Shown here: positions 1 through 64,000 of the stretch, piece after piece
Layout: each line of letters begins with the position of its first letter
Numbering within the stretch: the first letter of the stretch is position 1
Assembly: GCA_050998805.1 (NCBI GenBank)
Contig: JBPCPV010000029.1
Location: 15,768-79,767, forward strand
Reading direction: 5' to 3'
Length of the DNA: 64,000 nucleotides
Origin: Chloroflexia bacterium
GTDB lineage: Bacteria; Chloroflexota; Chloroflexia; QHBQ01; JAICKM01
Made by a program: the position numbers and the translations under genes
Notes under the pieces: model-generated
The model's database searches: none
Told to the model about the DNA's origin: nothing
The model's input: only the letters and a program-made list of their open reading frames with translations

Positions 1-66
1 TGCTGCTCTTGCGCCCGGCCAGGCCCAGGCCGTTAATGCGCTGTTCGAGCGGTTCCCCGATTATCA

Positions 67-561
67 ATGGGATGTCCAGCAGAGCAGCAGCCTTCGTACC
101 GAGTTGTACAAGGCGCTGCGACCGTTGGTCGGCGCGGCCCACATGATCGAAATGACCAACACCCTTATGAAGTTGCAACGGGTATGAAGGCGGCCCCTCT
201 GCCCACCACCACGCCAGCCAACGGCAGCCGCTGGTACGATGCCGATGATCTACGTTGGGCGGCGGTCCACTGGGCGGCGCGCATCGGAGTACACACCCCG
301 CACATTCACCTGCGCGCCATGCGAACCAAGTGGGCTTCCCTGTCTACGGCGGGCCGCATGACGCTCAACACCGACCTGCTCGGCATACCCACAGACCTGG
401 CCGAGTTTGTGATTGTTCACGAACTGGTTCACCTGCTCGTGCCAAACCACGGCAAGGTGTTCAAGAGCTTCATGGCCGCGTACCTGCCTGATTGGGAAGC
501 GCGCGAGCAGCAGCTACGGACTTACACCGCCCAGCCCGAGAAACCGATAAGAGCACCATAG
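67..561 (+). CDS. YgjP/DUF45-like metal-dependent hydrolase (HExxH motif HELVHL); appears N-terminally short because an in-frame stop at 34-36 prevents upstream extension
   Basis: C-terminal motif ...EFVIVHELVHLLVPNHGKVFKSFMAAYLPDW... typical of DUF45/WLM zincin-like family; first ATG at 67. Confidence 0.5.
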   Translation: MGCPAEQQPSYRVVQGAATVGRRGPHDRNDQHPYEVATGMKAAPLPTTTPANGSRWYDADDLRWAAVHWAARIGVHTPHIHLRAMRTKWASLSTAGRMTLNTDLLGIPTDLAEFVIVHELVHLLVPNHGKVFKSFMAAYLPDWEAREQQLRTYTAQPEKPIRAP

Positions 562-570
562 GAGGCCCAG

Positions 571-1437
571 ATGCTGGCAGGAGCGATTTTCCCGCAGAAC
601 GAGATCGGCAGCGACCCGGTCGTGATCCGTGACTACGCGCAGGCAGCCGAAGGCATGGGCTATAACCACCTGCTTGCCTACGACCATGTCTTGGGAGCGG
701 GCACCGCGAACCGCCCCGGCTGGAGCGGCTACACCGACAAGGATCTTTTCCACGAGCCGTTCGTGCTCTTCGGCTACCTCGCGGGGCTGACCGAGCGGAT
801 CGAGTTCACGAGCGGCGTGATCATCCTGCCGCAGCGTCAGACGGCGCTCGTCGCCAAGCAGGCCGCCGAGGTGGACGTGTTGAGCGGCGGGCGGCTCCGC
901 CTCGGCGTCGGCGTCGGCTGGAACCGCGTCGAGTACCAGGCGCTCGGCCAGGACTTCCGCACACGCGGCAAGAGGTCCGAGGAGCAGATAGCCCTCCTGC
1001 GCCTGCTTTTCAGCCAGGAGTTGGTCACATACGAGGCCGGAGCGGAAAAGGTCCACGAGGCGGGGCTGAACCCGTTGCCGGTCCGCCGCTCGATCCCGAT
1101 CTGGCTCGGCGGCTCCGCAGATGCTCTCCTCCGCCGGGTCGTCGCGCTCGGCGACGGCTGGTTCCCGCAGATGCACCCCGAACCCGAAGGCAGGCTCGCC
1201 GTCGAACACCTGCGCGACCTCGCCCGCGCCGCAGGCCGCGACCCCGCGACCATCGGCATCGAAGCCCGGCTGAACCTCAAAGGCAACAACCTCGACGGCC
1301 TCGCCGAGCAGGCCAGCGCTTGGCAGGCGATCGGCGCGACCCACATCGGCGTCAACACGATGGGTGCGGGCCTCCCCTCGGTCGCCGCCCACACCGAGGC
1401 GCTTGCGCGTGTAAAGCAGATGCTCGACGCCCTCTAG
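571..1437 (+). CDS. LLM-class (luciferase-like) F420-dependent oxidoreductase
   Basis: 288 aa with luciferase-like monooxygenase fold signature (GYNHLLAYDHV..., GGRLRLGVGVGW...), RBS aggaggcccagATG. Confidence 0.75.
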   Translation: MLAGAIFPQNEIGSDPVVIRDYAQAAEGMGYNHLLAYDHVLGAGTANRPGWSGYTDKDLFHEPFVLFGYLAGLTERIEFTSGVIILPQRQTALVAKQAAEVDVLSGGRLRLGVGVGWNRVEYQALGQDFRTRGKRSEEQIALLRLLFSQELVTYEAGAEKVHEAGLNPLPVRRSIPIWLGGSADALLRRVVALGDGWFPQMHPEPEGRLAVEHLRDLARAAGRDPATIGIEARLNLKGNNLDGLAEQASAWQAIGATHIGVNTMGAGLPSVAAHTEALARVKQMLDAL

Positions 1438-1491
1438 CGCGGCACTGGCATCACTCCTGCTATACGATGGCGATACCACAGGAGGGACATA

Positions 1492-1779
1492 TTGCAGAAC
1501 GACGTTCCAGCCATTACTATGTACGGCACCGACTGGTGTTCGGACTCGCTCCGGTCGCGCAGGGTGCTCGAAGGCGAGGAAGTAGATTTCCGCTACGTTG
1601 ACATAGACCGGGACCGTGAGGGCGAAGCCATAGTCATGCGGACCAACCGCGGCAACCGTAGCGTCCCTACTATCTTCTTCCCAGATGGGGCCGTCTTCGT
1701 CGAGCCGGGGGGCGCACTCTTGCGCTCCAAGATCGCTGAACTCCGCGAACTCGGTCTGCTTGATCCTCCGAGAAGTTGA
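1492..1779 (+). CDS. glutaredoxin/NrdH-like small redox protein (mycoredoxin-like, CxxS active site)
   Basis: 95 aa, ...MYGTDWCSDS...VPTIFFPDG... thioredoxin-fold glutaredoxin pattern. Confidence 0.6.
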   Translation: MQNDVPAITMYGTDWCSDSLRSRRVLEGEEVDFRYVDIDRDREGEAIVMRTNRGNRSVPTIFFPDGAVFVEPGGALLRSKIAELRELGLLDPPRS

Positions 1780-1804
1780 CACTGCGGAGGCGTTGCGCTA
1801 TAGT
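1776..1804 (+). promoter_or_regulatory. sigma70-type promoter TTGACA-N17-TATAGT upstream of the Hcp-like gene (-35 overlaps the stop codon of the preceding gene)
   Basis: TTGACA at 1776-1781, 17-nt spacer, TATAGT at 1799-1804; strong RBS aaggagg 6 nt before ATG 1834. Confidence 0.5.
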
Positions 1805-1833
1805 GCCGGTACAACAAGTCAAGGAGGGAAACT

Positions 1834-2319
1834 ATGGCGCATCCTGTCTACCTCGTGCTGAGTGCCGCAGGCACTGAGATCCCAGGCGAAAGTACCGGCG
1901 CAGGCCCCGGCCCCGCAAATGCAATCGAGTGCATCTACTTTGAGCAAGCTGCGACCACCTCGCGCGAGTACGGCGCCGGCATGGCGACCGGTCGGCGCGA
2001 ATACCGCCCGCTCGTCATCCGCAAGCGCATAGACCGCGCCTCGCCCCTGCTCTGGAAGGCGCTCACCGAAGGCCAACCCATCGAGGGCAGCTTCAAGTTC
2101 TTCCGCTCTTCCAGCGAGGGCGTCACCGAGCATTTCTACACCATCGAGATCAAGCAGGCCCGCATCTCCTCCATCCGAGAGTACGTCCCCGACATACTCG
2201 ACCCCGCCACGAAGCATGAGCCTCCCCTGGAAGAGATCAACTTCGTCTTCCACACAAGTTCCTGGACCTACAAAGAGGGCAACATAACTTACCAAGACAC
2301 CTGGATCGCCAGCCCCTAG
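1834..2319 (+). CDS. hcp: Hcp/TssD-like protein (type VI secretion tube protein fold), orphan
   Basis: 161 aa; N-term MAHPVYLVLSAAGTEIPGES, central GRREYRPLVIRKRIDRASPLLWKALTEGQ and FYTIEIKQARISSI match the Hcp1 family pattern (ITKxIDKSSPxLxxAxxxG). Confidence 0.6.
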   Translation: MAHPVYLVLSAAGTEIPGESTGAGPGPANAIECIYFEQAATTSREYGAGMATGRREYRPLVIRKRIDRASPLLWKALTEGQPIEGSFKFFRSSSEGVTEHFYTIEIKQARISSIREYVPDILDPATKHEPPLEEINFVFHTSSWTYKEGNITYQDTWIASP

Positions 2320-2349
2320 ACGAGTTTTGAGTTGTGAGTTGGAGGAAGC

Positions 2350-3705
2350 ATGGCGGACGATTTCGCAGCCTATGATGCCTATATTGAGCGGAACTTCGAC
2401 GGGTTCGTGACCGAGCTGCGGGAGTTTTGCTCGCAGCCGGCGCTTGCCGGACAGAAGATAGGCCTTGCGGAGAGCGGCGATATGGTCCGCGGCAAGATCG
2501 AGGGCCTCGGCGGGCGTGTCGAGTTCGTGCCGGTCGAAGACGGCTCCCCGGTGATCCTCGGCGAGCTGGGCGCGGGCGAGAAGACGCTGCTGCTCTACAA
2601 CCACTACGATGTGCAGCCGCCCGAGCCGCTCGAGCTTTGGGACAGCCCGCCATACGCAGGCGAGGTGCGCGGCGGCCGCTTCTTCGCGCGCGGCGTCGCC
2701 GACGATAAGGGCGACCTGCTCGCCCGCGTGCAGGCGATACGCGCCTATCAAGAGACGGTCGGCCCGCTCCCGTTGCGCCTGCGCTGGCTGATCGAGGGCG
2801 AGGAAGAGATCGGCAGCCCCCACCTCGCACCGGTCGTCCGCGCCCATGCCGATGCCCTGCGCGCCGACTTCTGCGCCTGGGAGGGCGGCGGACGCGACGT
2901 GCATGGCCGTCCCCAGGTCGTTTGCGGCATGAAGGGGATGCTCTACATCGAGCTTCACGCCACGGGGCCGAGTCACGATGTCCACTCCGGCAACGGCGGC
3001 ATCATCCCCAACCCCTCCTGGCGGCTCGTGCAGGCGCTCGCCACGATCAAGGACGCGCACGACAACATCACCCTCGACGGCCTGCCGGACCTGATCGCCG
3101 AGCCGAGCCGGGCCGACCTGGCAGCTGCAGATGCGATGCCTTTTGACGAAGAGGCGCTCGCCCAATTGTACGGGGTGGACCACTGGCAGAGCGACCTGCG
3201 TGGCCGTGACGTGTTGAACACCTTGATGTTCAAGCCGACGGCCAACATAGCCGGCTTCACCAGCGGCTACGGCGGCCCCGGCTCGAAGACTATCGTGCCC
3301 AGCAAGGCCGTCGTCAAAATGGACTTCCGCCTCGTGCCCAACCAGACCCCGGCCAAGATGCTCGACCTGGTGCGTCGCCACCTCGCCCGCCGTGGCTTCA
3401 GCGATGTCGAAGTGGTGGAACTCGGCGGCCTCGAAGTCGGCAAGACGCCGGTGGACAGCCCCTTCGTGCAGACCGCGCTCTCCGTCTGGCACGGCCTGGT
3501 GCCGGGCGGTGCCAACCTCGTTCCGATGACCGGCGGTAGCGGGCCGATCTCGCTGGTAGCCAGCGACCTCGGCATCCCGACCGCGATGGTCTGCGGCCCC
3601 GGCTTCGCAGGCTCTGCGATCCACTCCCCGAACGAGTCGATCAAGCTGGAGGACTACCGGACGACGCTGCGCTACTGGGGGAGGCTGTTTGCACGGCTGG
3701 CGTAG
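2350..3705 (+). CDS. M20-family metallopeptidase / dipeptidase
   Basis: 451 aa; YNHYDVQPPEP...GVADDKG metal-binding motifs of M20/M25/M40 peptidases. Confidence 0.8.
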   Translation: MADDFAAYDAYIERNFDGFVTELREFCSQPALAGQKIGLAESGDMVRGKIEGLGGRVEFVPVEDGSPVILGELGAGEKTLLLYNHYDVQPPEPLELWDSPPYAGEVRGGRFFARGVADDKGDLLARVQAIRAYQETVGPLPLRLRWLIEGEEEIGSPHLAPVVRAHADALRADFCAWEGGGRDVHGRPQVVCGMKGMLYIELHATGPSHDVHSGNGGIIPNPSWRLVQALATIKDAHDNITLDGLPDLIAEPSRADLAAADAMPFDEEALAQLYGVDHWQSDLRGRDVLNTLMFKPTANIAGFTSGYGGPGSKTIVPSKAVVKMDFRLVPNQTPAKMLDLVRRHLARRGFSDVEVVELGGLEVGKTPVDSPFVQTALSVWHGLVPGGANLVPMTGGSGPISLVASDLGIPTAMVCGPGFAGSAIHSPNESIKLEDYRTTLRYWGRLFARLA

Positions 3706-3746
3706 TGCGTATGGGGTGCGGCTGGTAATCGCGAGGGATGATGGAG

Positions 3747-3777
3747 TTTGCACCCCACAGCCCATTTATGGTATAAT
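3747..3777 (+). promoter_or_regulatory. putative rpsF operon promoter with extended -10 (TTTGCA ... TGgTATAAT), followed by a ~130-nt leader
   Basis: TGgTATAAT at 3769-3777; -35-like TTTGCA/TTGCAC 18 nt upstream. Confidence 0.45.
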
Positions 3778-3910
3778 GCCCAACGGCGTATCTTGTGCGC
3801 CGAAAGATATACAAAGATGTTTTGACCTTTCTGCCCCGCGCGGCCCGGAGACATGCACACCCCTCCGTGGCGCGAGCGCAGGGTATGCCCGTAGAAAGGA
3901 GGTGTGTACT

Positions 3911-4213
3911 GTGTCCGATCTGCGCGAATATGAACTGGTCTATATCCTCAAGCCGACTATAGCCGACGATCAGATCCCTGCGTCCGTCGAAAAAGTCAAC
4001 GGCATGGTTTCGGCACGCGGCGGCGAAGTCTACGAAGTGGTGCAAACCCCGCCCTGGGGTAAGCGCCGGCTCGCCTACCCGATCGACCGCAATACAGACG
4101 GCTTCTATGTCCTCAACCACATGCGTATGGACGCTGCGAAGACCGACGATTTCGAGCGTATGCTCAAGATCAACGACGATGTGATGCGTCACATGCTCGT
4201 GCGCGTCAGCTAG
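3911..4213 (+). CDS. rpsF: 30S ribosomal protein S6
   Basis: GTG start after RBS aggaggtgtgtact; VSDLREYELVYILKP...DGFYVLNHM typical S6; the longer ORF in the track is an upstream over-extension. Confidence 0.9.
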   Translation: MSDLREYELVYILKPTIADDQIPASVEKVNGMVSARGGEVYEVVQTPPWGKRRLAYPIDRNTDGFYVLNHMRMDAAKTDDFERMLKINDDVMRHMLVRVS

Positions 4214-4239
4214 CAGCTCGAAAATAGGAGGGCTTTTCC

Positions 4240-4671
4240 ATGGCCGGTCGTGGTCTAAACAAAGTTATGATAATCGGGAACCTCGGCAAAGATCCCGACA
4301 TGAAATATACCAGCAGCGGCAAGCCGATCACAACCTTCTCCGTCGCCGTGGGGCGGGTGACCCGTACCCCCGAAGGCGAGAACAAGGAAGAGACCGAGTG
4401 GTTCCGTGTCGTTGCCTGGGAGAAGCTGGCCGAAACCTGCCACCAGTACCTACACAAAGGCAGCAAGGTCTATATCGAAGGCCGACTGCAAACGCGCACC
4501 TGGAAGGACAACAACGGCCAGGATCACTACATGACCGAAGTGATCGCCAATGAGATGATCATGCTCGACAGCCGCCAGGGGGGCGGCGAGTACCAGGGAG
4601 GCCAGTCGTCACGGGGCGGGCAAGATGTGCCGCCTCCCGATAACGACGTAGACGACGACATCCCATTCTAA
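4240..4671 (+). CDS. ssb: single-stranded DNA-binding protein
   Basis: OB-fold SSB N-terminus, Gly-rich tail ending DDDIPF; canonical rpsF-ssb-rpsR order. Confidence 0.9.
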   Translation: MAGRGLNKVMIIGNLGKDPDMKYTSSGKPITTFSVAVGRVTRTPEGENKEETEWFRVVAWEKLAETCHQYLHKGSKVYIEGRLQTRTWKDNNGQDHYMTEVIANEMIMLDSRQGGGEYQGGQSSRGGQDVPPPDNDVDDDIPF

Positions 4672-4691
4672 CTTAGGAGGAAGAACGATCT

Positions 4692-5090
4692 GTGGATCCA
4701 GTAAGACAAGACGGCCCCAACCGCAATAGCGGCGGGGGCGATGACTCGCAGGGCGGAGGCGGGGGCTACCGCCCATACGGTAGCCGTCCCGAAGGCGGCT
4801 ACCGCAGCGGGCCGAGCGGCCCCGGCGGGCGACCGACCGGCCCGCGCCGCCCACGCTCGAAGGACCGCTTCGTGCCCCGCCGCAAAGTCTGCGGCTTCTG
4901 CGTCGAAAAGCTGCCCTACATTGACTACAAAGACGTGCCGCGCCTGCGGCGCTACCTGTCGGATCGCGGCAAGATCGAGCCACGCCGCAAGACCGGCACC
5001 TGTGCGCGCCACCAGCGCGCTCTGACCGTTGCCCTCAAGCGGGCACGCCACCTCGCGCTGCTGCCCTACTCGGGGCTGCACGCCCGCTAG
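4692..5090 (+). CDS. rpsR: 30S ribosomal protein S18 with Gly/Arg-rich N-terminal extension
   Basis: GTG start after aggaggaag; C-terminal half [45 protein letters not shown] is canonical S18. Confidence 0.85.
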
Positions 5091-5105
5091 AGAGCATACC
5101 GCCAC

Positions 5106-6704
5106 ATGGCTACGAACAAAAAAGGCAACAACCCCGTGCAGGCCCCCCGCCAGATGACGCGGGGCCAGCTCTCGCATCACCAGCGCGAGCTACAGCAGAT
5201 ACGCCGACTCTATATAGGCATGGGCGCGGTCATCCTGCTGATCCTCATTGTCCTCGGCAGCGCGCTGCTTAACGTCTTCGTGCTCCGCCCCAACGAGGAG
5301 ATGGGCAAGGTCAACGGCCAGTCCATCACCCGGAGCATGTACAACAAGTACCGAGCCTGGGTAGTCTTCAACCAGATGCGTACCTACGATTTCTACACCC
5401 AGCAAACAACCGACCAGACCCAGATCACCCAGTACCAGACCCAGATCACGTCTCTACAGCAAGAACTCCAGAATCTAGACAACTGGCCGACGATAGATTC
5501 GGCAACTCTTGGGCAGATCGTGGAGAACCTGATCATCGAGCAGAAGGCACCCTCTCTTCAGGTGAGCGTCTCACAAGCCGATATTCTGGCCGACGCGCAA
5601 AACAACTTCTTGCCGACGCCGACAGCCGTGCCCGGCCCGACCGACACGCCCGGCCCGACCAATACGCCCGGCCCACCGACGCCGACCGGCACCCCGCCGA
5701 CCGCGACCACCGCACCCACCGGCACCCCGCCGACCAGCACCCCGCCCCCGTCGCGCACGCCGACCCACACCCCGACGCCCGGCCCCAGCCCGACCTCCAG
5801 CCGCACGCCGACGATCACGCCCACGCCTCTGCCGGTGCCTGGCGCGCAACAGACGGCAGTTTCCACCTACGACAGCTTCATCGGTGCGCTCTCAGGTAGC
5901 TCCAAGCCGGGAACCGGTTACTGCGCGCTCGGCTGCCCCAGCCTCTCGGTTGACGATTACCTGAACCTCGTCGCAAAGCCCCAGACGCTCTCGAAGAAGA
6001 TCACCGATAAGCTCGGCGAGTCGATCCCGAAAACGCAAGACGAGGTCCACGTCCAACATATCCTCGTGAAGACCGAGGCCGAGGCTAAGGACATCAAGGC
6101 GAAGCTCGACAAGGGCGCGAACTTCGCGGACCTCGCCTCCCAGTACTCGATAGACACCTCGAACAAAGACACCGGAGGCGACCTCGGCTGGTTCCTGCCG
6201 ACCGCAAAGGGCGGGCCGATGGTCAAGGAGTTCTCCGACGCGGCCTTCCTACTCACCAAGCCCGGCCAGATCAGCGACCCGGTACACAGCCAATTCGGCT
6301 GGCACATCATCCGCCTCGTCGAGCGCGCCTCACGCGCGTTGACCGACCAGGAACTCACCACCGCCAAGACAAAGGCATACGACGACTGGCTCCAGAAGCA
6401 GAAAGACAGCTCCACCATCACCAACCTCAAGGTGGCGCTGCCGACGCCGACGCCGACCCCAGGCCCGGCGGTCTTGCCGACCGACGTGCCTTCCGTCCCG
6501 ATAACGAACACCGGCACACTCACCGGCACCGGCACGACAACCGGCACCGGCACACTGACGAACACCGGCACACTGACGAACACCGGCACCATCACCGGCA
6601 CGGGCCTCCCGCCCGCCCCGACCCGCGCCGTCACGCCCCCGGCCTCCCCTCCACCTCAGGCGACCACATCGCCCCAGCCTGGAGCCACAGCCACAACAAA
6701 GTAA
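5106..6704 (+). CDS. membrane-anchored PpiC/parvulin-type peptidyl-prolyl cis-trans isomerase (SurA/PrsA-like) with Pro/Thr-rich linkers
   Basis: N-terminal TM helix, parvulin domain (HVQHILVKTEAEAK...GGDLGWF...GWHIIRL), long PT-rich low-complexity segments. Confidence 0.75.
   Translation: MATNKKGNNPVQAPRQMTRGQLSHHQRELQQIRRLYIGMGAVILLILIVLGSALLNVFVLRPNEEMGKVNGQSITRSMYNKYRAWVVFNQMRTYDFYTQQTTDQTQITQYQTQITSLQQELQNLDNWPTIDSATLGQIVENLIIEQKAPSLQVSVSQADILADAQNNFLPTPTAVPGPTDTPGPTNTPGPPTPTGTPPTATTAPTGTPPTSTPPPSRTPTHTPTPGPSPTSSRTPTITPTPLPVPGAQQTAVSTYDSFIGALSGSSKPGTGYCALGCPSLSVDDYLNLVAKPQTLSKKITDKLGESIPKTQDEVHVQHILVKTEAEAKDIKAKLDKGANFADLASQYSIDTSNKDTGGDLGWFLPTAKGGPMVKEFSDAAFLLTKPGQISDPVHSQFGWHIIRLVERASRALTDQELTTAKTKAYDDWLQKQKDSSTITNLKVALPTPTPTPGPAVLPTDVPSVPITNTGTLTGTGTTTGTGTLTNTGTLTNTGTITGTGLPPAPTRAVTPPASPPPQATTSPQPGATATTK
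6487..6600 (+). repeat. in-frame 18-bp coding tandem repeat (caccggcacactgacgaa-like units) encoding TGTLTN repeats at the C-terminus of the PPIase
   Basis: consecutive near-identical 18-mers visible in the sequence. Confidence 0.6.
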
Positions 6705-6719
6705 CCGAAGCAGACCCAC

Positions 6720-6752
6720 GAGAGGGAGCCGCAAGGCTCCCTCGTTTGCTTG
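6720..6752 (+). terminator. rho-independent terminator after the rpsF-ssb-rpsR-PPIase operon
   Basis: stem GAGGGAGCC / GGCTCCCTC with GCAA loop followed by GTTTGCTTG. Confidence 0.55.
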
Positions 6753-6778
6753 CCTCCTGCCCAGCTTTGCGGTACAAT
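6750..6778 (+). promoter_or_regulatory. putative promoter TTGCCT-N17-TACAAT for the GH38 gene
   Basis: -35 at 6750-6755, -10 at 6773-6778. Confidence 0.4.
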
Positions 6779-6822
6779 GCCTGAACATCGTAGTGACCCA
6801 GCTCATTCCAGGAGGAACCAGA

Positions 6823-9800
6823 TGCAAGTACTCGTGGACGAGGATGTCGCCGGAGCAACCATTCCTGCCGCCGAAACCGAGACCGAAACCGAGGCGGGCA
6901 CGCCCCTGACAATGTACGTCGTCAGCCACACTCACTGGGACCGCGAGTGGTATCTGCCATTCCAGCTTTTTCGGGCGAAGCTCGTCCGGCTGGTAGACAA
7001 GCTCCTCGCCATCCTCGACAGCGATCCCGACTTCGAGTATTTCACGCTCGATGGGCAGACGGTCGTGCTCGAAGACTACCTCGAAATCCGCCCTGAGCGC
7101 GCCGACGAGATCCGCGCCTATGTGGAGAGCGGACGTGTCCTCGTCGGCCCCTGGTACATCCTGCCCGACGAGTTCCTGGTGGACGGCGAGTCGATCATCC
7201 GCAACTTCCTGCGGGGGCGCGCCATAGCCGAGGACTTCGGCGCTTCGATGAACGTCGGCTACATCCCCGACCCGTTCGGCCACATCAGCCAGATGCCCCA
7301 GATATTGCGCGGCTTCGGGATCGACTGGGCCGTCTTCTGGCGCGGCATCGGCACCGACATCCCCGCCACCGAGTTCACCTGGGAAGCGCCCGACGGCAGC
7401 ATGGTGCTTGCCACCCGCCTGATCAGCGGCTACTCCAACGGCCTCCCGCTCTCATTCTCCCTCGCCGCCGCCCGCCGCCAGGTCGCCTGGCTCCGCGAGA
7501 CCCAGGTTCCGCTTTCCTCAACAAATGCCCTGCTTGTCCTCAACGGCGACGACCATATCCCGCCGAGCGAGCACCTCTCCACGATCCTGGCGACCCTCAA
7601 CACCGAGCTGGAGGGCAGCGGCGTCCGCCTCCTCCACACCACCATGCTGGCCTACCGCGAGGCGATCATCAGGGGCCTACAAGGCCGGACCCTGCCGAAC
7701 CACCTCGGCGAGTTCCGCGAGGCCGCCCACGCGAACCTCCTGCCGGGCGTACTTTCGACCCGCATCTGGATCAAGCAGGCGAACTACGCCGCCGAGACCC
7801 TCCTCGAACGCTGGGTCGAACCCTGGGAGGCGATGCTCTGGGCGCTCGCGGTCGCCCACGGCCCTGCCGACATGGACCAGGCGATCAGGATAGACTCGGC
7901 CGCACCCCTGCGCCAGACCGCCTGGAAGTACCTCCTCCAGAATCAGCCGCACGACAGCGTTTGCGGCTGCTCGGTGGACGCCGTGCATGACGAGATGCGG
8001 ACCCGGTACGCAGCCGTCGAGCAGATCGGCGGCGCGCTCCGCGACGAGTCCCTGGCCGGAGTCGCCGGTTTCGTGAATACCGCCGCCGCCGGGGCCGACG
8101 GCCGGCTGGCCGTCGTCGTCTACAACCCGCTCGGCAGCCCTCGCACCGACGTGGTGCAGGTGATTGTCGAATCCACCGCCAGCCTCCTCGGCTTCCGCCT
8201 GCTCGACGAGCGCGGCGAAGAAGTCCCCTACGAGGTGGTCGAGCGGCGCGCGCAGCAAGTCGCTTCCTTCGATCTCGAGCCTCCGGCGCTCGAGACCGCC
8301 CTCGCGATGGCGACCGATGGGCGGGTGATGGGCATGGCCGTGCTCGATGTCTTCATGCACCGCGCCGACGAAGCCGGGGTGATCGATGTTGACGTGACCG
8401 TGGCCGAGGCAGGCGAGCCGGATCTGCTTGCCGTGCAGACCGCCGCCGATGCCGCCCGCCGCCTCGTCTCTGCCGGGCAGGTGCGGATTTTCCGGCTGCG
8501 CGGGCACCACGCGGGGCAGCTTCTCGTCCGCTTTGTCGCCCACGACGTGCCCGGCCTCGGCTACCGCACCTACACCATCGCCCCCGCCTTCGCTGACCTC
8601 GCAGCCCCCCCCGAAACCGGCCTCGAGCAGAGCGCAGAAGAACCGCCTACGTCCATCCCTGCCGAGGCCGCGCCCCGCCCCTCCGCGCTATTCCAGCCGC
8701 AACCCCCGCTCAACCCCGAGCCGCCGGAGGCCACAGGCCCCGGCCCGCTCCACCCGGAGGTTGCCACAGTCGCATCCGCCGGCGCGCCCCAGGGTTATCT
8801 GATCGAAAACGAGTGGCTGCGTATACAGGTTGACGCCGACGGCTCTCTCAGCCTGAGCGACAAGCAGGCAGGGGTGATAGTGCGCCGTGGAAACATCTTC
8901 GTGGATACCGGCGACGCCGGCGACGAGTACAACTACAGCCCGCCGACCACTGACCAGGTGATCGAGGGCTTCGGCGGCCCGCCGCAGATCGAGGTTCGCC
9001 GCGACCACCTCGGCAGCATGATCGTGATCGAAGGCGAACTTGTGCTCCCAGCCTCGTTGAGCGAGGATCGCCTCGCTCGCAGCGCCGCCATCGTCCGATG
9101 TGCGGTCCGCTCCACAATACGCCTCTGGGACGGCGTTCGCCGCGCCGACATCACGACCACGGTTGACAACCTCGCCGCCGACCACCGCCTGCGCGTGCTG
9201 TTCGACGTGCCGGTGCAGACCGACCACTCCGACGCCGAGGGCAGCTTCGACGTGGTGCGCCGCCCCGCCGGTGTCTACCCAGGCAGCGAGGACTGGTTCG
9301 AGCCGCCGGTCCCGGAGTACCCGCAGAAGAGCTTCGTCGCCGTCGGCGACGGGCGGCGCGGCCTGCTGTTGGCTAACCGCGGCCTCCCCGAGTTCGAGGC
9401 CCGGACCGGCGGCGACGGCACGCTGCTCGCCCTCACCCTGCTCCGCTCGGTCGGCTGGCTCTCCCGCGAAGACCTGGCGGTACGCCCTGCCGGTCATGCA
9501 GGCCCCGGAGTGCCCTCGCCCGGCGGCCAGACCCCCGGCGTGCATACCTTCGAGTACTCGCTGGTGCCCTATGCCGGGGACTGGCTCGGTTCCGGCGCGT
9601 ACCGCCAGGCCCACAGCTTCGCGGTGCCACTGCACGCCGTTGCAGAGCAGCTTCACGACGGCCCTCTGCCCCAGACCGGCGCGTTGCTCGCCTGCGAGCC
9701 GCCTGAACTGATCCTCAGCGCCCTCAAGCGCAGCGAAGACGGCACCCGGCTGATCTTGCGCGCCTGGAACATCGCCGACCGCCCGCTCAGCGCCCGCATC

Positions 9801-9968
9801 ACCCTGCCGGCCTTCGTCAAGTCGGCTGAGGTAGTTCGCCTCGACGAGACCGCCGACCCCGATGCGGCGGCGCTGACCTGGGAGGCAGGCCCCCCGCCGC
9901 GCGTTTCGGTCGAGGTCGGCGCGAGCCGGATACTCACCCTCAGCCTCGCGGTGCAGGATGGCCGCTAG
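6823..9968 (+). CDS. glycoside hydrolase family 38 alpha-mannosidase
   Basis: VVSHTHWDREWYLPF, GGWYILPDEFL, IPDPFGH motifs of GH38; likely start ATG 6823 after RBS ggaggaacc (track ORF begins earlier at 6750). Confidence 0.85.
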
Positions 9969-10716
9969 CGGCAGCCCGACTACCGGCCTCTGGCACCCCG
10001 TCGGGTTTCCGTCGAGCGCGGCGCGGGGCGACCCCCCGGTGATGCTCGAAGGCAAGCTCGCCGGCTTCGACGACGGCCGGCAGCACCCCGTGCTGCTGCT
10101 GCACCACCCGAACCCGGCGGGCGGCGGCTCGATGGACAGCAAGATCCTCCGCGCGGTCGCCGATGCGCTCTACCCGCTCGGCGTCGGCGCGCTCCGCTAC
10201 AACTCGCGAGGCGTTGGGCGCAGCGGCGGAGAGTACCAGCTTGTGCCCGAATCGCGCGGCTGGGTAGAAGGCTCCCATGAGACGGAGGATGTGGGCGCGG
10301 CGCTCCACTTCCTGTCGGCCCAGCCCTGGGCCGATTCGCGGCGGCTGGCGCTCGTCGGCTTCAGCTTCGGCGCGCGCATGATCCTCAGCTACCTGCGTCT
10401 GCACCCGACCGACGAGCGCGTGAAGGCGGCTGTGATGATCGGCTTCCCGGTCGCCGCCTGGGATCTGACCCACCTCGGCTACTGGTTCGGCCCGAAGCTC
10501 TTCATCTCGGCTGAGGGCGACACATACTCCCCGCCCGACCGGCTGCTGTCCTTCGTAGACCGCCTGCCGCCGCCGATACAGACCGCGATCATACCCGGCA
10601 GCACCCACTTCCTGCCGGGCAAAGAAGCCGAGGCGGGGCGGTTGGCGGCTGCGTTCCTCGCCCCGCTCCTCGGCGCGCCGCGCACTAGCGAACCAGCGTC
10701 TGCGCGAACTCCATGA
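9958..10716 (+). CDS. alpha/beta-fold hydrolase (dienelactone-hydrolase-like)
   Basis: 252 aa, nucleophile elbow GFSFGA, overlaps the GH38 stop by 11 nt. Confidence 0.55.
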   Translation: MAASGSPTTGLWHPVGFPSSAARGDPPVMLEGKLAGFDDGRQHPVLLLHHPNPAGGGSMDSKILRAVADALYPLGVGALRYNSRGVGRSGGEYQLVPESRGWVEGSHETEDVGAALHFLSAQPWADSRRLALVGFSFGARMILSYLRLHPTDERVKAAVMIGFPVAAWDLTHLGYWFGPKLFISAEGDTYSPPDRLLSFVDRLPPPIQTAIIPGSTHFLPGKEAEAGRLAAAFLAPLLGAPRTSEPASARTP

Positions 10717-12073
10717 AGTGGTAAACATCGGCGAAGTTCGACGCCAGGCCGACGGAGGCACGCACCGCTCCGGCCTCGTCGCTGTCAACAACCGCGAGGA
10801 ACTGCTGGAAGGTCATCCGCTCCTCGTTCTTGAAGCAATCGCTCATCGCCTGTTTGGTGATGCCGTGGGCGAGTTCGCCCGCGCCGGGATTGCAGAAGCA
10901 GCCTGTGCGGATCGAAATCCCCGCCCGGTTCGCCATCTCCTCGATCTCCCGGAAGTCGATCGTGCGCCCGTCGGGGCCGACGAAGTTGATCGTCACCGTG
11001 CCGCCGCGCGTTTCGGTTGTGAGCGGCCCGTAGATCCGTATCATCGCCATCCCGTTGCTGTGGCGCAGCTCTTGCAGGTTTTCGAGCAGCCACCCCGTCA
11101 GGCAGATCACCCGCGTGTGGATCGTCTCGATGCCGATCTCGGCAATGTATTTCAGCCCGATCTCGACGGCGGGGATCGTCAGGTAGTTGATCGTGCCGTC
11201 CTCGAACGCTGCCTCACCCTCCGCCAGGTAGTAGCCGTCGCCCTGCACTGAGGCGATTGTGATCGTGCCTCCGGCGAACCAGGGGCGGTGCAGCTTGGCG
11301 AGCGCGGACTTGCGGGCCAGCAGACAGCCGATGCCGGTCGGGTAGCCGAAGATCTTGTAGAACGACAGCGCCACGAAGTCGGGATGTATCCGGCTGAGGT
11401 CGAGGCGGTTGGTCGGCGTGAAAGCCGCGGCGTCGAGCAGCACATCCCAGCCCTGCTCTTGCGCCCTCGCGATCCATTCGAGCGGATGCTGCACGCCGGA
11501 GAAGTTCGACTGGGCGGGGTACGCGAAGAGGTTCGCCCGCCCGCGCGGAGCAGCTCTCAGAGCATCCTCCAGCTGTGCCTCGTCTATACGCAGGTCCGGC
11601 GGCACCACTGGTACATAATGGATCGTCGCGCCCTTTAGGCGGGCGAACTCCCGTATCCCGTTCACCGAGTTGTGGTTGTCGAACGTCAGCAGATATTGGC
11701 TGCCTGGGCAGAACGGGTAGGCTTCGCCGACCAGCTTCAGCGCCCCGCTCGCATTCATAGTGAAGATCACCGCGTATTCGTCGTGCGAGGCGTTGAAGTA
11801 GTCGAGCACATAGGCTCGCGCCCCCTCCACCCGGTGCGTCATCGCCTGCGAAGTCGGGTTGGCCGAGTGCGGGTTGCCGAAGACACCTCCCCTCAGCATC
11901 TCGAGGTGGTCGCGTAGCTGCGACTCGGCGTAGAGGCCGCCGCCTGTGTAGTCGAGGTAAACCTGCCCCTGGGCGTCGAGGCGCGCATACTCGGTCGCGC
12001 GTAACTCGTCCAGCTTGCGGGTGCTTTCGTACTCCGGGTACTCGCGCTGGAACGCGGCATAAGCAGCATCCAT
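10685..12073 (-). CDS. aminotransferase class V-fold PLP-dependent enzyme (MOCOS N-terminal / cysteine desulfurase-like)
   Basis: 462 aa; SFYKIFGYPTGIGCLLARK PLP-lysine region and overall similarity to the molybdenum cofactor sulfurase N-domain family. Confidence 0.7.
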   Translation of the reverse strand: MDAAYAAFQREYPEYESTRKLDELRATEYARLDAQGQVYLDYTGGGLYAESQLRDHLEMLRGGVFGNPHSANPTSQAMTHRVEGARAYVLDYFNASHDEYAVIFTMNASGALKLVGEAYPFCPGSQYLLTFDNHNSVNGIREFARLKGATIHYVPVVPPDLRIDEAQLEDALRAAPRGRANLFAYPAQSNFSGVQHPLEWIARAQEQGWDVLLDAAAFTPTNRLDLSRIHPDFVALSFYKIFGYPTGIGCLLARKSALAKLHRPWFAGGTITIASVQGDGYYLAEGEAAFEDGTINYLTIPAVEIGLKYIAEIGIETIHTRVICLTGWLLENLQELRHSNGMAMIRIYGPLTTETRGGTVTINFVGPDGRTIDFREIEEMANRAGISIRTGCFCNPGAGELAHGITKQAMSDCFKNEERMTFQQFLAVVDSDEAGAVRASVGLASNFADVYHFMEFAQTLVR

Positions 12074-12084
12074 CTTGCCCCTCC

Positions 12085-13767
12085 TTACTCCGTTACCTCC
12101 TCGGAGATCCCCTCATCTGCGCGAATCCTCTCCAGGACCGCCACCGTCTCGATGTGGTATGTCTGCGGGAACATATCCACAACCTGCGCGCTCCTGAGCC
12201 TGTAGCCGGGTGCGAGGGTGCGTACATCGCGGGCGAGCGTGCTCGGGTCGCACGAAACGTAGATCAGCAGCTGCGCGGGCCGCTTGAGCAGGTGTTGCAG
12301 CAGGGCCGGAGCGCAGCCTGCGCGCGGCGGGTCGAGCAACACCACATCCGGAGACAGATCGAGGCGCGGCAGCACGTACTCGACTCGCCCACCCTCGATC
12401 TCCAACTCCGGCGGGCCGACGCCGCGCAGCGCCGCCGTCCAGCGTGCGCTCTCTACTGCCGCCCAATCGCTCTCAATGGCGACGACGCGCTTTGCCTGCA
12501 CACCGGCGAGCAGCGCCATCCCGAACGCGCCCGCGCCGCTATATGCGTCCACCAGCAAGGCGACGGGCGCGGGCAACGCCGCCCGGATCAACTCCAAGAT
12601 CACCTCAGCCTGGAGGTTGTTCACCTGGAAGAACGCCTGCGGGGCCAGCCGGTAGCTCACCCCGCCGAGGCTCTGGCGCACCACGCCCGGCGGCGCTTCC
12701 GGCTGGTCGGTCGCGTCGCGCGCGGCTCGCCTGCTGCCGCTGACCAGCCCCGGCACCGTCAGCTCTGAGGCATCCTCCGCGCTCGCCGCCCCCGCCGCTT
12801 GCGTCTCTCCGATCAGCTCGAGTGAGCCGTCCTGCCTGAGTTCGACCACGCTCACCAGCCCGCCCAGCCCGCCGATCCACTTGCGGAGCGCCCGCCGGTT
12901 AAGCGCAACAGCCATTCGCGGCGTCTCGTCCTCGCCGCGCCCGCGCCCTGTTCGGGCAGGAGGAGCTTCCCCGTTCAGGCTGTGGAGCACGACCACCATC
13001 TGGCGCCCCGCCCAGGGCGCGTCGGCCGGCGTTTCCCCCTGCGGTGGCGCGCCGGTGCGGACCGTGACCTGCCAGATCGGGATGCCGCTGATCTTGCGCT
13101 CGCGCACCGAGATCGGCATCTGCCCGCGCCGGACGGCTTCCACGTCGAGTTCGTCGAGGTTCGGCGGCAGGTCGCCCGGGGCCTGGCTATGCTCCTCGAA
13201 AAGCTGCTGTAGCGGCACCAGCAGCGCGTTGATGCCGGGGTCGCTGATCGGGCAGACGGCGACCGGCACTACGCTGTGGCTGCCACGGCGGAAGTAGCCG
13301 AGCTGACGGCTCGCCGGGTCTACCCGGAAGTGGGCAACGTTGCGGTACTGCCAGGGGTCGTCCATGCCTGCGGCCGGCCGCAGAAGCCCGTCCAATTGCC
13401 CCGCATCCAGGCCGCCGGAACGGCGCAGCTGTTCGCGCAGAATCTCGGTCTTGAAGTCGAGCTGGCCGGCGTAGTCAATATGCTGCCACTGGCAGCCGCC
13501 GCACGGCCCGAAGTAGGGACAGGGCGGCGCGACGCGGTGCGGCGAGGCGGTCTCAACCCCGGTGACCGTCGCCCAGGCGAGCTCCCGCTTCACGCGGTCC
13601 ACCCGCGCCCGCACCCGCTCCCCGGTGATGCCGCCCCAGGTGAAGACCACGTTGCCGCCGGCCCGCCCCACCGCATCGCCGCCGTAGGCCATGTCGCTGA
13701 GGTCGAGTTCCACCTCGGCACCGGGCGCGAGGGTCTCGGCGGTCTCCCTTTCGGTCCGGCTGCTCAT
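12085..13767 (-). CDS. RlmD/RumA-like 23S rRNA (uracil-C5)-methyltransferase with TRAM domain and Fe-S cluster, carrying an internal insertion
   Basis: TRAM-like N-term, CPYFGPCGGCQWQH cluster, SAM-MTase motifs (LVDAYSGAGAFG, DPPRAG). Confidence 0.75.
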   Translation of the reverse strand: MSSRTERETAETLAPGAEVELDLSDMAYGGDAVGRAGGNVVFTWGGITGERVRARVDRVKRELAWATVTGVETASPHRVAPPCPYFGPCGGCQWQHIDYAGQLDFKTEILREQLRRSGGLDAGQLDGLLRPAAGMDDPWQYRNVAHFRVDPASRQLGYFRRGSHSVVPVAVCPISDPGINALLVPLQQLFEEHSQAPGDLPPNLDELDVEAVRRGQMPISVRERKISGIPIWQVTVRTGAPPQGETPADAPWAGRQMVVVLHSLNGEAPPARTGRGRGEDETPRMAVALNRRALRKWIGGLGGLVSVVELRQDGSLELIGETQAAGAASAEDASELTVPGLVSGSRRAARDATDQPEAPPGVVRQSLGGVSYRLAPQAFFQVNNLQAEVILELIRAALPAPVALLVDAYSGAGAFGMALLAGVQAKRVVAIESDWAAVESARWTAALRGVGPPELEIEGGRVEYVLPRLDLSPDVVLLDPPRAGCAPALLQHLLKRPAQLLIYVSCDPSTLARDVRTLAPGYRLRSAQVVDMFPQTYHIETVAVLERIRADEGISEEVTE

Positions 13768-14051
13768 AATTGGAACGACTCCGTGAGCGGCAGCACGAAG
13801 ACCGCGCCCCGGCCTGTGGACTCGCCGCTGGAGGCCGGGGGCCGTCCTGTTGCGTGCGCCACTGTCTCACGCAGCAGGCGGATCAGTGGGTCTATCTGGG
13901 CGTCCTCCGTGCCCACGATCAGCGTGGTGTTGCCCTCGCGCAGGAAGCCGCCGGTGCTGGCTAGGCGGGTCGCTCTGTATCCGGCCTCCGTCAGCGCATC
14001 AAGCACGAGGTCGGTGTGCGCCTTCTGTATGACCGCGAGCGCGAGTTTCAT
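13764..14051 (-). CDS. darA: PII-like c-di-AMP receptor protein (DarA/PstA, DUF970 family)
   Basis: MKLALAVIQKAHTDLVLDALTEAGYRATRLASTGGFLREGNTTLIVG closely follows the DarA consensus; start overlaps the RlmD-like gene (ATGA). Confidence 0.7.
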   Translation of the reverse strand: MKLALAVIQKAHTDLVLDALTEAGYRATRLASTGGFLREGNTTLIVGTEDAQIDPLIRLLRETVAHATGRPPASSGESTGRGAVFVLPLTESFQL

Positions 14052-14072
14052 GGCATCTCTCCTGCGTCCTGT

Positions 14073-14759
14073 CTACCGCCCGGTCGTCGGTGTCGGCGTG
14101 TTTTGCTGTATACCCCCGCCGAAATGCTGCACGAAGTCGGTGACCGAGTTCTTGTCGAAGCCCGCCAGGTACTCCAAATGCTGCCACGCGCCGAGCGCGA
14201 TCACCGCGTGGTTCGGCAGGCTTGCTCGCGGCATGACATAGACGTGGTAGAAAGCGCCCGCCGGCAGGGATGTGCCCACGCCTACCAGCCCATCGTGGAT
14301 AGCGGTGCAGTCCGGCCCCGGCGGGCAATTGTACCACATGATGATGTTGCCGTGCTCCATCAGGTGGACCGAAACCTCGTCGTCGAGCGGCTTTTCGAGG
14401 TCAACGGCACCGGAGTTCTGTGGAAACTCCTCGCGGTGCCAGCCGGATGTGGGCGGGTCGCTGTTGTAGGTCGGGTGGGGGGTGGCGACGCCGATGTGGG
14501 TGTGGCCCTGGTCGGTATATGCAAGAACCTGCCCGCAAGCGGAGCATTGGTTGAACGGGTTGAAGATCAGCAGCGCCGCGACCGCCAGCGCGCCGAGCAG
14601 CAGCGCCGCCGCTATCCCGGTCGCCACCGCCCGCGAGCCGGAAAGCCCCCTCGCCGCCTTTACGGGAGGAGCCGGGACAGGGGAGGGTAGGGGGCGTGGG
14701 TCTCCCACGCGGCGAACCGGCAGGGGCGGGAGCGGTTTGTGGTCGGCGTTCTCAGACAT
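14073..14759 (-). CDS. DUF3105 family membrane-anchored protein
   Basis: PT-rich N-term, TM helix, C-terminal GHTHI...PPTSGWH...HLMEHGNIIMWYNCP typical of DUF3105. Confidence 0.6.
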   Translation of the reverse strand: MSENADHKPLPPLPVRRVGDPRPLPSPVPAPPVKAARGLSGSRAVATGIAAALLLGALAVAALLIFNPFNQCSACGQVLAYTDQGHTHIGVATPHPTYNSDPPTSGWHREEFPQNSGAVDLEKPLDDEVSVHLMEHGNIIMWYNCPPGPDCTAIHDGLVGVGTSLPAGAFYHVYVMPRASLPNHAVIALGAWQHLEYLAGFDKNSVTDFVQHFGGGIQQNTPTPTTGR

Positions 14760-14777
14760 CGTCCTCCTCAGTATCCC

Positions 14778-15200
14778 CTACTTGGATTGCCGGCGGAATA
14801 TGCCCCGCAACCGATCCACCAGGCCGCCGGCCGGGGCCTCAGCCTCCTCTTCGCCGAGTGCTGTGGCATCGGGGTCGTCGGCGATGGTCAGCCGCAGCCC
14901 CTCGCAGAGCTTGTCCACGACGGCGCGCGCTGTCGCGTAGTCGTCCTGGCCGGCGTAGCGGTCGAAGTCCACCGAGATGAACTCTGGCGGCTCGCACGGG
15001 TCCACGTGTATGCGGATATGCGGCCCGCCCTGCGGCTCGGTGATATAGCCTTCACCGTCAGGGCCGGGGTGCAACTCCGGCATCTCCCCGGCCACCTGGC
15101 GGATCTGCTCCCGTGAGATGGGCTGCGGCCCCGCGTCCAACGCCTCCTGCCCAGGCTGCGTCGGATGGGGGAAGCGCATCAACAAGAACTCGAAGGGCAT
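14778..15200 (-). CDS. hypothetical acidic protein
   Basis: 140-aa ORF with RBS ggagga upstream, sense-oriented in an operon with the aldehyde dehydrogenase; no recognised domain. Confidence 0.35.
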   Translation of the reverse strand: MPFEFLLMRFPHPTQPGQEALDAGPQPISREQIRQVAGEMPELHPGPDGEGYITEPQGGPHIRIHVDPCEPPEFISVDFDRYAGQDDYATARAVVDKLCEGLRLTIADDPDATALGEEEAEAPAGGLVDRLRGIFRRQSK

Positions 15201-15202
15201 GG

Positions 15203-16765
15203 CTAGCTAGCAGGATCCTCCGCGAGGTCGATCTGCGCGCGCTGTAGCTTGCCGCTGTAGTCAACGTAGATCGTCTTCCACTCGGTGAAGGTGTCGAGGC
15301 CGGCCTGCCCGGCTTCGCGGTGGCCGTTGCCGGTGCCGCGCGTGCCGCCGAACGGTACCTGTATCTCAGCGCCGATGGTGCCTGCGTTGATGTAGACGAT
15401 GCCGGTCGTGATGTCGCGGATCGCCGTGAAGGCTCTGTTCACGTCGGCGGTGTAGATAGAGCTGGACAGCCCGTATTTCGTGGAGTTGTTCACCTTGATC
15501 GCCTCGGCGAGGTTCTCCACCGGGATCAGCGTCGTCACCGGGCCGAAGATCTCTTCCTGCGAGACCATCGCGTCCGGTGCCGCGTCGCTGAAGAGCGTCG
15601 GCTCGTAGAACGCGCCCTTGCCGAGGGCACCCTCCGAGGCGATTTTGCCGCCGACGACCAGCCGCGTTCCGGCCTTCTGCCCTTCCTGCACCATGCCGTG
15701 GATGCGCGATAGCTGGTTCCTGTTGATCACCGGGCCGATGTCGGTGGCGGCGTCGAGGCCGTTGCCGAGCCGGAGCTTCTTGATGCGGTCTTGGAGCATA
15801 TCCTCCAGCTTCTGCTTGACGGCCCGATGCACGATGACGCGGCTCGCGGCGGTGCAACGCTGGCCGCTGGTGCCGAACGCGCTCCATAGTATCCCTTCGA
15901 GCGCGAGGTCGAGGTCCGCATCGTCCATCACGATGATCGCGTTCTTGCCGCCCATTTCGAGCGAGACGCGCTTCAGGCGGCGGGCTGCCTCAACGGCCAC
16001 TGCGTTGCCGGCGTCGGTCGAGCCGGTGAAGGAGATAAGCGCCACGTCGGGGTTTTCGATCAGCGCGGTGCCGACCGTAGAGCCAGGCCCCATCACGAAG
16101 TTGAGCACGCCCGCCGGTAGCCCCGCCTCCTGGAGGATATTGACGAGCGAGAGCGCGCAGAGCGGCGTGTCGCTGGCGGGCTTGATCACGACGGTGTTTC
16201 CGGTGACAAGCGCGGGCATGATCTTCCAGCTAGGGATCGCGACGGGGAAGTTCCACGGCGTGATCGCCGCGACTACGCCGATTGGATCGCGGGTCGTCAT
16301 AGCCCACTTGTTCGGCAACTCGCTCGGCACGACCTCCCCGCGCATCCGCCGCCCCTCTCCGGCCATGTAGAAGGTCATGTCAATCGCTTCCTGCACGTCG
16401 CCCCGTGCTTCGGCGAGGACTTTGCCCATCTCCTGGGTCATCAGGCGGGCCATTTCCTCTTTGCGCTCGGTGAGCAATTGGCCTGCGCGATAGAGTATCT
16501 CGCCCCGCTTGGGAGCCGGGGTGAGTCGCCAGCCGTCGAACGCAGCCTTCGCTGCGGCCACGGCGCGGTTCGCGTCCTCGGCACCGCCCTCGCTGAGTTC
16601 GGCAAGCGTCTCGCCGGTGGCGGGGTTCGTGGAAGTGAAAGTCTTGCCCTTAGCGGATTCGACCCAGCGCCCCCCGATAAAGTGCTTGACAAGTTTGCCG
16701 GTTTCGATGCCGAGGCCGTGGCCGTCGGTGCCCGCGCGCTGCGCTCCGGCGGTTGTTGTTACCAT
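15203..16765 (-). CDS. NAD(P)-dependent aldehyde dehydrogenase
   Basis: 520 aa with canonical ALDH motifs (catalytic Cys region GQRCTA, ELGGK). Confidence 0.85.
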   Translation of the reverse strand: MVTTTAGAQRAGTDGHGLGIETGKLVKHFIGGRWVESAKGKTFTSTNPATGETLAELSEGGAEDANRAVAAAKAAFDGWRLTPAPKRGEILYRAGQLLTERKEEMARLMTQEMGKVLAEARGDVQEAIDMTFYMAGEGRRMRGEVVPSELPNKWAMTTRDPIGVVAAITPWNFPVAIPSWKIMPALVTGNTVVIKPASDTPLCALSLVNILQEAGLPAGVLNFVMGPGSTVGTALIENPDVALISFTGSTDAGNAVAVEAARRLKRVSLEMGGKNAIIVMDDADLDLALEGILWSAFGTSGQRCTAASRVIVHRAVKQKLEDMLQDRIKKLRLGNGLDAATDIGPVINRNQLSRIHGMVQEGQKAGTRLVVGGKIASEGALGKGAFYEPTLFSDAAPDAMVSQEEIFGPVTTLIPVENLAEAIKVNNSTKYGLSSSIYTADVNRAFTAIRDITTGIVYINAGTIGAEIQVPFGGTRGTGNGHREAGQAGLDTFTEWKTIYVDYSGKLQRAQIDLAEDPAS

Positions 16766-16892
16766 AGTTTAGCTGCTCCTCTCAGGTGAGCCGGACGCCT
16801 GTTTGGCCCGGCGATATAAGCTATATTCGTCTGTAATTCAGCACACAGAGATACCGATACAGCCGAAAGTGTATCACAAGCACGCCGAGGTG

Positions 16893-17285
16893 TCAAACTT
16901 CGCGGGTGTACCAGTATGCCCAGGCGATCAGTACGAACTGGAGGGGGAGGCGCCCCCAGGCCGCCCAAACTGGGATGCCGGGCATGGCGGGGTGGTCGCC
17001 GCCGGCGGAGGTTGCGCCGTAGATGTTCGCGGGGAAGATGGCGATCAGCGTCAGGATCAGCGCCCAGGCCGCGAACCGCCGGGTGCGCGGGATCAGCAGC
17101 ATCGCCCCCAGGCTGCCCTCGATTGCTCCGCTGAGGTAGACTAGTTGGAGAGGCGCGGGCAGCATCGGCGGCATAAGCCGCACATAGGGTGTGCTGTCCG
17201 TGAAGTGCAATATCCCGCTTCCGATGAACAGAGCCGCCAGAGGCAGGACCAAGATAGCTTTAAGTCGTTTCATGGATCGCATCAC
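16893..17285 (-). CDS. DoxX-like small integral membrane protein
   Basis: four predicted TM helices, DoxX/DUF-like pattern; start uncertain (several Met). Confidence 0.45.
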   Translation of the reverse strand: MMRSMKRLKAILVLPLAALFIGSGILHFTDSTPYVRLMPPMLPAPLQLVYLSGAIEGSLGAMLLIPRTRRFAAWALILTLIAIFPANIYGATSAGGDHPAMPGIPVWAAWGRLPLQFVLIAWAYWYTREV

Positions 17286-18865
17286 TTGTTCAGCTCATAT
17301 CGCCACTCGAAGTAGTGTTGGCCGACGTTGCCCTGCTGAATGCGCCAGGTGGGGGCGAAGTCGGGGACGTAAGTGAGGACACGGCGCTGGTACGCCTGGA
17401 TCATCACAGAGAGGTCGCGCCCGCTCACGCGCATCTGGGTCCAATATCCCTCGGTGATCGGGTATCCCAGGACGTATGTCCAATCGAAGCCGTAGGTAGG
17501 CTGCATGTCCTGCAAGTAGTGCCAAAAGAGGTCGGGGATGTTGTGGCCGGTCTGGGTCACGAAGGCGGCGTAGTGGGAGAGACCGGAGTGGACTATGTCT
17601 GTGTAGACCCCGCCCCCAGTGTCGAGGGCATCGCTGACCGGCTGACCGACGCGGTTGGGTGCTTGGTGTTCGCCGTGCAGGCTGGCAACGCCGGCCAGGG
17701 AATTGTAATCGGGCGCGATCGGGTTGTCCTTTCGCGGGTCTCCGACCACGGGGAGTATGCATGGCACAGTCTCGTGGATCGAGGAGGTGTTGCCGGTCTG
17801 GATGTCGCCGCTGATCATCTCGACGGTCAGCAGGCCGTTAGTCACGTAGTATGGACTGTTCGGGTCGGCGCTTGGGTCGTTGACCTCCATGCGGGCCTTG
17901 TCGTAGTACTCCACATCGTGCCTGCCGCCCGGTCTCTGGGCATAAGCCTCGGCGGCACGGTACAGGAGGGTCGGACCCCAAAGCCAGGAGCGTGGGGCCG
18001 TTCCGGCGGCCACGGCCGCGTCGGCCTTCGACCAGACGCGCCCGAAGGCGGGGTCGGGGGCACCGAGCCAGACGAGGTGAATTAAATTCTTGCTGTATAG
18101 GTATTGGGGAGGAAGGGACTCATCCAGCACATAGACCAGTGCATCGCCGGATGTCGCCAACCTCTCTACACGCCCGTGACCCCCTGCTGGGACACGCAGA
18201 AGCACTTTCTCGGTGCTGCGGTCGGCTATCCTGAACGTACCCGCCAAGTCGGGGTCGGCTGCCGGCTCGACGGAGACATCGTAGGGGGAAGGCGGATCGG
18301 GCGCGAGGTCGCCGCCGGTCCAGGGGCCGCCATGGTTGGCAGCAGGGTCGAAGTAGCAGCGGTCGCAGGCTAGGGTGCCGCGCAGGAAGTACTCATATTG
18401 ACAGGGCGCTTGGGTCGGCTGGGTCCAAAGCAGACGAGGCCCGTTATGCGTGTCGCCGTTCGGGCAGTTGCAGGCGAACTCGAAACCATCGGCAGCGGGG
18501 GGATCTCCTCCGCAGCTGTCGTCCTCTGTAATCATCGCCATCTGGAGAGTTATCGTGCGCTGATCAATCAGGTTTTTGAGAGTGATCGTCCCGACTGGAG
18601 GCGCACAGTGCCCGCAGGCACTCACGAGCTTTGCGTAGGCGGCCCAATCTCCGCTCACCTGTAGCCAACTCACGGCAGAGACGAAGCTGACCTGGCCGGC
18701 GTCGTCAAGAGTGAGCGGGATGAAGGGCAAGGGAGCAGGTGCTTGAGCCGCGATGCGGGCGGCGACCGGCGCGCCCCCGCCGGGGAGCAGGCCGAGCGCA
18801 GCTACAAGCAGCAAGACAGCCGCAAAAAACAGTCGGGCGGTCGCAGGTGTGCGTCTCATTCCCAT
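17282..18865 (-). CDS. secreted Cys-rich protein with a C-terminal LGFP-like repeat domain (paralog of 53199-54350)
   Basis: signal peptide, C-terminal block RSWLWGP...YYDKARMEVNDP...FVTNGLL...LGYPITEGYW...IQAYQRRVLTYVP shared with the 53199-54350 protein. Confidence 0.5.
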   Translation of the reverse strand: MGMRRTPATARLFFAAVLLLVAALGLLPGGGAPVAARIAAQAPAPLPFIPLTLDDAGQVSFVSAVSWLQVSGDWAAYAKLVSACGHCAPPVGTITLKNLIDQRTITLQMAMITEDDSCGGDPPAADGFEFACNCPNGDTHNGPRLLWTQPTQAPCQYEYFLRGTLACDRCYFDPAANHGGPWTGGDLAPDPPSPYDVSVEPAADPDLAGTFRIADRSTEKVLLRVPAGGHGRVERLATSGDALVYVLDESLPPQYLYSKNLIHLVWLGAPDPAFGRVWSKADAAVAAGTAPRSWLWGPTLLYRAAEAYAQRPGGRHDVEYYDKARMEVNDPSADPNSPYYVTNGLLTVEMISGDIQTGNTSSIHETVPCILPVVGDPRKDNPIAPDYNSLAGVASLHGEHQAPNRVGQPVSDALDTGGGVYTDIVHSGLSHYAAFVTQTGHNIPDLFWHYLQDMQPTYGFDWTYVLGYPITEGYWTQMRVSGRDLSVMIQAYQRRVLTYVPDFAPTWRIQQGNVGQHYFEWRYELNK

Positions 18866-18877
18866 ACTCCTTGTAGC

Positions 18878-18912
18878 GGTCAGTGGTCGGTGGTTGGTGG
18901 TCAGTGGTCAGC
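18878..18912. repeat. heptanucleotide tandem repeats (GGTCAGT/GGTCGGT/GGTTGGT, 5 units) in the 5' leader of the 17282-18865 gene
   Basis: direct reading of the sequence; located 13-47 nt upstream of the start codon on the minus strand. Confidence 0.7.
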
Positions 18913-19083
18913 CATAAGGTGAAGTGCTTCACCTATATAGACGAACTGAGCGGCGTGGAGTTACGCGGGGCCGGAGATTAGCCACAGCCACGGCAACGGG
19001 GTAGTGCTCGGCGCGCTCGATGTGCTTGCGGGAAGAAGCCGTCCACGAATACGGGGCCACGAATAGACGAATGATCAGCGATG

Positions 19084-19857
19084 TCAGCCGAGTAAAATCG
19101 TCCCGGTCGCCAAACGGCGCTCACCTTGCGGTGTGGAGACGATCAGCGTGCCGTCCCGCTCGACCCTGATCGCCATTCCCTCCACCCGTCCATCACCTGT
19201 ATCAACCCGCACTTCGGAGCCGAGCGTGGCGAGCCTATCGCGCCACTCTTGCCAGATGCCGAGGTAATTCCCCTGTTGCCACCGTATGTAGCGCGCCTCG
19301 GCCTCGCAGAGGATGCTGTTCAGCAAGTCTTGGCGACTCGGCAATGCGCCCGCCACCTCGAGTCTGAGGCTGGTCGCCGCTTCGCTGAGGCCGTAAGCTG
19401 CGGGGTCAAAGTCAATGTTGACGCCGAATCCCGCTATCACGAAATCCGAAACTCCGCCGGACATCGCCAGCTCGCAGAGAATCCCGGCTATTTTGAGCCC
19501 GCGGCAGAGCACATCGTTCGGCCACTTCAACGCCGCAGGCGCTCCCGCGCCCGCGAGGGCGGCGCGTACAGCCAGGCCGAGGATCATTACCGGCGCGAAG
19601 ACCTCGCCGGCCGGACGTTGTGGCCGCAGCAGCAGCGAGGCGAGGATCGCGCCCCCCGGCGGGGCAAGCCAGCTTCGACCGTGGCTGCCCCGGCCTGCCG
19701 TCTGCTCATCGGCGACCACGAGCAGGCCCTCCCGCGCTCCCGCCCGCGCCAGCTCCCGCACGCGGTCGTTCGTAGACCCGATCTGGGGGTAGTATTCGAG
19801 GCTGCGACCAAACCGTTCAGTAGTCAGTCCGCCAGGGGAAAAAGGCTGTTCGTTCAT
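19084..19857 (-). CDS. birA: biotin-[acetyl-CoA-carboxylase] ligase
   Basis: GRGSHGRSW, KWPNDV, GIGVN-like motifs of BirA catalytic domain; likely start MNEQPF at 19857. Confidence 0.8.
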   Translation of the reverse strand: MNEQPFSPGGLTTERFGRSLEYYPQIGSTNDRVRELARAGAREGLLVVADEQTAGRGSHGRSWLAPPGGAILASLLLRPQRPAGEVFAPVMILGLAVRAALAGAGAPAALKWPNDVLCRGLKIAGILCELAMSGGVSDFVIAGFGVNIDFDPAAYGLSEAATSLRLEVAGALPSRQDLLNSILCEAEARYIRWQQGNYLGIWQEWRDRLATLGSEVRVDTGDGRVEGMAIRVERDGTLIVSTPQGERRLATGTILLG

Positions 19858-20019
19858 TCCGATAACAGTATAGAGTACGCTCCGGCTGAGTACAAGCCGC
19901 CATAGGGCACGAATCCCGCGCCTGTAAGACACGGCTCCGCCCGTGGACCCTGGCCGGGCCTGGTGCGTCTGTGGGAGAGCGGCTCTGCCCTCGATTGGTT
20001 CGCCCTACCTCGTTGCTCG

Positions 20020-20063
20020 CACTCCGCACCCGTCAATCCGCACTCCGCACTCCGCACTCCGCC
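20020..20063. repeat. heptanucleotide tandem repeats CGCACTC (about 5 units)
   Basis: cgcactccgcacccgtcaatccgcactccgcactccgcactccgcc immediately upstream of a TTGACA box and the tRNA-Sec candidate. Confidence 0.7.
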
Positions 20064-20123
20064 TTGACAGACCCCGGCCCGGTCAGTTATCCTAGATGCA
20101 CGCCGCGCCGCGAGGCGCAGCGG

Positions 20124-20218
20124 GGGGGTGGTTGGGTCCCGGTGGGCTCCGCAGTCTTCAAAACTGTCCGGGTGTCGCTAAGAACGGCATCGGTGGGTTC
20201 GACTCCCATGCACTCCCG
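20124..20218 (+). tRNA. selC: selenocysteine tRNA candidate (anticodon UCA), 95 nt
   Basis: hand-folded: 8-nt acceptor 20124-20131 pairs with 20210-20217 (7 of 8, one G-U); 6-bp D-stem with 4-nt loop (20134-20149); anticodon stem GCAGT/ACTGT with loop CTTCAAA (anticodon TCA 20158-20160); long variable arm (7-bp stem, 20171-20191); T-arm GTGGG-TTCGACT-CCCAT; discriminator G 20218. Confidence 0.6.
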
Positions 20219-20248
20219 CCCCCTAAGAACAATGCAAAGGACAAGAAA

Positions 20249-21016
20249 ATGAATGAGGAAGAAAAGCATTTCGACTATGAGGGGCTGGGCAAGAAACTGC
20301 TGGCATACTGCCGGAAGTATTCTATACCCCCGCAGCACATCTTCGATATCCTCAATGACCAAAAAGTGATCCCCATGCTGCGCGGCAAAGGGTTGGAATA
20401 CAGCCTTAGTCTAGTTCTACCTACAGTCCTCGATGCGGCTGCCTGGCAAGTAAACAAACTGAACCGCAATGCCCAGCCGGGCATACCAGACGAGGATCTC
20501 GAAGTTATTCACAAGCGCACTGGGATCCGGCTCGTGGTCGAGTCTAAAAGTGCAGTGCGCGGCTCAATGACGCTGGGCACTCGTTCTCGGACCCACAAAG
20601 TGCCTCACTTCAAGGTCAAATGCCATCGGAGCCGGAGCAACAAGAAGCTCGAAACAAATGACCGCTACGCGGAGACGGCTTTTGATGTGCTGGTGAGCAA
20701 TCCCACAAACGCTCTCTATGCTGGCGCAACAATCGGGGAAGAACTGGAGCTAATAGACGATGCTGCGCTTATCGAAGCACTCATGCAGTACTACAATGCA
20801 GCAGGTACGTCAACTCTAGTGGAAGCTGCTGCTGCTGATTGGCGCTTCGTGCTCCCGCCTCGAATTGCTGTGGACGGGTTCATCCCGCGGACACCGGTTG
20901 TTCTGCTGACCGGCGACCCGAACTGGCAACCGCTAAATCAGCTGGAAACCCAACTAACGGCAGTTGTACAGCAACAGGCTGATGCGCGACGGCGGCCGGG
21001 TCATAGCTCAAAATAA
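20249..21016 (+). CDS. putative type II restriction endonuclease (PD-(D/E)xK-like) partner of the Dam-family MTase
   Basis: 256 aa in a low-GC segment, convergent with and overlapping the MTase 3' end; candidate motif ...PDEDLEV...VVESK; no strong family match recognisable by eye. Confidence 0.4.
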   Translation: MNEEEKHFDYEGLGKKLLAYCRKYSIPPQHIFDILNDQKVIPMLRGKGLEYSLSLVLPTVLDAAAWQVNKLNRNAQPGIPDEDLEVIHKRTGIRLVVESKSAVRGSMTLGTRSRTHKVPHFKVKCHRSRSNKKLETNDRYAETAFDVLVSNPTNALYAGATIGEELELIDDAALIEALMQYYNAAGTSTLVEAAAADWRFVLPPRIAVDGFIPRTPVVLLTGDPNWQPLNQLETQLTAVVQQQADARRRPGHSSK

Positions 21017-21848
21017 ACACTTCCCGCCCCATGTAACGTTTGCCTCGGTCGGTCGTCTTTTTGGTCTGATCATCCGTCCGGTTGATCGTGTAGTTCCACT
21101 CTTTGTCCAGCATGGCCGCCGCCCACTGATACAAGGCGCGGACTTCGGGGCTGTTGTCATACGTAAGCAGGAAGGAGAGGCGGTGGCTGTGCGTGTGCAA
21201 AACCTCAGCCAGACGCAGATGATCTGCGCGTGTGAAGCTGTAAGTGTAAAACTTGTCCTGATCCGCATTAAAGTAGGGCGGGTCTACGAACAAGAACGCT
21301 CCGTCAGGAGCCTGCTCGATGGTTTGGGCGAAATCCGCACAGGTGATCTGCACATCCTGTAACTTGGCCGAGCAGCGCCGTAGATGACCCGGCCAATTCT
21401 TCGGCTGCATACTGTAAATGTCACCATACCCCCAATAGCAGTTAGGCGCGTTCATAATCCCCGAATAGCTGGTCCGGTTAAGATAGTACCACCGAAAGGC
21501 GCGTTCAAGTTCGTTCGTCGGCCTATACACATTCTTGTAGTAAGTATGATTTTCTTTACTGGCCCCGATCCCATCCAGCAAGGCAATCAATTCCTCCACA
21601 TGATCCCTTATGTGGATATAGCAATTGACGAGTTCGGGATCTGCGTCGTTTAGGAGGTTTGTTGCAGCCTTGCTTTTGGCGAAAAAGATCGAACCGCCCC
21701 CGGCAAATGGCTCTGCATAGTAGCTGTGCGGAATCATTTGCTCCAAAATTAGCTTACGAGCGTAGAACTTACCGCCCGCGTAGCGAAACGGCGAATTGAT
21801 AGGCACCCTATCAACGGTTGCTCCCTTAGGCTGGGTTCCGATCGGCAT
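20880..21848 (-). CDS. Dam-family (D12 class) N6-adenine DNA methyltransferase
   Basis: FRYAGGK, EPFAGGGS (SAM binding) and DPPY catalytic motif; the GC-rich C-terminal ~40 codons are probably read-through past the real C-terminus. Confidence 0.8.
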   Translation of the reverse strand: MPIGTQPKGATVDRVPINSPFRYAGGKFYARKLILEQMIPHSYYAEPFAGGGSIFFAKSKAATNLLNDADPELVNCYIHIRDHVEELIALLDGIGASKENHTYYKNVYRPTNELERAFRWYYLNRTSYSGIMNAPNCYWGYGDIYSMQPKNWPGHLRRCSAKLQDVQITCADFAQTIEQAPDGAFLFVDPPYFNADQDKFYTYSFTRADHLRLAEVLHTHSHRLSFLLTYDNSPEVRALYQWAAAMLDKEWNYTINRTDDQTKKTTDRGKRYMGREVFILSYDPAAVAHQPVAVQLPLVGFPADLAVASSGRRSAEQPVSAG

Positions 21849-21871
21849 CGTTGTGTACTCCCGGACGATCT

Positions 21872-22135
21872 TTAGCGTTGAGTACTTGTAGCGTTAGCAG
21901 GCTCGATTACCTCGCCCAAACTGTAAACTGGGCTAAGTTCCTTTAGCACGGAAGCAAAATCCTGGCGCTGTGTCTCGTTATTGAGCAACTCTATGAAGTC
22001 CTCGAAACTCAGCACAACAGCCTGCGGTGTGCCGCGCCGTTTGACAATGTAGCGCGTGCGCGTACGCACCACATCATCGAGGACCTGCCCGAAGTTGTTC
22101 TGTGCATCAGTTGAGCTGACAGTCTTGGTAGCCAT
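21872..22135 (-). CDS. Phd/YefM-family antitoxin-like protein (orphan, no toxin gene adjacent)
   Basis: 87 aa; TDAQNNFGQVLDDVV...IVKRRGTPQAVVLSFEDFIELLN matches the YefM/Phd pattern; sits directly upstream of the MTase. Confidence 0.65.
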   Translation of the reverse strand: MATKTVSSTDAQNNFGQVLDDVVRTRTRYIVKRRGTPQAVVLSFEDFIELLNNETQRQDFASVLKELSPVYSLGEVIEPANATSTQR

Positions 22136-22225
22136 CCATCTTATCCAATCTAGCTAACTTAGCTATATTATAGCAGACGTTAGGCGTTCTGTCAATACCT
22201 TTCTCCCGGCAAAACAGCTCGCCCT

Positions 22226-23773
22226 CTACTTGTGTACCGGCGTGAAGAGGTCGGCCAGCCGGTGCGCTGTGAGATTTCTCCCTTCCGACACGATCAGCCA
22301 ATCACCGGCGATTGCCACTCTCCTATAGCCGCCAGCCCTCGGTCCTAACAGCCGCATCGGAATGCGATCAGTCAGTTTCATTCCCCAGACTTCTCCATTG
22401 AGACCCCCAGCGTAAGCCGTCCAAACGACGGTGTTACCACGGATCGCTGCGCTGGATCCCTTCCCGCCGGGCAGAGGCGTTGTAGCCCCGGTGTCGAGGT
22501 TGATGAGCAGAGTAGGGTTGGGAGAGTCAGCCCACACCAAATAATGGCCCGAGAGTATGGAAGACCCGAAAAGAGCGCACTGGCCTGTCGTTTGCTGCGC
22601 GGCGGTTTGTACCTGGCCGGTCGAGCGCCTTAGGTAATGGAGGTCGCAATCCAGTCCAGCACCGTATTCAGTCCAGGCAAAGTATTCATCACTGACAGCA
22701 ATGCCGTATCCAGCTGGCCGAGCAGAAGCGACGACGCTGGTCGTATTGGTATCAAGGTCTTTCATAACCAAGCGGGTATTTGGTCCGCTGTCCTCAAACC
22801 ACGCGACGGTTCTGCCGACGATAGTAGGGGCGAAATCCCCCAAAGCGATGGTGAAGGTAATCCCGGTGTCGAGGTCTTCCCCCAGGACGGCACCATTTCC
22901 ATCTGCCCAGACGATTGTAGAGCCTGAAACCGAGTAAGAGAGATATACAACCGACCGGTTAGCAGCTATGGGTTTGGTGTGCTGGCTATTACGAACGTCT
23001 ACAGCGTAGAGTTTCTCATTCGGATGCTCGCTGTATGGAGAGTCTTCTATCCAAGCCAAATAGGTGTTCGACCCGACAGGCCCGCCCTGTGCCAGCCCCT
23101 GTTCCGCCGGCGGCGGAAGCGTCACCGTGCCGTAGCGTGTGCGCTGCTGGTACGTGCCGAGCTGGGTCAGCAGCACTTCGTATGGCGTGCCGGCGTTTTC
23201 GGGGTGTAGCTCGAACGCGGCGCGCTCGAAATATTGTACGGTGTAGGGCTTGTTGTCGAGGTCGCTGACCTCGGTGAACTCATCGGAGATCGGGTAGCCC
23301 TGCTGGGCGAGTCCGCCGTGAGCCTCCCAGTAGCGCCGGAAGAAGCCGCCGACGGTGTGGCCAGTCTGTGGGAAGTAGCGCGGTGCCTCGGACGATGCGT
23401 GCTGGTCGGGAGCGCCGTCGGGACCGTAGTACTCTCGGTAGCGGTAGTCGCCAAGCAGCGACGGCAGTACCTCGAACGGGGTGCCTGCGTTCTCAGGGTG
23501 GGATTCGAGGACGGCGCGCTCGAAGTACTGGACGGTGTAAGGCTGTCCGTCAGTATCCGAGGTTTCGATGAGGGGGTCGCTGATGGGGTAGCCGAGTTGG
23601 GTGAGGCCGCCGTGGGACTGCCAGAAGGAGAGGAAGCTGCCTGAGACTGTGTGGCCGGTTTCGGGGAAGGTGCGGGAGGCAGGTTGGGCCGTAGCCGGAG
23701 GGACCGAGGCCGGTGGGAGCGCCAACAGCGCGAGCAGCAGCAACGTTCTCGTACGGCCAAAGCAAAGAGCCAT
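22226..23773 (-). CDS. secreted protein with two LGFP-like repeats and a C-terminal beta-propeller-like repeat region
   Basis: signal peptide MALCFGRTRTLLLLALLAL (RBS aaggagg); duplicated ~70-aa unit ...FWQSHGGLTQLGYPISD...YTVQYFERAVLE...; start set at the signal-peptide Met rather than the longer track ORF. Confidence 0.5.
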   Translation of the reverse strand: MALCFGRTRTLLLLALLALPPASVPPATAQPASRTFPETGHTVSGSFLSFWQSHGGLTQLGYPISDPLIETSDTDGQPYTVQYFERAVLESHPENAGTPFEVLPSLLGDYRYREYYGPDGAPDQHASSEAPRYFPQTGHTVGGFFRRYWEAHGGLAQQGYPISDEFTEVSDLDNKPYTVQYFERAAFELHPENAGTPYEVLLTQLGTYQQRTRYGTVTLPPPAEQGLAQGGPVGSNTYLAWIEDSPYSEHPNEKLYAVDVRNSQHTKPIAANRSVVYLSYSVSGSTIVWADGNGAVLGEDLDTGITFTIALGDFAPTIVGRTVAWFEDSGPNTRLVMKDLDTNTTSVVASARPAGYGIAVSDEYFAWTEYGAGLDCDLHYLRRSTGQVQTAAQQTTGQCALFGSSILSGHYLVWADSPNPTLLINLDTGATTPLPGGKGSSAAIRGNTVVWTAYAGGLNGEVWGMKLTDRIPMRLLGPRAGGYRRVAIAGDWLIVSEGRNLTAHRLADLFTPVHK

Positions 23774-23825
23774 ATCCAACCGAGGGCCTCCTTGCCTAAT
23801 AATACCCCCATAGCCGCACGCGGGT

Positions 23826-24740
23826 TCACAGCCCCGCGAACAGATCGCGCTCCCGCTTGCGTCCAGACGGCGGCAGGGCACGGGTGAACTGCTCGCGGCC
23901 CATCAGCAGGCGGCGCATCGGGCGCGGCAGCCGCATCAACCCCGCCATGCCCCCCAACTGGCTCGCGTGACAGAGGCGAGCGCGGTCCATCTGCTCGGTC
24001 CACGCGCCGCAGGCGACGACCGCCGTCACCGGCGTCGCCTCCTCCACCACGCGCACGAGGTCCACATCTGCGTTCTCTCCGAACCGTCGCGGGTCGCGCC
24101 TCAGCAGGCGCATCATGGCGACTGAGAGCCGAAGGAAGCCTGTGCCGAGCGTCGAGTAGTAGAGCTTGGCTGGTCGCCAGGGGGATAGTCCGGCGGCGAT
24201 CTGTTCGGGATAGAGCACGGGGTCTGCGGCGGCGTCGAAGGCCGGGCCGACAGCCTGGTGGATATAGATGTGGTCCGGGTGGCCGTAGCCGCCGTATGGA
24301 GGGAAGGTGAGCACGACCTGCGGCCGCAGCGCGCGTATCAGCGCGACCACCTGCCCCGTGACCTGCCGGAGAGGTGCCTGCACCAGCGCGGCAGGGTTGG
24401 CGTTGTCGGGAGAACCCGGCATGCCCGAGTCGCGGTAGCCGAGGTAATGCACCGCCCGCAGCCCTAGCGCCCGCGCCGCGCAGTCCAGCTCCGCCGTCCG
24501 CAGCGCGCCTATGTCGGCATGGCCTTCGAGGAAGCCGGGTGCCACGGTGCCGCACTCGCCGCGTGTGGCGCAAGCGTAATGCACGTCCACGCCCTCCGCC
24601 GCATAGCGGGCGATGGTCCCCGCGTTGCCGAAGCTCTCGTCGTCAGGGTGCGCGTACACGACGAGCAGCCTCAGCTCCGCTGCCGGTTCGCCGAACCAAT
24701 GCGATTCGATGCCGTACTCTGAGAAGTCGGGTCTGTTCAT
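23826..24740 (-). CDS. PIG-L/LmbE-family N-acetylglucosaminyl deacetylase
   Basis: VVYAHPDDESFG and HPDH motifs of the PIG-L family. Confidence 0.75.
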   Translation of the reverse strand: MNRPDFSEYGIESHWFGEPAAELRLLVVYAHPDDESFGNAGTIARYAAEGVDVHYACATRGECGTVAPGFLEGHADIGALRTAELDCAARALGLRAVHYLGYRDSGMPGSPDNANPAALVQAPLRQVTGQVVALIRALRPQVVLTFPPYGGYGHPDHIYIHQAVGPAFDAAADPVLYPEQIAAGLSPWRPAKLYYSTLGTGFLRLSVAMMRLLRRDPRRFGENADVDLVRVVEEATPVTAVVACGAWTEQMDRARLCHASQLGGMAGLMRLPRPMRRLLMGREQFTRALPPSGRKRERDLFAGL

Positions 24741-24868
24741 GGGCGTATTATAGCACGGGCGCGAGCTTTCAGCTTTCGTGTTTTTCGTGGATCGGCTTAA
24801 TACGGCTGTGGACCGATGTGGAGAGGCGCTCGGATCGGGTAGTATATAGATAAGGAGGGTGAGATTAA

Positions 24869-26614
24869 GTGCAGATCAGCGTAAAACAGCAAGGCTCATT
24901 GCTCGTCACGTACCTGCGCCCGCAGAAGCGCAAGGTCGGGCTGCTGGCTGCGCTGCTTTTCGGCAACATCGGCCTACAGCTCGTCAACCCGCAGATATTG
25001 CGCGGCTTCCTCGACGCCGCCCTCGCCGGCAGGCCGCTCGATGCGCTGGTCTGGGCGGGCGTGGCCTTCGTGGTCATCGCGCTGCTCGCGCAGTTGGCCG
25101 CGGTGGCCGAGACCTACGTCGCTGAGGATGTCGGCTGGACGGCCACGAACCGGCTGCGGGCCGACCTGACCGCCCACCTCCTGCGGCTCGATATGGGCTT
25201 CCACAACGCCCGCACCCCCGGCGAACTCCTCGAACGGGTGGACGGCGACGTGACCGCGCTATCGAACTTCCTCTCCCGCTTTGTGCTCATGCTGGCCGGC
25301 AACCTGCTGCTGCTGATCGGCGTGCTCGTCTTACTCTTCCGCGAAGATTGGCGCGCTGGCCTCGGCATGTCGGCCTTCGCGTGCGTCGCCGTTTTCGTCT
25401 TGAGCCGCAGTAGGCGGATCGGGGTCGAAGCCGCCGCCGGTGAGCGCCAGGCGAGCGCGGTGCTCTACGGCTTCATCGAGGAGCGGCTCTCCGGCCTCAA
25501 CGACATCCGCGCCAACGGTGCCGTGAACTATGTGATGCGCCGCCTCTATGAGCCGATGCGCGAGGTCTACAACAAGGGCCGCCGCGCCTTCATGTTGGAA
25601 TCGGTCATGGTGGTGATCAGCGTCGGCCTCTGGACCTTCGGCTACATGTTCGCACTGGCGATCGGCGCGTACCTCTACAAGGCCGGTGCCATCAGCCTCG
25701 GCACCGTCTACCTGCTCATCGCCTACACCGAGACACTGCGCCGCCCGCTCGACCAGATCACCGACCAGCTAAAGGAGTTCCAGAAGGCGACGGCAGGCAC
25801 GGCGCGCATCCAGGAGTTATACGCCACGACCAGCGCGATCAACGATGGGCCGGGGGCCGACCTGCCGTGCGGCCCGTTGTCGGTCGCGTTCGAGGATGTG
25901 GGCTTCGGCTACAAGGCCGGTGAGCCGGTGCTGCACGATGTCGGCTTCGCGCTCGGCGAGGGCCGTGTGCTTGGCGTTGTCGGGCGCACCGGCTCCGGCA
26001 AGACGACCCTCAGCCGCCTGCTGCTCCGCCTCTACGAGCCGACCTCCGGGCGGATCACCCTCGGCGGCGTGGACATACGCAGACTGAAGCTCGACTACCT
26101 GCGCGAGCATATCGGCGTGGTGACCCAAGATGTGCAGCTCTTCCGCGCCAGCGTCCGCGACAACCTCACGCTCTTCGACGACAGGATCGACGACGGGCGG
26201 ATAATCGCCGTCCTCTACGACCTCGGCCTCGGACGCTGGTATGAGCGCCTGCCCGACGGACTCGACAGCGAACTCGAGGCCGGGGGAGGAGGGCTGTCTG
26301 CCGGACAGGCCCAGCTGCTCGCCTTCGCCCGTGTCTTCTTGCGCGACCCCGGCCTGGTCATCCTCGACGAGGCTTCCTCGCGGCTCGACCCTGCGACCGA
26401 GCGACTGATCGAGCACGCTGTGGACCGGCTGCTCGACGGACGCACCGCGATCATCATCGCCCATCGCCTCGGCACGCTGGACCGCGCCGACGAGATACTC
26501 GTGCTCGACGGGGGGCGAATCCAGGAGTACGGCAGCCGCGCCGACTTCGTGCGCGACCCCGGCTCGCGCTTCTACCAACTGCTGCGGACCGCGCTCGAGG
26601 AGGTGGCGTCATGA
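24869..26614 (+). CDS. ABC transporter, fused permease/ATP-binding protein (type I exporter)
   Basis: six TM region + Walker [10 protein letters not shown], signature [13 protein letters not shown], Walker B ILDEASS; GTG start after aaggaggg. Confidence 0.85.
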
Positions 26615-28413
26615 GCACCGGACGCTTGAGCTGGCGGCTAGCAGGCTACCGGCCCTGGATCTACCTGGTGAACCACATACTCTGGGCACTCTTCTTCATC
26701 GTGCCCCTGGCCTACGGCCTCGTGCTGAAGACCTTCTTCGACGTGCTCGCCGGGAAAGGGCCGTCTGGCTGGGATGTCTGGACGCTGATCGGGATTTTCC
26801 TGCTCGCCGAGGCTGTGCGTATGACCTCGTTCTGCGTGTCGCTCTACACGTTCGGTTTTTTCTGGTTCTCGGTGCAGTCGCTCTTGCGGAAGAACCTGCT
26901 GGCGCGGATCGTCGGTGGGCGTCACGCGCTGCCGGAATCGCCGGGCCAGGTGGTGAGCCGCTTCCGTGACGATGTGGAGGACGTAGCCGGCTACCTCGAT
27001 GTCTGGATCGACACGGTCTCGCAGGTGGTCTTCGCGGTCTTGGCGCTGATCGTTATGGTGCAGATCAACGCCTGGGTAGCGTTCGGCGTCTTCCTACCGC
27101 TCGTCACGGTGATCACCCTGGTGAACGCCTTCAGCGGGCGGATCAAGCGGCTCCGCTCCGACAGCCGCAAGGCAGGGGCGCGCGTTACCGGCTTCCTCGC
27201 CGAAATCTTCGGTGGGGTGCAGGCTGTCAAGATCGCAGGGGCCGAGAGCCGCACGGTCGGCCACTTTGCCGGCATCAACGAGGCCCGCCGCAGGGCTGCG
27301 CTCCGCGACAGCCTCTTCACCCAGATGCTCGAAACCTTCAACATGAACACCGCGAACCTGGCGACCGGCGCGGTCCTGATCCTCGCCGCAGGCAGCATGA
27401 GGAGCGGCGCGTTCAGCGTCGGCGACTTCGCTCTCTTCGTGAGCTACCTGACGACGAGCATGAGCCTGCCGCGCATCACGGGGCGGATGCTGGCCCGCCA
27501 CAAGCAGGCCGGAGTTGCCTTCGACCGCATGGCTATGCTCATCGGCGGCGCACCGGCGACCGCGCTGGTCGAGCACGGCCCCGTCTACTCCAGAGGCCCC
27601 TACCCCGAAGTGCCCTACACGCCTAAGACCGAGGCCGACCGCCTGTACAGCCTCGAAGCTGCCAGCCTTTCCTACCGCTACCCAGGCAGCACGCACGGAG
27701 TAGAAGGGATAGATCTGCGGGTGGGGCGTGGGCAGTTCGTGGTGATCACCGGGCGCGTGGGAGCGGGCAAGACCACGCTCTTGCAGACCCTGCTCGGCCT
27801 GCTCCCCTCTGACGCGGGCGAGATCCGCTGGAACGGCGAGGCGGTGAACGACCCTGCGGCCCTGCTAGTGCCTCCGCGCTGCGCCTACACTCCCCAGGTG
27901 CCCCGCCTGTTCAGCGAGTCGCTGCGGGACAACGTCCTCATGGGCCTGCCCGAAGATCGAGCCTCGCTCGATTTGGCGCTTTCCCTGGCGGTGCTCGACC
28001 GCGACGTGGCCGAAATGGAGCAAGGGCCGTCCACGCTGGTCGGCCCGCGCGGGGTGCGGCTCTCCGGCGGGCAGATGCAGCGGGTGGCGGCGGCGCGCAT
28101 GTTCGTCCGCGACCCCGAGCTGATAGTCTGCGACGACCTCTCCAGCGCCCTCGATGTGGAGACCGAGCGAATACTCTGGGAGGGGCTTTTCGCGCACGGC
28201 GAGGCGACCTGCCTGGTGGTTTCCCACCGCCGCGCCGCCCTGCGCCGGGCCGACCGGATCATCGTCCTGAAAGACGGGCGGATCGAAGCCGAAGGCAAGC
28301 TGGACGATCTGCTTGCTGGCTGCGAGGAGATGCGGCGGCTCTGGGCCGGCGAGACCGAGCCGGATGCCGAGGCCGAAGAGTTGCGGGTGCCTGAGGCTTA
28401 CGCCGTTCGCTGA
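26611..28413 (+). CDS. ABC transporter, fused permease/ATP-binding protein (heterodimer partner)
   Basis: TM domain + [31 protein letters not shown]; start overlaps the upstream stop (ATGA). Confidence 0.85.
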
Positions 28414-28420
28414 TCTGGTG

Positions 28421-28483
28421 TATAATGGGGCATCCGGCTGGGCAATATGAAGCCTGCCGGGTGCTTTTCATTTTCTTTTGAGA
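28421..28483 (+). promoter_or_regulatory. extended -10 promoter-like element (TGtTATAAT) followed by an imperfect GC hairpin and a U-rich tract in front of the NERD gene; either the ABC-operon terminator or a leader/attenuator
   Basis: tgtataat at 28419-28426; hairpin ccggctgg...cctgccgg then tgcttttcattttctttt. Confidence 0.35.
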
Positions 28484-28493
28484 GAGGACGGCT

Positions 28494-29990
28494 ATGGCTA
28501 AGATATACATCGGCAACTATGAAGCCGCCGATAAGGGTTTGTTGGAGGCGCTTCGTCGCTTGGGAGACTCGTATCACGTTTTTGTCGAGTTTCAGATACC
28601 GAACCCGCGCGGGCAGCGCCAGGTTGACTTCCTGGTTATCCGAGAGGACCAGGCGCGGCCCTGCATCTTCATGCTCGAGGTGAAGAATGAGCGCCACCGG
28701 CTACGCGGCACGATCAACGGGCCGTGGGAGTATGAAGAGACGGCGGGCGCGTGGCGGCCGCTGCCTGCGTCGAACCCGCGCGACCAGAACCCGATTCAAC
28801 AGGCGTATAACACCGCCCGCGCCATGCAGGCGTGGTTGAGTAGTATGCGCTCGCTGATCCAGGACGGCGACAACCTCTGGCCCGACATCCCCACGGTCTT
28901 CCCGCGCCTTGTCCTGCCGGTTGCCCACGGCGACAATCAGTTGCAGACCGACAGCTTCACCTGGCGCTTCGACAGCTATGAGCGTTGTGTGGAGAGCCTG
29001 AACAACTTCGTCGCGCGCGACCCGGTCTACCTGCGGCCGAGCGAGATCGAGCGGATGGCACATTACCTCGGCGTGCAGCGTCAGCCGGACGCCCCGGCGG
29101 TCGAGGAGCCGGAGATCGGCGAATGGCTGCGGACCCACTACGAGAAGCTCATGGACGAGATCACAGCCTTGCGGCAGGAGGTGCGAGAGCTACGCGCGCT
29201 GGTGAGCAACCGCCCTCCGGCCATTCAGATGCATCAGCGCGTCATCGGCCACTCCGCGCGGTTGTTCGGCCCGCCGCCGGAGCCGACCAGCGACCTGGGC
29301 CAGGCTTACAGGGCGCTCGCCGATGTGGTACACGACCTGGCTGCCGTAGGCCGCAAACTGGTCTTTCCGAACGTGCAGGAGGGTCTGTGGCGGCGGCTTG
29401 GCGAGTTCAACGTCGAGCAGTACGGCTTTTTCAAGTTCAAGGAGTTTCTCCAAGAGGCTGAGAGACGCGGTGTCGTCAGCCTCAGCATGGTGGACGGCGT
29501 GGACTATGTGTCGCTGCCCGGTGAGCAGCCGCAGGCGCTTCCGGGCAGCGCGCCGATCAGCCTCGAAGACCTCACGCCCCAGGAGCGCAACCTCTTCTTG
29601 GAGTCCACCGCCGAGCTGGAGGCGCGTAGCGCCTACATGATCCGCTCGTTCATTGCTCGGCACCTGACTGTGGCCGCGATCTTGCCGCTGCCGATGTATG
29701 AGATACGCGCGCTGGTGAACGATGCCGTGAACCGAGGGCTGTTCCATCGGGGCACGCGCCCCTTCCGCCACCCGACCACCGGTGAGATGCAGAGCCTCGA
29801 AACCCTGACTCTGGACCGCAACCACCCCTGGGTGGCCGAGGCGCTCGGCGAACAGCCGTTGCCCGACGCCGAGAACGAGGACGCCGAACAGGATGCGAAC
29901 CTGCGGCTCGACTCCGGTGGCTGGGACGCTGATTACGGAGCGGAGAACGGCCATGTCCGCGACATCTACGCCGACCCGCACGCCTTCTAG
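28494..29990 (+). CDS. NERD (nuclease-related domain) protein with C-terminal OST-HTH/LOTUS-like RNA-binding domain
   Basis: N-term YHVFVEFQIPNPRGQRQVDFLVIREDQARPCIFMLEVKN fits NERD; central coiled coil; C-terminal ...LWRRLGEFNVEQYGFFKFKEFLQEAERRGVVSL resembles OST-HTH. Confidence 0.55.
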   Translation: MAKIYIGNYEAADKGLLEALRRLGDSYHVFVEFQIPNPRGQRQVDFLVIREDQARPCIFMLEVKNERHRLRGTINGPWEYEETAGAWRPLPASNPRDQNPIQQAYNTARAMQAWLSSMRSLIQDGDNLWPDIPTVFPRLVLPVAHGDNQLQTDSFTWRFDSYERCVESLNNFVARDPVYLRPSEIERMAHYLGVQRQPDAPAVEEPEIGEWLRTHYEKLMDEITALRQEVRELRALVSNRPPAIQMHQRVIGHSARLFGPPPEPTSDLGQAYRALADVVHDLAAVGRKLVFPNVQEGLWRRLGEFNVEQYGFFKFKEFLQEAERRGVVSLSMVDGVDYVSLPGEQPQALPGSAPISLEDLTPQERNLFLESTAELEARSAYMIRSFIARHLTVAAILPLPMYEIRALVNDAVNRGLFHRGTRPFRHPTTGEMQSLETLTLDRNHPWVAEALGEQPLPDAENEDAEQDANLRLDSGGWDADYGAENGHVRDIYADPHAF

Positions 29991-29998
29991 CCCGTCCG

Positions 29999-30784
29999 AT
30001 GCTGCGAACCGTAACGGCGACCCGCTATGACACGCCCCTGCGGGAGGGCGGCTCGCTTCCGGCCATCGTCGAAGCCGACGACGACGGGATGTATGTCGTC
30101 AAGTTCCGGGGTGCCGGACAAGGCCCGAAGGCGCTTATCGCGGAATTGGTCGCCGGAGAAATCGGGCGCGCCATCGGCCTGCCCGTGCCTGAGATCGTCT
30201 TTGTGGAGTTGGACCCGGTGCTGGGACGAACCGAGCCTGACCCCGAGATACAGTCGCTTATGGAGGCGAGCGCGGGGCTGAACATCGGCCTCGACTACCT
30301 CCCGGGGTCGCGGATCTTCGACCCGCTGACCGCGCCCCGGCCCGATGCCGCGCTCGCCTCGGCGGTCGTCTGGCTCGACGCCTACGTTACCAACGTGGAC
30401 CGCACCGCCCGGAACACAAACATGCTGCTCTGGCACAACCAGCTCTGGCTGATCGACCACGGTGCCGCTCTCTACTTCCACCACCGGACAGGCTGGTGGA
30501 CGGACTACGCCGAGCGCAGCCGTAGCCGCTTCCCTGCCATCCGCGAGCATGTGCTACTGCCCTTCGCCGATGCGCTCGAGGAGGCCGACCTGGTGCTGCG
30601 TTCGATGCTGACGCTGGATAAGATCGCCGAGATCGTCGCCGACATACCCGGCTCATGGCTCGATCACGACTCGCCGCCCGACCGGAGCGAGCATCGTGCT
30701 GCATATGTCGGCTACCTGACGGATCGGCTAGCCTCGGCCGGCTTCGTGGAGGAGGCTATAGGTGCCCGCGAAAGCATCGTTTAA
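29999..30784 (+). CDS. HipA-like kinase-fold protein (short, C-terminal HipA-type catalytic region)
   Basis: 261 aa; VKFRGAGQGPKAL..., VTNVDRTARNTNMLLW..LWLIDHGAALYF resembles the HipA_C catalytic loop/DxG region. Confidence 0.5.
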   Translation: MLRTVTATRYDTPLREGGSLPAIVEADDDGMYVVKFRGAGQGPKALIAELVAGEIGRAIGLPVPEIVFVELDPVLGRTEPDPEIQSLMEASAGLNIGLDYLPGSRIFDPLTAPRPDAALASAVVWLDAYVTNVDRTARNTNMLLWHNQLWLIDHGAALYFHHRTGWWTDYAERSRSRFPAIREHVLLPFADALEEADLVLRSMLTLDKIAEIVADIPGSWLDHDSPPDRSEHRAAYVGYLTDRLASAGFVEEAIGARESIV

Positions 30785-31166
30785 CTACGCCATAATCCGC
30801 GTAGTGCCGCGTGTAGAACGTGGCGAGTTCGCGAACGTCGGGGCGATCTTGTTCTGCCGGACGCGCCGCTTCCTGGAAGCCCGGATCGATGCGGACCTTC
30901 GGCGGCTGGCCGCGCTCGACCCCGATCTGGACCTCGCTGAAGTCGCCAGGCAGCTGGAGGCGATCCCGCGGGTCTGCGCCGGGGGGGATGCCGCAGGGCC
31001 GATCGGGCGGCTTCCACAGGCCGAACGCTTCGGCTGGCTCACCGCGCCGCGCAGCACAGTGATCCAGACATCGCCGGTCCATTCCGGCATCTGCGATGAC
31101 CCGGCAGCCGCCCTTGAGCGGCTCATAGAGACAATGGTTAAGAGACCAACAGATAAGGAGATATAA
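30762..31166 (+). CDS. DUF3037 domain protein
   Basis: 134 aa; NYAIIRVVPRVERGEFANVGAILFCR matches the DUF3037 N-terminal signature; overlaps the upstream gene by 23 nt. Confidence 0.6.
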   Translation: MPAKASFNYAIIRVVPRVERGEFANVGAILFCRTRRFLEARIDADLRRLAALDPDLDLAEVARQLEAIPRVCAGGDAAGPIGRLPQAERFGWLTAPRSTVIQTSPVHSGICDDPAAALERLIETMVKRPTDKEI

Positions 31167-31170
31167 GATT

Positions 31171-33072
31171 ATGCCACGCATCGAATCGCTGCTCTCGGCC
31201 CGACTGTTCATCAGCCCGCAACTCGTGGGGGATCGGCTCTACTTCGTCAGCAACATGAGCGGACAACTCAGCCTGTATGCTATGGACGCGACCGGCAGCG
31301 TGCCCGAGCCTCTGCTGCCCGCGCAAATAGCCCTCCCCAACCCGCACCTGATCGGCGGCCTCCCCTTCTATGCCTTCCCGAAGCTCGGCAAGATCATGCT
31401 GATGCTCGACGACGACGGCGACGAGAACTACCAGCCGGTGGTGCTCCCCATCGAGGGCGGCGAGCCGGTGCCCGCCTTCGGCGACTTCTTCGCAAACGCC
31501 CGTGTCCACTGCGCTCACTGCGACCCGGAGACGAACACCGTCTACCTCTGGTCGGAATCGCGCAGCGAGCAGCTCGTGACGACCTACAAGGGGCACCTCG
31601 ACACCGGGGCGCTGGAGAAGCTGGGAGAGAGCGCCTGGGGCAGCTACCCCGACGGGGTGAACGCCGCCCAGAGCCGGGGTATCCTGACGGACGGCTACAC
31701 CGTCGGCGACCAGGTGCTCTATGAGTGGGTCGAAGGCGGCAACGGCGAGCGCAAGCTGCTCTACGGCGTGCCCCTGGAGGAGCGCGCCGAGGAACAAGAT
31801 GTGCCGCTCAACAGCATCGTCCAGTGCTGGTGGACGCCCGGCGATAAGGGCCTGCTGTTCAGCACGTCGCTCTTCACCGACAGCTACGGACCCGGCTATA
31901 TGCCGCTCGACCCGCCCCGCGAGATCGAGCCGGTCGCTGTCGTCGGCCAGGTACACTCAGGGGCCGGAGAGATGGACAAGCTCGAGCAGCTTGACGACGA
32001 TCGCTACATCGTCGGCTACAACATTGACGGCTGCTCCTGGCTCTACGAGGCCCGCTTCGACGAGGCTGCCCGGACGCTCCATCTGGAGCGGGCGCTGGTC
32101 GGCGAGGGAGAGTTGGCCGGCGGAGAAATGGAGTCGGTCTACTACGACAAACCCGGCGACCGCTTCACGCTGGCCCTGGCTACGGCAACTTCTCCGACGC
32201 AGATCTATGTGATAAACAAAGACCGCAGCTTGCGTGCGCTCACGCGGGAGAAGATCCTCGGCGTGCCCGCAGAGCATCTCTCGCCCGGCGAGGATGCTTC
32301 GTTCACCTCATTCGACGGGCTGCGGATTTCTGCGCGGCTCTATATGCCCTCACCCGCGCTTGGCTTCGAGGGGCCGCGCCCCCTGGTCTACTACATCCAC
32401 GGCGGGCCGCAGGGCCAGGAGCGCCCGAACTACGCCTGGTTTTCGATGCCCCTGATCCAGTTCCTCGCTCTCAACGGCTTCGCGGTCTTCGTGCCGAACG
32501 TGCGCGGCAGCACCGGCTACGGCCTCAGCTACACGAAGCACATTGACCGCGACTGGGGCGGCCAGGACCGGCTCGACCATGTGGAAGCGATGCGCCGGCT
32601 CGCCGAAGACCCACGGCTCGACACCAAGCGTGCGGGCGTGATGGGCCGCTCCTACGGCGGCTACATGACGCTCACCCAGGCCACGCGCCACCCCGAGCTC
32701 TGGGCGGCTGCCGTCGAGATGTTCGGGCCATACGACCTGACTACCTTCGTGGCCCGTGTGCCCGAGACCTGGAAGCCGTACTTCGATCTTGCCGTCGGCC
32801 ACCACGAGCGGGATCGCGACCTCCTCCTCGAACGCTCGCCGCGCACCTACATCAACGACCTCCGCTGCCCAATGCTGGTGATCCAGGGGCAGAACGACCC
32901 CCGCGTCATTGAGCGCGAGTCCCGCGACGTGGTGGAGCAGCTACGGGCGGCGGGCAAGCAGGTTGAATACCTTGTCTTCGCGGATGAGGGCCACGACGTG
33001 CTGAAGTTCCCGAACCGCGTGGTCTGCTACAACGCGATCACCGACTTCTTCAAGCAACATCTGTGCCCGTGA
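31171..33072 (+). CDS. S9-family (prolyl oligopeptidase) serine peptidase with N-terminal beta-propeller
   Basis: GRSYGGYM nucleophile elbow, YIHGGPQG, C-terminal DEGH; starts 4 nt after the DUF3037 stop. Confidence 0.8.
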   Translation: MPRIESLLSARLFISPQLVGDRLYFVSNMSGQLSLYAMDATGSVPEPLLPAQIALPNPHLIGGLPFYAFPKLGKIMLMLDDDGDENYQPVVLPIEGGEPVPAFGDFFANARVHCAHCDPETNTVYLWSESRSEQLVTTYKGHLDTGALEKLGESAWGSYPDGVNAAQSRGILTDGYTVGDQVLYEWVEGGNGERKLLYGVPLEERAEEQDVPLNSIVQCWWTPGDKGLLFSTSLFTDSYGPGYMPLDPPREIEPVAVVGQVHSGAGEMDKLEQLDDDRYIVGYNIDGCSWLYEARFDEAARTLHLERALVGEGELAGGEMESVYYDKPGDRFTLALATATSPTQIYVINKDRSLRALTREKILGVPAEHLSPGEDASFTSFDGLRISARLYMPSPALGFEGPRPLVYYIHGGPQGQERPNYAWFSMPLIQFLALNGFAVFVPNVRGSTGYGLSYTKHIDRDWGGQDRLDHVEAMRRLAEDPRLDTKRAGVMGRSYGGYMTLTQATRHPELWAAAVEMFGPYDLTTFVARVPETWKPYFDLAVGHHERDRDLLLERSPRTYINDLRCPMLVIQGQNDPRVIERESRDVVEQLRAAGKQVEYLVFADEGHDVLKFPNRVVCYNAITDFFKQHLCP

Positions 33073-33077
33073 AGCGA

Positions 33078-33887
33078 TCAGTGCGCCGCAACCGGGTACT
33101 CATTGTAGCCCTCGGCGATGGTTAGGATCTTAGCGAACTGGCTGCGTGTTACCGGATTGTCGCCCCGGAAATAGAGCCTGCGGCGATCATCGCAGGGTTC
33201 CTCCGGCCCACCGCAGCCATAGCCGCTGATCAATATATGGGCTACTGCCTGCTCGACGGGACGGTAGTAGGAAGAGGCCGGGGGTATATCGGTGAAGGTC
33301 TGGACCGTCGGATCTTCATCGTAGCCCTTCGCCGCGACCATAATTTGAATCGCGTGGAGGCGGCTCACGCTACGCTCCGGATGTATGTAGGGTCGGTGGG
33401 CGGAGTCGCACGGCTCCTGGGGACCGCCGCACGGAGTGCCGATGAGAACGCCTCGGTGCGCGAGCGTGATTTGCGCTACGCTGCGATAGAGAGGTGAGGA
33501 CGGCGGCACGTCGCTGAAGGTCTGAGATGCAGGTGGGTCACCATAGCCGCCGGCAGCGGCAAGAGCTTGTACAACATCTCCCAAGGACATGTTCTGCGCC
33601 CAGCGAAAGTATGGTCGGCGCTGAGTATCGCACGGTTCACCGGCAGTCCCGCATGGATAACCCCCCATCACTGCGTGCTCGGAGGCACGCTCAACCGGCA
33701 GCCAAAACGTATGGGTCGGCGGCACATCGGCAAAGGTCTGCCTCGGCATAACAATCGGCCCGGCTTTGTATGCCACGCCTGGAAAGAGTGCCGAACTATT
33801 TGCCCAGAGGACCGTCAGCACAATCCCGGCGACGCACAAGAGTGCAACATTGTCGGCCTTTCGCATATCGGGCCTACTCGTACGCAT
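33078..33887 (-). CDS. cell-surface protein with three SLH-like repeats, each containing a CxxxxxxC pair
   Basis: three ~65-aa repeats F(T/S)D(V/I)PP...Y(Y)R.V.......GY.CGGP.EPCD...R.Y.....TR.Q.AKIL; start uncertain (33887 or 33914). Confidence 0.5.
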   Translation of the reverse strand: MRTSRPDMRKADNVALLCVAGIVLTVLWANSSALFPGVAYKAGPIVMPRQTFADVPPTHTFWLPVERASEHAVMGGYPCGTAGEPCDTQRRPYFRWAQNMSLGDVVQALAAAGGYGDPPASQTFSDVPPSSPLYRSVAQITLAHRGVLIGTPCGGPQEPCDSAHRPYIHPERSVSRLHAIQIMVAAKGYDEDPTVQTFTDIPPASSYYRPVEQAVAHILISGYGCGGPEEPCDDRRRLYFRGDNPVTRSQFAKILTIAEGYNEYPVAAH

Positions 33888-33888
33888 C

Positions 33889-35208
33889 TTAAAACACCCA
33901 GTACCAGTTGGCAAAGAGAGCCGTGTAGACGCCCAGCAGCAGGAGGCTGGTCATCAAAATGAGCTGATGCCAATATCGATTTGCTCCGAGTTTCGCCAGC
34001 AGAAAGAACAATGGGAAGACCGCCAGTGAGTATCGCTGCATTGATTGCAGAGGCCACTCTGGGATAGTCAGCAACAGCAGCAAGATAAGTGATCCGCTGC
34101 AATAAATCGCATAGATCCGGGGTAGCGCCCACCAAGCAACGATACAGGCTTCGAGCAAGAGCAGCGTGGCGATCAGATCGGCGGTGTTGACCGTGCGGGC
34201 GAAAGGCGAGAGAGTTGGGTCGCCAAGCCGGCGGATCGCAGAGATCAGGGTGTCCCAGGGCATAGACACCTCACGCCAGAACGGAGGCAGCGTTCGGCTG
34301 TGAAGGATAGCAAGCATGTCGCCGGTGAGCCAGGCTAAATAGCCGGCAAACAGCAGCCAACCGAGTGGGGCAGCGCCAATCCCGAGTAGATAGCGCAGGC
34401 TAACGAGCCGTTTCAGGGTCGGCAGGCGAAGGGTATGCCCCGCCTGGCACCATGCCTCGTAGACAAGCGGCAAAACCAGCACGATGGCTGTGGGCCGGGC
34501 AAGCCCTGCCAGCAGAGCTGCAGACCCGGCGAAAGCCCAGCGCCTCCGCCTTGCATAATAAAAAGCCGCGAGTGTGACCGCCAGAAAGACCGATTCGGTA
34601 TAGACCGCGAACAGGAATAGGGCCATAGGGTAGGCGGCCATATAGAGGATAGACCGCCCGGCGACCTCCTCGCCGAACTCCCATGCTGCCAGCTTGAACA
34701 TATAGAACAGGGCGATGAAGCAAGCAACACTTGACACGAGTATCCCGGCCAGTACATAATCCCCGCCCGTAAGCGGTGCCGCCCCTGCCAGCAGCATCGG
34801 GTATAACGGGAAGAAGACTGCGAGTTGGGGCCGCGTCGAGTAACCTTGCTCTGCAATATCGAGGTAGTACTCCGAGTCCCAACGGGACCACGCATCGAGT
34901 TGGGGATTTGTGCTGCGTTGGTAAGTCGAGTGCTGCCCGGTTTGCATTGGCAACATACCGATACTTAGGCCGGCTACTACACTGAGAAGCAACCGCAGGC
35001 TAAGAAAGACGAAGAAAGCCTGCGTGACGGCGACTCGGTTAAGCGTCCACCAGCGAGCTATATATGGCATGATCTTGGCACCGGCTGCCATTCCTGGGGC
35101 GGCTATCTCCTCAGCCGGGTGTGCGATGGTCTGGGTATCGAGGGCTACGCCCTCCGGGTGCCCATCGGACCAGGGATCTTCAGGATGTGATCGAGCCAGC
35201 TTCACCAT
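33889..35208 (-). CDS. GT-C fold integral membrane glycosyltransferase (PIG-V / mannosyltransferase-like)
   Basis: multi-TM protein with W..D..YYLDIAEQGY...FFPLYP motif typical of GPI-mannosyltransferase-2-like bacterial GT-C enzymes. Confidence 0.5.
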   Translation of the reverse strand: MVKLARSHPEDPWSDGHPEGVALDTQTIAHPAEEIAAPGMAAGAKIMPYIARWWTLNRVAVTQAFFVFLSLRLLLSVVAGLSIGMLPMQTGQHSTYQRSTNPQLDAWSRWDSEYYLDIAEQGYSTRPQLAVFFPLYPMLLAGAAPLTGGDYVLAGILVSSVACFIALFYMFKLAAWEFGEEVAGRSILYMAAYPMALFLFAVYTESVFLAVTLAAFYYARRRRWAFAGSAALLAGLARPTAIVLVLPLVYEAWCQAGHTLRLPTLKRLVSLRYLLGIGAAPLGWLLFAGYLAWLTGDMLAILHSRTLPPFWREVSMPWDTLISAIRRLGDPTLSPFARTVNTADLIATLLLLEACIVAWWALPRIYAIYCSGSLILLLLLTIPEWPLQSMQRYSLAVFPLFFLLAKLGANRYWHQLILMTSLLLLGVYTALFANWYWVF

Positions 35209-35397
35209 GTGCTCCTATCGAATCGAACTCTACTATTCCCGCATAAAGCACAGGAACTACCAAGCATAACATAAACCGAGATCTTCGTCTAGCGAGCGCG
35301 GCTGTGGGCAAGCTGTCTGTCAACAGACCACGCCTGCGCCATACTGCGGAATACTACCGCCGTTATCCTTGCCGAGACGAGTGCTTTCGGGCCGGCG

Positions 35398-38349
35398 TCA
35401 GGGGCCGCACTCCTGCTCTGATAAGCCAGCGGCCTGGTCGAGCGTCGGCCTCCAGGTCGTTTCCGGCAGGAGGTTAGCGAACGGCCATAGGAAGGCCGAG
35501 GGGATAATCGAGCGGGTATAGCCTGGAGGAGTCCAGTAGAGGTGCATATAGGAAGCGGCGGGCTTGTCGCTGTCCTGCATGAGCAGGCGGATCTGGTGCC
35601 AACCGGCAGCTAGGCGAAGCTGGGCCTCACCGAGCCTGCCCGACACCACGTTGCGTATGACTAGTTCCCCATCCAGATAGAGGCGGAATTTGCCCGTCTG
35701 TTTGCCGGCGAAACCGTAGGTGCCGGTCATCGGTATGTAGAGTTGTCCGATCCACTCGGCGGTATAGGGCAGGGGCAATGGCGGTGCGTCCGCCGTGAAA
35801 CAGTCGTCTACCTGTGTATCGATCCGCTGGGCCGCGACCGGCACACCGAAACTGATGCCGTTGCGGAACAGGACGGTCAGTCCACTCGGCTCGACCCTGC
35901 GTGGGTCGAAGAGGTTTGCTGTCGGTATCGCTTCGGATCGGCCCCCGTGTGAAGTATCGGCTGGTGTCCTGACCAACTGAGAGATGCCGATCGCCGTCTT
36001 CACAGTGTCGGTGACGATGATGCTGTGCAGGCCGGTTGCCAGCCAGATAGGGATGCCTGGGGGTCGGCTATAGCCGTCGAGCAGGAAGCCGGAGGAGTCG
36101 GCTGTCCCGCCGGCCGGCTGCCACTCATAAGTGTAACCGGCCCACTCGTCCACCCGTAGTGTCGCAGTGAGATAGACTGTGCCTGGACCGGCGATTTCCC
36201 GGCTCCAATCGAACTCGAGGCCGGGTATCTTCAACTCCTCGCGGGGTTGAGCGGCCCCCGGAGCGTAGACGGCCGCATGGACGCCTTGCGCGGCTTCGAT
36301 GTCGGCTGCCGGTATAGAGACGGTGTAGAGCATAGGTCGCGGATCATGTGGCACCAACAGGAGATCCACCGTCGCGTGCGGATAGAGTCGTGTAAGGGTG
36401 GGCACCTCGCGCTCAGAGACAGGGTGGAGCAGGACTGTGGCATCGCGATTCCCGTTTAGCGGGATTGTGTGTTTCCACTCGACGACCTGGGCACCGGGTG
36501 CCAAGTAGGCGACGGCAGCCGGATAGCGTCCGACTTCCTTGTAGTAGTAAGGCAAATCAACGTAAATATCGCGGGTCGCGGAGTAATGCGCTAGATAGTG
36601 TCCTATTTCGGCTAATGGGCTGTTCATTTCCCAGGCGACCGTGCGGTCATTGACCTGTAGCACGAAGTATCGGTAGAGCGTCATGCTGCCTGCCCCGGCC
36701 ACCACCACGAATATGCCGATCGCGCTCACCAGTCCGGCGAACTGTGCCGACCGGCGCGGGTCCGCCATGCTCCTTGCCCGTATACGCAGCCGAGCGAGCG
36801 CGCTGCTTACTATCTTTAAGACATCGCCGAGGAAGATGCCGGCGACCAGAACAGTGACCACACTGTTTTCTATAGTGCGTTGTGAATGGGGAGCATCCTT
36901 CGAGAATACCCCCCCGACCATAGAGAAAAGCAGCCAGATCACCGGGAAGAAATACTGCTTCTGCCTGGCCCGCAACAAACAACTGCCGATGCCGGCGAGG
37001 AAGAGCGCCGCCGTCACCCAATCGAGCATCGGTGCCAAAGGCAGGTTCTGCTTGGGGTTGTCGTCGCCGACCCAGTTGAACATCAGTAGGTGCTTGGCGA
37101 TGTTTGTCTGTAGGATGTCGGGCTGTGCTGCCTGAATATCGGGGCGGAAGATCGAAACCGTGCCAATGCGGGTGTTGAATATGTCAGGCTTCTCGCCGGC
37201 AAAGAGCGCGACCGGCAAAAAGCTGAGCAGCGCCCCCAGGAGAAAGAACCCGGCACCTGCGCGCAGCGCCGGAAGCAGGTGTCTTCGCTCGGTAATGAAC
37301 ATATGCACTAACATGACCAGCAACACCATCGGCACCAACATGCCGATATAGTACATTTGCAAGACCAGGCCGAGGAGGACTCCCGCGCCCGCGAAATATC
37401 CGAGCCGCCCGGTACGCAGAGCTTGGAACACGCAGAGATAGATAGCCACATCAAGTGCAACAGTCGGCACGGTGTCTACACCGTAGCGGCTGAAGGTGAT
37501 GTTCCAGGCAGACACAGAGAGCAGGCCGGCGGCGGCCAGCCCGGTTCGCTGGCCGTAGAGCCTCGCGCCGATTAAGTAGATCAGAGGGGCGAGTGCCGCG
37601 CCGGCCAGGGCGGGCAGCAGGCGCACCGGCCAGGCCAGGTTCCCGAAGAGCCTCACTGCGAGGCCGACGAAGTAGAAGAAGAGTGCGCCCATCTGGGTGT
37701 AACCGCTGATGAAGGTGAGATGCGCGCCGCCGGGCGCGACCAGTTGCCGGGCCACGATGCCGTTCTGCGCTTCATCGAACCAAAGCCCCGGGGGTGCCTG
37801 CTCCAGGTTGACTACGCGCAGCAACAATGCAAAGACGAATAACCCCGCGATCAGCGCCCATTCGCGGCGGCGCGGCAGGCGGTCTGCCGGCGGGTCAGCC
37901 TCGTTACCCTCAACCGGAGCCGGGGTGTTGCGCTCCCAGACGACGAAGGCAAGTGCAAAGAGCAGCAACGACACCAAATAGAGGAGCCAGGAGCCATCGT
38001 TCACCGCCCAGCTTGCTGCGACGGTCTGCGGGTCAGCCGCGTTCAGCATCCAAAATAGCGGTGCTGAGGCTGCGGCGCAAACGCAGGCACTCGTCAGGCA
38101 GCCAACGAAGAGCGTACGGTGCCGCATCTCCCGGACGCGGGATAGCAAGGGGGCCACGCCGGCCGGCACGAGACGCGGAGTCGGCCCCGCAGCGATTACC
38201 AACAGGATCGCCGCCAGGCCGAAGAGCAGCCAACTGGCGACAGGAGGGACAGAAAGCCCCTGGATGCGTGCGGCCTCAACGATGCCTTGCGCCAGGAAGG
38301 CCAACCCCAACGCGGATACCGCAAGTAGCCAGTTAGACGATTTCCACAC
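35398..38349 (-). CDS. GT-C family glycosyltransferase (PMT/ArnT-like, GT39/GT83) fused to a C-terminal PA14 domain
   Basis: many TM helices, first-loop WFDEAQN (DE motif); C-terminal ...YTAEWIGQLYIPMTGTYGF...FRLYLDGELV...WHQIRLLM...LYW PA14-like. Confidence 0.7.
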   Translation of the reverse strand: MWKSSNWLLAVSALGLAFLAQGIVEAARIQGLSVPPVASWLLFGLAAILLVIAAGPTPRLVPAGVAPLLSRVREMRHRTLFVGCLTSACVCAAASAPLFWMLNAADPQTVAASWAVNDGSWLLYLVSLLLFALAFVVWERNTPAPVEGNEADPPADRLPRRREWALIAGLFVFALLLRVVNLEQAPPGLWFDEAQNGIVARQLVAPGGAHLTFISGYTQMGALFFYFVGLAVRLFGNLAWPVRLLPALAGAALAPLIYLIGARLYGQRTGLAAAGLLSVSAWNITFSRYGVDTVPTVALDVAIYLCVFQALRTGRLGYFAGAGVLLGLVLQMYYIGMLVPMVLLVMLVHMFITERRHLLPALRAGAGFFLLGALLSFLPVALFAGEKPDIFNTRIGTVSIFRPDIQAAQPDILQTNIAKHLLMFNWVGDDNPKQNLPLAPMLDWVTAALFLAGIGSCLLRARQKQYFFPVIWLLFSMVGGVFSKDAPHSQRTIENSVVTVLVAGIFLGDVLKIVSSALARLRIRARSMADPRRSAQFAGLVSAIGIFVVVAGAGSMTLYRYFVLQVNDRTVAWEMNSPLAEIGHYLAHYSATRDIYVDLPYYYKEVGRYPAAVAYLAPGAQVVEWKHTIPLNGNRDATVLLHPVSEREVPTLTRLYPHATVDLLLVPHDPRPMLYTVSIPAADIEAAQGVHAAVYAPGAAQPREELKIPGLEFDWSREIAGPGTVYLTATLRVDEWAGYTYEWQPAGGTADSSGFLLDGYSRPPGIPIWLATGLHSIIVTDTVKTAIGISQLVRTPADTSHGGRSEAIPTANLFDPRRVEPSGLTVLFRNGISFGVPVAAQRIDTQVDDCFTADAPPLPLPYTAEWIGQLYIPMTGTYGFAGKQTGKFRLYLDGELVIRNVVSGRLGEAQLRLAAGWHQIRLLMQDSDKPAASYMHLYWTPPGYTRSIIPSAFLWPFANLLPETTWRPTLDQAAGLSEQECGP

Positions 38350-38419
38350 GTGCTATTTATATCGCAGGTCGGCTTGTATTGTCAACGGCAGGCCGCGAGC
38401 GGGAAGGGGCAGCCCTTGT

Positions 38420-38449
38420 TTGACAGACGCCTACACCCAGCGCTATACT
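38420..38449 (+). promoter_or_regulatory. putative promoter TTGACA-N18-TATACT for the CvpA/CAP gene
   Basis: -35 38420-38425, -10 38444-38449; implies the real CDS starts downstream of the track ORF start. Confidence 0.45.
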
Positions 38450-38511
38450 GGCCCAACGAACGCGGAGTAGCTGATTGGCGTTGGGGTTGTTTGGGGGCTT
38501 TCTTGGCTGGA

Positions 38512-39474
38512 TTGAACTGGGTAGATTGGGCGCTGCTCGTGATGGTCGGCCTGACGGCAGCGGCAGCCACCGGCCGGGGCTTTTTGCAGGTCTCCGCGGG
38601 GTTGTTCGGCTTCTTGTTGAGCCTGGGCACCGCCCTCCTCTTCACCACGCCTGTCGCCGCATGGCTCGCCGGACACACAGGCTTGCCCGAACCCTGGACC
38701 CCGCCTGTCGCCTTCTTCGCCAGCTGGCTCGGCACCCAGATAGTCTACACCGCCGTCTCGCGGATACTGCTCGGGCGCAGCCTCTACAGGGCCGCCCGTT
38801 CGCCGCTGAACAGGTGGCTCGCGCTGTTGCCCGGCGCGCTCCAGGGTCTGCTCGTCGGCGGGCTGCTGCTGACGCTGCTCGCGCTCGCGCCGATCCCCGG
38901 CCTGCCCCACCAGGCGATCCTCGACTCGGAGATCGGGGGGCGGCTGGTGAGCGCGGCAGTGGACCTGGAGCGCCCGCTCGAAACCATCTTCGGCCCTGCC
39001 CTCCAGCAGACGCTCGGCTTCCTCACCGTCAAGCCCGAGATCGGGCCGGGGGAGACGGTTGCTCTCAAGTTCGAGGTGAGCGCGCCGACGACCGACGCGG
39101 ACGCCGAAGAGCAGATGTTGAGCATGGTCAACGCGGAGCGCAGCAAGGCCGGTCTCCCGCCGTTGGCGATGGACCCACCGCTGCGCGACTTGGCGCGGGC
39201 GCACGGAGCCGACATGTTCCGGCAGGGCTACTTTTCGCACACTGGGCGCGATGGCCGCTCTCCGTTCGACCGTATGCGCGACGCAAACATCACCTACACC
39301 GCCGCAGGTGAGAACCTCGCGCTCGCGATCAGCACGGCGCGCGCCCACCAGGGGCTTATGAACAGCCCCGGCCACCGCGCGAACATCCTCAACCCCGCCT
39401 TCCGCCGAGTCGGCATCGGCGTGATGGACGGCGGCATCTACGGCAAGATGTTCGTCCAGGAGTTCACCGATTAG
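38512..39474 (+). CDS. CvpA-family membrane protein fused to a C-terminal CAP (SCP/PR1-like) domain
   Basis: N-term LNWVDWALLVMVGL (CvpA-like start, TTG), C-term YFSHT...NSPGHRANIL...FRRVGIG CAP motifs; the 38350 track start is probably an over-extension. Confidence 0.55.
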   Translation: MNWVDWALLVMVGLTAAAATGRGFLQVSAGLFGFLLSLGTALLFTTPVAAWLAGHTGLPEPWTPPVAFFASWLGTQIVYTAVSRILLGRSLYRAARSPLNRWLALLPGALQGLLVGGLLLTLLALAPIPGLPHQAILDSEIGGRLVSAAVDLERPLETIFGPALQQTLGFLTVKPEIGPGETVALKFEVSAPTTDADAEEQMLSMVNAERSKAGLPPLAMDPPLRDLARAHGADMFRQGYFSHTGRDGRSPFDRMRDANITYTAAGENLALAISTARAHQGLMNSPGHRANILNPAFRRVGIGVMDGGIYGKMFVQEFTD

Positions 39475-42400
39475 TGGCTTTCGACCCGAACGACAGGGAG
39501 CAACTCCTGGCGGCGTTCCGTGCGCGCTATCCCTTCGCGCTCGACGACTTCCAGGAGGAGGCGATAGGTCGCCTCGCAGACGGCGAGTCTGTGATGGTCG
39601 CCGCGCCGACCGGCACCGGCAAGACTGTGGTGGCCGAGTTCGGCGTCTTCCGCGCCCATGCTCGCGGCTGGCGTGTCATCTACACCACGCCGATCAAGGC
39701 GTTGAGCAACCAGAAGTTCCGCGACCTGCGGGTGCAGTACGGCGACGCCGTCGGCCTGCTCACCGGCGACATCGTGGAGAACCGCACCGGCTCGATCCTG
39801 ATTATGACCACCGAGGTGCTGCGGAACATGCTCCTCCAGACCCCCTCCGAACTCTGGGGCGTCGGCTGCATCGTCTTCGACGAGATCCACTACCTCGCCG
39901 ACAAAGAGCGCGGCACCACCTGGGAAGAGTCGATCATCATGTGCCCGCCCGACATCCAGCTTGCCTGTCTCTCCGCCACCGTCAGCAACGCCGGTGAGGT
40001 CGCCGGCTGGATCAGCCGCACCCACAGCCTCATTCACCTCGTGACCCACTTCGAGCGGTCGGTGCCCTTGAACTATTACTACTACCTCGACGGCGAGCCG
40101 AACCTGGTGATCAACGCGGCCGGAGTGCAGGTGGCGAACTTTAAGGGCGTCGGCGGCGAGGTGCGGCTGAAGATGCGCGGCCCCGGAAGCTGGACCGCCG
40201 ACGACGACGAGGACAACCGCCGCGCCCGCGAGCGCCCCGAGCCGACCCCGCGCGAGATCGTCGAGTCGCTCGAACGCCGCGACATGCTGCCGGCGATCTT
40301 CTTCCTGTTCAGCCGCCGCGACTGCGAGGCAGCCGCCGAGGTCTGCGCGATGATGCGCTTCCAGGCGTCCCACGAGCCTGCCGCCCGCAAGCGGATCGAG
40401 GCGGTGCTCACAAGCTACCTCAACAGGCTCGACCCCGAAGATCGCAGCCTCGAACAGGTCAAGACGGTGTTATATTTAGCCCGGCGCGGCCTCGGCTTCC
40501 ACCATGCCGGTCTGCTGCCGATACTCAAGCAGCTGGTCGAGGAGCTGTTCAGCGCGGGGCTAATGCGGGTCGTCTTCGCCACAGACACGCTCGCGCTCGG
40601 CATCAACATGCCGGCCCGCAGCGTCGTGATCGGGCGGATGTCGAAGTGGGACGGTGTGTCCCGCCGCCCGCTGATCCCGAACGAGTTCCAGCAGATGGCT
40701 GGCCGCGCGGGGCGCAGGGGGATCGACAAGCAGGGCCATGTGATAATCCCGTACAGCCCCTGGGTCTCGTTCACCGACGCCCTCGCGATCGCAACGGGGC
40801 CGTTGCTGCCGGTCGAGAGCGCGTTCACGGTTCGCTACAACACCATCCTCAACCTCTGGGACGCCCCGCGCGGCGACCGCGTGCTCGCCGTGATGCGCCA
40901 TAGCCTCTTGCAGTTCCAGCAATCGCGCCGCCTCTTCGACGTGGAGGCGTCCGTCGCCGAGTGGGACGCGGCACTCGAAGCCAACCCGACCGGCTGCCTG
41001 ATCGGGCTACCCGCCGGAGAGGATCTGCTCGACGAGTACGAGGCTCTGGGCCGAGCGGTACAGACCGGGCGCGACAGGTCGCGCAAACTCAGTGCCGCCC
41101 GTGAGCGGCTCGAAGCCAAGCGCACCTCGCTCCCCTGGCCCCGCCCCGACCGGGAGACGCTGCGCCGCCTATTTCGCGTCTTCCCGAAGGGCGGGCTTGT
41201 CCACATCGAAAACCGGGGCTGGGCCGTCTACCTGGCCTCGCGCCTCGGAGTTGCCGGCCTCTTTTGGTTGGGAGACAGGGTGATCGCCGTCCCGAACTAC
41301 AGCAGCATTGACTACATCCCGCCCGCCCGCCCCCAGATTGCCCTACCGACCGAGTTGAGCGACCTGGCTGAAGCCGGCACCGCCATGCCGGTCGGCGAGG
41401 GCATCCCAGTCAGCCACGAGGCGCGGGAGTGGATGGCCGAGCAGTTGGCCGGTATAGATCTGCCGGACCTCGAGCAGTGGATCGCCGACCACCAGCAGCA
41501 GCAGAGCGTCGAACTTGACGCGCAGCTCGCGCAGTTCGACACCCAGGTGGCCGGGGCCGGAGAGTACCTGCGCCGGGTTGTCGCGGAGGAGCGGGTGCAT
41601 CCCTGCCATACCTGCCCTGTTCGGAAGCAGCACCGAAGCCGCAGACGGGAGCGAGCGCGCATCGAGGCGGGGCGGCAGCAGGCGGTGGACTTCCTCGACG
41701 CCAGGCGGAACTATGAGGACACACGCCTCCAAACTCTGCTCGACGGGCTGATCGGCGTGCTTCAACGCTTCTACTACCTCGACGCCGAGGGCCGCACCAC
41801 CGACAAAGCGCCCCGCCTGATGGACCTCTTCGACACCAACTCGCTGATGATCTGCGAACTGCTCGAAGCAAGCTACCTCGACGGCCTGCACCCCGCCGAT
41901 CTGGCAGAGGTTTTCTCCTGGTTCGCCTACGACCGCGATGTGGACTTCCGCAACCGCAATTTGCTGCCCGGCCAGCTTGTCAACCTGCGGCGGAGGCTCG
42001 ACGAATTGCAGCGGGAGATCTTCTTCATCGAGCGCCGCCACGGGCTGATGATCACCACCGGCTACAACTCGTATTTCTTCGGCACGGTGCGCGCCTGGTG
42101 CCGGGGGGCCGACATGGCAAGCCTGCTTGCGAAGGTCGAGTTGAGCGAGGGCGACATCGTGATGACGATGACCAAGACGCTCGACCTGATGCGCCAGGTG
42201 CGCGAGATGCTGGTGCGCCACGAGCCTGACGCGCCCCTCGTCGTCGCCCTCCGCGAGGCCGACCACCTGTTGCGCCGGGGCGTTGTCCAGCTCGTGAACA
42301 GCCTCGGCTTCGTCGAGAGCACGCCCGCCTCAGAGACCGCCGCCTCCACAGCGCCCGCAAGCCCGGACACTCCGCCGACAGCCCTTGCCGCCCGCGCCGA

Positions 42401-42533
42401 CACCGGCTTCGCCGACATAGACCGTATGCTCAACCGCCTCGCAGACCCGAAGTTGGCCCCACCCCTTATCCCGCCCCGCGACGCCGACCTACAGCACCCA
42501 GCGCGCCGCCCGCCTAAGCGCGGCAAGAGGTAG
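39474..42533 (+). CDS. Ski2-like DEAD/DEAH-box helicase (HelY/Mtr4-like)
   Basis: Walker A AAPTGTGKT, DEIH box, SAT, helicase C motifs (QMAGRAGRRG), long C-terminal arch/DSHCT-like region; GTG start overlapping the upstream stop. Confidence 0.8.
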   Translation: MAFDPNDREQLLAAFRARYPFALDDFQEEAIGRLADGESVMVAAPTGTGKTVVAEFGVFRAHARGWRVIYTTPIKALSNQKFRDLRVQYGDAVGLLTGDIVENRTGSILIMTTEVLRNMLLQTPSELWGVGCIVFDEIHYLADKERGTTWEESIIMCPPDIQLACLSATVSNAGEVAGWISRTHSLIHLVTHFERSVPLNYYYYLDGEPNLVINAAGVQVANFKGVGGEVRLKMRGPGSWTADDDEDNRRARERPEPTPREIVESLERRDMLPAIFFLFSRRDCEAAAEVCAMMRFQASHEPAARKRIEAVLTSYLNRLDPEDRSLEQVKTVLYLARRGLGFHHAGLLPILKQLVEELFSAGLMRVVFATDTLALGINMPARSVVIGRMSKWDGVSRRPLIPNEFQQMAGRAGRRGIDKQGHVIIPYSPWVSFTDALAIATGPLLPVESAFTVRYNTILNLWDAPRGDRVLAVMRHSLLQFQQSRRLFDVEASVAEWDAALEANPTGCLIGLPAGEDLLDEYEALGRAVQTGRDRSRKLSAARERLEAKRTSLPWPRPDRETLRRLFRVFPKGGLVHIENRGWAVYLASRLGVAGLFWLGDRVIAVPNYSSIDYIPPARPQIALPTELSDLAEAGTAMPVGEGIPVSHEAREWMAEQLAGIDLPDLEQWIADHQQQQSVELDAQLAQFDTQVAGAGEYLRRVVAEERVHPCHTCPVRKQHRSRRRERARIEAGRQQAVDFLDARRNYEDTRLQTLLDGLIGVLQRFYYLDAEGRTTDKAPRLMDLFDTNSLMICELLEASYLDGLHPADLAEVFSWFAYDRDVDFRNRNLLPGQLVNLRRRLDELQREIFFIERRHGLMITTGYNSYFFGTVRAWCRGADMASLLAKVELSEGDIVMTMTKTLDLMRQVREMLVRHEPDAPLVVALREADHLLRRGVVQLVNSLGFVESTPASETAASTAPASPDTPPTALAARADTGFADIDRMLNRLADPKLAPPLIPPRDADLQHPARRPPKRGKR

Positions 42534-42548
42534 AAGGCGGACGAGTTG

Positions 42549-42590
42549 TCAGCCGTCAGCGTTCAGCCGTCAGCTTATCAGTGATCTATC
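42549..42590. repeat. heptanucleotide tandem repeats (TCAGCCG/TCAGCGT units) at the start of a structured low-GC intergenic region
   Basis: cagccgtcagcgttcagccgtcagcttatcag... Confidence 0.6.
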
Positions 42591-43015
42591 AGCTTTCGAG
42601 GGCTGCGCCAGGCACGTCGGGCGACCTCCAGCTTGTAGTTCGTGCCTGGGGGCTTATTATAGATAGCATTTCGCGCAATCATCTTCTCAGGCACACAATG
42701 GCCCACTATTTTTCCTCTTCATGCCGAAATATACTCCGATCGGAGTATTTTTGGAAAACCGGGCAAAACCCGCGGGCAAGTCTTCCGGCGCGGCCCCGCG
42801 CCATTCTGTTTTCAGGCACGGATTAGGGCGTTTTCGCCCCGCTATTTTTACCCTCTCACTTTATATATCCATTTCGGGGGCCATTTACTGCAAGATTTTG
42901 CCCCTAAAACGGGAGGCGGGGCGAAAGATACTCCAAATGGAGTAGGCCGATGGCGGAAGCAGGGCGGGGACGAGGAGGTGTGCAATGTGGACTATTGACG
43001 GCACCTACTGTCTAT

Positions 43016-44194
43016 CTATGGGACTACAGGCGCAGGAGTCGGCGAAGGAGGGCGGGGCGTCGAGGTAGAATGAGCGGCGGTTGCCGTGGGGTCCGCCGCC
43101 GTTGGGGTTGCGGCGTGTGGTGTCGCTGTTGAGGCGGGCTGGGTTGGCGTGGACGGTAGCTGGGTTGCGGTCGGCTGCGCCAGGGTCGGGGTTGGAGGCA
43201 GCGGTGTTGCCGTCGAGGGTTGCTGGGTCGGGGTTGGAGGCAGCGGTGTTGCCGTCGGGGGTTGCTGGGTCGGGGTGGACGGCAACGCAGTCGCAGTTGG
43301 GGCCAGCTGGGTTGGCGGGACCGGCAACTGAGTTGCGGTCGCGGGCGGCTGGGTTAATGTCGGTGGTGCCTGCGTTGCTGTCGGCTGCGCGGCGGTCGGG
43401 GTTGCGGTTGGTGTGAACGGAGCCGCGGTGTTTGTCGGCCCCGGCGTGGGCGTGCTCGTCGCCTGCGGCCCCTGAGTTCGCGTCGGCTCCGCTGCCGGCG
43501 TAGGTGTGGCAAGCTGGGGAGGGACGGGTGTGGCAGTGGCCTCTGGGGTCGGCACCTCGGTGGGCTGCGGCGGCTCAGTCGGCAGGGGCGGCTCCGTCGG
43601 CGACGGCTCCGGTGGAGCTGCTGTGGCACTCGGCTCGGCAGCCGGCAGCGAAGTCTGCGTCGAGCGAGAGGGCGGTGCCGGGGCTGTCGGCAGTTCAGAC
43701 GGCGCGACCGGCGGGCTGGTCACCGTCGGGGGCGGCGGACCGATGGGCGCACCCGGCAGCGGCGTCACTGTAGCGAGCGGCGGCAGCGTCGGATAGCCCG
43801 ACGGAAGCCCGGTCGGCGTGTCGTCGGTGGCGCTGGGAGCGGGGCGGTGGGTTGGCGTGACTACGCTCGTCAGAGAAACAGGAGCGGTCGCAAAAGACAG
43901 GACGGGAGTCGGGGAGGCAGGCGTTATGGCCGGCAGGCCGGACCGCGCTTTCCAGGGCTGCCAGACGGCGAGCAGTGCGCCCGCCGCGACCAGCAGAACC
44001 GCCGCCGCAAAGTACGCGCCTCCGGCAGGCGTGAGGCCAAACCGGCGGGGTCGCGGCTCCGAGGACGGCCAGCCGCCCCGGGCGTCGTCTGTGAACTCGG
44101 GGTAGGTGCCTGCCACTCGCGCGCGCTGGTCGGTAGCCTCCGGCTCCGAGCCTGTCTCGAATCCCCCCTCGTTACCGTGATACGGCTCAGACAT
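43016..44194 (-). CDS. single-pass membrane protein with long Pro/Thr-rich repetitive extracellular region
   Basis: cytoplasmic N-term, TM helix AYFAAAVLLVAAGALLAVW, then ~300 aa of PT-rich repeats. Confidence 0.5.
   Translation of the reverse strand: MSEPYHGNEGGFETGSEPEATDQRARVAGTYPEFTDDARGGWPSSEPRPRRFGLTPAGGAYFAAAVLLVAAGALLAVWQPWKARSGLPAITPASPTPVLSFATAPVSLTSVVTPTHRPAPSATDDTPTGLPSGYPTLPPLATVTPLPGAPIGPPPPTVTSPPVAPSELPTAPAPPSRSTQTSLPAAEPSATAAPPEPSPTEPPLPTEPPQPTEVPTPEATATPVPPQLATPTPAAEPTRTQGPQATSTPTPGPTNTAAPFTPTATPTAAQPTATQAPPTLTQPPATATQLPVPPTQLAPTATALPSTPTQQPPTATPLPPTPTQQPSTATPLPPTPTLAQPTATQLPSTPTQPASTATPHAATPTAADPTATAAHSTSTPRPPSPTPAPVVP
43183..43275. repeat. ~45-bp coding tandem repeat (2 near-identical units) inside the PT-rich protein gene
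   Basis: ttggaggcagcggtgttgccgtcg(a/g)gggttgctgggtcgggg repeated. Confidence 0.6.
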
Positions 44195-44222
44195 CCCTGC
44201 TCCCTCGGCGCCCCGCTTGCCT

Positions 44223-46559
<2,337 letters not shown>

Positions 46560-46560
46560 C

Positions 46561-47355
46561 ATGGCCGATGCCGATGCCGACCCCGCAAGCCGGGTGACCC
46601 GCCCCCTCACCATGGAAGGCGTAGAGCCGTTCTTCTACCCTCGCGGGGAGACCGGCTGCCTATTGGTCCACGGCTTATCGTCCTCGCCGTTCACAATGCG
46701 GGAGATGGGGGCACGGCTGGCGGCCTCCGGCGTCAGCGTGGCCGCGCCGCTCCTCGCCGGGCATGGCACCTCGCCCGAAGACCTCCGCAACAAGACCTGG
46801 GGCGACTGGGTCACTTCCGCCGAGGTCGGGCTGGAGCAGTTGCGCGCACACGGCTGCCGGCGGATCTACCTGACGGGGCTGTCGCTCGGCGGGGCGATCT
46901 GCCTCTACCTGGCAGCACGCGACCCGCAGGCATACGCGGGCATGATCACCATGAGCGCACCGGTTTGGATACCGACCGTGCTGCGTGTTCCGCTGAACGC
47001 CGCCGGCCGCCGGCTGCCCTACCTCGCCACGTTCACCAGCGACATCGCCGACCCGGCTGCCCACCGGCTCTGGCTGACATATGACCGTCTGCCGTTAGCG
47101 ACCTGCGTGACCCTGATCGATCTGCTGGCGCAGGTTCGTGAGGGGCTGGACCGCATCACGCTGCCGAGCCTGATCATATATGCCCGCCACGACCATCTGG
47201 TTCACCCGATGAACTCGATGCACATCTACAGCCGGATCTCCTCGTCCGACAAGCGTCTGGCGGTGCTGCATCACGGCTACCATATCGTGACGGTGGATCG
47301 CGACAAGGAGCGTGTGTTCGCGCTCGCTGACGAGTTTATAGGCAGAACCCGTTAG
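46561..47355 (+). CDS. alpha/beta hydrolase (esterase/lysophospholipase-like)
   Basis: HGLSSSP..., GLSLGGAI nucleophile elbow, C-terminal His. Confidence 0.65.
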   Translation: MADADADPASRVTRPLTMEGVEPFFYPRGETGCLLVHGLSSSPFTMREMGARLAASGVSVAAPLLAGHGTSPEDLRNKTWGDWVTSAEVGLEQLRAHGCRRIYLTGLSLGGAICLYLAARDPQAYAGMITMSAPVWIPTVLRVPLNAAGRRLPYLATFTSDIADPAAHRLWLTYDRLPLATCVTLIDLLAQVREGLDRITLPSLIIYARHDHLVHPMNSMHIYSRISSSDKRLAVLHHGYHIVTVDRDKERVFALADEFIGRTR

Positions 47356-48782
47356 CGCCGGTAGACCAGCCCTCTGACCGCCGCGCCCGGTTCAAGGTCG
47401 GATGCGTAGAGCGTGCGGATCTTGCGGTTGAACACCAAGTTGCCGAGCGCGATTAGCGTGATCGCCGCGCCCGAGGTCACGAACAAGATGCCCGGTCCTA
47501 GCTGCTGGGCAACGAGGCCGCCGATCGCGATTGAGATCGGCTGTATGCCCCAGGCGATGGTCCGCCGGGCCGCGAAGATCCGGCCTCGCTCGGAGTCCGG
47601 AGTGTAGGACATCCAGATTGTCTGGCTCGGTATGTTGCAGAGCGGAACATCTATGCCCAAGAAAAACGCTGCAACCAACGTCAGCACCACAGAAGTCGAG
47701 AGGCCGAAACTGAGCAGCGCAATCCCGCCGACCGCCCAACCGATGCAGACGCCCCAGGCCATTGGCTTGATAGCGTAGCCGCGGGTGAAGAAGAGCGCGC
47801 CGATCAGCGCGCCGATAGCCATCGCGGCGCTCACCAGGCCGAAGATGAACGCTCCATCCATGCCGAGCGATGCGCCATTCGCCGCGAGCTGGTTCTTGAT
47901 GACCAGCGCCTCGAGCGGGTAGGTCGGGGCGATCAGGAAGTTGCAGACCGTGAAGATCAGCAGCAAGTAGAGGATCGCCCTCCGCTTCCAGATCCAGCGG
48001 TAGCCGTAGGTCGCATCGTCTACCAGGCGGGCGAACGCGCTTTTGCCGGCCTCTGCCTGCACCCGCGGCGACGGTATGCGCGCCAGCAGCGTCGCCACGG
48101 TCGCCACCCAAAAGCTGGTCGCGTTGATGAACATCGTCAGGGGCAGGCCGATCAGACCCACCAGGGTGCCTCCGAGCAACGGGCCTGCGATGTTGCTCAC
48201 GCTCTGCGAAGTTGCGTACAGGCCATTCGCCCGCGAGAGCGCGGCTGCCGGCACCAGGTTCGGGATCGAGGAGTCGAGAGCGGGGTTCTGGAGCGCAGAG
48301 CAGGCGGCCAGGACGACCGCCCCGGCATACACATGCCAGAGCTGCATGTTGCCTGTGCCCAACAGCACGGCGAGCGCGGTGACTGCGAGGCCCTGCAAGC
48401 CGTCCATCGCGCTTATCACGATCTTGCGGTTGGAACGGTCGATCAGGGAGCCGGCGAGGAACGGCAGCGTCACACTCGGTATGAACCAGCAGAGCGCGTA
48501 ACCGGCGAGCGCCGTCGCCGAACCCAGCGTCTGCGTGATCCACCATGCGAGGGCGATGCCGTACAGCCCGTCGCCGATCATCGAGACGCTCTGCCCTGTC
48601 CAGACGAGCCAGAAGTCGCGCGCCCCACGCAGCGATGCGCCGCCCGCGTCCTCGCCTCCAGCCGGGGCTGTGGTTTCGGTCGCCGTCGCCTCAGCTATTT
48701 CGGTCCCCCCAAGCATCGGGATCGCGGCGTTGGCATCGCTATGTTCTGCCTTTTCAACTTCCTCGACGGTCGTTCTGCTCAT
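47352..48782 (-). CDS. MFS transporter
   Basis: 12 TM organisation, MFS loop motifs. Confidence 0.8.
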   Translation of the reverse strand: MSRTTVEEVEKAEHSDANAAIPMLGGTEIAEATATETTAPAGGEDAGGASLRGARDFWLVWTGQSVSMIGDGLYGIALAWWITQTLGSATALAGYALCWFIPSVTLPFLAGSLIDRSNRKIVISAMDGLQGLAVTALAVLLGTGNMQLWHVYAGAVVLAACSALQNPALDSSIPNLVPAAALSRANGLYATSQSVSNIAGPLLGGTLVGLIGLPLTMFINATSFWVATVATLLARIPSPRVQAEAGKSAFARLVDDATYGYRWIWKRRAILYLLLIFTVCNFLIAPTYPLEALVIKNQLAANGASLGMDGAFIFGLVSAAMAIGALIGALFFTRGYAIKPMAWGVCIGWAVGGIALLSFGLSTSVVLTLVAAFFLGIDVPLCNIPSQTIWMSYTPDSERGRIFAARRTIAWGIQPISIAIGGLVAQQLGPGILFVTSGAAITLIALGNLVFNRKIRTLYASDLEPGAAVRGLVYRR

Positions 48783-48793
48783 ATGGCGTCTCC

Positions 48794-49783
48794 CTACAAG
48801 TCCTTGTGGTATGTGGCCGTCCTGTCCGTGACCTCGAAGCCGACCGACTCGTAGAGCCGTAGCGCGCCCGTAGGGTTCTCAGCGTCTACGTTCAGCACCG
48901 CCGTCTCGATGGCCTGTGACTTGAGCCAGAGCATCCCGGCGAGCAGCATAGCTCGGCCCAGGCCGATCTTGCGGTGCCCACGCCGCGTACCAAGCGCGTC
49001 GATCCAGCCCTCGTTGCGGCCCATCTTCGCGTTGTCCTCGCCAATGATCTCGCACCGGCAGAAGGCGGCTATTGTACCGTCCTCGGCCACCGCGATCAGG
49101 TCGCCATCGTCTTGGTGGTTGGGGTTGTTCACCCAATGTTCGTGCTGCTCCGGCGTCAGTGGGTGGTGGTTCCAGTGGTCAATGAACGACCAGTTGAATG
49201 TATCCACCCATTTGTCGTGTTCGTGCTTCTCCAGGCGGCGGAGCGTGTAACCGGGCGCGAATTGAGGCTCCGGCATCGGCTCGTTGAGCGGGCGGGCCAT
49301 TTTATAGCCATAGCGCACAGGGCGAAAGCCGAGCGCCTCGAGCGCACCTTGCCTGTAGGCGATATACTCAGGCGTCGTCAGGTGCAACCCAGCCCGCAGG
49401 TGGGCCTTCTGCCCGCGCTCCCGCGCCACAGCCCGCACCCTCTCTTCGGCCCAGCCCACGATCTCGCGCTCCAGTCCCACGTCCCGCGTGGCGGGGTGGA
49501 CACGGAAGAACAAGTGAGCATCAACTACCTGCTCTTCGTCGGACGGCTCGATGTGGGTTTCTCCGTAGCCGATCACACGCCCGGCCCGGTCCATCCAGAG
49601 CCGCACATCTAGGGCGTTATCCAGGCCCGGCTCGTCCAGCATCTGCCCCATGCTCTCGACCGTCACATAAGGTTCACCGAGCAGTTTGTCGGTCGTGAGG
49701 CAGGTGTTGAGTAGATCGCAGATCGCCGGCAAATCCTCTTCGCCCCCGTAGGGACGAGCCTCGAACGTTGTCTCAGTGGTCAT
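48794..49783 (-). CDS. tandem-GNAT N-acetyltransferase (MshD-like architecture)
   Basis: two acetyltransferase halves, second with (R/Q)xxGxG/A-like motif RRGHRKIGLGRAML. Confidence 0.65.
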   Translation of the reverse strand: MTTETTFEARPYGGEEDLPAICDLLNTCLTTDKLLGEPYVTVESMGQMLDEPGLDNALDVRLWMDRAGRVIGYGETHIEPSDEEQVVDAHLFFRVHPATRDVGLEREIVGWAEERVRAVARERGQKAHLRAGLHLTTPEYIAYRQGALEALGFRPVRYGYKMARPLNEPMPEPQFAPGYTLRRLEKHEHDKWVDTFNWSFIDHWNHHPLTPEQHEHWVNNPNHQDDGDLIAVAEDGTIAAFCRCEIIGEDNAKMGRNEGWIDALGTRRGHRKIGLGRAMLLAGMLWLKSQAIETAVLNVDAENPTGALRLYESVGFEVTDRTATYHKDL

Positions 49784-49792
49784 ACTATCCTC

Positions 49793-50995
49793 TCAGTCCA
49801 CTTGGACTATGATCGCGTCTCCCTGCGCCGTGCCGGAGCAGATCGCCGCGAGGCCGATGCCGCCTCCCCGCCGCCGGAGTTCGTAGATCAGCGTCATCAG
49901 GATGCGTGCGCCGCTCGCACCGATCGGATGGCCGAGCGCGACCGCGCCGCCGTTCACGTTGACTATCTCGGTGTCGAGGTGGAGGCGGCGGCTGCTGATG
50001 ATTGTGACGCTCGTGAAGGCCTCGTTGATCTCCACGAGGTCAATATCGTTCGTCGTCAGCCCGAGGTGTTTGAGGGCGTTGTGCGCGGCCATCGCCGGAG
50101 TGTAGGCCAGGTAGGGGGTGTCCCATGCGGCCTCGCCGTAGCCGAGGATGCGGGCCAGCGGCTTGAGTCCGTGTGCTTTTGCGTATACTGCCGAGGCGAC
50201 GACCAGTGCGCCCGCGCCATCGCTGAGGCCGGGCGCATTACCGGCAGTGATCGTGCCGTCGGCTCCGAAGACCGGCTTGAGCTTCGCCAGACCCTCCGGC
50301 GTCGTGTCGCGGCGTATAGCCTCGTCTTTGTCCACGATGATCGGCTCGCCCTTCTTCTGCGGTATCCGCACCCCTACGATCTCGTCGGCGAAGCGGCCCT
50401 CGTCCTGGGCGGCAGCCGCGCGCTGGTGGCTCCTGTAGGCCCATGCGTCCTGCTCCTCGCGGCTCACGTGCTCTTCCGCCGCGACCGTCGAGCCGTGCTC
50501 GCCCATGTGGACCTTGAGCATCGGGTCGGTCAGGCCGTCATACACAACGCCGTCTATCATCTCGCCGTTGCCCATCCGCTGCCCCCAGCGCGCCCCCATG
50601 AGGTAGTAGGGGGCGTTGCTCATGCTCTCCATGCCGCCGGCCACGATCAGGTCGTGCCTGCCGAGCCGGATCAGGTCTCCGGCCAGAGTGACGGCACGCA
50701 TACCACTCGCACATACCCGGTTGATCGTGTCCGAGGTGACTTCGCGCCCCAGCCCCGCCTTGAACGCCGCCTGGCGCGACGGCACCTGGCCGAGGCCGGC
50801 CTGCACCACGCAGCCCATGATGTTGTGCGTAATGTCTTCCTTCGGCACATCCGCCCGCCGGACCGCCTCGCCCATCACGCAGGCCCCCAACTCCACCGCA
50901 GACAACGGCAGTAAGCTGCCGCCGAACTTGCCGAACGGAGTGCGGACTGCGCTCAGAATTACCGGGTCTTGATCGTTCGCCATTTTGTTGCTCAC
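49793..50995 (-). CDS. acetyl-CoA C-acetyltransferase (thiolase II)
   Basis: catalytic Cys ([10 protein letters not shown]), C-terminal [14 protein letters not shown] thiolase signatures. Confidence 0.9.
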
Positions 50996-51178
50996 TTTCT
51001 AAAAGCTCGTAAGCTATCAGCCGTCAGCCGTCAGGCTCCATCTGTCCACGCCGTAGTGTACCACCGGCGAAGGCGGTTGTGCAACTCAAAAGCATCGGTC
51101 TTTAGACGGATCTTTGGGGGCTTTGTATGTCGCTTGGTCTCGGCGTGTGCTATAATGGGGGCGAGGAAGGGACAGCGA

Positions 51179-52234
51179 ATGGAAATCCAGAGCATACACC
51201 ACATCACACTTGTCTGCGCGGACGCCCAGCGCACCGCCGATTTCTATGCGCGGCTGCTCGGCATCCGCATGGTCAAGAAGACCGTGAACTTCGACAGGCC
51301 GACGACATACCACCTCTACTTCGGCGACGACGCGGCGCGGCCCGGCACATTAGTCACGTTCTTCGAGTGGCCTGACGCCGCACGGGGCCGCACCGGCATC
51401 GGCGGCACCCACCACTTCGCGCTCATCGTCGAAAGCACGAACGCCCAATTCAAGTGGAAGCGCTACCTGGCGGATCGCGGCATCGCGGTGGATGGGCCGT
51501 ATGACCGGGGCTACTTCTACTCGCTCTACTTCCGCGACCCCGATGGCTGCCGCGTCGAGATCGCCACCCGCTGGCCGGGCATGGCCGCCGACGAGGACGA
51601 GGAGGACCTCGGCACCCGCATACAGCTTCCGGCCCGCGAACTGACGAAAGAGGGCCGCGACGAGGCCGCGATCCGCGCGCAGACCTGGCCGGAGCCGGTC
51701 GCCGCGGTCACCGACGACATGCGGCTCACGGGGCTGCATCACATCAGCGCGGTCAGCAGCGACATCGAGCGCACAGCCGCCTTCTACACCGGCCTCCTCG
51801 GTATGCAGATCGTCAAGAAGACCGTCAACTACGATGACCTCAGCATCCCCCACTGGTACTTCGCGCCCGAAGGCGGCGCACCTGGCGGCCTCATCACCTA
51901 CTTCGAGTATAAGCCCGGCGCAATGCGCCCCGCCCGCATCGGCCAGGGCCAGACCCACCACTTCGCGCTCTGCATCGAAGACGAGGCCGAGCAGGTGGAG
52001 TGGCGCGCCCGCCTGCTGTCCGCCGGTCTCGACGTAACCCCTATCTTGGACCGCAAGTACTTCCGCTCGATCTATTTCAACGACCCCGACGGTCACATCC
52101 TCGAACTCGCCACGCGCGGCCCCGGCTTCCTGGTGGACGAGCCTGCCGACGGCCTCGGAGAGAGCCTCTCGCTGCCGCCCTGGCTCGAAGACGAGCGCGA
52201 GGTGATCACGGCAGGGCTGAGGCCGATCAGCTGA
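51179..52234 (+). CDS. VOC-family (glyoxalase/extradiol dioxygenase-like) two-domain protein
   Basis: duplicated HH...LYF..DPDG..E modules; start MEIQSIHH after RBS gaggaaggg; TATAAT at 51151-51156 upstream. Confidence 0.7.
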   Translation: MEIQSIHHITLVCADAQRTADFYARLLGIRMVKKTVNFDRPTTYHLYFGDDAARPGTLVTFFEWPDAARGRTGIGGTHHFALIVESTNAQFKWKRYLADRGIAVDGPYDRGYFYSLYFRDPDGCRVEIATRWPGMAADEDEEDLGTRIQLPARELTKEGRDEAAIRAQTWPEPVAAVTDDMRLTGLHHISAVSSDIERTAAFYTGLLGMQIVKKTVNYDDLSIPHWYFAPEGGAPGGLITYFEYKPGAMRPARIGQGQTHHFALCIEDEAEQVEWRARLLSAGLDVTPILDRKYFRSIYFNDPDGHILELATRGPGFLVDEPADGLGESLSLPPWLEDEREVITAGLRPIS

Positions 52235-52866
52235 TGCCCGACCAGACGCTTCTATTGGCGACGACCAACGCCCACAAAATCGCCGAGTTCCGCGCCATAC
52301 TCGCGGGCCTGCCCCACCGCCTGCTCACGCTCGCCGATCTCGGCATCAGCGACGATGTGGAGGAGACCGGCGACAGCTTCGAGGCGAACGCACGGCTCAA
52401 GGCGCGTGCCTACTGGTCGTTGGTGCGGGAGCGGGGGATGCGGGCCTGGGTGCTGGCCGACGACAGCGGCCTCGAAGTGGATGCGCTCGGCGGAGGGCCG
52501 GGTGTGATGAGCACCCGTTGGGCAGGCCCAAACACCACCGCAGACGAACGCAATAGCCTGCTCCTCGCCCGCCTGCGCGACGTGCCCCCGGCGGAGCGCA
52601 CCGCGCGCTACCGATGCGTCATCGTGTTGCTCGACCCCGACGGCGCGGAGTTTGTGGGCGTGGGCAGCCTCGAAGGCCGGATCGCCGCCGCGCCCAGGCA
52701 GCGCCACGGCTACGGCTTCGGCTACGACCCGATCTTCGAGCTACCCGAGCGCGGCCTCACCGTCGGCGAAATCCCTCCCGGCGAAAAGGACGCGATCAGC
52801 CACCGTGGGCAGGCTGGGCGGCAAGTACGGGCTGTGCTCGGTAAGGCGGTTTCGAGTTGTGACTGA
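52234..52866 (+). CDS. rdgB: non-canonical purine NTP pyrophosphatase (RdgB/HAM1)
   Basis: LATTNAHK...E.G.SFE.NA..KA, DDSGLEVDALGGGPGV, FGYDPIF motifs; start overlaps the upstream stop (ATGA). Confidence 0.85.
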   Translation: MPDQTLLLATTNAHKIAEFRAILAGLPHRLLTLADLGISDDVEETGDSFEANARLKARAYWSLVRERGMRAWVLADDSGLEVDALGGGPGVMSTRWAGPNTTADERNSLLLARLRDVPPAERTARYRCVIVLLDPDGAEFVGVGSLEGRIAAAPRQRHGYGFGYDPIFELPERGLTVGEIPPGEKDAISHRGQAGRQVRAVLGKAVSSCD

Positions 52867-53137
52867 TCATTCGGGCAAATGGGGAGGCAACTTTGGGGCG
52901 CGTGAGCCAAGCGCGAGTAGAAGTCGGCTGGCCGACCCAACAATGCGAGGATCTGCTGCGTCATGTCTAACGCCGTCATGTGACCTTGCCTCTGCCCTCC
53001 GTCCGCTCGCCGGCGCGTCAACACCCACACCAACCTCGCGATCCGCACCTCGTCACGCATATACACCGGCCGGATATGCACCGCCGTGCCTGACGCCGCC
53101 CCTGAAAGCCGATAGGACTCCGGGCGGGCTGAAAAAC

Positions 53138-53178
53138 GCCTCTGTAGGAGCCGGTTTCAAACCGGCCCCTACAGAGGC
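53138..53178 (-). terminator. long near-perfect palindrome (11-bp outer arms around an inner CCGGTTT/AAACCGG palindrome) followed on the minus strand by GCGTTTTTCAG; terminator of the 53199-54350 gene, possibly bidirectional
   Basis: gcctctgtagg agccggtttcaaaccggc ccctacagaggc. Confidence 0.5.
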
Positions 53179-53198
53179 TGAAAACTGAAAGCTAACCG

Positions 53199-54350
53199 CT
53201 ACCGTGCTGCCGCATGGGTAGCCGTAGGCGTGTTCGTCGGCACCGGCGTGTACGTCGGGCAGGCGAGGCACGGCGGCACCGGGCCGGGGGTGCTCGTCGC
53301 AGACGGGAGGGCTGTACTGCTCGGTACGGCTGTGCCGCTCGGCACGGCTGTCCCGCTCGGCACCGCAGTGGTCGTCGGCGCGAAGGTAGGCGTGCCGCCG
53401 CTCACCGGCGTGAAGGTGCTGCCCGGCGGCTGGCCCTGGAAGCCGTAGCGCCAGTTGTAGTAGTGCTGGCCGATGTTGCCCATCTCGACCCGGAACGCCT
53501 CGGGGTTCGTCGGCACATAAGTCAGCACGCGGCGCTCATAAGCCTGGATTAGCACGTCGGTGGTGTGCCCCTTGATGGTCGCCTTAGCCCAGTAGGCTTC
53601 GCTGATCGGCAGGCCGGTCGCGTAGAACCACGGGCTGCTGATCGGCTCACGCACGACATGGCCCTGGTCCACCACATCGCCGACCTGGTTCAGGAAGTCC
53701 CAGAACGCCTTCGGGATGTTGTGCTTTGTGCGCGATTCGTAGTAGATTACCTGCGTCAGCGGGTCCGATCCCTTCGACGGGTCGTTCCCGACGTTGCCGG
53801 TGCGGTCGATCGTCGCGGTGACGTTCGTGCCGCGCGAGTCCGGGGCGGGGTGGTCGCCGAGGCGGCTGTTCGAGACCTTCGCGAAGGCCGCATAGGTCGG
53901 CGCGAGATGGTCGCCGAAGTCTCCGCTCATCGGGATGTATGCCGAGTACCGCTGCTCGCCGCACGGCGACGCGATGCTGGTCTGGATGCAGCCGCCGATC
54001 AGTTCGACCGCCAACAGGCCGTTGGTAACGAAGAACGCATCGTTCGGGTTGCCATTGGGGTTGTTCAACTCCATGCGGCTCTTGTCGAAGTACTGCACGA
54101 GGCGTTGGCCCGATCCGCCAGGGGCGTCGGTCAGTTTCTCATAGATGCCCGGCGTGTTCGGGTGCGGTCCCCAGTACCAGCTCCGGGGCACCCGTCCCTG
54201 GGCCACCAGAGAGTCGGTGCGTGTCCAGACGACCTCGAACGCCGGGTGGGCGAACGGGGGGAACTCCTGCGCGCCTGCGACCGCCATGCCGAGTAGGGAG
54301 ACCCCCAGGCCGACGAACGCGATCAGGCTTAAGATAATCCGAGTTTTCAT
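53199..54350 (-). CDS. secreted protein with LGFP-like C-terminal domain and Pro/Thr/Ser-rich tail (paralog of 17282-18865)
   Basis: signal peptide MKTRIILSLIAFVGLGVSLLG; shared block RSWYWGP...YFDKSRMELNNP...FVTNGLL...GLPISEAYW...IQAYERRVLTYVP. Confidence 0.5.
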   Translation of the reverse strand: MKTRIILSLIAFVGLGVSLLGMAVAGAQEFPPFAHPAFEVVWTRTDSLVAQGRVPRSWYWGPHPNTPGIYEKLTDAPGGSGQRLVQYFDKSRMELNNPNGNPNDAFFVTNGLLAVELIGGCIQTSIASPCGEQRYSAYIPMSGDFGDHLAPTYAAFAKVSNSRLGDHPAPDSRGTNVTATIDRTGNVGNDPSKGSDPLTQVIYYESRTKHNIPKAFWDFLNQVGDVVDQGHVVREPISSPWFYATGLPISEAYWAKATIKGHTTDVLIQAYERRVLTYVPTNPEAFRVEMGNIGQHYYNWRYGFQGQPPGSTFTPVSGGTPTFAPTTTAVPSGTAVPSGTAVPSSTALPSATSTPGPVPPCLACPTYTPVPTNTPTATHAAAR

Positions 54351-54535
54351 AATCTATCTCCTTCTATATGTGTTCCAAATGTCTTTGCCAGCAGAGTCTA
54401 TGCCGACAGGCTGCGGACGGTGCCGGCCCAGAGGCACGCTATGCGAGGCCGGACCACCCACAGCCCGTGGGTCTACTACAATCAACGAGCCGGGGGCACG
54501 GAGGTTGCATGTGCCATGCATGAGGGGACAAACGT

Positions 54536-54827
54536 TATGGGCGGCAAAAGCAACAGCGAGTACGAAAAGACACTTCTCCTCGAAGACATGGAGAGCCTTG
54601 CCGAGGAGATGGACGAGATCGGCGTCGCAGGCAGCTATGAGGTGATGCGCTGGCTGGCTGTGCCCCGAACCGACGAGCGCCTCGGCGTGCCCGGCACCGC
54701 TGATGAGGTTGCGCTCAAGACGATACTCGATATGATGGAAGAACTCGGCATATCCACCCGCGCCGAGCTAGCAAACCGCATCCGCGCCTTGCAGGAGGAA
54801 CTGGATTGGCCGGACGACGATGCGTAG
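54536..54827 (+). CDS. hypothetical small acidic protein
   Basis: ~97-aa ORF with no recognised domain; start ambiguous (track ORF from 54420). Confidence 0.25.
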
Positions 54828-55113
54828 CGATTTTCACTGTTATTCCGGCACTCACATTGTGCCTTGTGGTTGGCATGAGCCTCGCCGGCTGCGGTAGCGC
54901 GTCTTCCTCCTAAACCACGCGCAATCTGACGATAGTATTCAGAGGTTGAACGGTCAGCCCTTGTGGAAGGTCAGTTACCGGTACACAGTCGTAACAACAA
55001 ACTCGGGATCAATGGCAACTAACAGTTACCGGAGCAGCCCTCTAAACGGTTTGCTGAACGAGATCCAACAAGCCACCCATCGCTAGGTAGCTACCGTGAG
55101 GCAATTCGCGTCA

Positions 55114-55142
55114 TTGACGCCGTGCTCCGAAACGGGTATACT
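55114..55142 (+). promoter_or_regulatory. sigma70-type promoter TTGACG-N17-TATACT for the rpsP-KH-rimM operon
   Basis: -35 55114-55119, -10 55137-55142, ~85-nt leader, RBS aggaga. Confidence 0.55.
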
Positions 55143-55226
55143 ATGGCGCACACTATACGCGCTATGGGGATGGGCCTCTGTCCTGAGAGTCACGCCCGTC
55201 ACTGCCGCATTTATCTAGGAGAAGCA

Positions 55227-55619
55227 ATGCTCAAGATCCGGTTGCGCCGCACGGGCGCTAAGTTCCAACCGCACTATCGCGTGGTCGTCGCAGACGCACG
55301 CGCACCCCGCGACGGCCGCTTCGTGACGATCCTCGGCCACTACGACCCCCGGACCGATCCGCCGACCGTCAACCTCGACGGCGCGAAGCTCGAAGAGTGG
55401 GTCAAGAAAGGCGCGCAGCCGACCGAGGCGGTGATCGGCCTGCTCCGGCTGACGAAACTCGCCCCGGGAGTAGTCGAGGCTTACGGCCGCAAGAACAAAG
55501 CAAGCTCCGCGAACGCGCCGATGTGGGGAGAGGCCGCAGCATCGGTGCCTGCCGCCGACGCCGAGGCCGCAGAGGCCGCTCCCGCCGGCGATGCAGATGC
55601 CGAGGCACCGGAGGCATGA
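55227..55619 (+). CDS. rpsP: 30S ribosomal protein S16 with Ala/Glu-rich C-terminal extension
   Basis: [32 protein letters not shown]...GHYDP canonical S16. Confidence 0.9.
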
Positions 55620-55843
55620 AAGACCTCGTCGAGTACATCGCCAAGACGCTCGTCGAGTACCCCGACGACGTCGAAGTCCGCGAGGTCCGCACCGAGCGCA
55701 CGGTGATGATCGAGCTGACCGTGAACCCCGAAGAGAAGGGCAAAGTCATCGGGCGCGACGGCAAGATCGCCCGCGCGATACGTGCCCTGGTGAGCATGTC
55801 GGCCCAGCGCGAAGGCAAGCGCGGCATCCTCGAAATCATGTAG
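55616..55843 (+). CDS. KH-domain RNA-binding protein (UPF0109/YlqC family)
   Basis: [17 protein letters not shown] GxxG KH motif; conserved position between rpsP and rimM; ATGA overlap with the rpsP stop. Confidence 0.8.
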
Positions 55844-55844
55844 G

Positions 55845-56492
55845 GTGGCGGCCCCCGACTTCATCACGATAGGTCAAGTTATCGCGGCGCACGGCGTGCG
55901 GGGCGAGCTGCGAGTGAGCATACTCAGCGACTTCCCGCAACGCTTCCTCGCGCTGCAACACGTCTATCTCTGCCCGCCGCCTCTCATAAAGGGCGGGCGT
56001 CCTACAGAGGCAGCGTCCGCCGCGCCCCAGGAGTACAAGGTGATGACCGCCCGGCTGCTCGGCGGAGGCAACAAGCGGCTCTTCCCTCTGGCCGACCCTG
56101 CGGACGCCGAGCGGAGCGGTCCCTGGGCAGGGCAGGTCCATGAGGCGCTCGTCAAGCTGGCGGGGGTAAACGACCCTGAGACCGCCACAGCCCTGCGGCG
56201 CTACCTGCTCCAACTCCCCGCTGCCGAAGCCTGGCCCCTGCCGCCCGACACCTTCTACTCATTCCAGATCGAGGGCCTGCCGGTCCTTGCACCCGACGGG
56301 CGCAGCCTCGGCGTCGTCGAGGAGCTGCTTGCGACCGGTAGCAACGACGTGTACGTGGTCCGCACGCCGTCCGGCAAAGAGCTGCTGGTTCCGGCGATCC
56401 GAGATGTCGTCCTCGAGATAGACCCGCAGGCCGGATATATCCGTATCCGCGACACCGCCGAGTGGAGCGATGAAGAAGCTGCGCGGGAGTAG
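55845..56492 (+). CDS. rimM: 16S rRNA processing protein RimM
   Basis: ITIGQVIAAHGVRGELRV N-terminal RimM domain + PRC barrel; GTG start. Confidence 0.85.
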   Translation: MAAPDFITIGQVIAAHGVRGELRVSILSDFPQRFLALQHVYLCPPPLIKGGRPTEAASAAPQEYKVMTARLLGGGNKRLFPLADPADAERSGPWAGQVHEALVKLAGVNDPETATALRRYLLQLPAAEAWPLPPDTFYSFQIEGLPVLAPDGRSLGVVEELLATGSNDVYVVRTPSGKELLVPAIRDVVLEIDPQAGYIRIRDTAEWSDEEAARE

Positions 56493-57834
56493 CCCCCGCC
56501 TCCGCCGACCCCGATTAAGCGAAGCCAAGAACCGCATCACGCCGACCTTCCGCATCCTGCCGGCAGTCCCCGAAGAACCGGCCGGCGGCCTCTTGCCCTC
56601 GCAGGTGCAGACCGGGATGCGCTGGTCTATCTTCGAGGGCGGCTTTGCCCAGGTCTTCCTCAACACCACCACCGGCTCGTTCGTGACCGCGCTCACGCTC
56701 TTCCTGGGGGCGAGTGACTTCGTGCTTGGGCTGGTGACTTCGCTGCCGGTCTTGACGCAGCTCGTGCAGCTCCCCGCCGCCTGGATGGTCGAGCATCGCG
56801 GCAACAGGCGTGCGCTCACAGTCTGGTCGAGCCTCGGTCGGCTCTTCTGGCTCGTGCCGGTGGTGCTGCTCTTTGTGCCGATGGACCCGGTCTTGAGGCT
56901 CTGGCTCGTCGTGGCCGCGATCGCCCTCGCATGGAGCCTGCTCGCGATCAGCAGCAACGCCTGGCTCTCCTGGATGAGCGACCTGATCCCGCCGACGCTG
57001 CGGGGGCGGTTCTTCGGCACCCGCAACACGGTGCTGGCGCTGGTCGGCCTCGTGGTGATCTTCGGCGGCGGCAGCCTGCTCGACTTCGCCCGCCAGAACG
57101 GGCACCCCGAGGTAGGTTTCGCGGTCCTTTACGGAGCCGCCTGCGTCGCCGGGCTGTTGAGCACCGTCTTCATCAGCCGCCAGCCGGAGCCTAAGCTGGT
57201 TCGCGTGCCCGGCGGCATGGGCTTCGGTCAGATGTTGCAGGCGCCGTTGCGCGACAAGTCTTTCCGGGCGTTCATCTTGACTATGACGATCTGGGGCATC
57301 GGGGTGAACCTCGGCGTGCCGTTTTTCAGCGCCCAGGCGCTCAAGAACCTCCACGTCAGCTACCAGCAGCTAGCGACACTCGACATGACCACGGTCGCAG
57401 TCGGCATTCTTACCGCGCCGCTCTGGGGCCGGTGGGCCGACAGGGCGGGGCACCGCCTCGCCCTCACCGTCAGTATGATCGGCGCGTCCCCGCTCGCGCT
57501 CACCTGGCTCTTTGTCACCCCGGCGAACATCTGGCTGCTATATTGTAACAACATCATGTCGGGGATCTTCTGGACCGGCGTCAACCTCGCGCTGAACAAC
57601 CGCCTGATGGAGCGCGCGCCTGCCGCCGGGCGGTCCGGCTACCTGGCGCTCTACTCGGCGATCACCGGCGTGGCCGCCTTCGCGGCCTCGCTCATCGGCG
57701 GCATCATCGCAAATGCGCTCGCCGGGGGCAACTACTCGCTCGGCCCGCTGCCGATCAACAACTACCAGGCGATCTTCCTGATCGCCGGCCTCACTCGCAT
57801 CGGCGTCGTCGTCTTCCGCCGCCGAACGCTCTGA
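56470..57834 (+). CDS. MFS transporter
   Basis: 12-TM protein; start uncertain (alternative Met or GTG near 56606-56617). Confidence 0.7.
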   Translation: MKKLRGSSPRLRRPRLSEAKNRITPTFRILPAVPEEPAGGLLPSQVQTGMRWSIFEGGFAQVFLNTTTGSFVTALTLFLGASDFVLGLVTSLPVLTQLVQLPAAWMVEHRGNRRALTVWSSLGRLFWLVPVVLLFVPMDPVLRLWLVVAAIALAWSLLAISSNAWLSWMSDLIPPTLRGRFFGTRNTVLALVGLVVIFGGGSLLDFARQNGHPEVGFAVLYGAACVAGLLSTVFISRQPEPKLVRVPGGMGFGQMLQAPLRDKSFRAFILTMTIWGIGVNLGVPFFSAQALKNLHVSYQQLATLDMTTVAVGILTAPLWGRWADRAGHRLALTVSMIGASPLALTWLFVTPANIWLLYCNNIMSGIFWTGVNLALNNRLMERAPAAGRSGYLALYSAITGVAAFAASLIGGIIANALAGGNYSLGPLPINNYQAIFLIAGLTRIGVVVFRRRTL

Positions 57835-57931
57835 GCCGTCGCGGAACCCGCCGCGCCCCTCTTACGTTGTATTCTGTAGCGGGCGGCGCTGTGCCAACCT
57901 CTGGTCCTGTATTTGGAAAGGTGAATTAAGA

Positions 57932-59404
57932 ATGAGCCACATTTCTTACACTCCCCGCCGTGCCGGGCTGCTCGGCCTGCTGATGCTTGCGCTCTTGCCG
58001 GCGCTTGCCGGCTGCGACATCGCAGCGCCCACCGGCACGCCGATCCCCGCCACCACCACTGCGACCGAGTTGCCGCCGACCTCGCTCCCGCCGACACAGC
58101 CTCCGGCCATAGACACCGCCGCGCCCCAGGCCCCGGCCACCGACACCGCCTCGCCGCCTACGGCTGCCCCGACTGATACGCCGCTCGCCCCGCCGCCGAC
58201 CGCCGCGCCGAGCGATACCGTTCCTGCGCCGACGGTCCCTGAGCCGACCGCGACGAACATACCCGACCTGGCGACCGTCACCCCTGTGCCGCCTGCCGAG
58301 ACGCCGACAACCGCGCCGCCCGTTCCGACAGCCCCGCCCGTCACCCCGACGCCTCCACCCTCGTCGGGCACAGGCCGGATCGTCTTCGTGCTCGACAATG
58401 AGCTGGCTGTGGTGAACTCCGACGGCTCGGGGCTGACCCGCCTCGGCGTGAAGGGCGACATCACCTCGCCCCGATGGTCGCCCGACAAGACACGCATCGT
58501 TTACCTGCTTGGCTACGGGGTCGCCGCCGACCTTTGGGTGGTACATGGCGACGGCAGTTCGCTGCACCGCCTGACTAATACCCCCGGGATCGGCGAGTCC
58601 GAACCCCAATGGTCGCCTGACGGACGGACGCTCGCCTATACCCGCACCGCCGACACGAACGGCGACAAGCAGCTCGACACCCGTGACACGAGCGCGGTCT
58701 GGCTGATCGGCGCGGATGGCACCAGCCCCCACCGCCTCGCCGACGGTATGGACCCCGCCTGGGCACCCGACGGCAAACGCCTCGCCTTCGCGACCGCCGG
58801 CAAGCGGACAGCCGACAACCCCTACGGTTCAGGCAACACGATAGATATGATCAACGCACAGGGGCAGAACCGATGGAGTCCGATCAAGATACCGAACATC
58901 CCGCAGGACACCAGCCTCGTGAACCCCGAAGCGAAGTTCAACGCAGGCACCAACTTCCTGCGCTACCCCGCCTGGGCACCCGGCAATCACAGCGTCGCCT
59001 TCATGGCAGAGGGCCACAGCGGGCTGATCGTCACCACGACCGACAAGGGTGCCCAACCGACACTGCACGACTTCGATTACGAGGGCAGCTACGGCCGAGT
59101 CTTCTGGTCGCCCGACGGCGGGAAGCTGGCATATGAGGTTCTCCCGCCGAGCGGGATCGCTCAGGTCGCGGTGCTTAACCTGGGCAGCGGGAACCGCACT
59201 GCGTTCGGCAACCCCCACGAGGGCAGCGCCGCCTCCAACCCAAGCTGGGGGCCGGACAGCTCCGGCATCGCCTACATACAGGCGATCCCGAGCGCCGAAA
59301 CCCCTGCGGTCCCTGTCGGTGCGCTGATGGTCGCCGACTTCCTACACCCTGAGAGCGCCCATGCGATAGTGCCGAGCGGGGCGTCCGAGCCGGATTGGAG
59401 GTAG
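57932..59404 (+). CDS. lipoprotein with PT-rich linker and TolB-like (PD40/WD40-type) beta-propeller
   Basis: lipobox LAGC; repeated SPDG(K/R)xLA(F/Y) PD40-like blades. Confidence 0.6.
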   Translation: MSHISYTPRRAGLLGLLMLALLPALAGCDIAAPTGTPIPATTTATELPPTSLPPTQPPAIDTAAPQAPATDTASPPTAAPTDTPLAPPPTAAPSDTVPAPTVPEPTATNIPDLATVTPVPPAETPTTAPPVPTAPPVTPTPPPSSGTGRIVFVLDNELAVVNSDGSGLTRLGVKGDITSPRWSPDKTRIVYLLGYGVAADLWVVHGDGSSLHRLTNTPGIGESEPQWSPDGRTLAYTRTADTNGDKQLDTRDTSAVWLIGADGTSPHRLADGMDPAWAPDGKRLAFATAGKRTADNPYGSGNTIDMINAQGQNRWSPIKIPNIPQDTSLVNPEAKFNAGTNFLRYPAWAPGNHSVAFMAEGHSGLIVTTTDKGAQPTLHDFDYEGSYGRVFWSPDGGKLAYEVLPPSGIAQVAVLNLGSGNRTAFGNPHEGSAASNPSWGPDSSGIAYIQAIPSAETPAVPVGALMVADFLHPESAHAIVPSGASEPDWR

Positions 59405-59411
59405 GCCGGAG

Positions 59412-59894
59412 CTACTTGATCTCCGGGAGGCTCGTCCAGTCATAGCCGATCTCGGCGTCGTCGTGGGAGATGCGGCCTTCCTCGGCAGGGTCGTAGGTCT
59501 TCGAGGTGACGTAGAACAGGTGACTGAGGGCGAGGGCGCGGCAGCCGTGGGCGACGCCGGGCGGGATCTTGAGCACATTCTGAGGGTAATTCTCGCCCAT
59601 GAACAGTTCCATAGTCACCCCATGCGTCGGGGCGTCGGGGCGTGTGTCGTAGAGGGCTACTTTGAGCGCGCCGAGCGGCACATACCACCAGTCAACCTGG
59701 GTCTTGTGGATGTGCCAGGCTTTGCCCACGCCGGGGTGCATCATCGAGTGGCTGAGTTGGGCGAAGCCCTCTCCGAAGAACGGGTCGGTGACGCGGATGA
59801 TCTCGCGGAAGTAGCCGCGTTCGTCGGGGTGGGTGGTCAGGTCTTTGATCACCACGCCTTCAATCGCGGGCTTCGTAATCCTGGTATCGGCCAT
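59412..59894 (-). CDS. dTDP-4-dehydrorhamnose 3,5-epimerase-like cupin (RmlC family)
   Basis: DERGYFRE..., HIHK... RmlC-like motifs; start MADTRITKP after trimming the over-extended track ORF. Confidence 0.7.
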   Translation of the reverse strand: MADTRITKPAIEGVVIKDLTTHPDERGYFREIIRVTDPFFGEGFAQLSHSMMHPGVGKAWHIHKTQVDWWYVPLGALKVALYDTRPDAPTHGVTMELFMGENYPQNVLKIPPGVAHGCRALALSHLFYVTSKTYDPAEEGRISHDDAEIGYDWTSLPEIK

Positions 59895-60010
59895 GCGACG
59901 GGTCTCCTCTGTGCCGGCTGTGTCGGGTAATCGCAGCCCCATTCTACCACAGTCCGCCGGCCGCGCGCAAACATTGCCCATGCCGCGCAGCTGTGTTATG
60001 ATACAGGAGT

Positions 60011-61210
60011 ATGGAGACGATCCACTTCACGGCGCGCACAAAGATTGTGCTGATCTGGGCGGGAATCGGGCTGGCGCTCGTGTTCCTCTACTCGGTCGGC
60101 TCGATTGTCACGCCCTTCATCTGGGCGTTCGTCACGGCTTTTATCCTGAACGCTCTGGTCGGCTTTGCCGTACGCCGCATCGGGGGGCCGCGTGCTCTCT
60201 GGGTGGTGCTGATCTACTTCGGCCTGCTCGCCGCGTTGGCCTGGGGGCTGACGGTCATGGTGCCTGTGATGGGCAGGCAGGCTCACCAGCTTGCCAACGA
60301 CGTGCCGCTCTATACCCAGCAGGTCGAGAACTTCATCAGGAGCAACAACCTTCGCATAGGCGACATCCGGATTTCGACACCGCAAATGGGCGATGCGATC
60401 CGCCAGGCGGCCGACAACTTCATCAGCGGGCTGCGGACGCAGGTGCCCCAGCTCGTGCGCGACCTAGCCGACCGGCTGCTCAAGCTGCTGCTCTACCTGA
60501 TCGCCACATTCTACTTCCTGCTGCAAGCCGATAAGATCGTCAGCAACTTCCGTGGGATGTTTTCGCCCGGCGTGCTGACTGAACTTGACCCCTGGTTCAA
60601 GCGGATCAACTCGACGCTCGGTGCCTACCTGCGGGGGCAGGCGCTGCTGATCGTCCTCATCAGCACGGCGACTTTCGTCGGCCTCCAGATACTCGGCGTG
60701 CGCTTCCCGCTGGTGCTCGGCATCATGAGCGGGCTGGTCGAGACGATACCCTACATCGGCCCCTATGCCGCCGGTGCAGTCGCCACACTCGTCGCTCTCA
60801 CCCAGCCTGAGACGAACACATTCAGCCTCCAACCCCTGATGCTCGGCGTCGCCGTCGCGCTGATGTACACCGTGATCCGCCAGGTCGAGGACAACCTGAT
60901 CATGCCGTTCGTCATCGGGCGGACGGTGGAGTTGCACCCCCTGACGGTGCTGTTTGTCGTGCTGGCGGGGGCGAGCTTGGCCGGCATCCTCGGCCTGCTG
61001 CTCGCGGTTCCGGCCGCGGCCACGCTCAAGATCATCATTGAGTTCCTCTGGAAGAAGATCCGGGAACCCGACCGCCCCGAGGAGGTCGTCGAGGTCGAGG
61101 CCGCGCCCGATGGGCCTCTCGCCCCGCCCGGTCCAACGCCGATGCCCGGCCCTGCCACGCCCGATCCATCGGCACGCCGCTCTGCGATCCTCGGCCCTGC
61201 GGAAGAATGA
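60011..61210 (+). CDS. AI-2E family transporter (PerM/UPF0118)
   Basis: 8-TM organisation with characteristic ...LV.LFYFL... and C-terminal cytoplasmic tail. Confidence 0.8.
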   Translation: METIHFTARTKIVLIWAGIGLALVFLYSVGSIVTPFIWAFVTAFILNALVGFAVRRIGGPRALWVVLIYFGLLAALAWGLTVMVPVMGRQAHQLANDVPLYTQQVENFIRSNNLRIGDIRISTPQMGDAIRQAADNFISGLRTQVPQLVRDLADRLLKLLLYLIATFYFLLQADKIVSNFRGMFSPGVLTELDPWFKRINSTLGAYLRGQALLIVLISTATFVGLQILGVRFPLVLGIMSGLVETIPYIGPYAAGAVATLVALTQPETNTFSLQPLMLGVAVALMYTVIRQVEDNLIMPFVIGRTVELHPLTVLFVVLAGASLAGILGLLLAVPAAATLKIIIEFLWKKIREPDRPEEVVEVEAAPDGPLAPPGPTPMPGPATPDPSARRSAILGPAEE

Positions 61211-61881
61211 GCGTCGAGGTGCGCCTGGGTGGCCCCCGCGCGAGGCTTGCCTGCCTCGCGCTTGACGACGGCTACACCACCGCCCGCATGTGGCAAGCTG
61301 CCACGCATAGCTCGGACGACCCCGCGCTCGGCCTTGCCTCGTTGGAGAGCGGCACCCCCGATGCCCCATTCAGCGTCAGCTTCCAGCAGGTGCGCCTGCC
61401 CCGGCCGGTTGAGGTGCCCGGCATCTGCGGCCTGCGCCCCCCGGAGGCCCGTCTCGCCGCCTGGGAAGCCGCAGGTTGCCTGCTGGTCGCCTGCCCGCCG
61501 CAACCGGCTCTCAACCCACCGCCGGGCGACGCCGATGCCGAGCCGGACCCTGCCGAGATCCCGGTCGAGGTCTGGGGCTACGTCTCCCTGAGCGCGGTTC
61601 CCGACGCGCACCTCGCCTGGGTCGCCGAGCTTGTGGTAGACCCCGAGCACCGGAGGCAGGGGTTGGGCAGCACGCTGCTCGACGCCGCCCGCGCCTGGGC
61701 GGCCGCTCCCGTGGAGGACGGCGGCGGCGGCAGGCTGTCGGCGCTCGGCCTCGAACTCGCGCCCCGCAACTACCCGGCGATCTCCTTCTGCCGCCGCGCT
61801 GGCTTCACCTTCACCGGCTACACCGACTACACGGCGGCCGGCGGCGACCTGCGGCTGTTCTTCGTCTTGCGTATCGCCTGA
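61207..61881 (+). CDS. GNAT-family N-acetyltransferase
   Basis: C-terminal VDPEHRRQGLGSTLL acetyl-CoA binding motif; ATGA overlap with the upstream gene. Confidence 0.5.
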   Translation: MSVEVRLGGPRARLACLALDDGYTTARMWQAATHSSDDPALGLASLESGTPDAPFSVSFQQVRLPRPVEVPGICGLRPPEARLAAWEAAGCLLVACPPQPALNPPPGDADAEPDPAEIPVEVWGYVSLSAVPDAHLAWVAELVVDPEHRRQGLGSTLLDAARAWAAAPVEDGGGGRLSALGLELAPRNYPAISFCRRAGFTFTGYTDYTAAGGDLRLFFVLRIA

Positions 61882-61888
61882 CGGGCTA

Positions 61889-63796
61889 CTATCTCCACCC
61901 AAGCCGCCCCGCTGTCTCCTCTGCCGCCTTGCCGACGGCAGTGGGCGTGGCGTGGGGCAGGTAGAGATAGCGCGCGGCGAGGGTCTGGGCCAGGGCAGGG
62001 GCCTCGCCCGCAGATAGGTAGCGGAGGCGGGTGTCGATCACCAGCGTTGCGGCTGCCCCGCGAGCCGAGAGCGTAGCCCAGCGTCCCGCGAGCGCAACGA
62101 CCTCGGCGGCGATGCCTTGGGGCGTGGGCGGGGCAGCCAACGGCACATTCGCCCGCCCGTCGGTCAGCAGCACAAGTAGCGTGTGCCCATAGCCGCCGGG
62201 GCCTGCCCGCACTGCCACCTCCAGGCCGAGCGCCAGCGCCGAAGCCAGCGGTGTGCCGCCCCCTGCAGGCAGGCTCTCCAGCAGGCGGCGGGCGCGCGCA
62301 GACGAGCGCGTCGGCGGAAGCAGCAGCCCCGCCTCCGGCCCCCGTATGCCGATCAGCGCCACCCGATCGCGCCGGAGGTAGGCGCGTTCGAGCAGCAGCA
62401 ACGCAGCTCCCTTCGCCGGTCCCAGCCGGTTGCGCGCCATCGAGCCGCTCGCGTCCACCGCCAGCACAAACAGCACTCCCGCCGGTGCCTCCGGCGTCCG
62501 CCACCGCAGATCCTCGGCCCGCAGGACGAACTTACCTCCATCCTCCGATTGCGGAGTGCGGAGTGCGGATTGCGGAGTACGAGGTCCCACGTCCCAGGCG
62601 CTAATCGATGCGTAGTCTGCACTCCGCAATCCGCGATCCGCAATCCGCCAAGCCGCCGCCTCCAACGTCGCCGACACGTCGAGTGTCGCCCCCCGGGGCC
62701 GGCGTCTATCTGCCCGAGCCGGCCCCGGCCTGCCGTGCCGCGCCGGCAGTAGCCTCCGCTCCCCGGCCATCCGCCCCGCGCCGACCTCGCCTGTCCACCC
62801 GCCGTTCCGCCTCCCCGCCGGGTTCGGCAAAGCATCCCTCGGCAGAAGCGCCGCCTGCGCCCCGATCAGCCGCTCGACGAGTGCGGAGTGCGGAGTGCGG
62901 AGTGCGGAGTCACCCTCGCTGTCATTCTGAGCGCCGCCACTGTCATTCTGAGCGTAGCGAAGAATCTCCGCCGACGGTTGACGGTTGACGGCTGACGGCT
63001 GACCGCCTGCGCGCGGCGCGAGGACGAAGGCGACCGCCAGATCGAGGTCCACGTCCTCGACAACGGCGCGGCCGGCCAGCGTGGCGACGGCGCGGGCGGC
63101 GCGGGCCGCGAGGTAATCCGCGCGCAGCCCCGTCACGCCGAGGCGCATGGCTACGGCGGCGAGCACGGCGATCTGGTCGTCGGCGATTGCTGCGTAGTGC
63201 GTAGTGCGTAGTGCGTAGTGCGGATTGAGGGGCACTGACGGCTGCTCGCTAACGGCTGCTCGCTGACGGCTGCTCGCTGATTGCTGAATGCGCCCGTCGC
63301 CATATTCCGCACTCCGCACTCCGCACTCCGCAATCGGTAGCCAGAGTCCGGCCTGCTCGAGCAGCGAAGGGTAGCGGGACGGCGCGGCTGTGAGCAGGAG
63401 GAGGCGGGTGGGGTGCCGGGCGCTCAGGCCGTCGCGCTCTAGCTGAACAGCGCCGTGCCGGAGGGCGGCGGTGAGCGGGGCCACGATTTCGGTCGGCAGG
63501 AGATCCGGGTCGGGCAGCCATAGCACGCCGCCGTCGTGGGCCGCGAGCAGGCCGGGGCGGACGACGCGCCGTCCCTGCCGGAGCGTGGCGTCGAGGTCGA
63601 GGCCGCCGAGCATCTGGTCGGGTGCGATGCCCACGGGCAGGCGCAAGACGCGGGCTTGAGGGCCGAGGGCAGCCGCGAGGCTGGCGGCGGCTTCGCCCAG
63701 CTCCCAGCCGTCGCCGCCGAGCAGGGCAAGTCCGCCGAGGGCGGGGTCGAGCGCGAGCATGGCGAGGGCGGTTTCGAGCGAGAGGTCGGGCGTCAT
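61889..63796 (-). CDS. Mg-chelatase subunit D-like protein (degenerate AAA+ N-domain + C-terminal VWA domain) carrying three in-frame heptamer-repeat insertions
   Basis: N-term AAA-like, lid helix GLRADYLAARAARAVATLAGR..., C-terminal VLFVLAVDASGSMA...GGTPLASAL...LTDGRAN VWA/MIDAS; translationally coupled (ATGA) to the upstream chlI/bchI-like gene. Confidence 0.7.
   Translation of the reverse strand: MTPDLSLETALAMLALDPALGGLALLGGDGWELGEAAASLAAALGPQARVLRLPVGIAPDQMLGGLDLDATLRQGRRVVRPGLLAAHDGGVLWLPDPDLLPTEIVAPLTAALRHGAVQLERDGLSARHPTRLLLLTAAPSRYPSLLEQAGLWLPIAECGVRSAEYGDGRIQQSASSRQRAAVSEQPSVPLNPHYALRTTHYAAIADDQIAVLAAVAMRLGVTGLRADYLAARAARAVATLAGRAVVEDVDLDLAVAFVLAPRAGGQPSAVNRQPSAEILRYAQNDSGGAQNDSEGDSALRTPHSALVERLIGAQAALLPRDALPNPAGRRNGGWTGEVGAGRMAGERRLLPARHGRPGPARADRRRPRGATLDVSATLEAAAWRIADRGLRSADYASISAWDVGPRTPQSALRTPQSEDGGKFVLRAEDLRWRTPEAPAGVLFVLAVDASGSMARNRLGPAKGAALLLLERAYLRRDRVALIGIRGPEAGLLLPPTRSSARARRLLESLPAGGGTPLASALALGLEVAVRAGPGGYGHTLLVLLTDGRANVPLAAPPTPQGIAAEVVALAGRWATLSARGAAATLVIDTRLRYLSAGEAPALAQTLAARYLYLPHATPTAVGKAAEETAGRLGWR
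62556..62658. repeat. composite heptamer-repeat block with inverted arms (GATTGCG/GAGTGCG x5 ... GCACTCC/GCAATCC x4) inside the chelatase-D-like ORF
   Basis: direct reading; arms are reverse complements, giving hairpin potential. Confidence 0.7.
62878..63004. repeat. composite repeat block (GAGTGCG x4; 14-nt direct repeat tgtcattctgagcg x2; GACGGTT/GACGGCT x4) inside the chelatase-D-like ORF
   Basis: direct reading of the sequence. Confidence 0.7.
63186..63340. repeat. composite repeat block (GCGTAGT x4; 14-mer gacggctgctcgct x3; CCGCACT x3) inside the chelatase-D-like ORF, splitting the AAA core from its lid
   Basis: direct reading of the sequence. Confidence 0.7.
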
Positions 63797-64000
63797 GGCG
63801 AGAAGATGCCGTCCAGCATTTCGGCCACCCGCTCCCCGCCGTCAAGCGGGTCGAGCGGTCCACGGCGCAGGCGGTGGCGGAGCGCCGGAACCGCGACGCG
63901 CCGCACATCGGTGGCTTCGGCTTCTCTGCGGCCTTCGAGCGCGGCCATGGCGCAACCGGCGCGCGCGATCGTGATCTCGCCGCGGTGCCCGTCCACGCCG
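63793..64000 (-). CDS. Mg-chelatase ATPase subunit I-like protein (ChlI/BchI family), 3' end only (gene continues beyond the window)
   Basis: C-terminal lid ITIARAGCAMAALEGRREAEATDVRRVAVPALRHRLRRGPLDPLD matches ChlI/BchI C-termini. Confidence 0.65.
   Translation of the reverse strand, partial: GVDGHRGEITIARAGCAMAALEGRREAEATDVRRVAVPALRHRLRRGPLDPLDGGERVAEMLDGIFSP

Follow-up and report, generated by a model that had tools for sequence, protein, structure and literature searches.

Heptanucleotide tandem repeats have been described in several bacterial groups. The GGGAATC repeats of Xanthomonas and the GGGGAYT repeats of Nostoc show a preference for four units, form convergent pairs and are intragenic in 7–32% of cases (PMC4692102), and a G-quadruplex explanation has been offered for the four-unit preference in Xanthomonas (PMC4692102). 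Beggiatoaceae carry TAACTGA repeats (PMC4679880). Palindromic elements are found in frame in Rickettsia and Opitutus (PMC10969869; PMC3733652); those of Rickettsia (RPEs) lie within functional genes (Ogata et al. 2000, 2002, as cited in PMC10969869). Our literature searches yielded no account of composite heptamer arrays that lie in frame within genes of Chloroflexia or PVC bacteria.

Our analysis confirmed that three blocks of non-coding-type heptamer repeat DNA are located in one magnesium-chelatase D (ChlD)-like gene of a Chloroflexia MAG, in a window (the whole stretch of DNA analysed) of 64 kb. The repeat class is an ordinary heptanucleotide one, but it is found in an unusual place, three times in one gene and in frame; it is a clear new example of repeat DNA tolerated in genes rather than a proven genetic switch. 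The four-unit preference and the convergent pairs were known already from Xanthomonas (PMC4692102).

Three repeat blocks in a ChlD-like gene

The minus-strand ORF 61889-63796 is uninterrupted over 635 aa in the ORF list, and its product matches Pfam VWA_2 (aa 444-547) and AAA_lid_2 (aa 212-277), in agreement with the sequence-only reading, which had proposed a ChlD-like gene whose frame stays open across the blocks. Tandem Repeats Finder (TRF) located six 7-nt arrays and one 14-nt array in the gene, in three blocks for which we used the limits 62545-62650 (block 1), 62878-63004 (block 2) and 63184-63337 (block 3). These limits are within about 10 nt of those given for the three heptamer blocks in that reading, and the 14-nt array lies in block 3.

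61889..63796, minus strand: ChlD/BchD-like CDS, 635 aa (ORF list; Pfam VWA_2 and AAA_lid_2; TIGR02031, 363 bits)
62545..62650, no strand: block 1, aa 383-418 (TRF, inverted arms, folding, ortholog alignment)
62550-62578: block 1 left array, (TGCGGAG/GATTGCG)x4.1 (TRF)
62619-62648: block 1 right array, (GCAATCC)x4.3, with a 40-nt spacer between the arrays (TRF)
62878..63004, no strand: block 2, aa 265-307 (TRF, repeat search, ortholog alignment, AF2)
62879-62910: block 2 array, (GAGTGCG)x4.6, 100% match (TRF)
62919-62933 and 62940-62954: block 2 15-nt direct repeat, CTGTCATTCTGAGCG (direct-repeat search)
62942..62966, plus strand: a complete copy of a 25-mer hairpin motif that is widespread, GTCATYCTGAGCGNAGCGAAGRATC, in the block 2 spacer
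62973-63003: block 2 array, (GACGGYT)x4.4, TRF unit GACGGCT
63184..63337, no strand: block 3, aa 154-205 (TRF, folding, ortholog alignment, AF2)
63191-63222: block 3 first array in plus-strand order, (TGCGTAG)x4.6, 100% match (TRF)
63235-63280: block 3 middle array, 14-mer CTGACGGCTGCTCG x3.3 (TRF)
63306-63332: block 3 last array, (TCCGCAC)x3.9, 100% match (TRF)

As in STRR-type arrays, the six heptamer arrays are head-to-tail, with 3.9-4.6 units and 86-100% matches. The gene contains 6 period-7 arrays against a mean of 0.02 (maximum 1) over 500 dinucleotide shuffles, and the whole window 11 against 0.43 by shuffling; given the array density of the remaining window, the presence of at least three blocks in the ChlD-like gene has a P of ~5e-4. 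The native coding sequence has 75% GC and 85% GC3, and the blocks have 63% GC and 62% GC3 without codon periodicity. Blocks 2 and 3 contain stops in all three plus-strand frames, and the coding strand is open in two of three. The only peptide motifs that recur, ECGVRSAE and SALRTPHSAL, are encoded by the heptamers. Inverted arms lie inside block 1 (35 nt, 83%); others connect it with block 3 (35 nt, 94%) and block 2 with block 3 (31 nt, 97%). The arms of block 3 are complementary at 6/7 positions per unit. Convergent pairs of about four units, as in Xanthomonas, are formed in blocks 1 and 3; the two arrays of block 2 have the same polarity.

The STRR-type repeats of Xanthomonas, Nostoc and Beggiatoaceae share with this DNA the 7-nt unit, the size of about four units, the convergent G-rich-first pairs and the location, for the most part no more than tens of bases from gene ends. 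Many units coexist in such repeats and a minority are intragenic, and the other arrays of the window behave in the same way. In contrast, six arrays in three blocks are located here in one conserved gene, in frame, and displace linker residues. Because the units GAGTGCG, GCGTAGT and GACGGYT have no G-tracts, the G-quadruplex explanation proposed for Xanthomonas is inapplicable here.

The blocks are also similar to RPEs and intragenic REPs, which are short palindromic stretches of non-coding-type DNA in frame at permissive sites of functional housekeeping genes, are translated as extra peptide and may be present in several copies per gene, e.g., in uvrA and uvrB. Like them, the blocks are in frame, at permissive sites of a functional-looking ORF. 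However, RPEs and REPs have a conserved consensus and encoded peptide, whereas the blocks form no such consensus or peptide family, have only heptamer arms in common, and include the non-palindromic block 2. The sequence-only reading had also likened the blocks to MITEs, which they resemble in being non-autonomous units of ~100-150 bp with inverted ends (blocks 1 and 3) and in the in-frame fusion with a host ORF. This likeness did not hold, because target-site duplications are lacking (none of the three junction pairs has a direct repeat of at least 4 nt next to it) and the copies have no conserved core in common; neither a consensus core nor defined terminal inverted repeats are shared among the blocks or the composite units elsewhere. 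Unlike those of MITEs, the arms here are tandem arrays with strain-variable units.

Orthologs, displaced linkers and the state of the gene

The domain order of the product is that of BchD/ChlD, with an N-terminal AAA+-like module, an AAA lid and a C-terminal VWA domain with MIDAS residues. A protein identical to it, P0001, belongs to a MAG of a Chloroflexia bacterium.

63338..63796, minus strand: N-terminal degenerate AAA+-like module, aa 1-153 (ortholog alignment; AF2 pLDDT 78-94)
63005..63163, minus strand: AAA lid domain, the native stretch separating blocks 3 and 2 (Pfam AAA_lid_2; pLDDT 83-95)
62156..62467, minus strand: VWA domain with intact MIDAS (DASGS, GGGTPL, LLTDGRAN) (Pfam VWA_2; invariant columns kept)
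63793..64000, minus strand: 3' end of the upstream ChlI-like gene, clipped by the window edge (ORF 63793-63996; orthologous loci)

Five orthologs at 53-62% identity, the nearest being ~60% identical, share the synteny ChlI-ChlD / GNAT / AI-2E-transporter and contain zero heptamer arrays. The blocks are therefore lineage-specific, as the sequence-only reading had suggested, and they lie in variable linkers. Block 1 lies between ATLEAAA and LRAEDLRW, directly before the VWA domain, block 2 in a Pro-rich/acidic linker, and block 3 in the linker from the AAA+ core to the lid; the positions first proposed, one splitting core and lid and one directly upstream of VWA, were correct. Between the conserved anchors, 36-52 of the 44-55 residues per site are repeat-encoded, and close orthologs have native segments of 22-25 (block 1), 48-55 (block 2) and 34-42 aa (block 3). 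Block lengths resemble those of the linkers displaced. The native linker residues have thus been largely replaced, either directly or by insertion followed by deletion, rather than simply added to. Tolerated peptide loops in variable linkers, as originally envisaged, are the simplest reading, but simple insertion is not supported, since the native segments are mostly gone.

In the AF2 model, pLDDT is below 50-65 in the blocks versus 83-95 in the flanking domains; per 10 residues, it is 36-38 across aa 271-300 of block 2 and 46-72 in block 3. The conserved BchD-homolog helix LxxLVxxARxxLPxV is missing at block 3, and a low-confidence helix (aa 169-183) is modelled at its former position. Loss of the native helix could impair the protein. 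The predicted full-length 635-aa product includes the peptides ECGVRSAEYGDGR and SALRTPHSALVER.

These features raise the question of whether the gene is decaying and effectively a pseudogene, invaded by repeat DNA and open by chance, which is easy at 65-75% GC. Long spurious ORFs are common in the window, block 3 deletes a conserved helix, the clade's AAA+ module was already without Walker A (GGDGWELGE takes the place of GxxGxGKS in the alignment, likewise in close orthologs), and the NCBIfam TIGR02031 BchD-ChlD score of 363.4 bits is under the curated cut-off of 499.55. However, repeat-free orthologs also lack Walker A and also score low; one of them (P0005) reaches 413.5 bits, also below the cut-off, and a typical BchD (P0007) scores 664. 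Furthermore, all columns invariant across 40 homologs, MIDAS among them, are retained, and the native parts show strong coding periodicity (GC3 85%). Three events have each kept the frame, a stop-free orientation and a place in linkers rather than domains. Translational coupling to the ChlI-like gene is also preserved, with a 4-nt overlap between the start of the ChlD-like gene and the stop of the ChlI-like ORF upstream of it. We therefore regard a decayed gene as unlikely.

The ChlI/ChlD-like pair is a putative chelatase. BchD/ChlD (TIGR02031) and ChlID-type cobaltochelatase subunits (TIGR02442) likewise consist of an AAA+-like module, lid, flexible linker and VWA/MIDAS domain, with translational coupling to a ChlI-like gene, and in the orthologous loci a ChlI-like gene is directly upstream of the ChlD-like gene (the L001 copy scores 471.9 bits with TIGR02030). 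Unlike BchD/ChlD, the present protein scores below the cut-off and has no Walker A, and no H/CobN gene accompanies it among the scanned ORFs and loci. None of ten window ORFs scanned with Pfam was CobN/ChlH-like (one of 451 aa and nine of the ten further ORFs that reach 550 aa, all except minus-strand ORF 1819-3765), nor was a ChlH/CobN gene found in orthologous loci of 22 kb and 13.5 kb.

Heptamer arrays in the window and in other genomes

Five further arrays were found in the window, all intergenic and beside gene starts or stops, and three of the five share units with the arrays of the ChlD-like gene.

2322..2341, no strand: (GAGTTGT)x2.9, between a stop codon and the ribosome-binding site/ATG of an M20 peptidase gene
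18878..18911, no strand: intergenic (GGTCAGT)x4.9, immediately before the start of ORF 17282-18865 (minus strand)
20018..20062, no strand: intergenic (CGCACTC) array, unit as in the ChlD-like gene, between a BirA-like ORF and tRNA-Sec
42548..42574, no strand: intergenic (GTCAGCC)x3.9, the reverse complement of a block 2 unit, 15 nt past a DEAD/DSHCT helicase stop
51017..51034, no strand: intergenic (TCAGCCG)x2.6, upstream of ORF 49793-50995 (minus strand)

Within the 64 kb, the arrays are thus dispersed, mainly intergenic and near gene ends, as in STRR-type repeats. Since the same heptamers form intergenic arrays in the window, the blocks are indeed STRR-like, as had been proposed.

Similar arrays are widespread. 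Three tandem copies of GAGTGCG gave more than 115 genome matches across many phyla, and arrays of this unit at 115 loci have a modal length of 24-35 nt. Neighbouring arrays follow the order G-rich then C-rich in a ratio of 63:3, which is 20:2 without the scanned unit and 10:1 in viral loci. Array edges showed one extra partial unit only and no conserved terminus. When the three blocks were compared with composite units in other genomes, the heptamer arms were in common and the spacers were unrelated. A sequence-specific, horizontally spread element was considered and rejected: in viral contigs, two composition-matched permutations were present at 18 and 16 loci versus 12, and heptamer arrays of many sequences are therefore simply common.

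Core genes of other bacteria, Verrucomicrobiota and Chloroflexota among them, also contain in-frame arrays. Such arrays were seen in nine long ORFs that represent genuine genes; among these are two Mfd and two U32 peptidase genes, a LeuRS gene and a gene for an Hsp70-like protein. An in-frame array also lies in an ORF that reads like MurC/MurB. The two U32 peptidase orthologs keep their arrays at the same two sites.

Taken together, we consider it probable (about 0.75) that the blocks belong to a common bacterial heptamer repeat class, lie in variable linkers of the ChlD-like protein and are read through as passenger DNA. This class would comprise heptanucleotide arrays of about four units, often ordered as G-rich array, spacer and C-rich array, which in the source genome would normally be intergenic beside gene ends. 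In this lineage only, three composite units would have come to occupy three variable, probably disordered linkers, largely displacing native residues, and the ribosome would read through them as extra loops. Their survival would depend on a net length that keeps the frame, a stop-free orientation and a protein that tolerates almost any sequence at these sites; the occurrence of three blocks in one gene would rest on this assumed tolerance. The blocks presumably have no function and would be neutral or slightly deleterious DNA filtered by selection, comparable to RPEs and intragenic REPs.

This reading would imply that heptanucleotide arrays, usually treated as intergenic, can occupy whole linkers of a conserved multi-domain protein, three times, without destroying it. 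The picture of selfish DNA inside genes, known from Rickettsia, would then also cover another class of repeat that is very widespread, and the blocks would mark sequence-indifferent protein segments. With six arrays in three blocks, the gene may also serve as a test bed for array formation and slippage.

Strain variation, folding and formation of the blocks

Population data were obtained from Logan contigs reached via the neighbouring GNAT gene; these contigs show block 1 at its left edge only. Four independent same-species assemblies stop within the block 1 left array, with differing units. The block 1 junction is identical in all four and is therefore real. Two metagenome scans, one guided by the protein and one for an exact 24-mer located between blocks 2 and 3, gave no match. 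Artefacts of MAG assembly, such as chimeric joins where heptamers recur, might be suspected, as short-read assemblies break at the arrays (the four Logan contigs end there) and the near-identical inverted array copies in blocks 1, 2 and 3 may mislead an assembler. However, besides the single exact junction, the sequences flanking each of the three blocks align colinearly with orthologs, the frame is uninterrupted, and comparable in-frame arrays are present in many other assemblies, including megabase-scale contigs; an artefact is scarcely credible. The arrays would explain why short-read assemblies break inside such genes.

The sequence-only reading had further proposed phase-variation switches, in which slippage by one heptamer would turn the ChlD-like protein off and reversion would turn it on. 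Known contingency switches typically have at least 10 units, and heptanucleotide repeats reportedly drive phase variation of Haemophilus hmw1A. As in contingency loci, the unit here is not divisible by three, and a one-unit slip would change expression: whichever of the six arrays gains or loses one unit in silico, the product is cut short at 184-478 aa, upstream of the VWA domain or inside it. This part of the proposal stands, and the repeat units are indeed quick to change. Of the three differences that separate a sister strain over 6.8 kb, two fall within the block 1 array and one lies 15 nt beyond it. However, what differs in block 1 is the unit sequence (GAGTGCG to GATTGCG) and not the copy number. 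At the block 1 left edge, no copy-number difference was seen in the other assemblies, whose contigs stop within the array. Because no copy-number variation was seen, phase variation is without support and is a formal possibility only. In contrast to contingency loci, the tracts have only 3.9-4.6 units, which is the general modal array size, intergenic arrays included (see also PMC4692102), and the protein is not a surface or host-interaction protein, the gene being outside the classes usually under contingency control. Moreover, equivalent in-frame arrays lie in LeuRS, Mfd and the MurC/MurB-like ORF of other bacteria, where switching off would be harmful. We therefore consider a switch highly improbable.

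RNA folding gave -60.7 kcal/mol (z = -4.3) for block 1 and -64.8 kcal/mol (z = -2.6) for block 3; block 2 was not above background (z = -0.3) and formed no hairpin. Hairpin arms, earlier ascribed to one block, are thus real but belong to two, blocks 1 and 3. No known RNA family was matched at gathering thresholds, and an E-value limit of 10 gave only weak, meaningless miRNA-type hairpins. The stability of blocks 1 and 3 relative to shuffles would be expected if the blocks had been co-opted, either as mRNA hairpins that pause ribosomes or form RNase III sites, or as linker peptides that tune ChlD oligomerisation or ChlI docking. The similar lengths of blocks and displaced linkers, the low-confidence helix modelled at aa 169-183, and the U32 peptidase orthologs that retain their arrays also point in this direction. 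But convergent arrays in general, intergenic ones included, produce such hairpins as a by-product, block 2 is unstructured and the composition is unselected, so that co-option seems quite unlikely. Translational bypassing or excision of the blocks was dropped because the frame is open and there is no stop or take-off/landing codon pattern.

As to their origin, we favour formation by recombination, repair or slippage over cut-and-paste transposition. A specific version, which we regard as unlikely, is that the blocks were made in place as scars of break repair or replication restart and are not transposed copies. Two 3' ends would each be extended by about four G-rich heptamers, either through slippage of the polymerase or through a dedicated templated extension, before being joined. 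Such a process would explain why the polarity is almost always G-rich first, why the size is about four units even where the unit cannot form a G-quadruplex, why target-site duplications and a conserved core are lacking, why the two arms carry different units, and why native sequence was lost at each of the three sites in the gene. If true, it would be an unrecognised route for rewriting protein linkers across many bacterial phyla.

The 25-mer hairpin motif of the block 2 spacer is present at no fewer than 120 loci in viral contigs. A heptamer array lies within 100 nt of 10 of 143 copies, ~2x background, and the tie between the motif and heptamer arrays is weak. Its positions Y6 and R22 covary, with 85 T-A, 53 C-G, 1 T-G and 0 C-A pairs.

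Heptamer blocks in the ChlD-like gene

The best-supported reading of our data is that the three heptamer blocks belong to the heptanucleotide-array class of repeats and are passenger DNA, probably lodged in three sequence-indifferent linkers of a ChlD-like protein that would still be functional. The features of this locus, in a window of 65% G+C, are as follows.

61889–63796, minus strand: ChlD-like ORF, open over 635 aa
aa 212–277 of the ChlD-like protein: Pfam match to AAA_lid_2
aa 444–547 of the ChlD-like protein: Pfam match to VWA_2
63793–63996, minus strand: upstream ORF, the ChlI-like counterpart, matching the position of the ChlI-like gene in orthologous loci

The start codon of the ChlD-like gene overlaps the stop codon of the upstream ORF. 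An identical protein is on record as "MAG: Chloroflexia bacterium" (P0001), encoded on a 99.7-kb contig. The query scored 363 bits against the NCBIfam model BchD-ChlD (TIGR02031), under the cut-off of 499.55 bits, and its clade falls below this cut-off both with and without repeats; the ChlI-like partner of one ortholog narrowly passed TIGR02030. Alignment A1 revealed that Walker A is absent from the whole clade (the query and orthologs P0002–P0005), GxxGxGKS being replaced by GGDGWELGE (window 63700–63760, aa 12–32). A Pfam scan of 10 window ORFs revealed no CobN/ChlH-like gene, and none was seen in the orthologous loci.

Tandem Repeats Finder detected six 7-nt arrays (3.9–4.6 units) and one 14-nt array (3.3 units) in the gene, while 500 dinucleotide shuffles of the gene gave a mean of 0.02 arrays. 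Thus, the sequence-only reading of three heptamer blocks in an open ChlD-like frame was borne out in all essentials; we adopted the limits 62545–62650 (block 1), 62878–63004 (block 2) and 63184–63337 (block 3). A repeat search showed in addition that block 2 carries a direct repeat of 15 nt and that long inverted matches exist inside block 1 and also between blocks. That reading had assigned hairpin-forming arms to a single block. As RNA, both block 1 (-60.7 kcal/mol, z = -4.3) and block 3 (-64.8 kcal/mol, z = -2.6) fold more stably than shuffles; the fold of block 2 was no more stable than its shuffles.

The native coding sequence has 75% G+C and a GC3 of 85%, as against 63% and 62% in the blocks, and no codon-position periodicity was detected in the blocks. 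Blocks 2 and 3 contain stops in all three plus-strand frames and are open in two of the three coding-strand frames, and all six frames of (GAGTGCG)n and of (GATTGCG)n are free of stops. The blocks resemble non-coding DNA trapped in a reading frame. That three events all fell in linkers, brought in no stop and kept the frame speaks for selection to maintain an intact gene. Under the passenger-DNA reading, selection would filter the repeats by frame, orientation and position.

Comparison with orthologs and with another strain

The closest relatives beyond P0001 are five orthologs (P0002–P0006) with 53–62% identity. The gene order of ChlI-like gene, ChlD-like gene, convergent GNAT acetyltransferase and AI-2E transporter is common to the window and four of the five; for P0004, whose contig stops at the gene, synteny consists of the upstream ChlI-like neighbour alone. 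Heptamer arrays were found in or near the gene at none of the five loci, in agreement with the lineage specificity that had been proposed. The three blocks coincide with the three most variable stretches of a 12-sequence alignment.

Residues between conserved anchors at the three blocks
Block 3: query segment 55 aa, 52 repeat-encoded; close orthologs 34–42 aa; distant BchD homologs 53–73 aa
Block 2: query segment 48 aa, 43 repeat-encoded; close orthologs 48–55 aa
Block 1: query segment 44 aa, 36 repeat-encoded; close orthologs 22–25 aa

By these counts, the blocks have largely replaced the native linkers rather than extended them. The residues displaced by block 3 include a helix, LxxLVxxARxxLPxV, that is conserved in other homologs. 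In an AlphaFold2 model built with 40 homologs, the AAA+-like module, the lid and the VWA domain had pLDDT values of 83–95, and the low-confidence stretches (<50, or 46–72 as means over 10-residue windows) coincided with the blocks and one native Gly/Arg-rich linker. The earlier view of insertions tolerated as extra loops therefore fits the variable linkers and the low pLDDT, but not the replacement of most native linker residues. A pseudogene could also accumulate such repeats; this explanation is weakened, since the query keeps every residue that does not vary among the 40 homologs, MIDAS residues included, and coding periodicity is present in the native parts of the gene.

The GNAT protein next to the ChlD-like gene was found on six other contigs. 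Four Logan assemblies of the same species (SRR33880236-8 and SRR31090145; L118–L121) span up to 6.8 kb and differ from the window at only three positions, all confined to 34 nt at the block 1 edge (window 62530–62575). Two of these alter array units in the block, and the third lies 15 nt outside it. The left arm of block 1 reads GATTGCG GAGTGCG GAGTGCG GATTGCG in the window and GATTGCG at least four times in the other strain. Compared with the surrounding sequence, block 1 and its edge thus change far more rapidly, through homogenisation of units without visible change in copy number. All four contigs end within this left arm, and no length polymorphism was seen in them. These results show that the block 1 junction is genuine and that heptamer arrays fragment short-read assemblies inside genes. 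An assembly artefact is unlikely, since four independent assemblies reach the same junction at block 1, and all three blocks have colinear flanks and a continuous frame.

Heptamer arrays in the window and across genomes

Five further heptamer arrays lie in the window, all intergenic and a few tens of bases from a start or stop codon; three share units with the gene (CGCACTC at 20018, GTCAGCC at 42548 and 51017). At this array density, a single 1.9-kb gene would not be expected to carry three blocks (P about 5e-4). Directly after the CGCACTC array come tRNA-Sec (20124–20220), an ORF and a convergent ORF. The convergent ORF carries FRYAGGK and DPPY, motifs that we take to be typical of adenine DNA methyltransferases, and a small restriction-modification island may have been inserted at 20096–21848. 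Tandem Repeats Finder also reported longer-period repeats at 43119–43355, 5619–5795, 6502–6605 and 44625–44717 (periods of 42/84 nt, 15–18 nt, 18/36 nt and 30 nt), which may represent repeat-containing proteins or low-complexity linkers.

When a single genome was scanned for each species, (GAGTGCG)x3 occurred at no fewer than 115 loci; the matches listed include Verrucomicrobiota, Planctomycetota, Acidobacteriota, Gemmatimonadota, Chloroflexota, Nitrospirota, Actinomycetota and others. This broad spread is not peculiar to the unit, since two composition-matched permutations were found at 18 and 16 loci in viral contigs, versus 12 for GAGTGCG. Among the matches listed, arrays of this unit had a sharp length mode at 24–35 nt (about four units), and neighbouring arrays (L003–L117) were G-rich then C-rich in 63 cases against 3, or 20 against 2 without pairs containing GAGTGCG; in viral loci (L124–L169) the ratio was 10:1. 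Both features are already known from the GGGAATC repeats of Xanthomonas, which prefer four units, form 70–75 convergent pairs per genome and lie between genes, no more than about 50 bp from an ORF, in 89–93% of cases and inside genes in 7–11%, the intragenic share in Nostoc being 32% (PMC4692102). The four-unit preference has been linked to G-quadruplex formation (PMC4692102). Unlike GGGAATC, the units here have no G-tracts and yet number about four, so this rationale cannot account for the size in general.

Composite arms are frequently, but not invariably, complementary, and spacers are unrelated from copy to copy. The Chloroflexia MAG SMAG_U8985 has at least four copies (L029, L038, L041, L058) of a composite in which (GAGTGCG)x4 is followed by a variable spacer of ~20 nt and then (CTTCGTC)x4. 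The arms of these copies lack complementarity, which means that not every composite forms a hairpin. The MITE label of the sequence-only reading did not hold, as there are no target-site duplications at the blocks and no family consensus. A minority possibility is that the blocks formed in place by repair or slippage rather than by transposition, as the missing duplications, the lack of a conserved core, the differing arms, the G-first polarity and the fact that each of the three sites has lost native sequence would favor.

In-frame arrays within genuine genes are not rare: 93 of the 252 arrays in fetched loci sit in frames that stay open for 300 nt or more in both directions, a figure that the high G+C content makes an upper bound, and all nine long ORFs checked contain Pfam domains.

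In-frame heptamer arrays in other genes (L029, L047, L051, L090, L101, L116, L106, L041, L003)
Mfd, one from a Chloroflexia MAG and one from a Limisphaerales MAG: 4–5 arrays each
U32 peptidase, two orthologs: arrays at the same two sites, units differing at one site
LeuRS (Pfam): in-frame array
Hsp70-like protein (Pfam): in-frame array
Planctomycete-type PSD/PSCyt protein (Pfam): in-frame array
LuxR-TPR regulator (Pfam): in-frame array
DUF2142 membrane protein (Pfam): in-frame array
Tenth ORF, MurC/MurB-like by its translation alone: in-frame array

Array-encoded peptide motifs recur, e.g. ECGVRSAE and SALRTPHSAL. These arrays parallel Rickettsia palindromic elements (RPE) and intragenic REPs (PMC10969869; PMC3733652). 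Phase variation by heptamer slippage, also proposed earlier, is formally possible, since a one-unit slip would in silico cut the protein short at 184–478 aa. Nothing supports actual switching, however: the tracts are of generic four-unit size, length was not polymorphic in the Logan contigs, and like arrays sit in core genes elsewhere.

The spacer of block 2 (window 62919–62966) holds a full copy of a 25-mer, GTCATYCTGAGCGNAGCGAAGRATC, present at 120 or more loci in viral contigs alone (L172–L250 and further). Among the matches listed, covariation between positions 6 and 22 is perfect (85 T-A, 53 C-G, 1 T-G, 0 C-A), indicating a stem of 5 bp that closes a conserved 11-nt loop, and copies often form inverted pairs, which recalls REPINs. 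The 25-mer matched no Rfam family. In the ChlD-like protein it encodes EILRYAQND.
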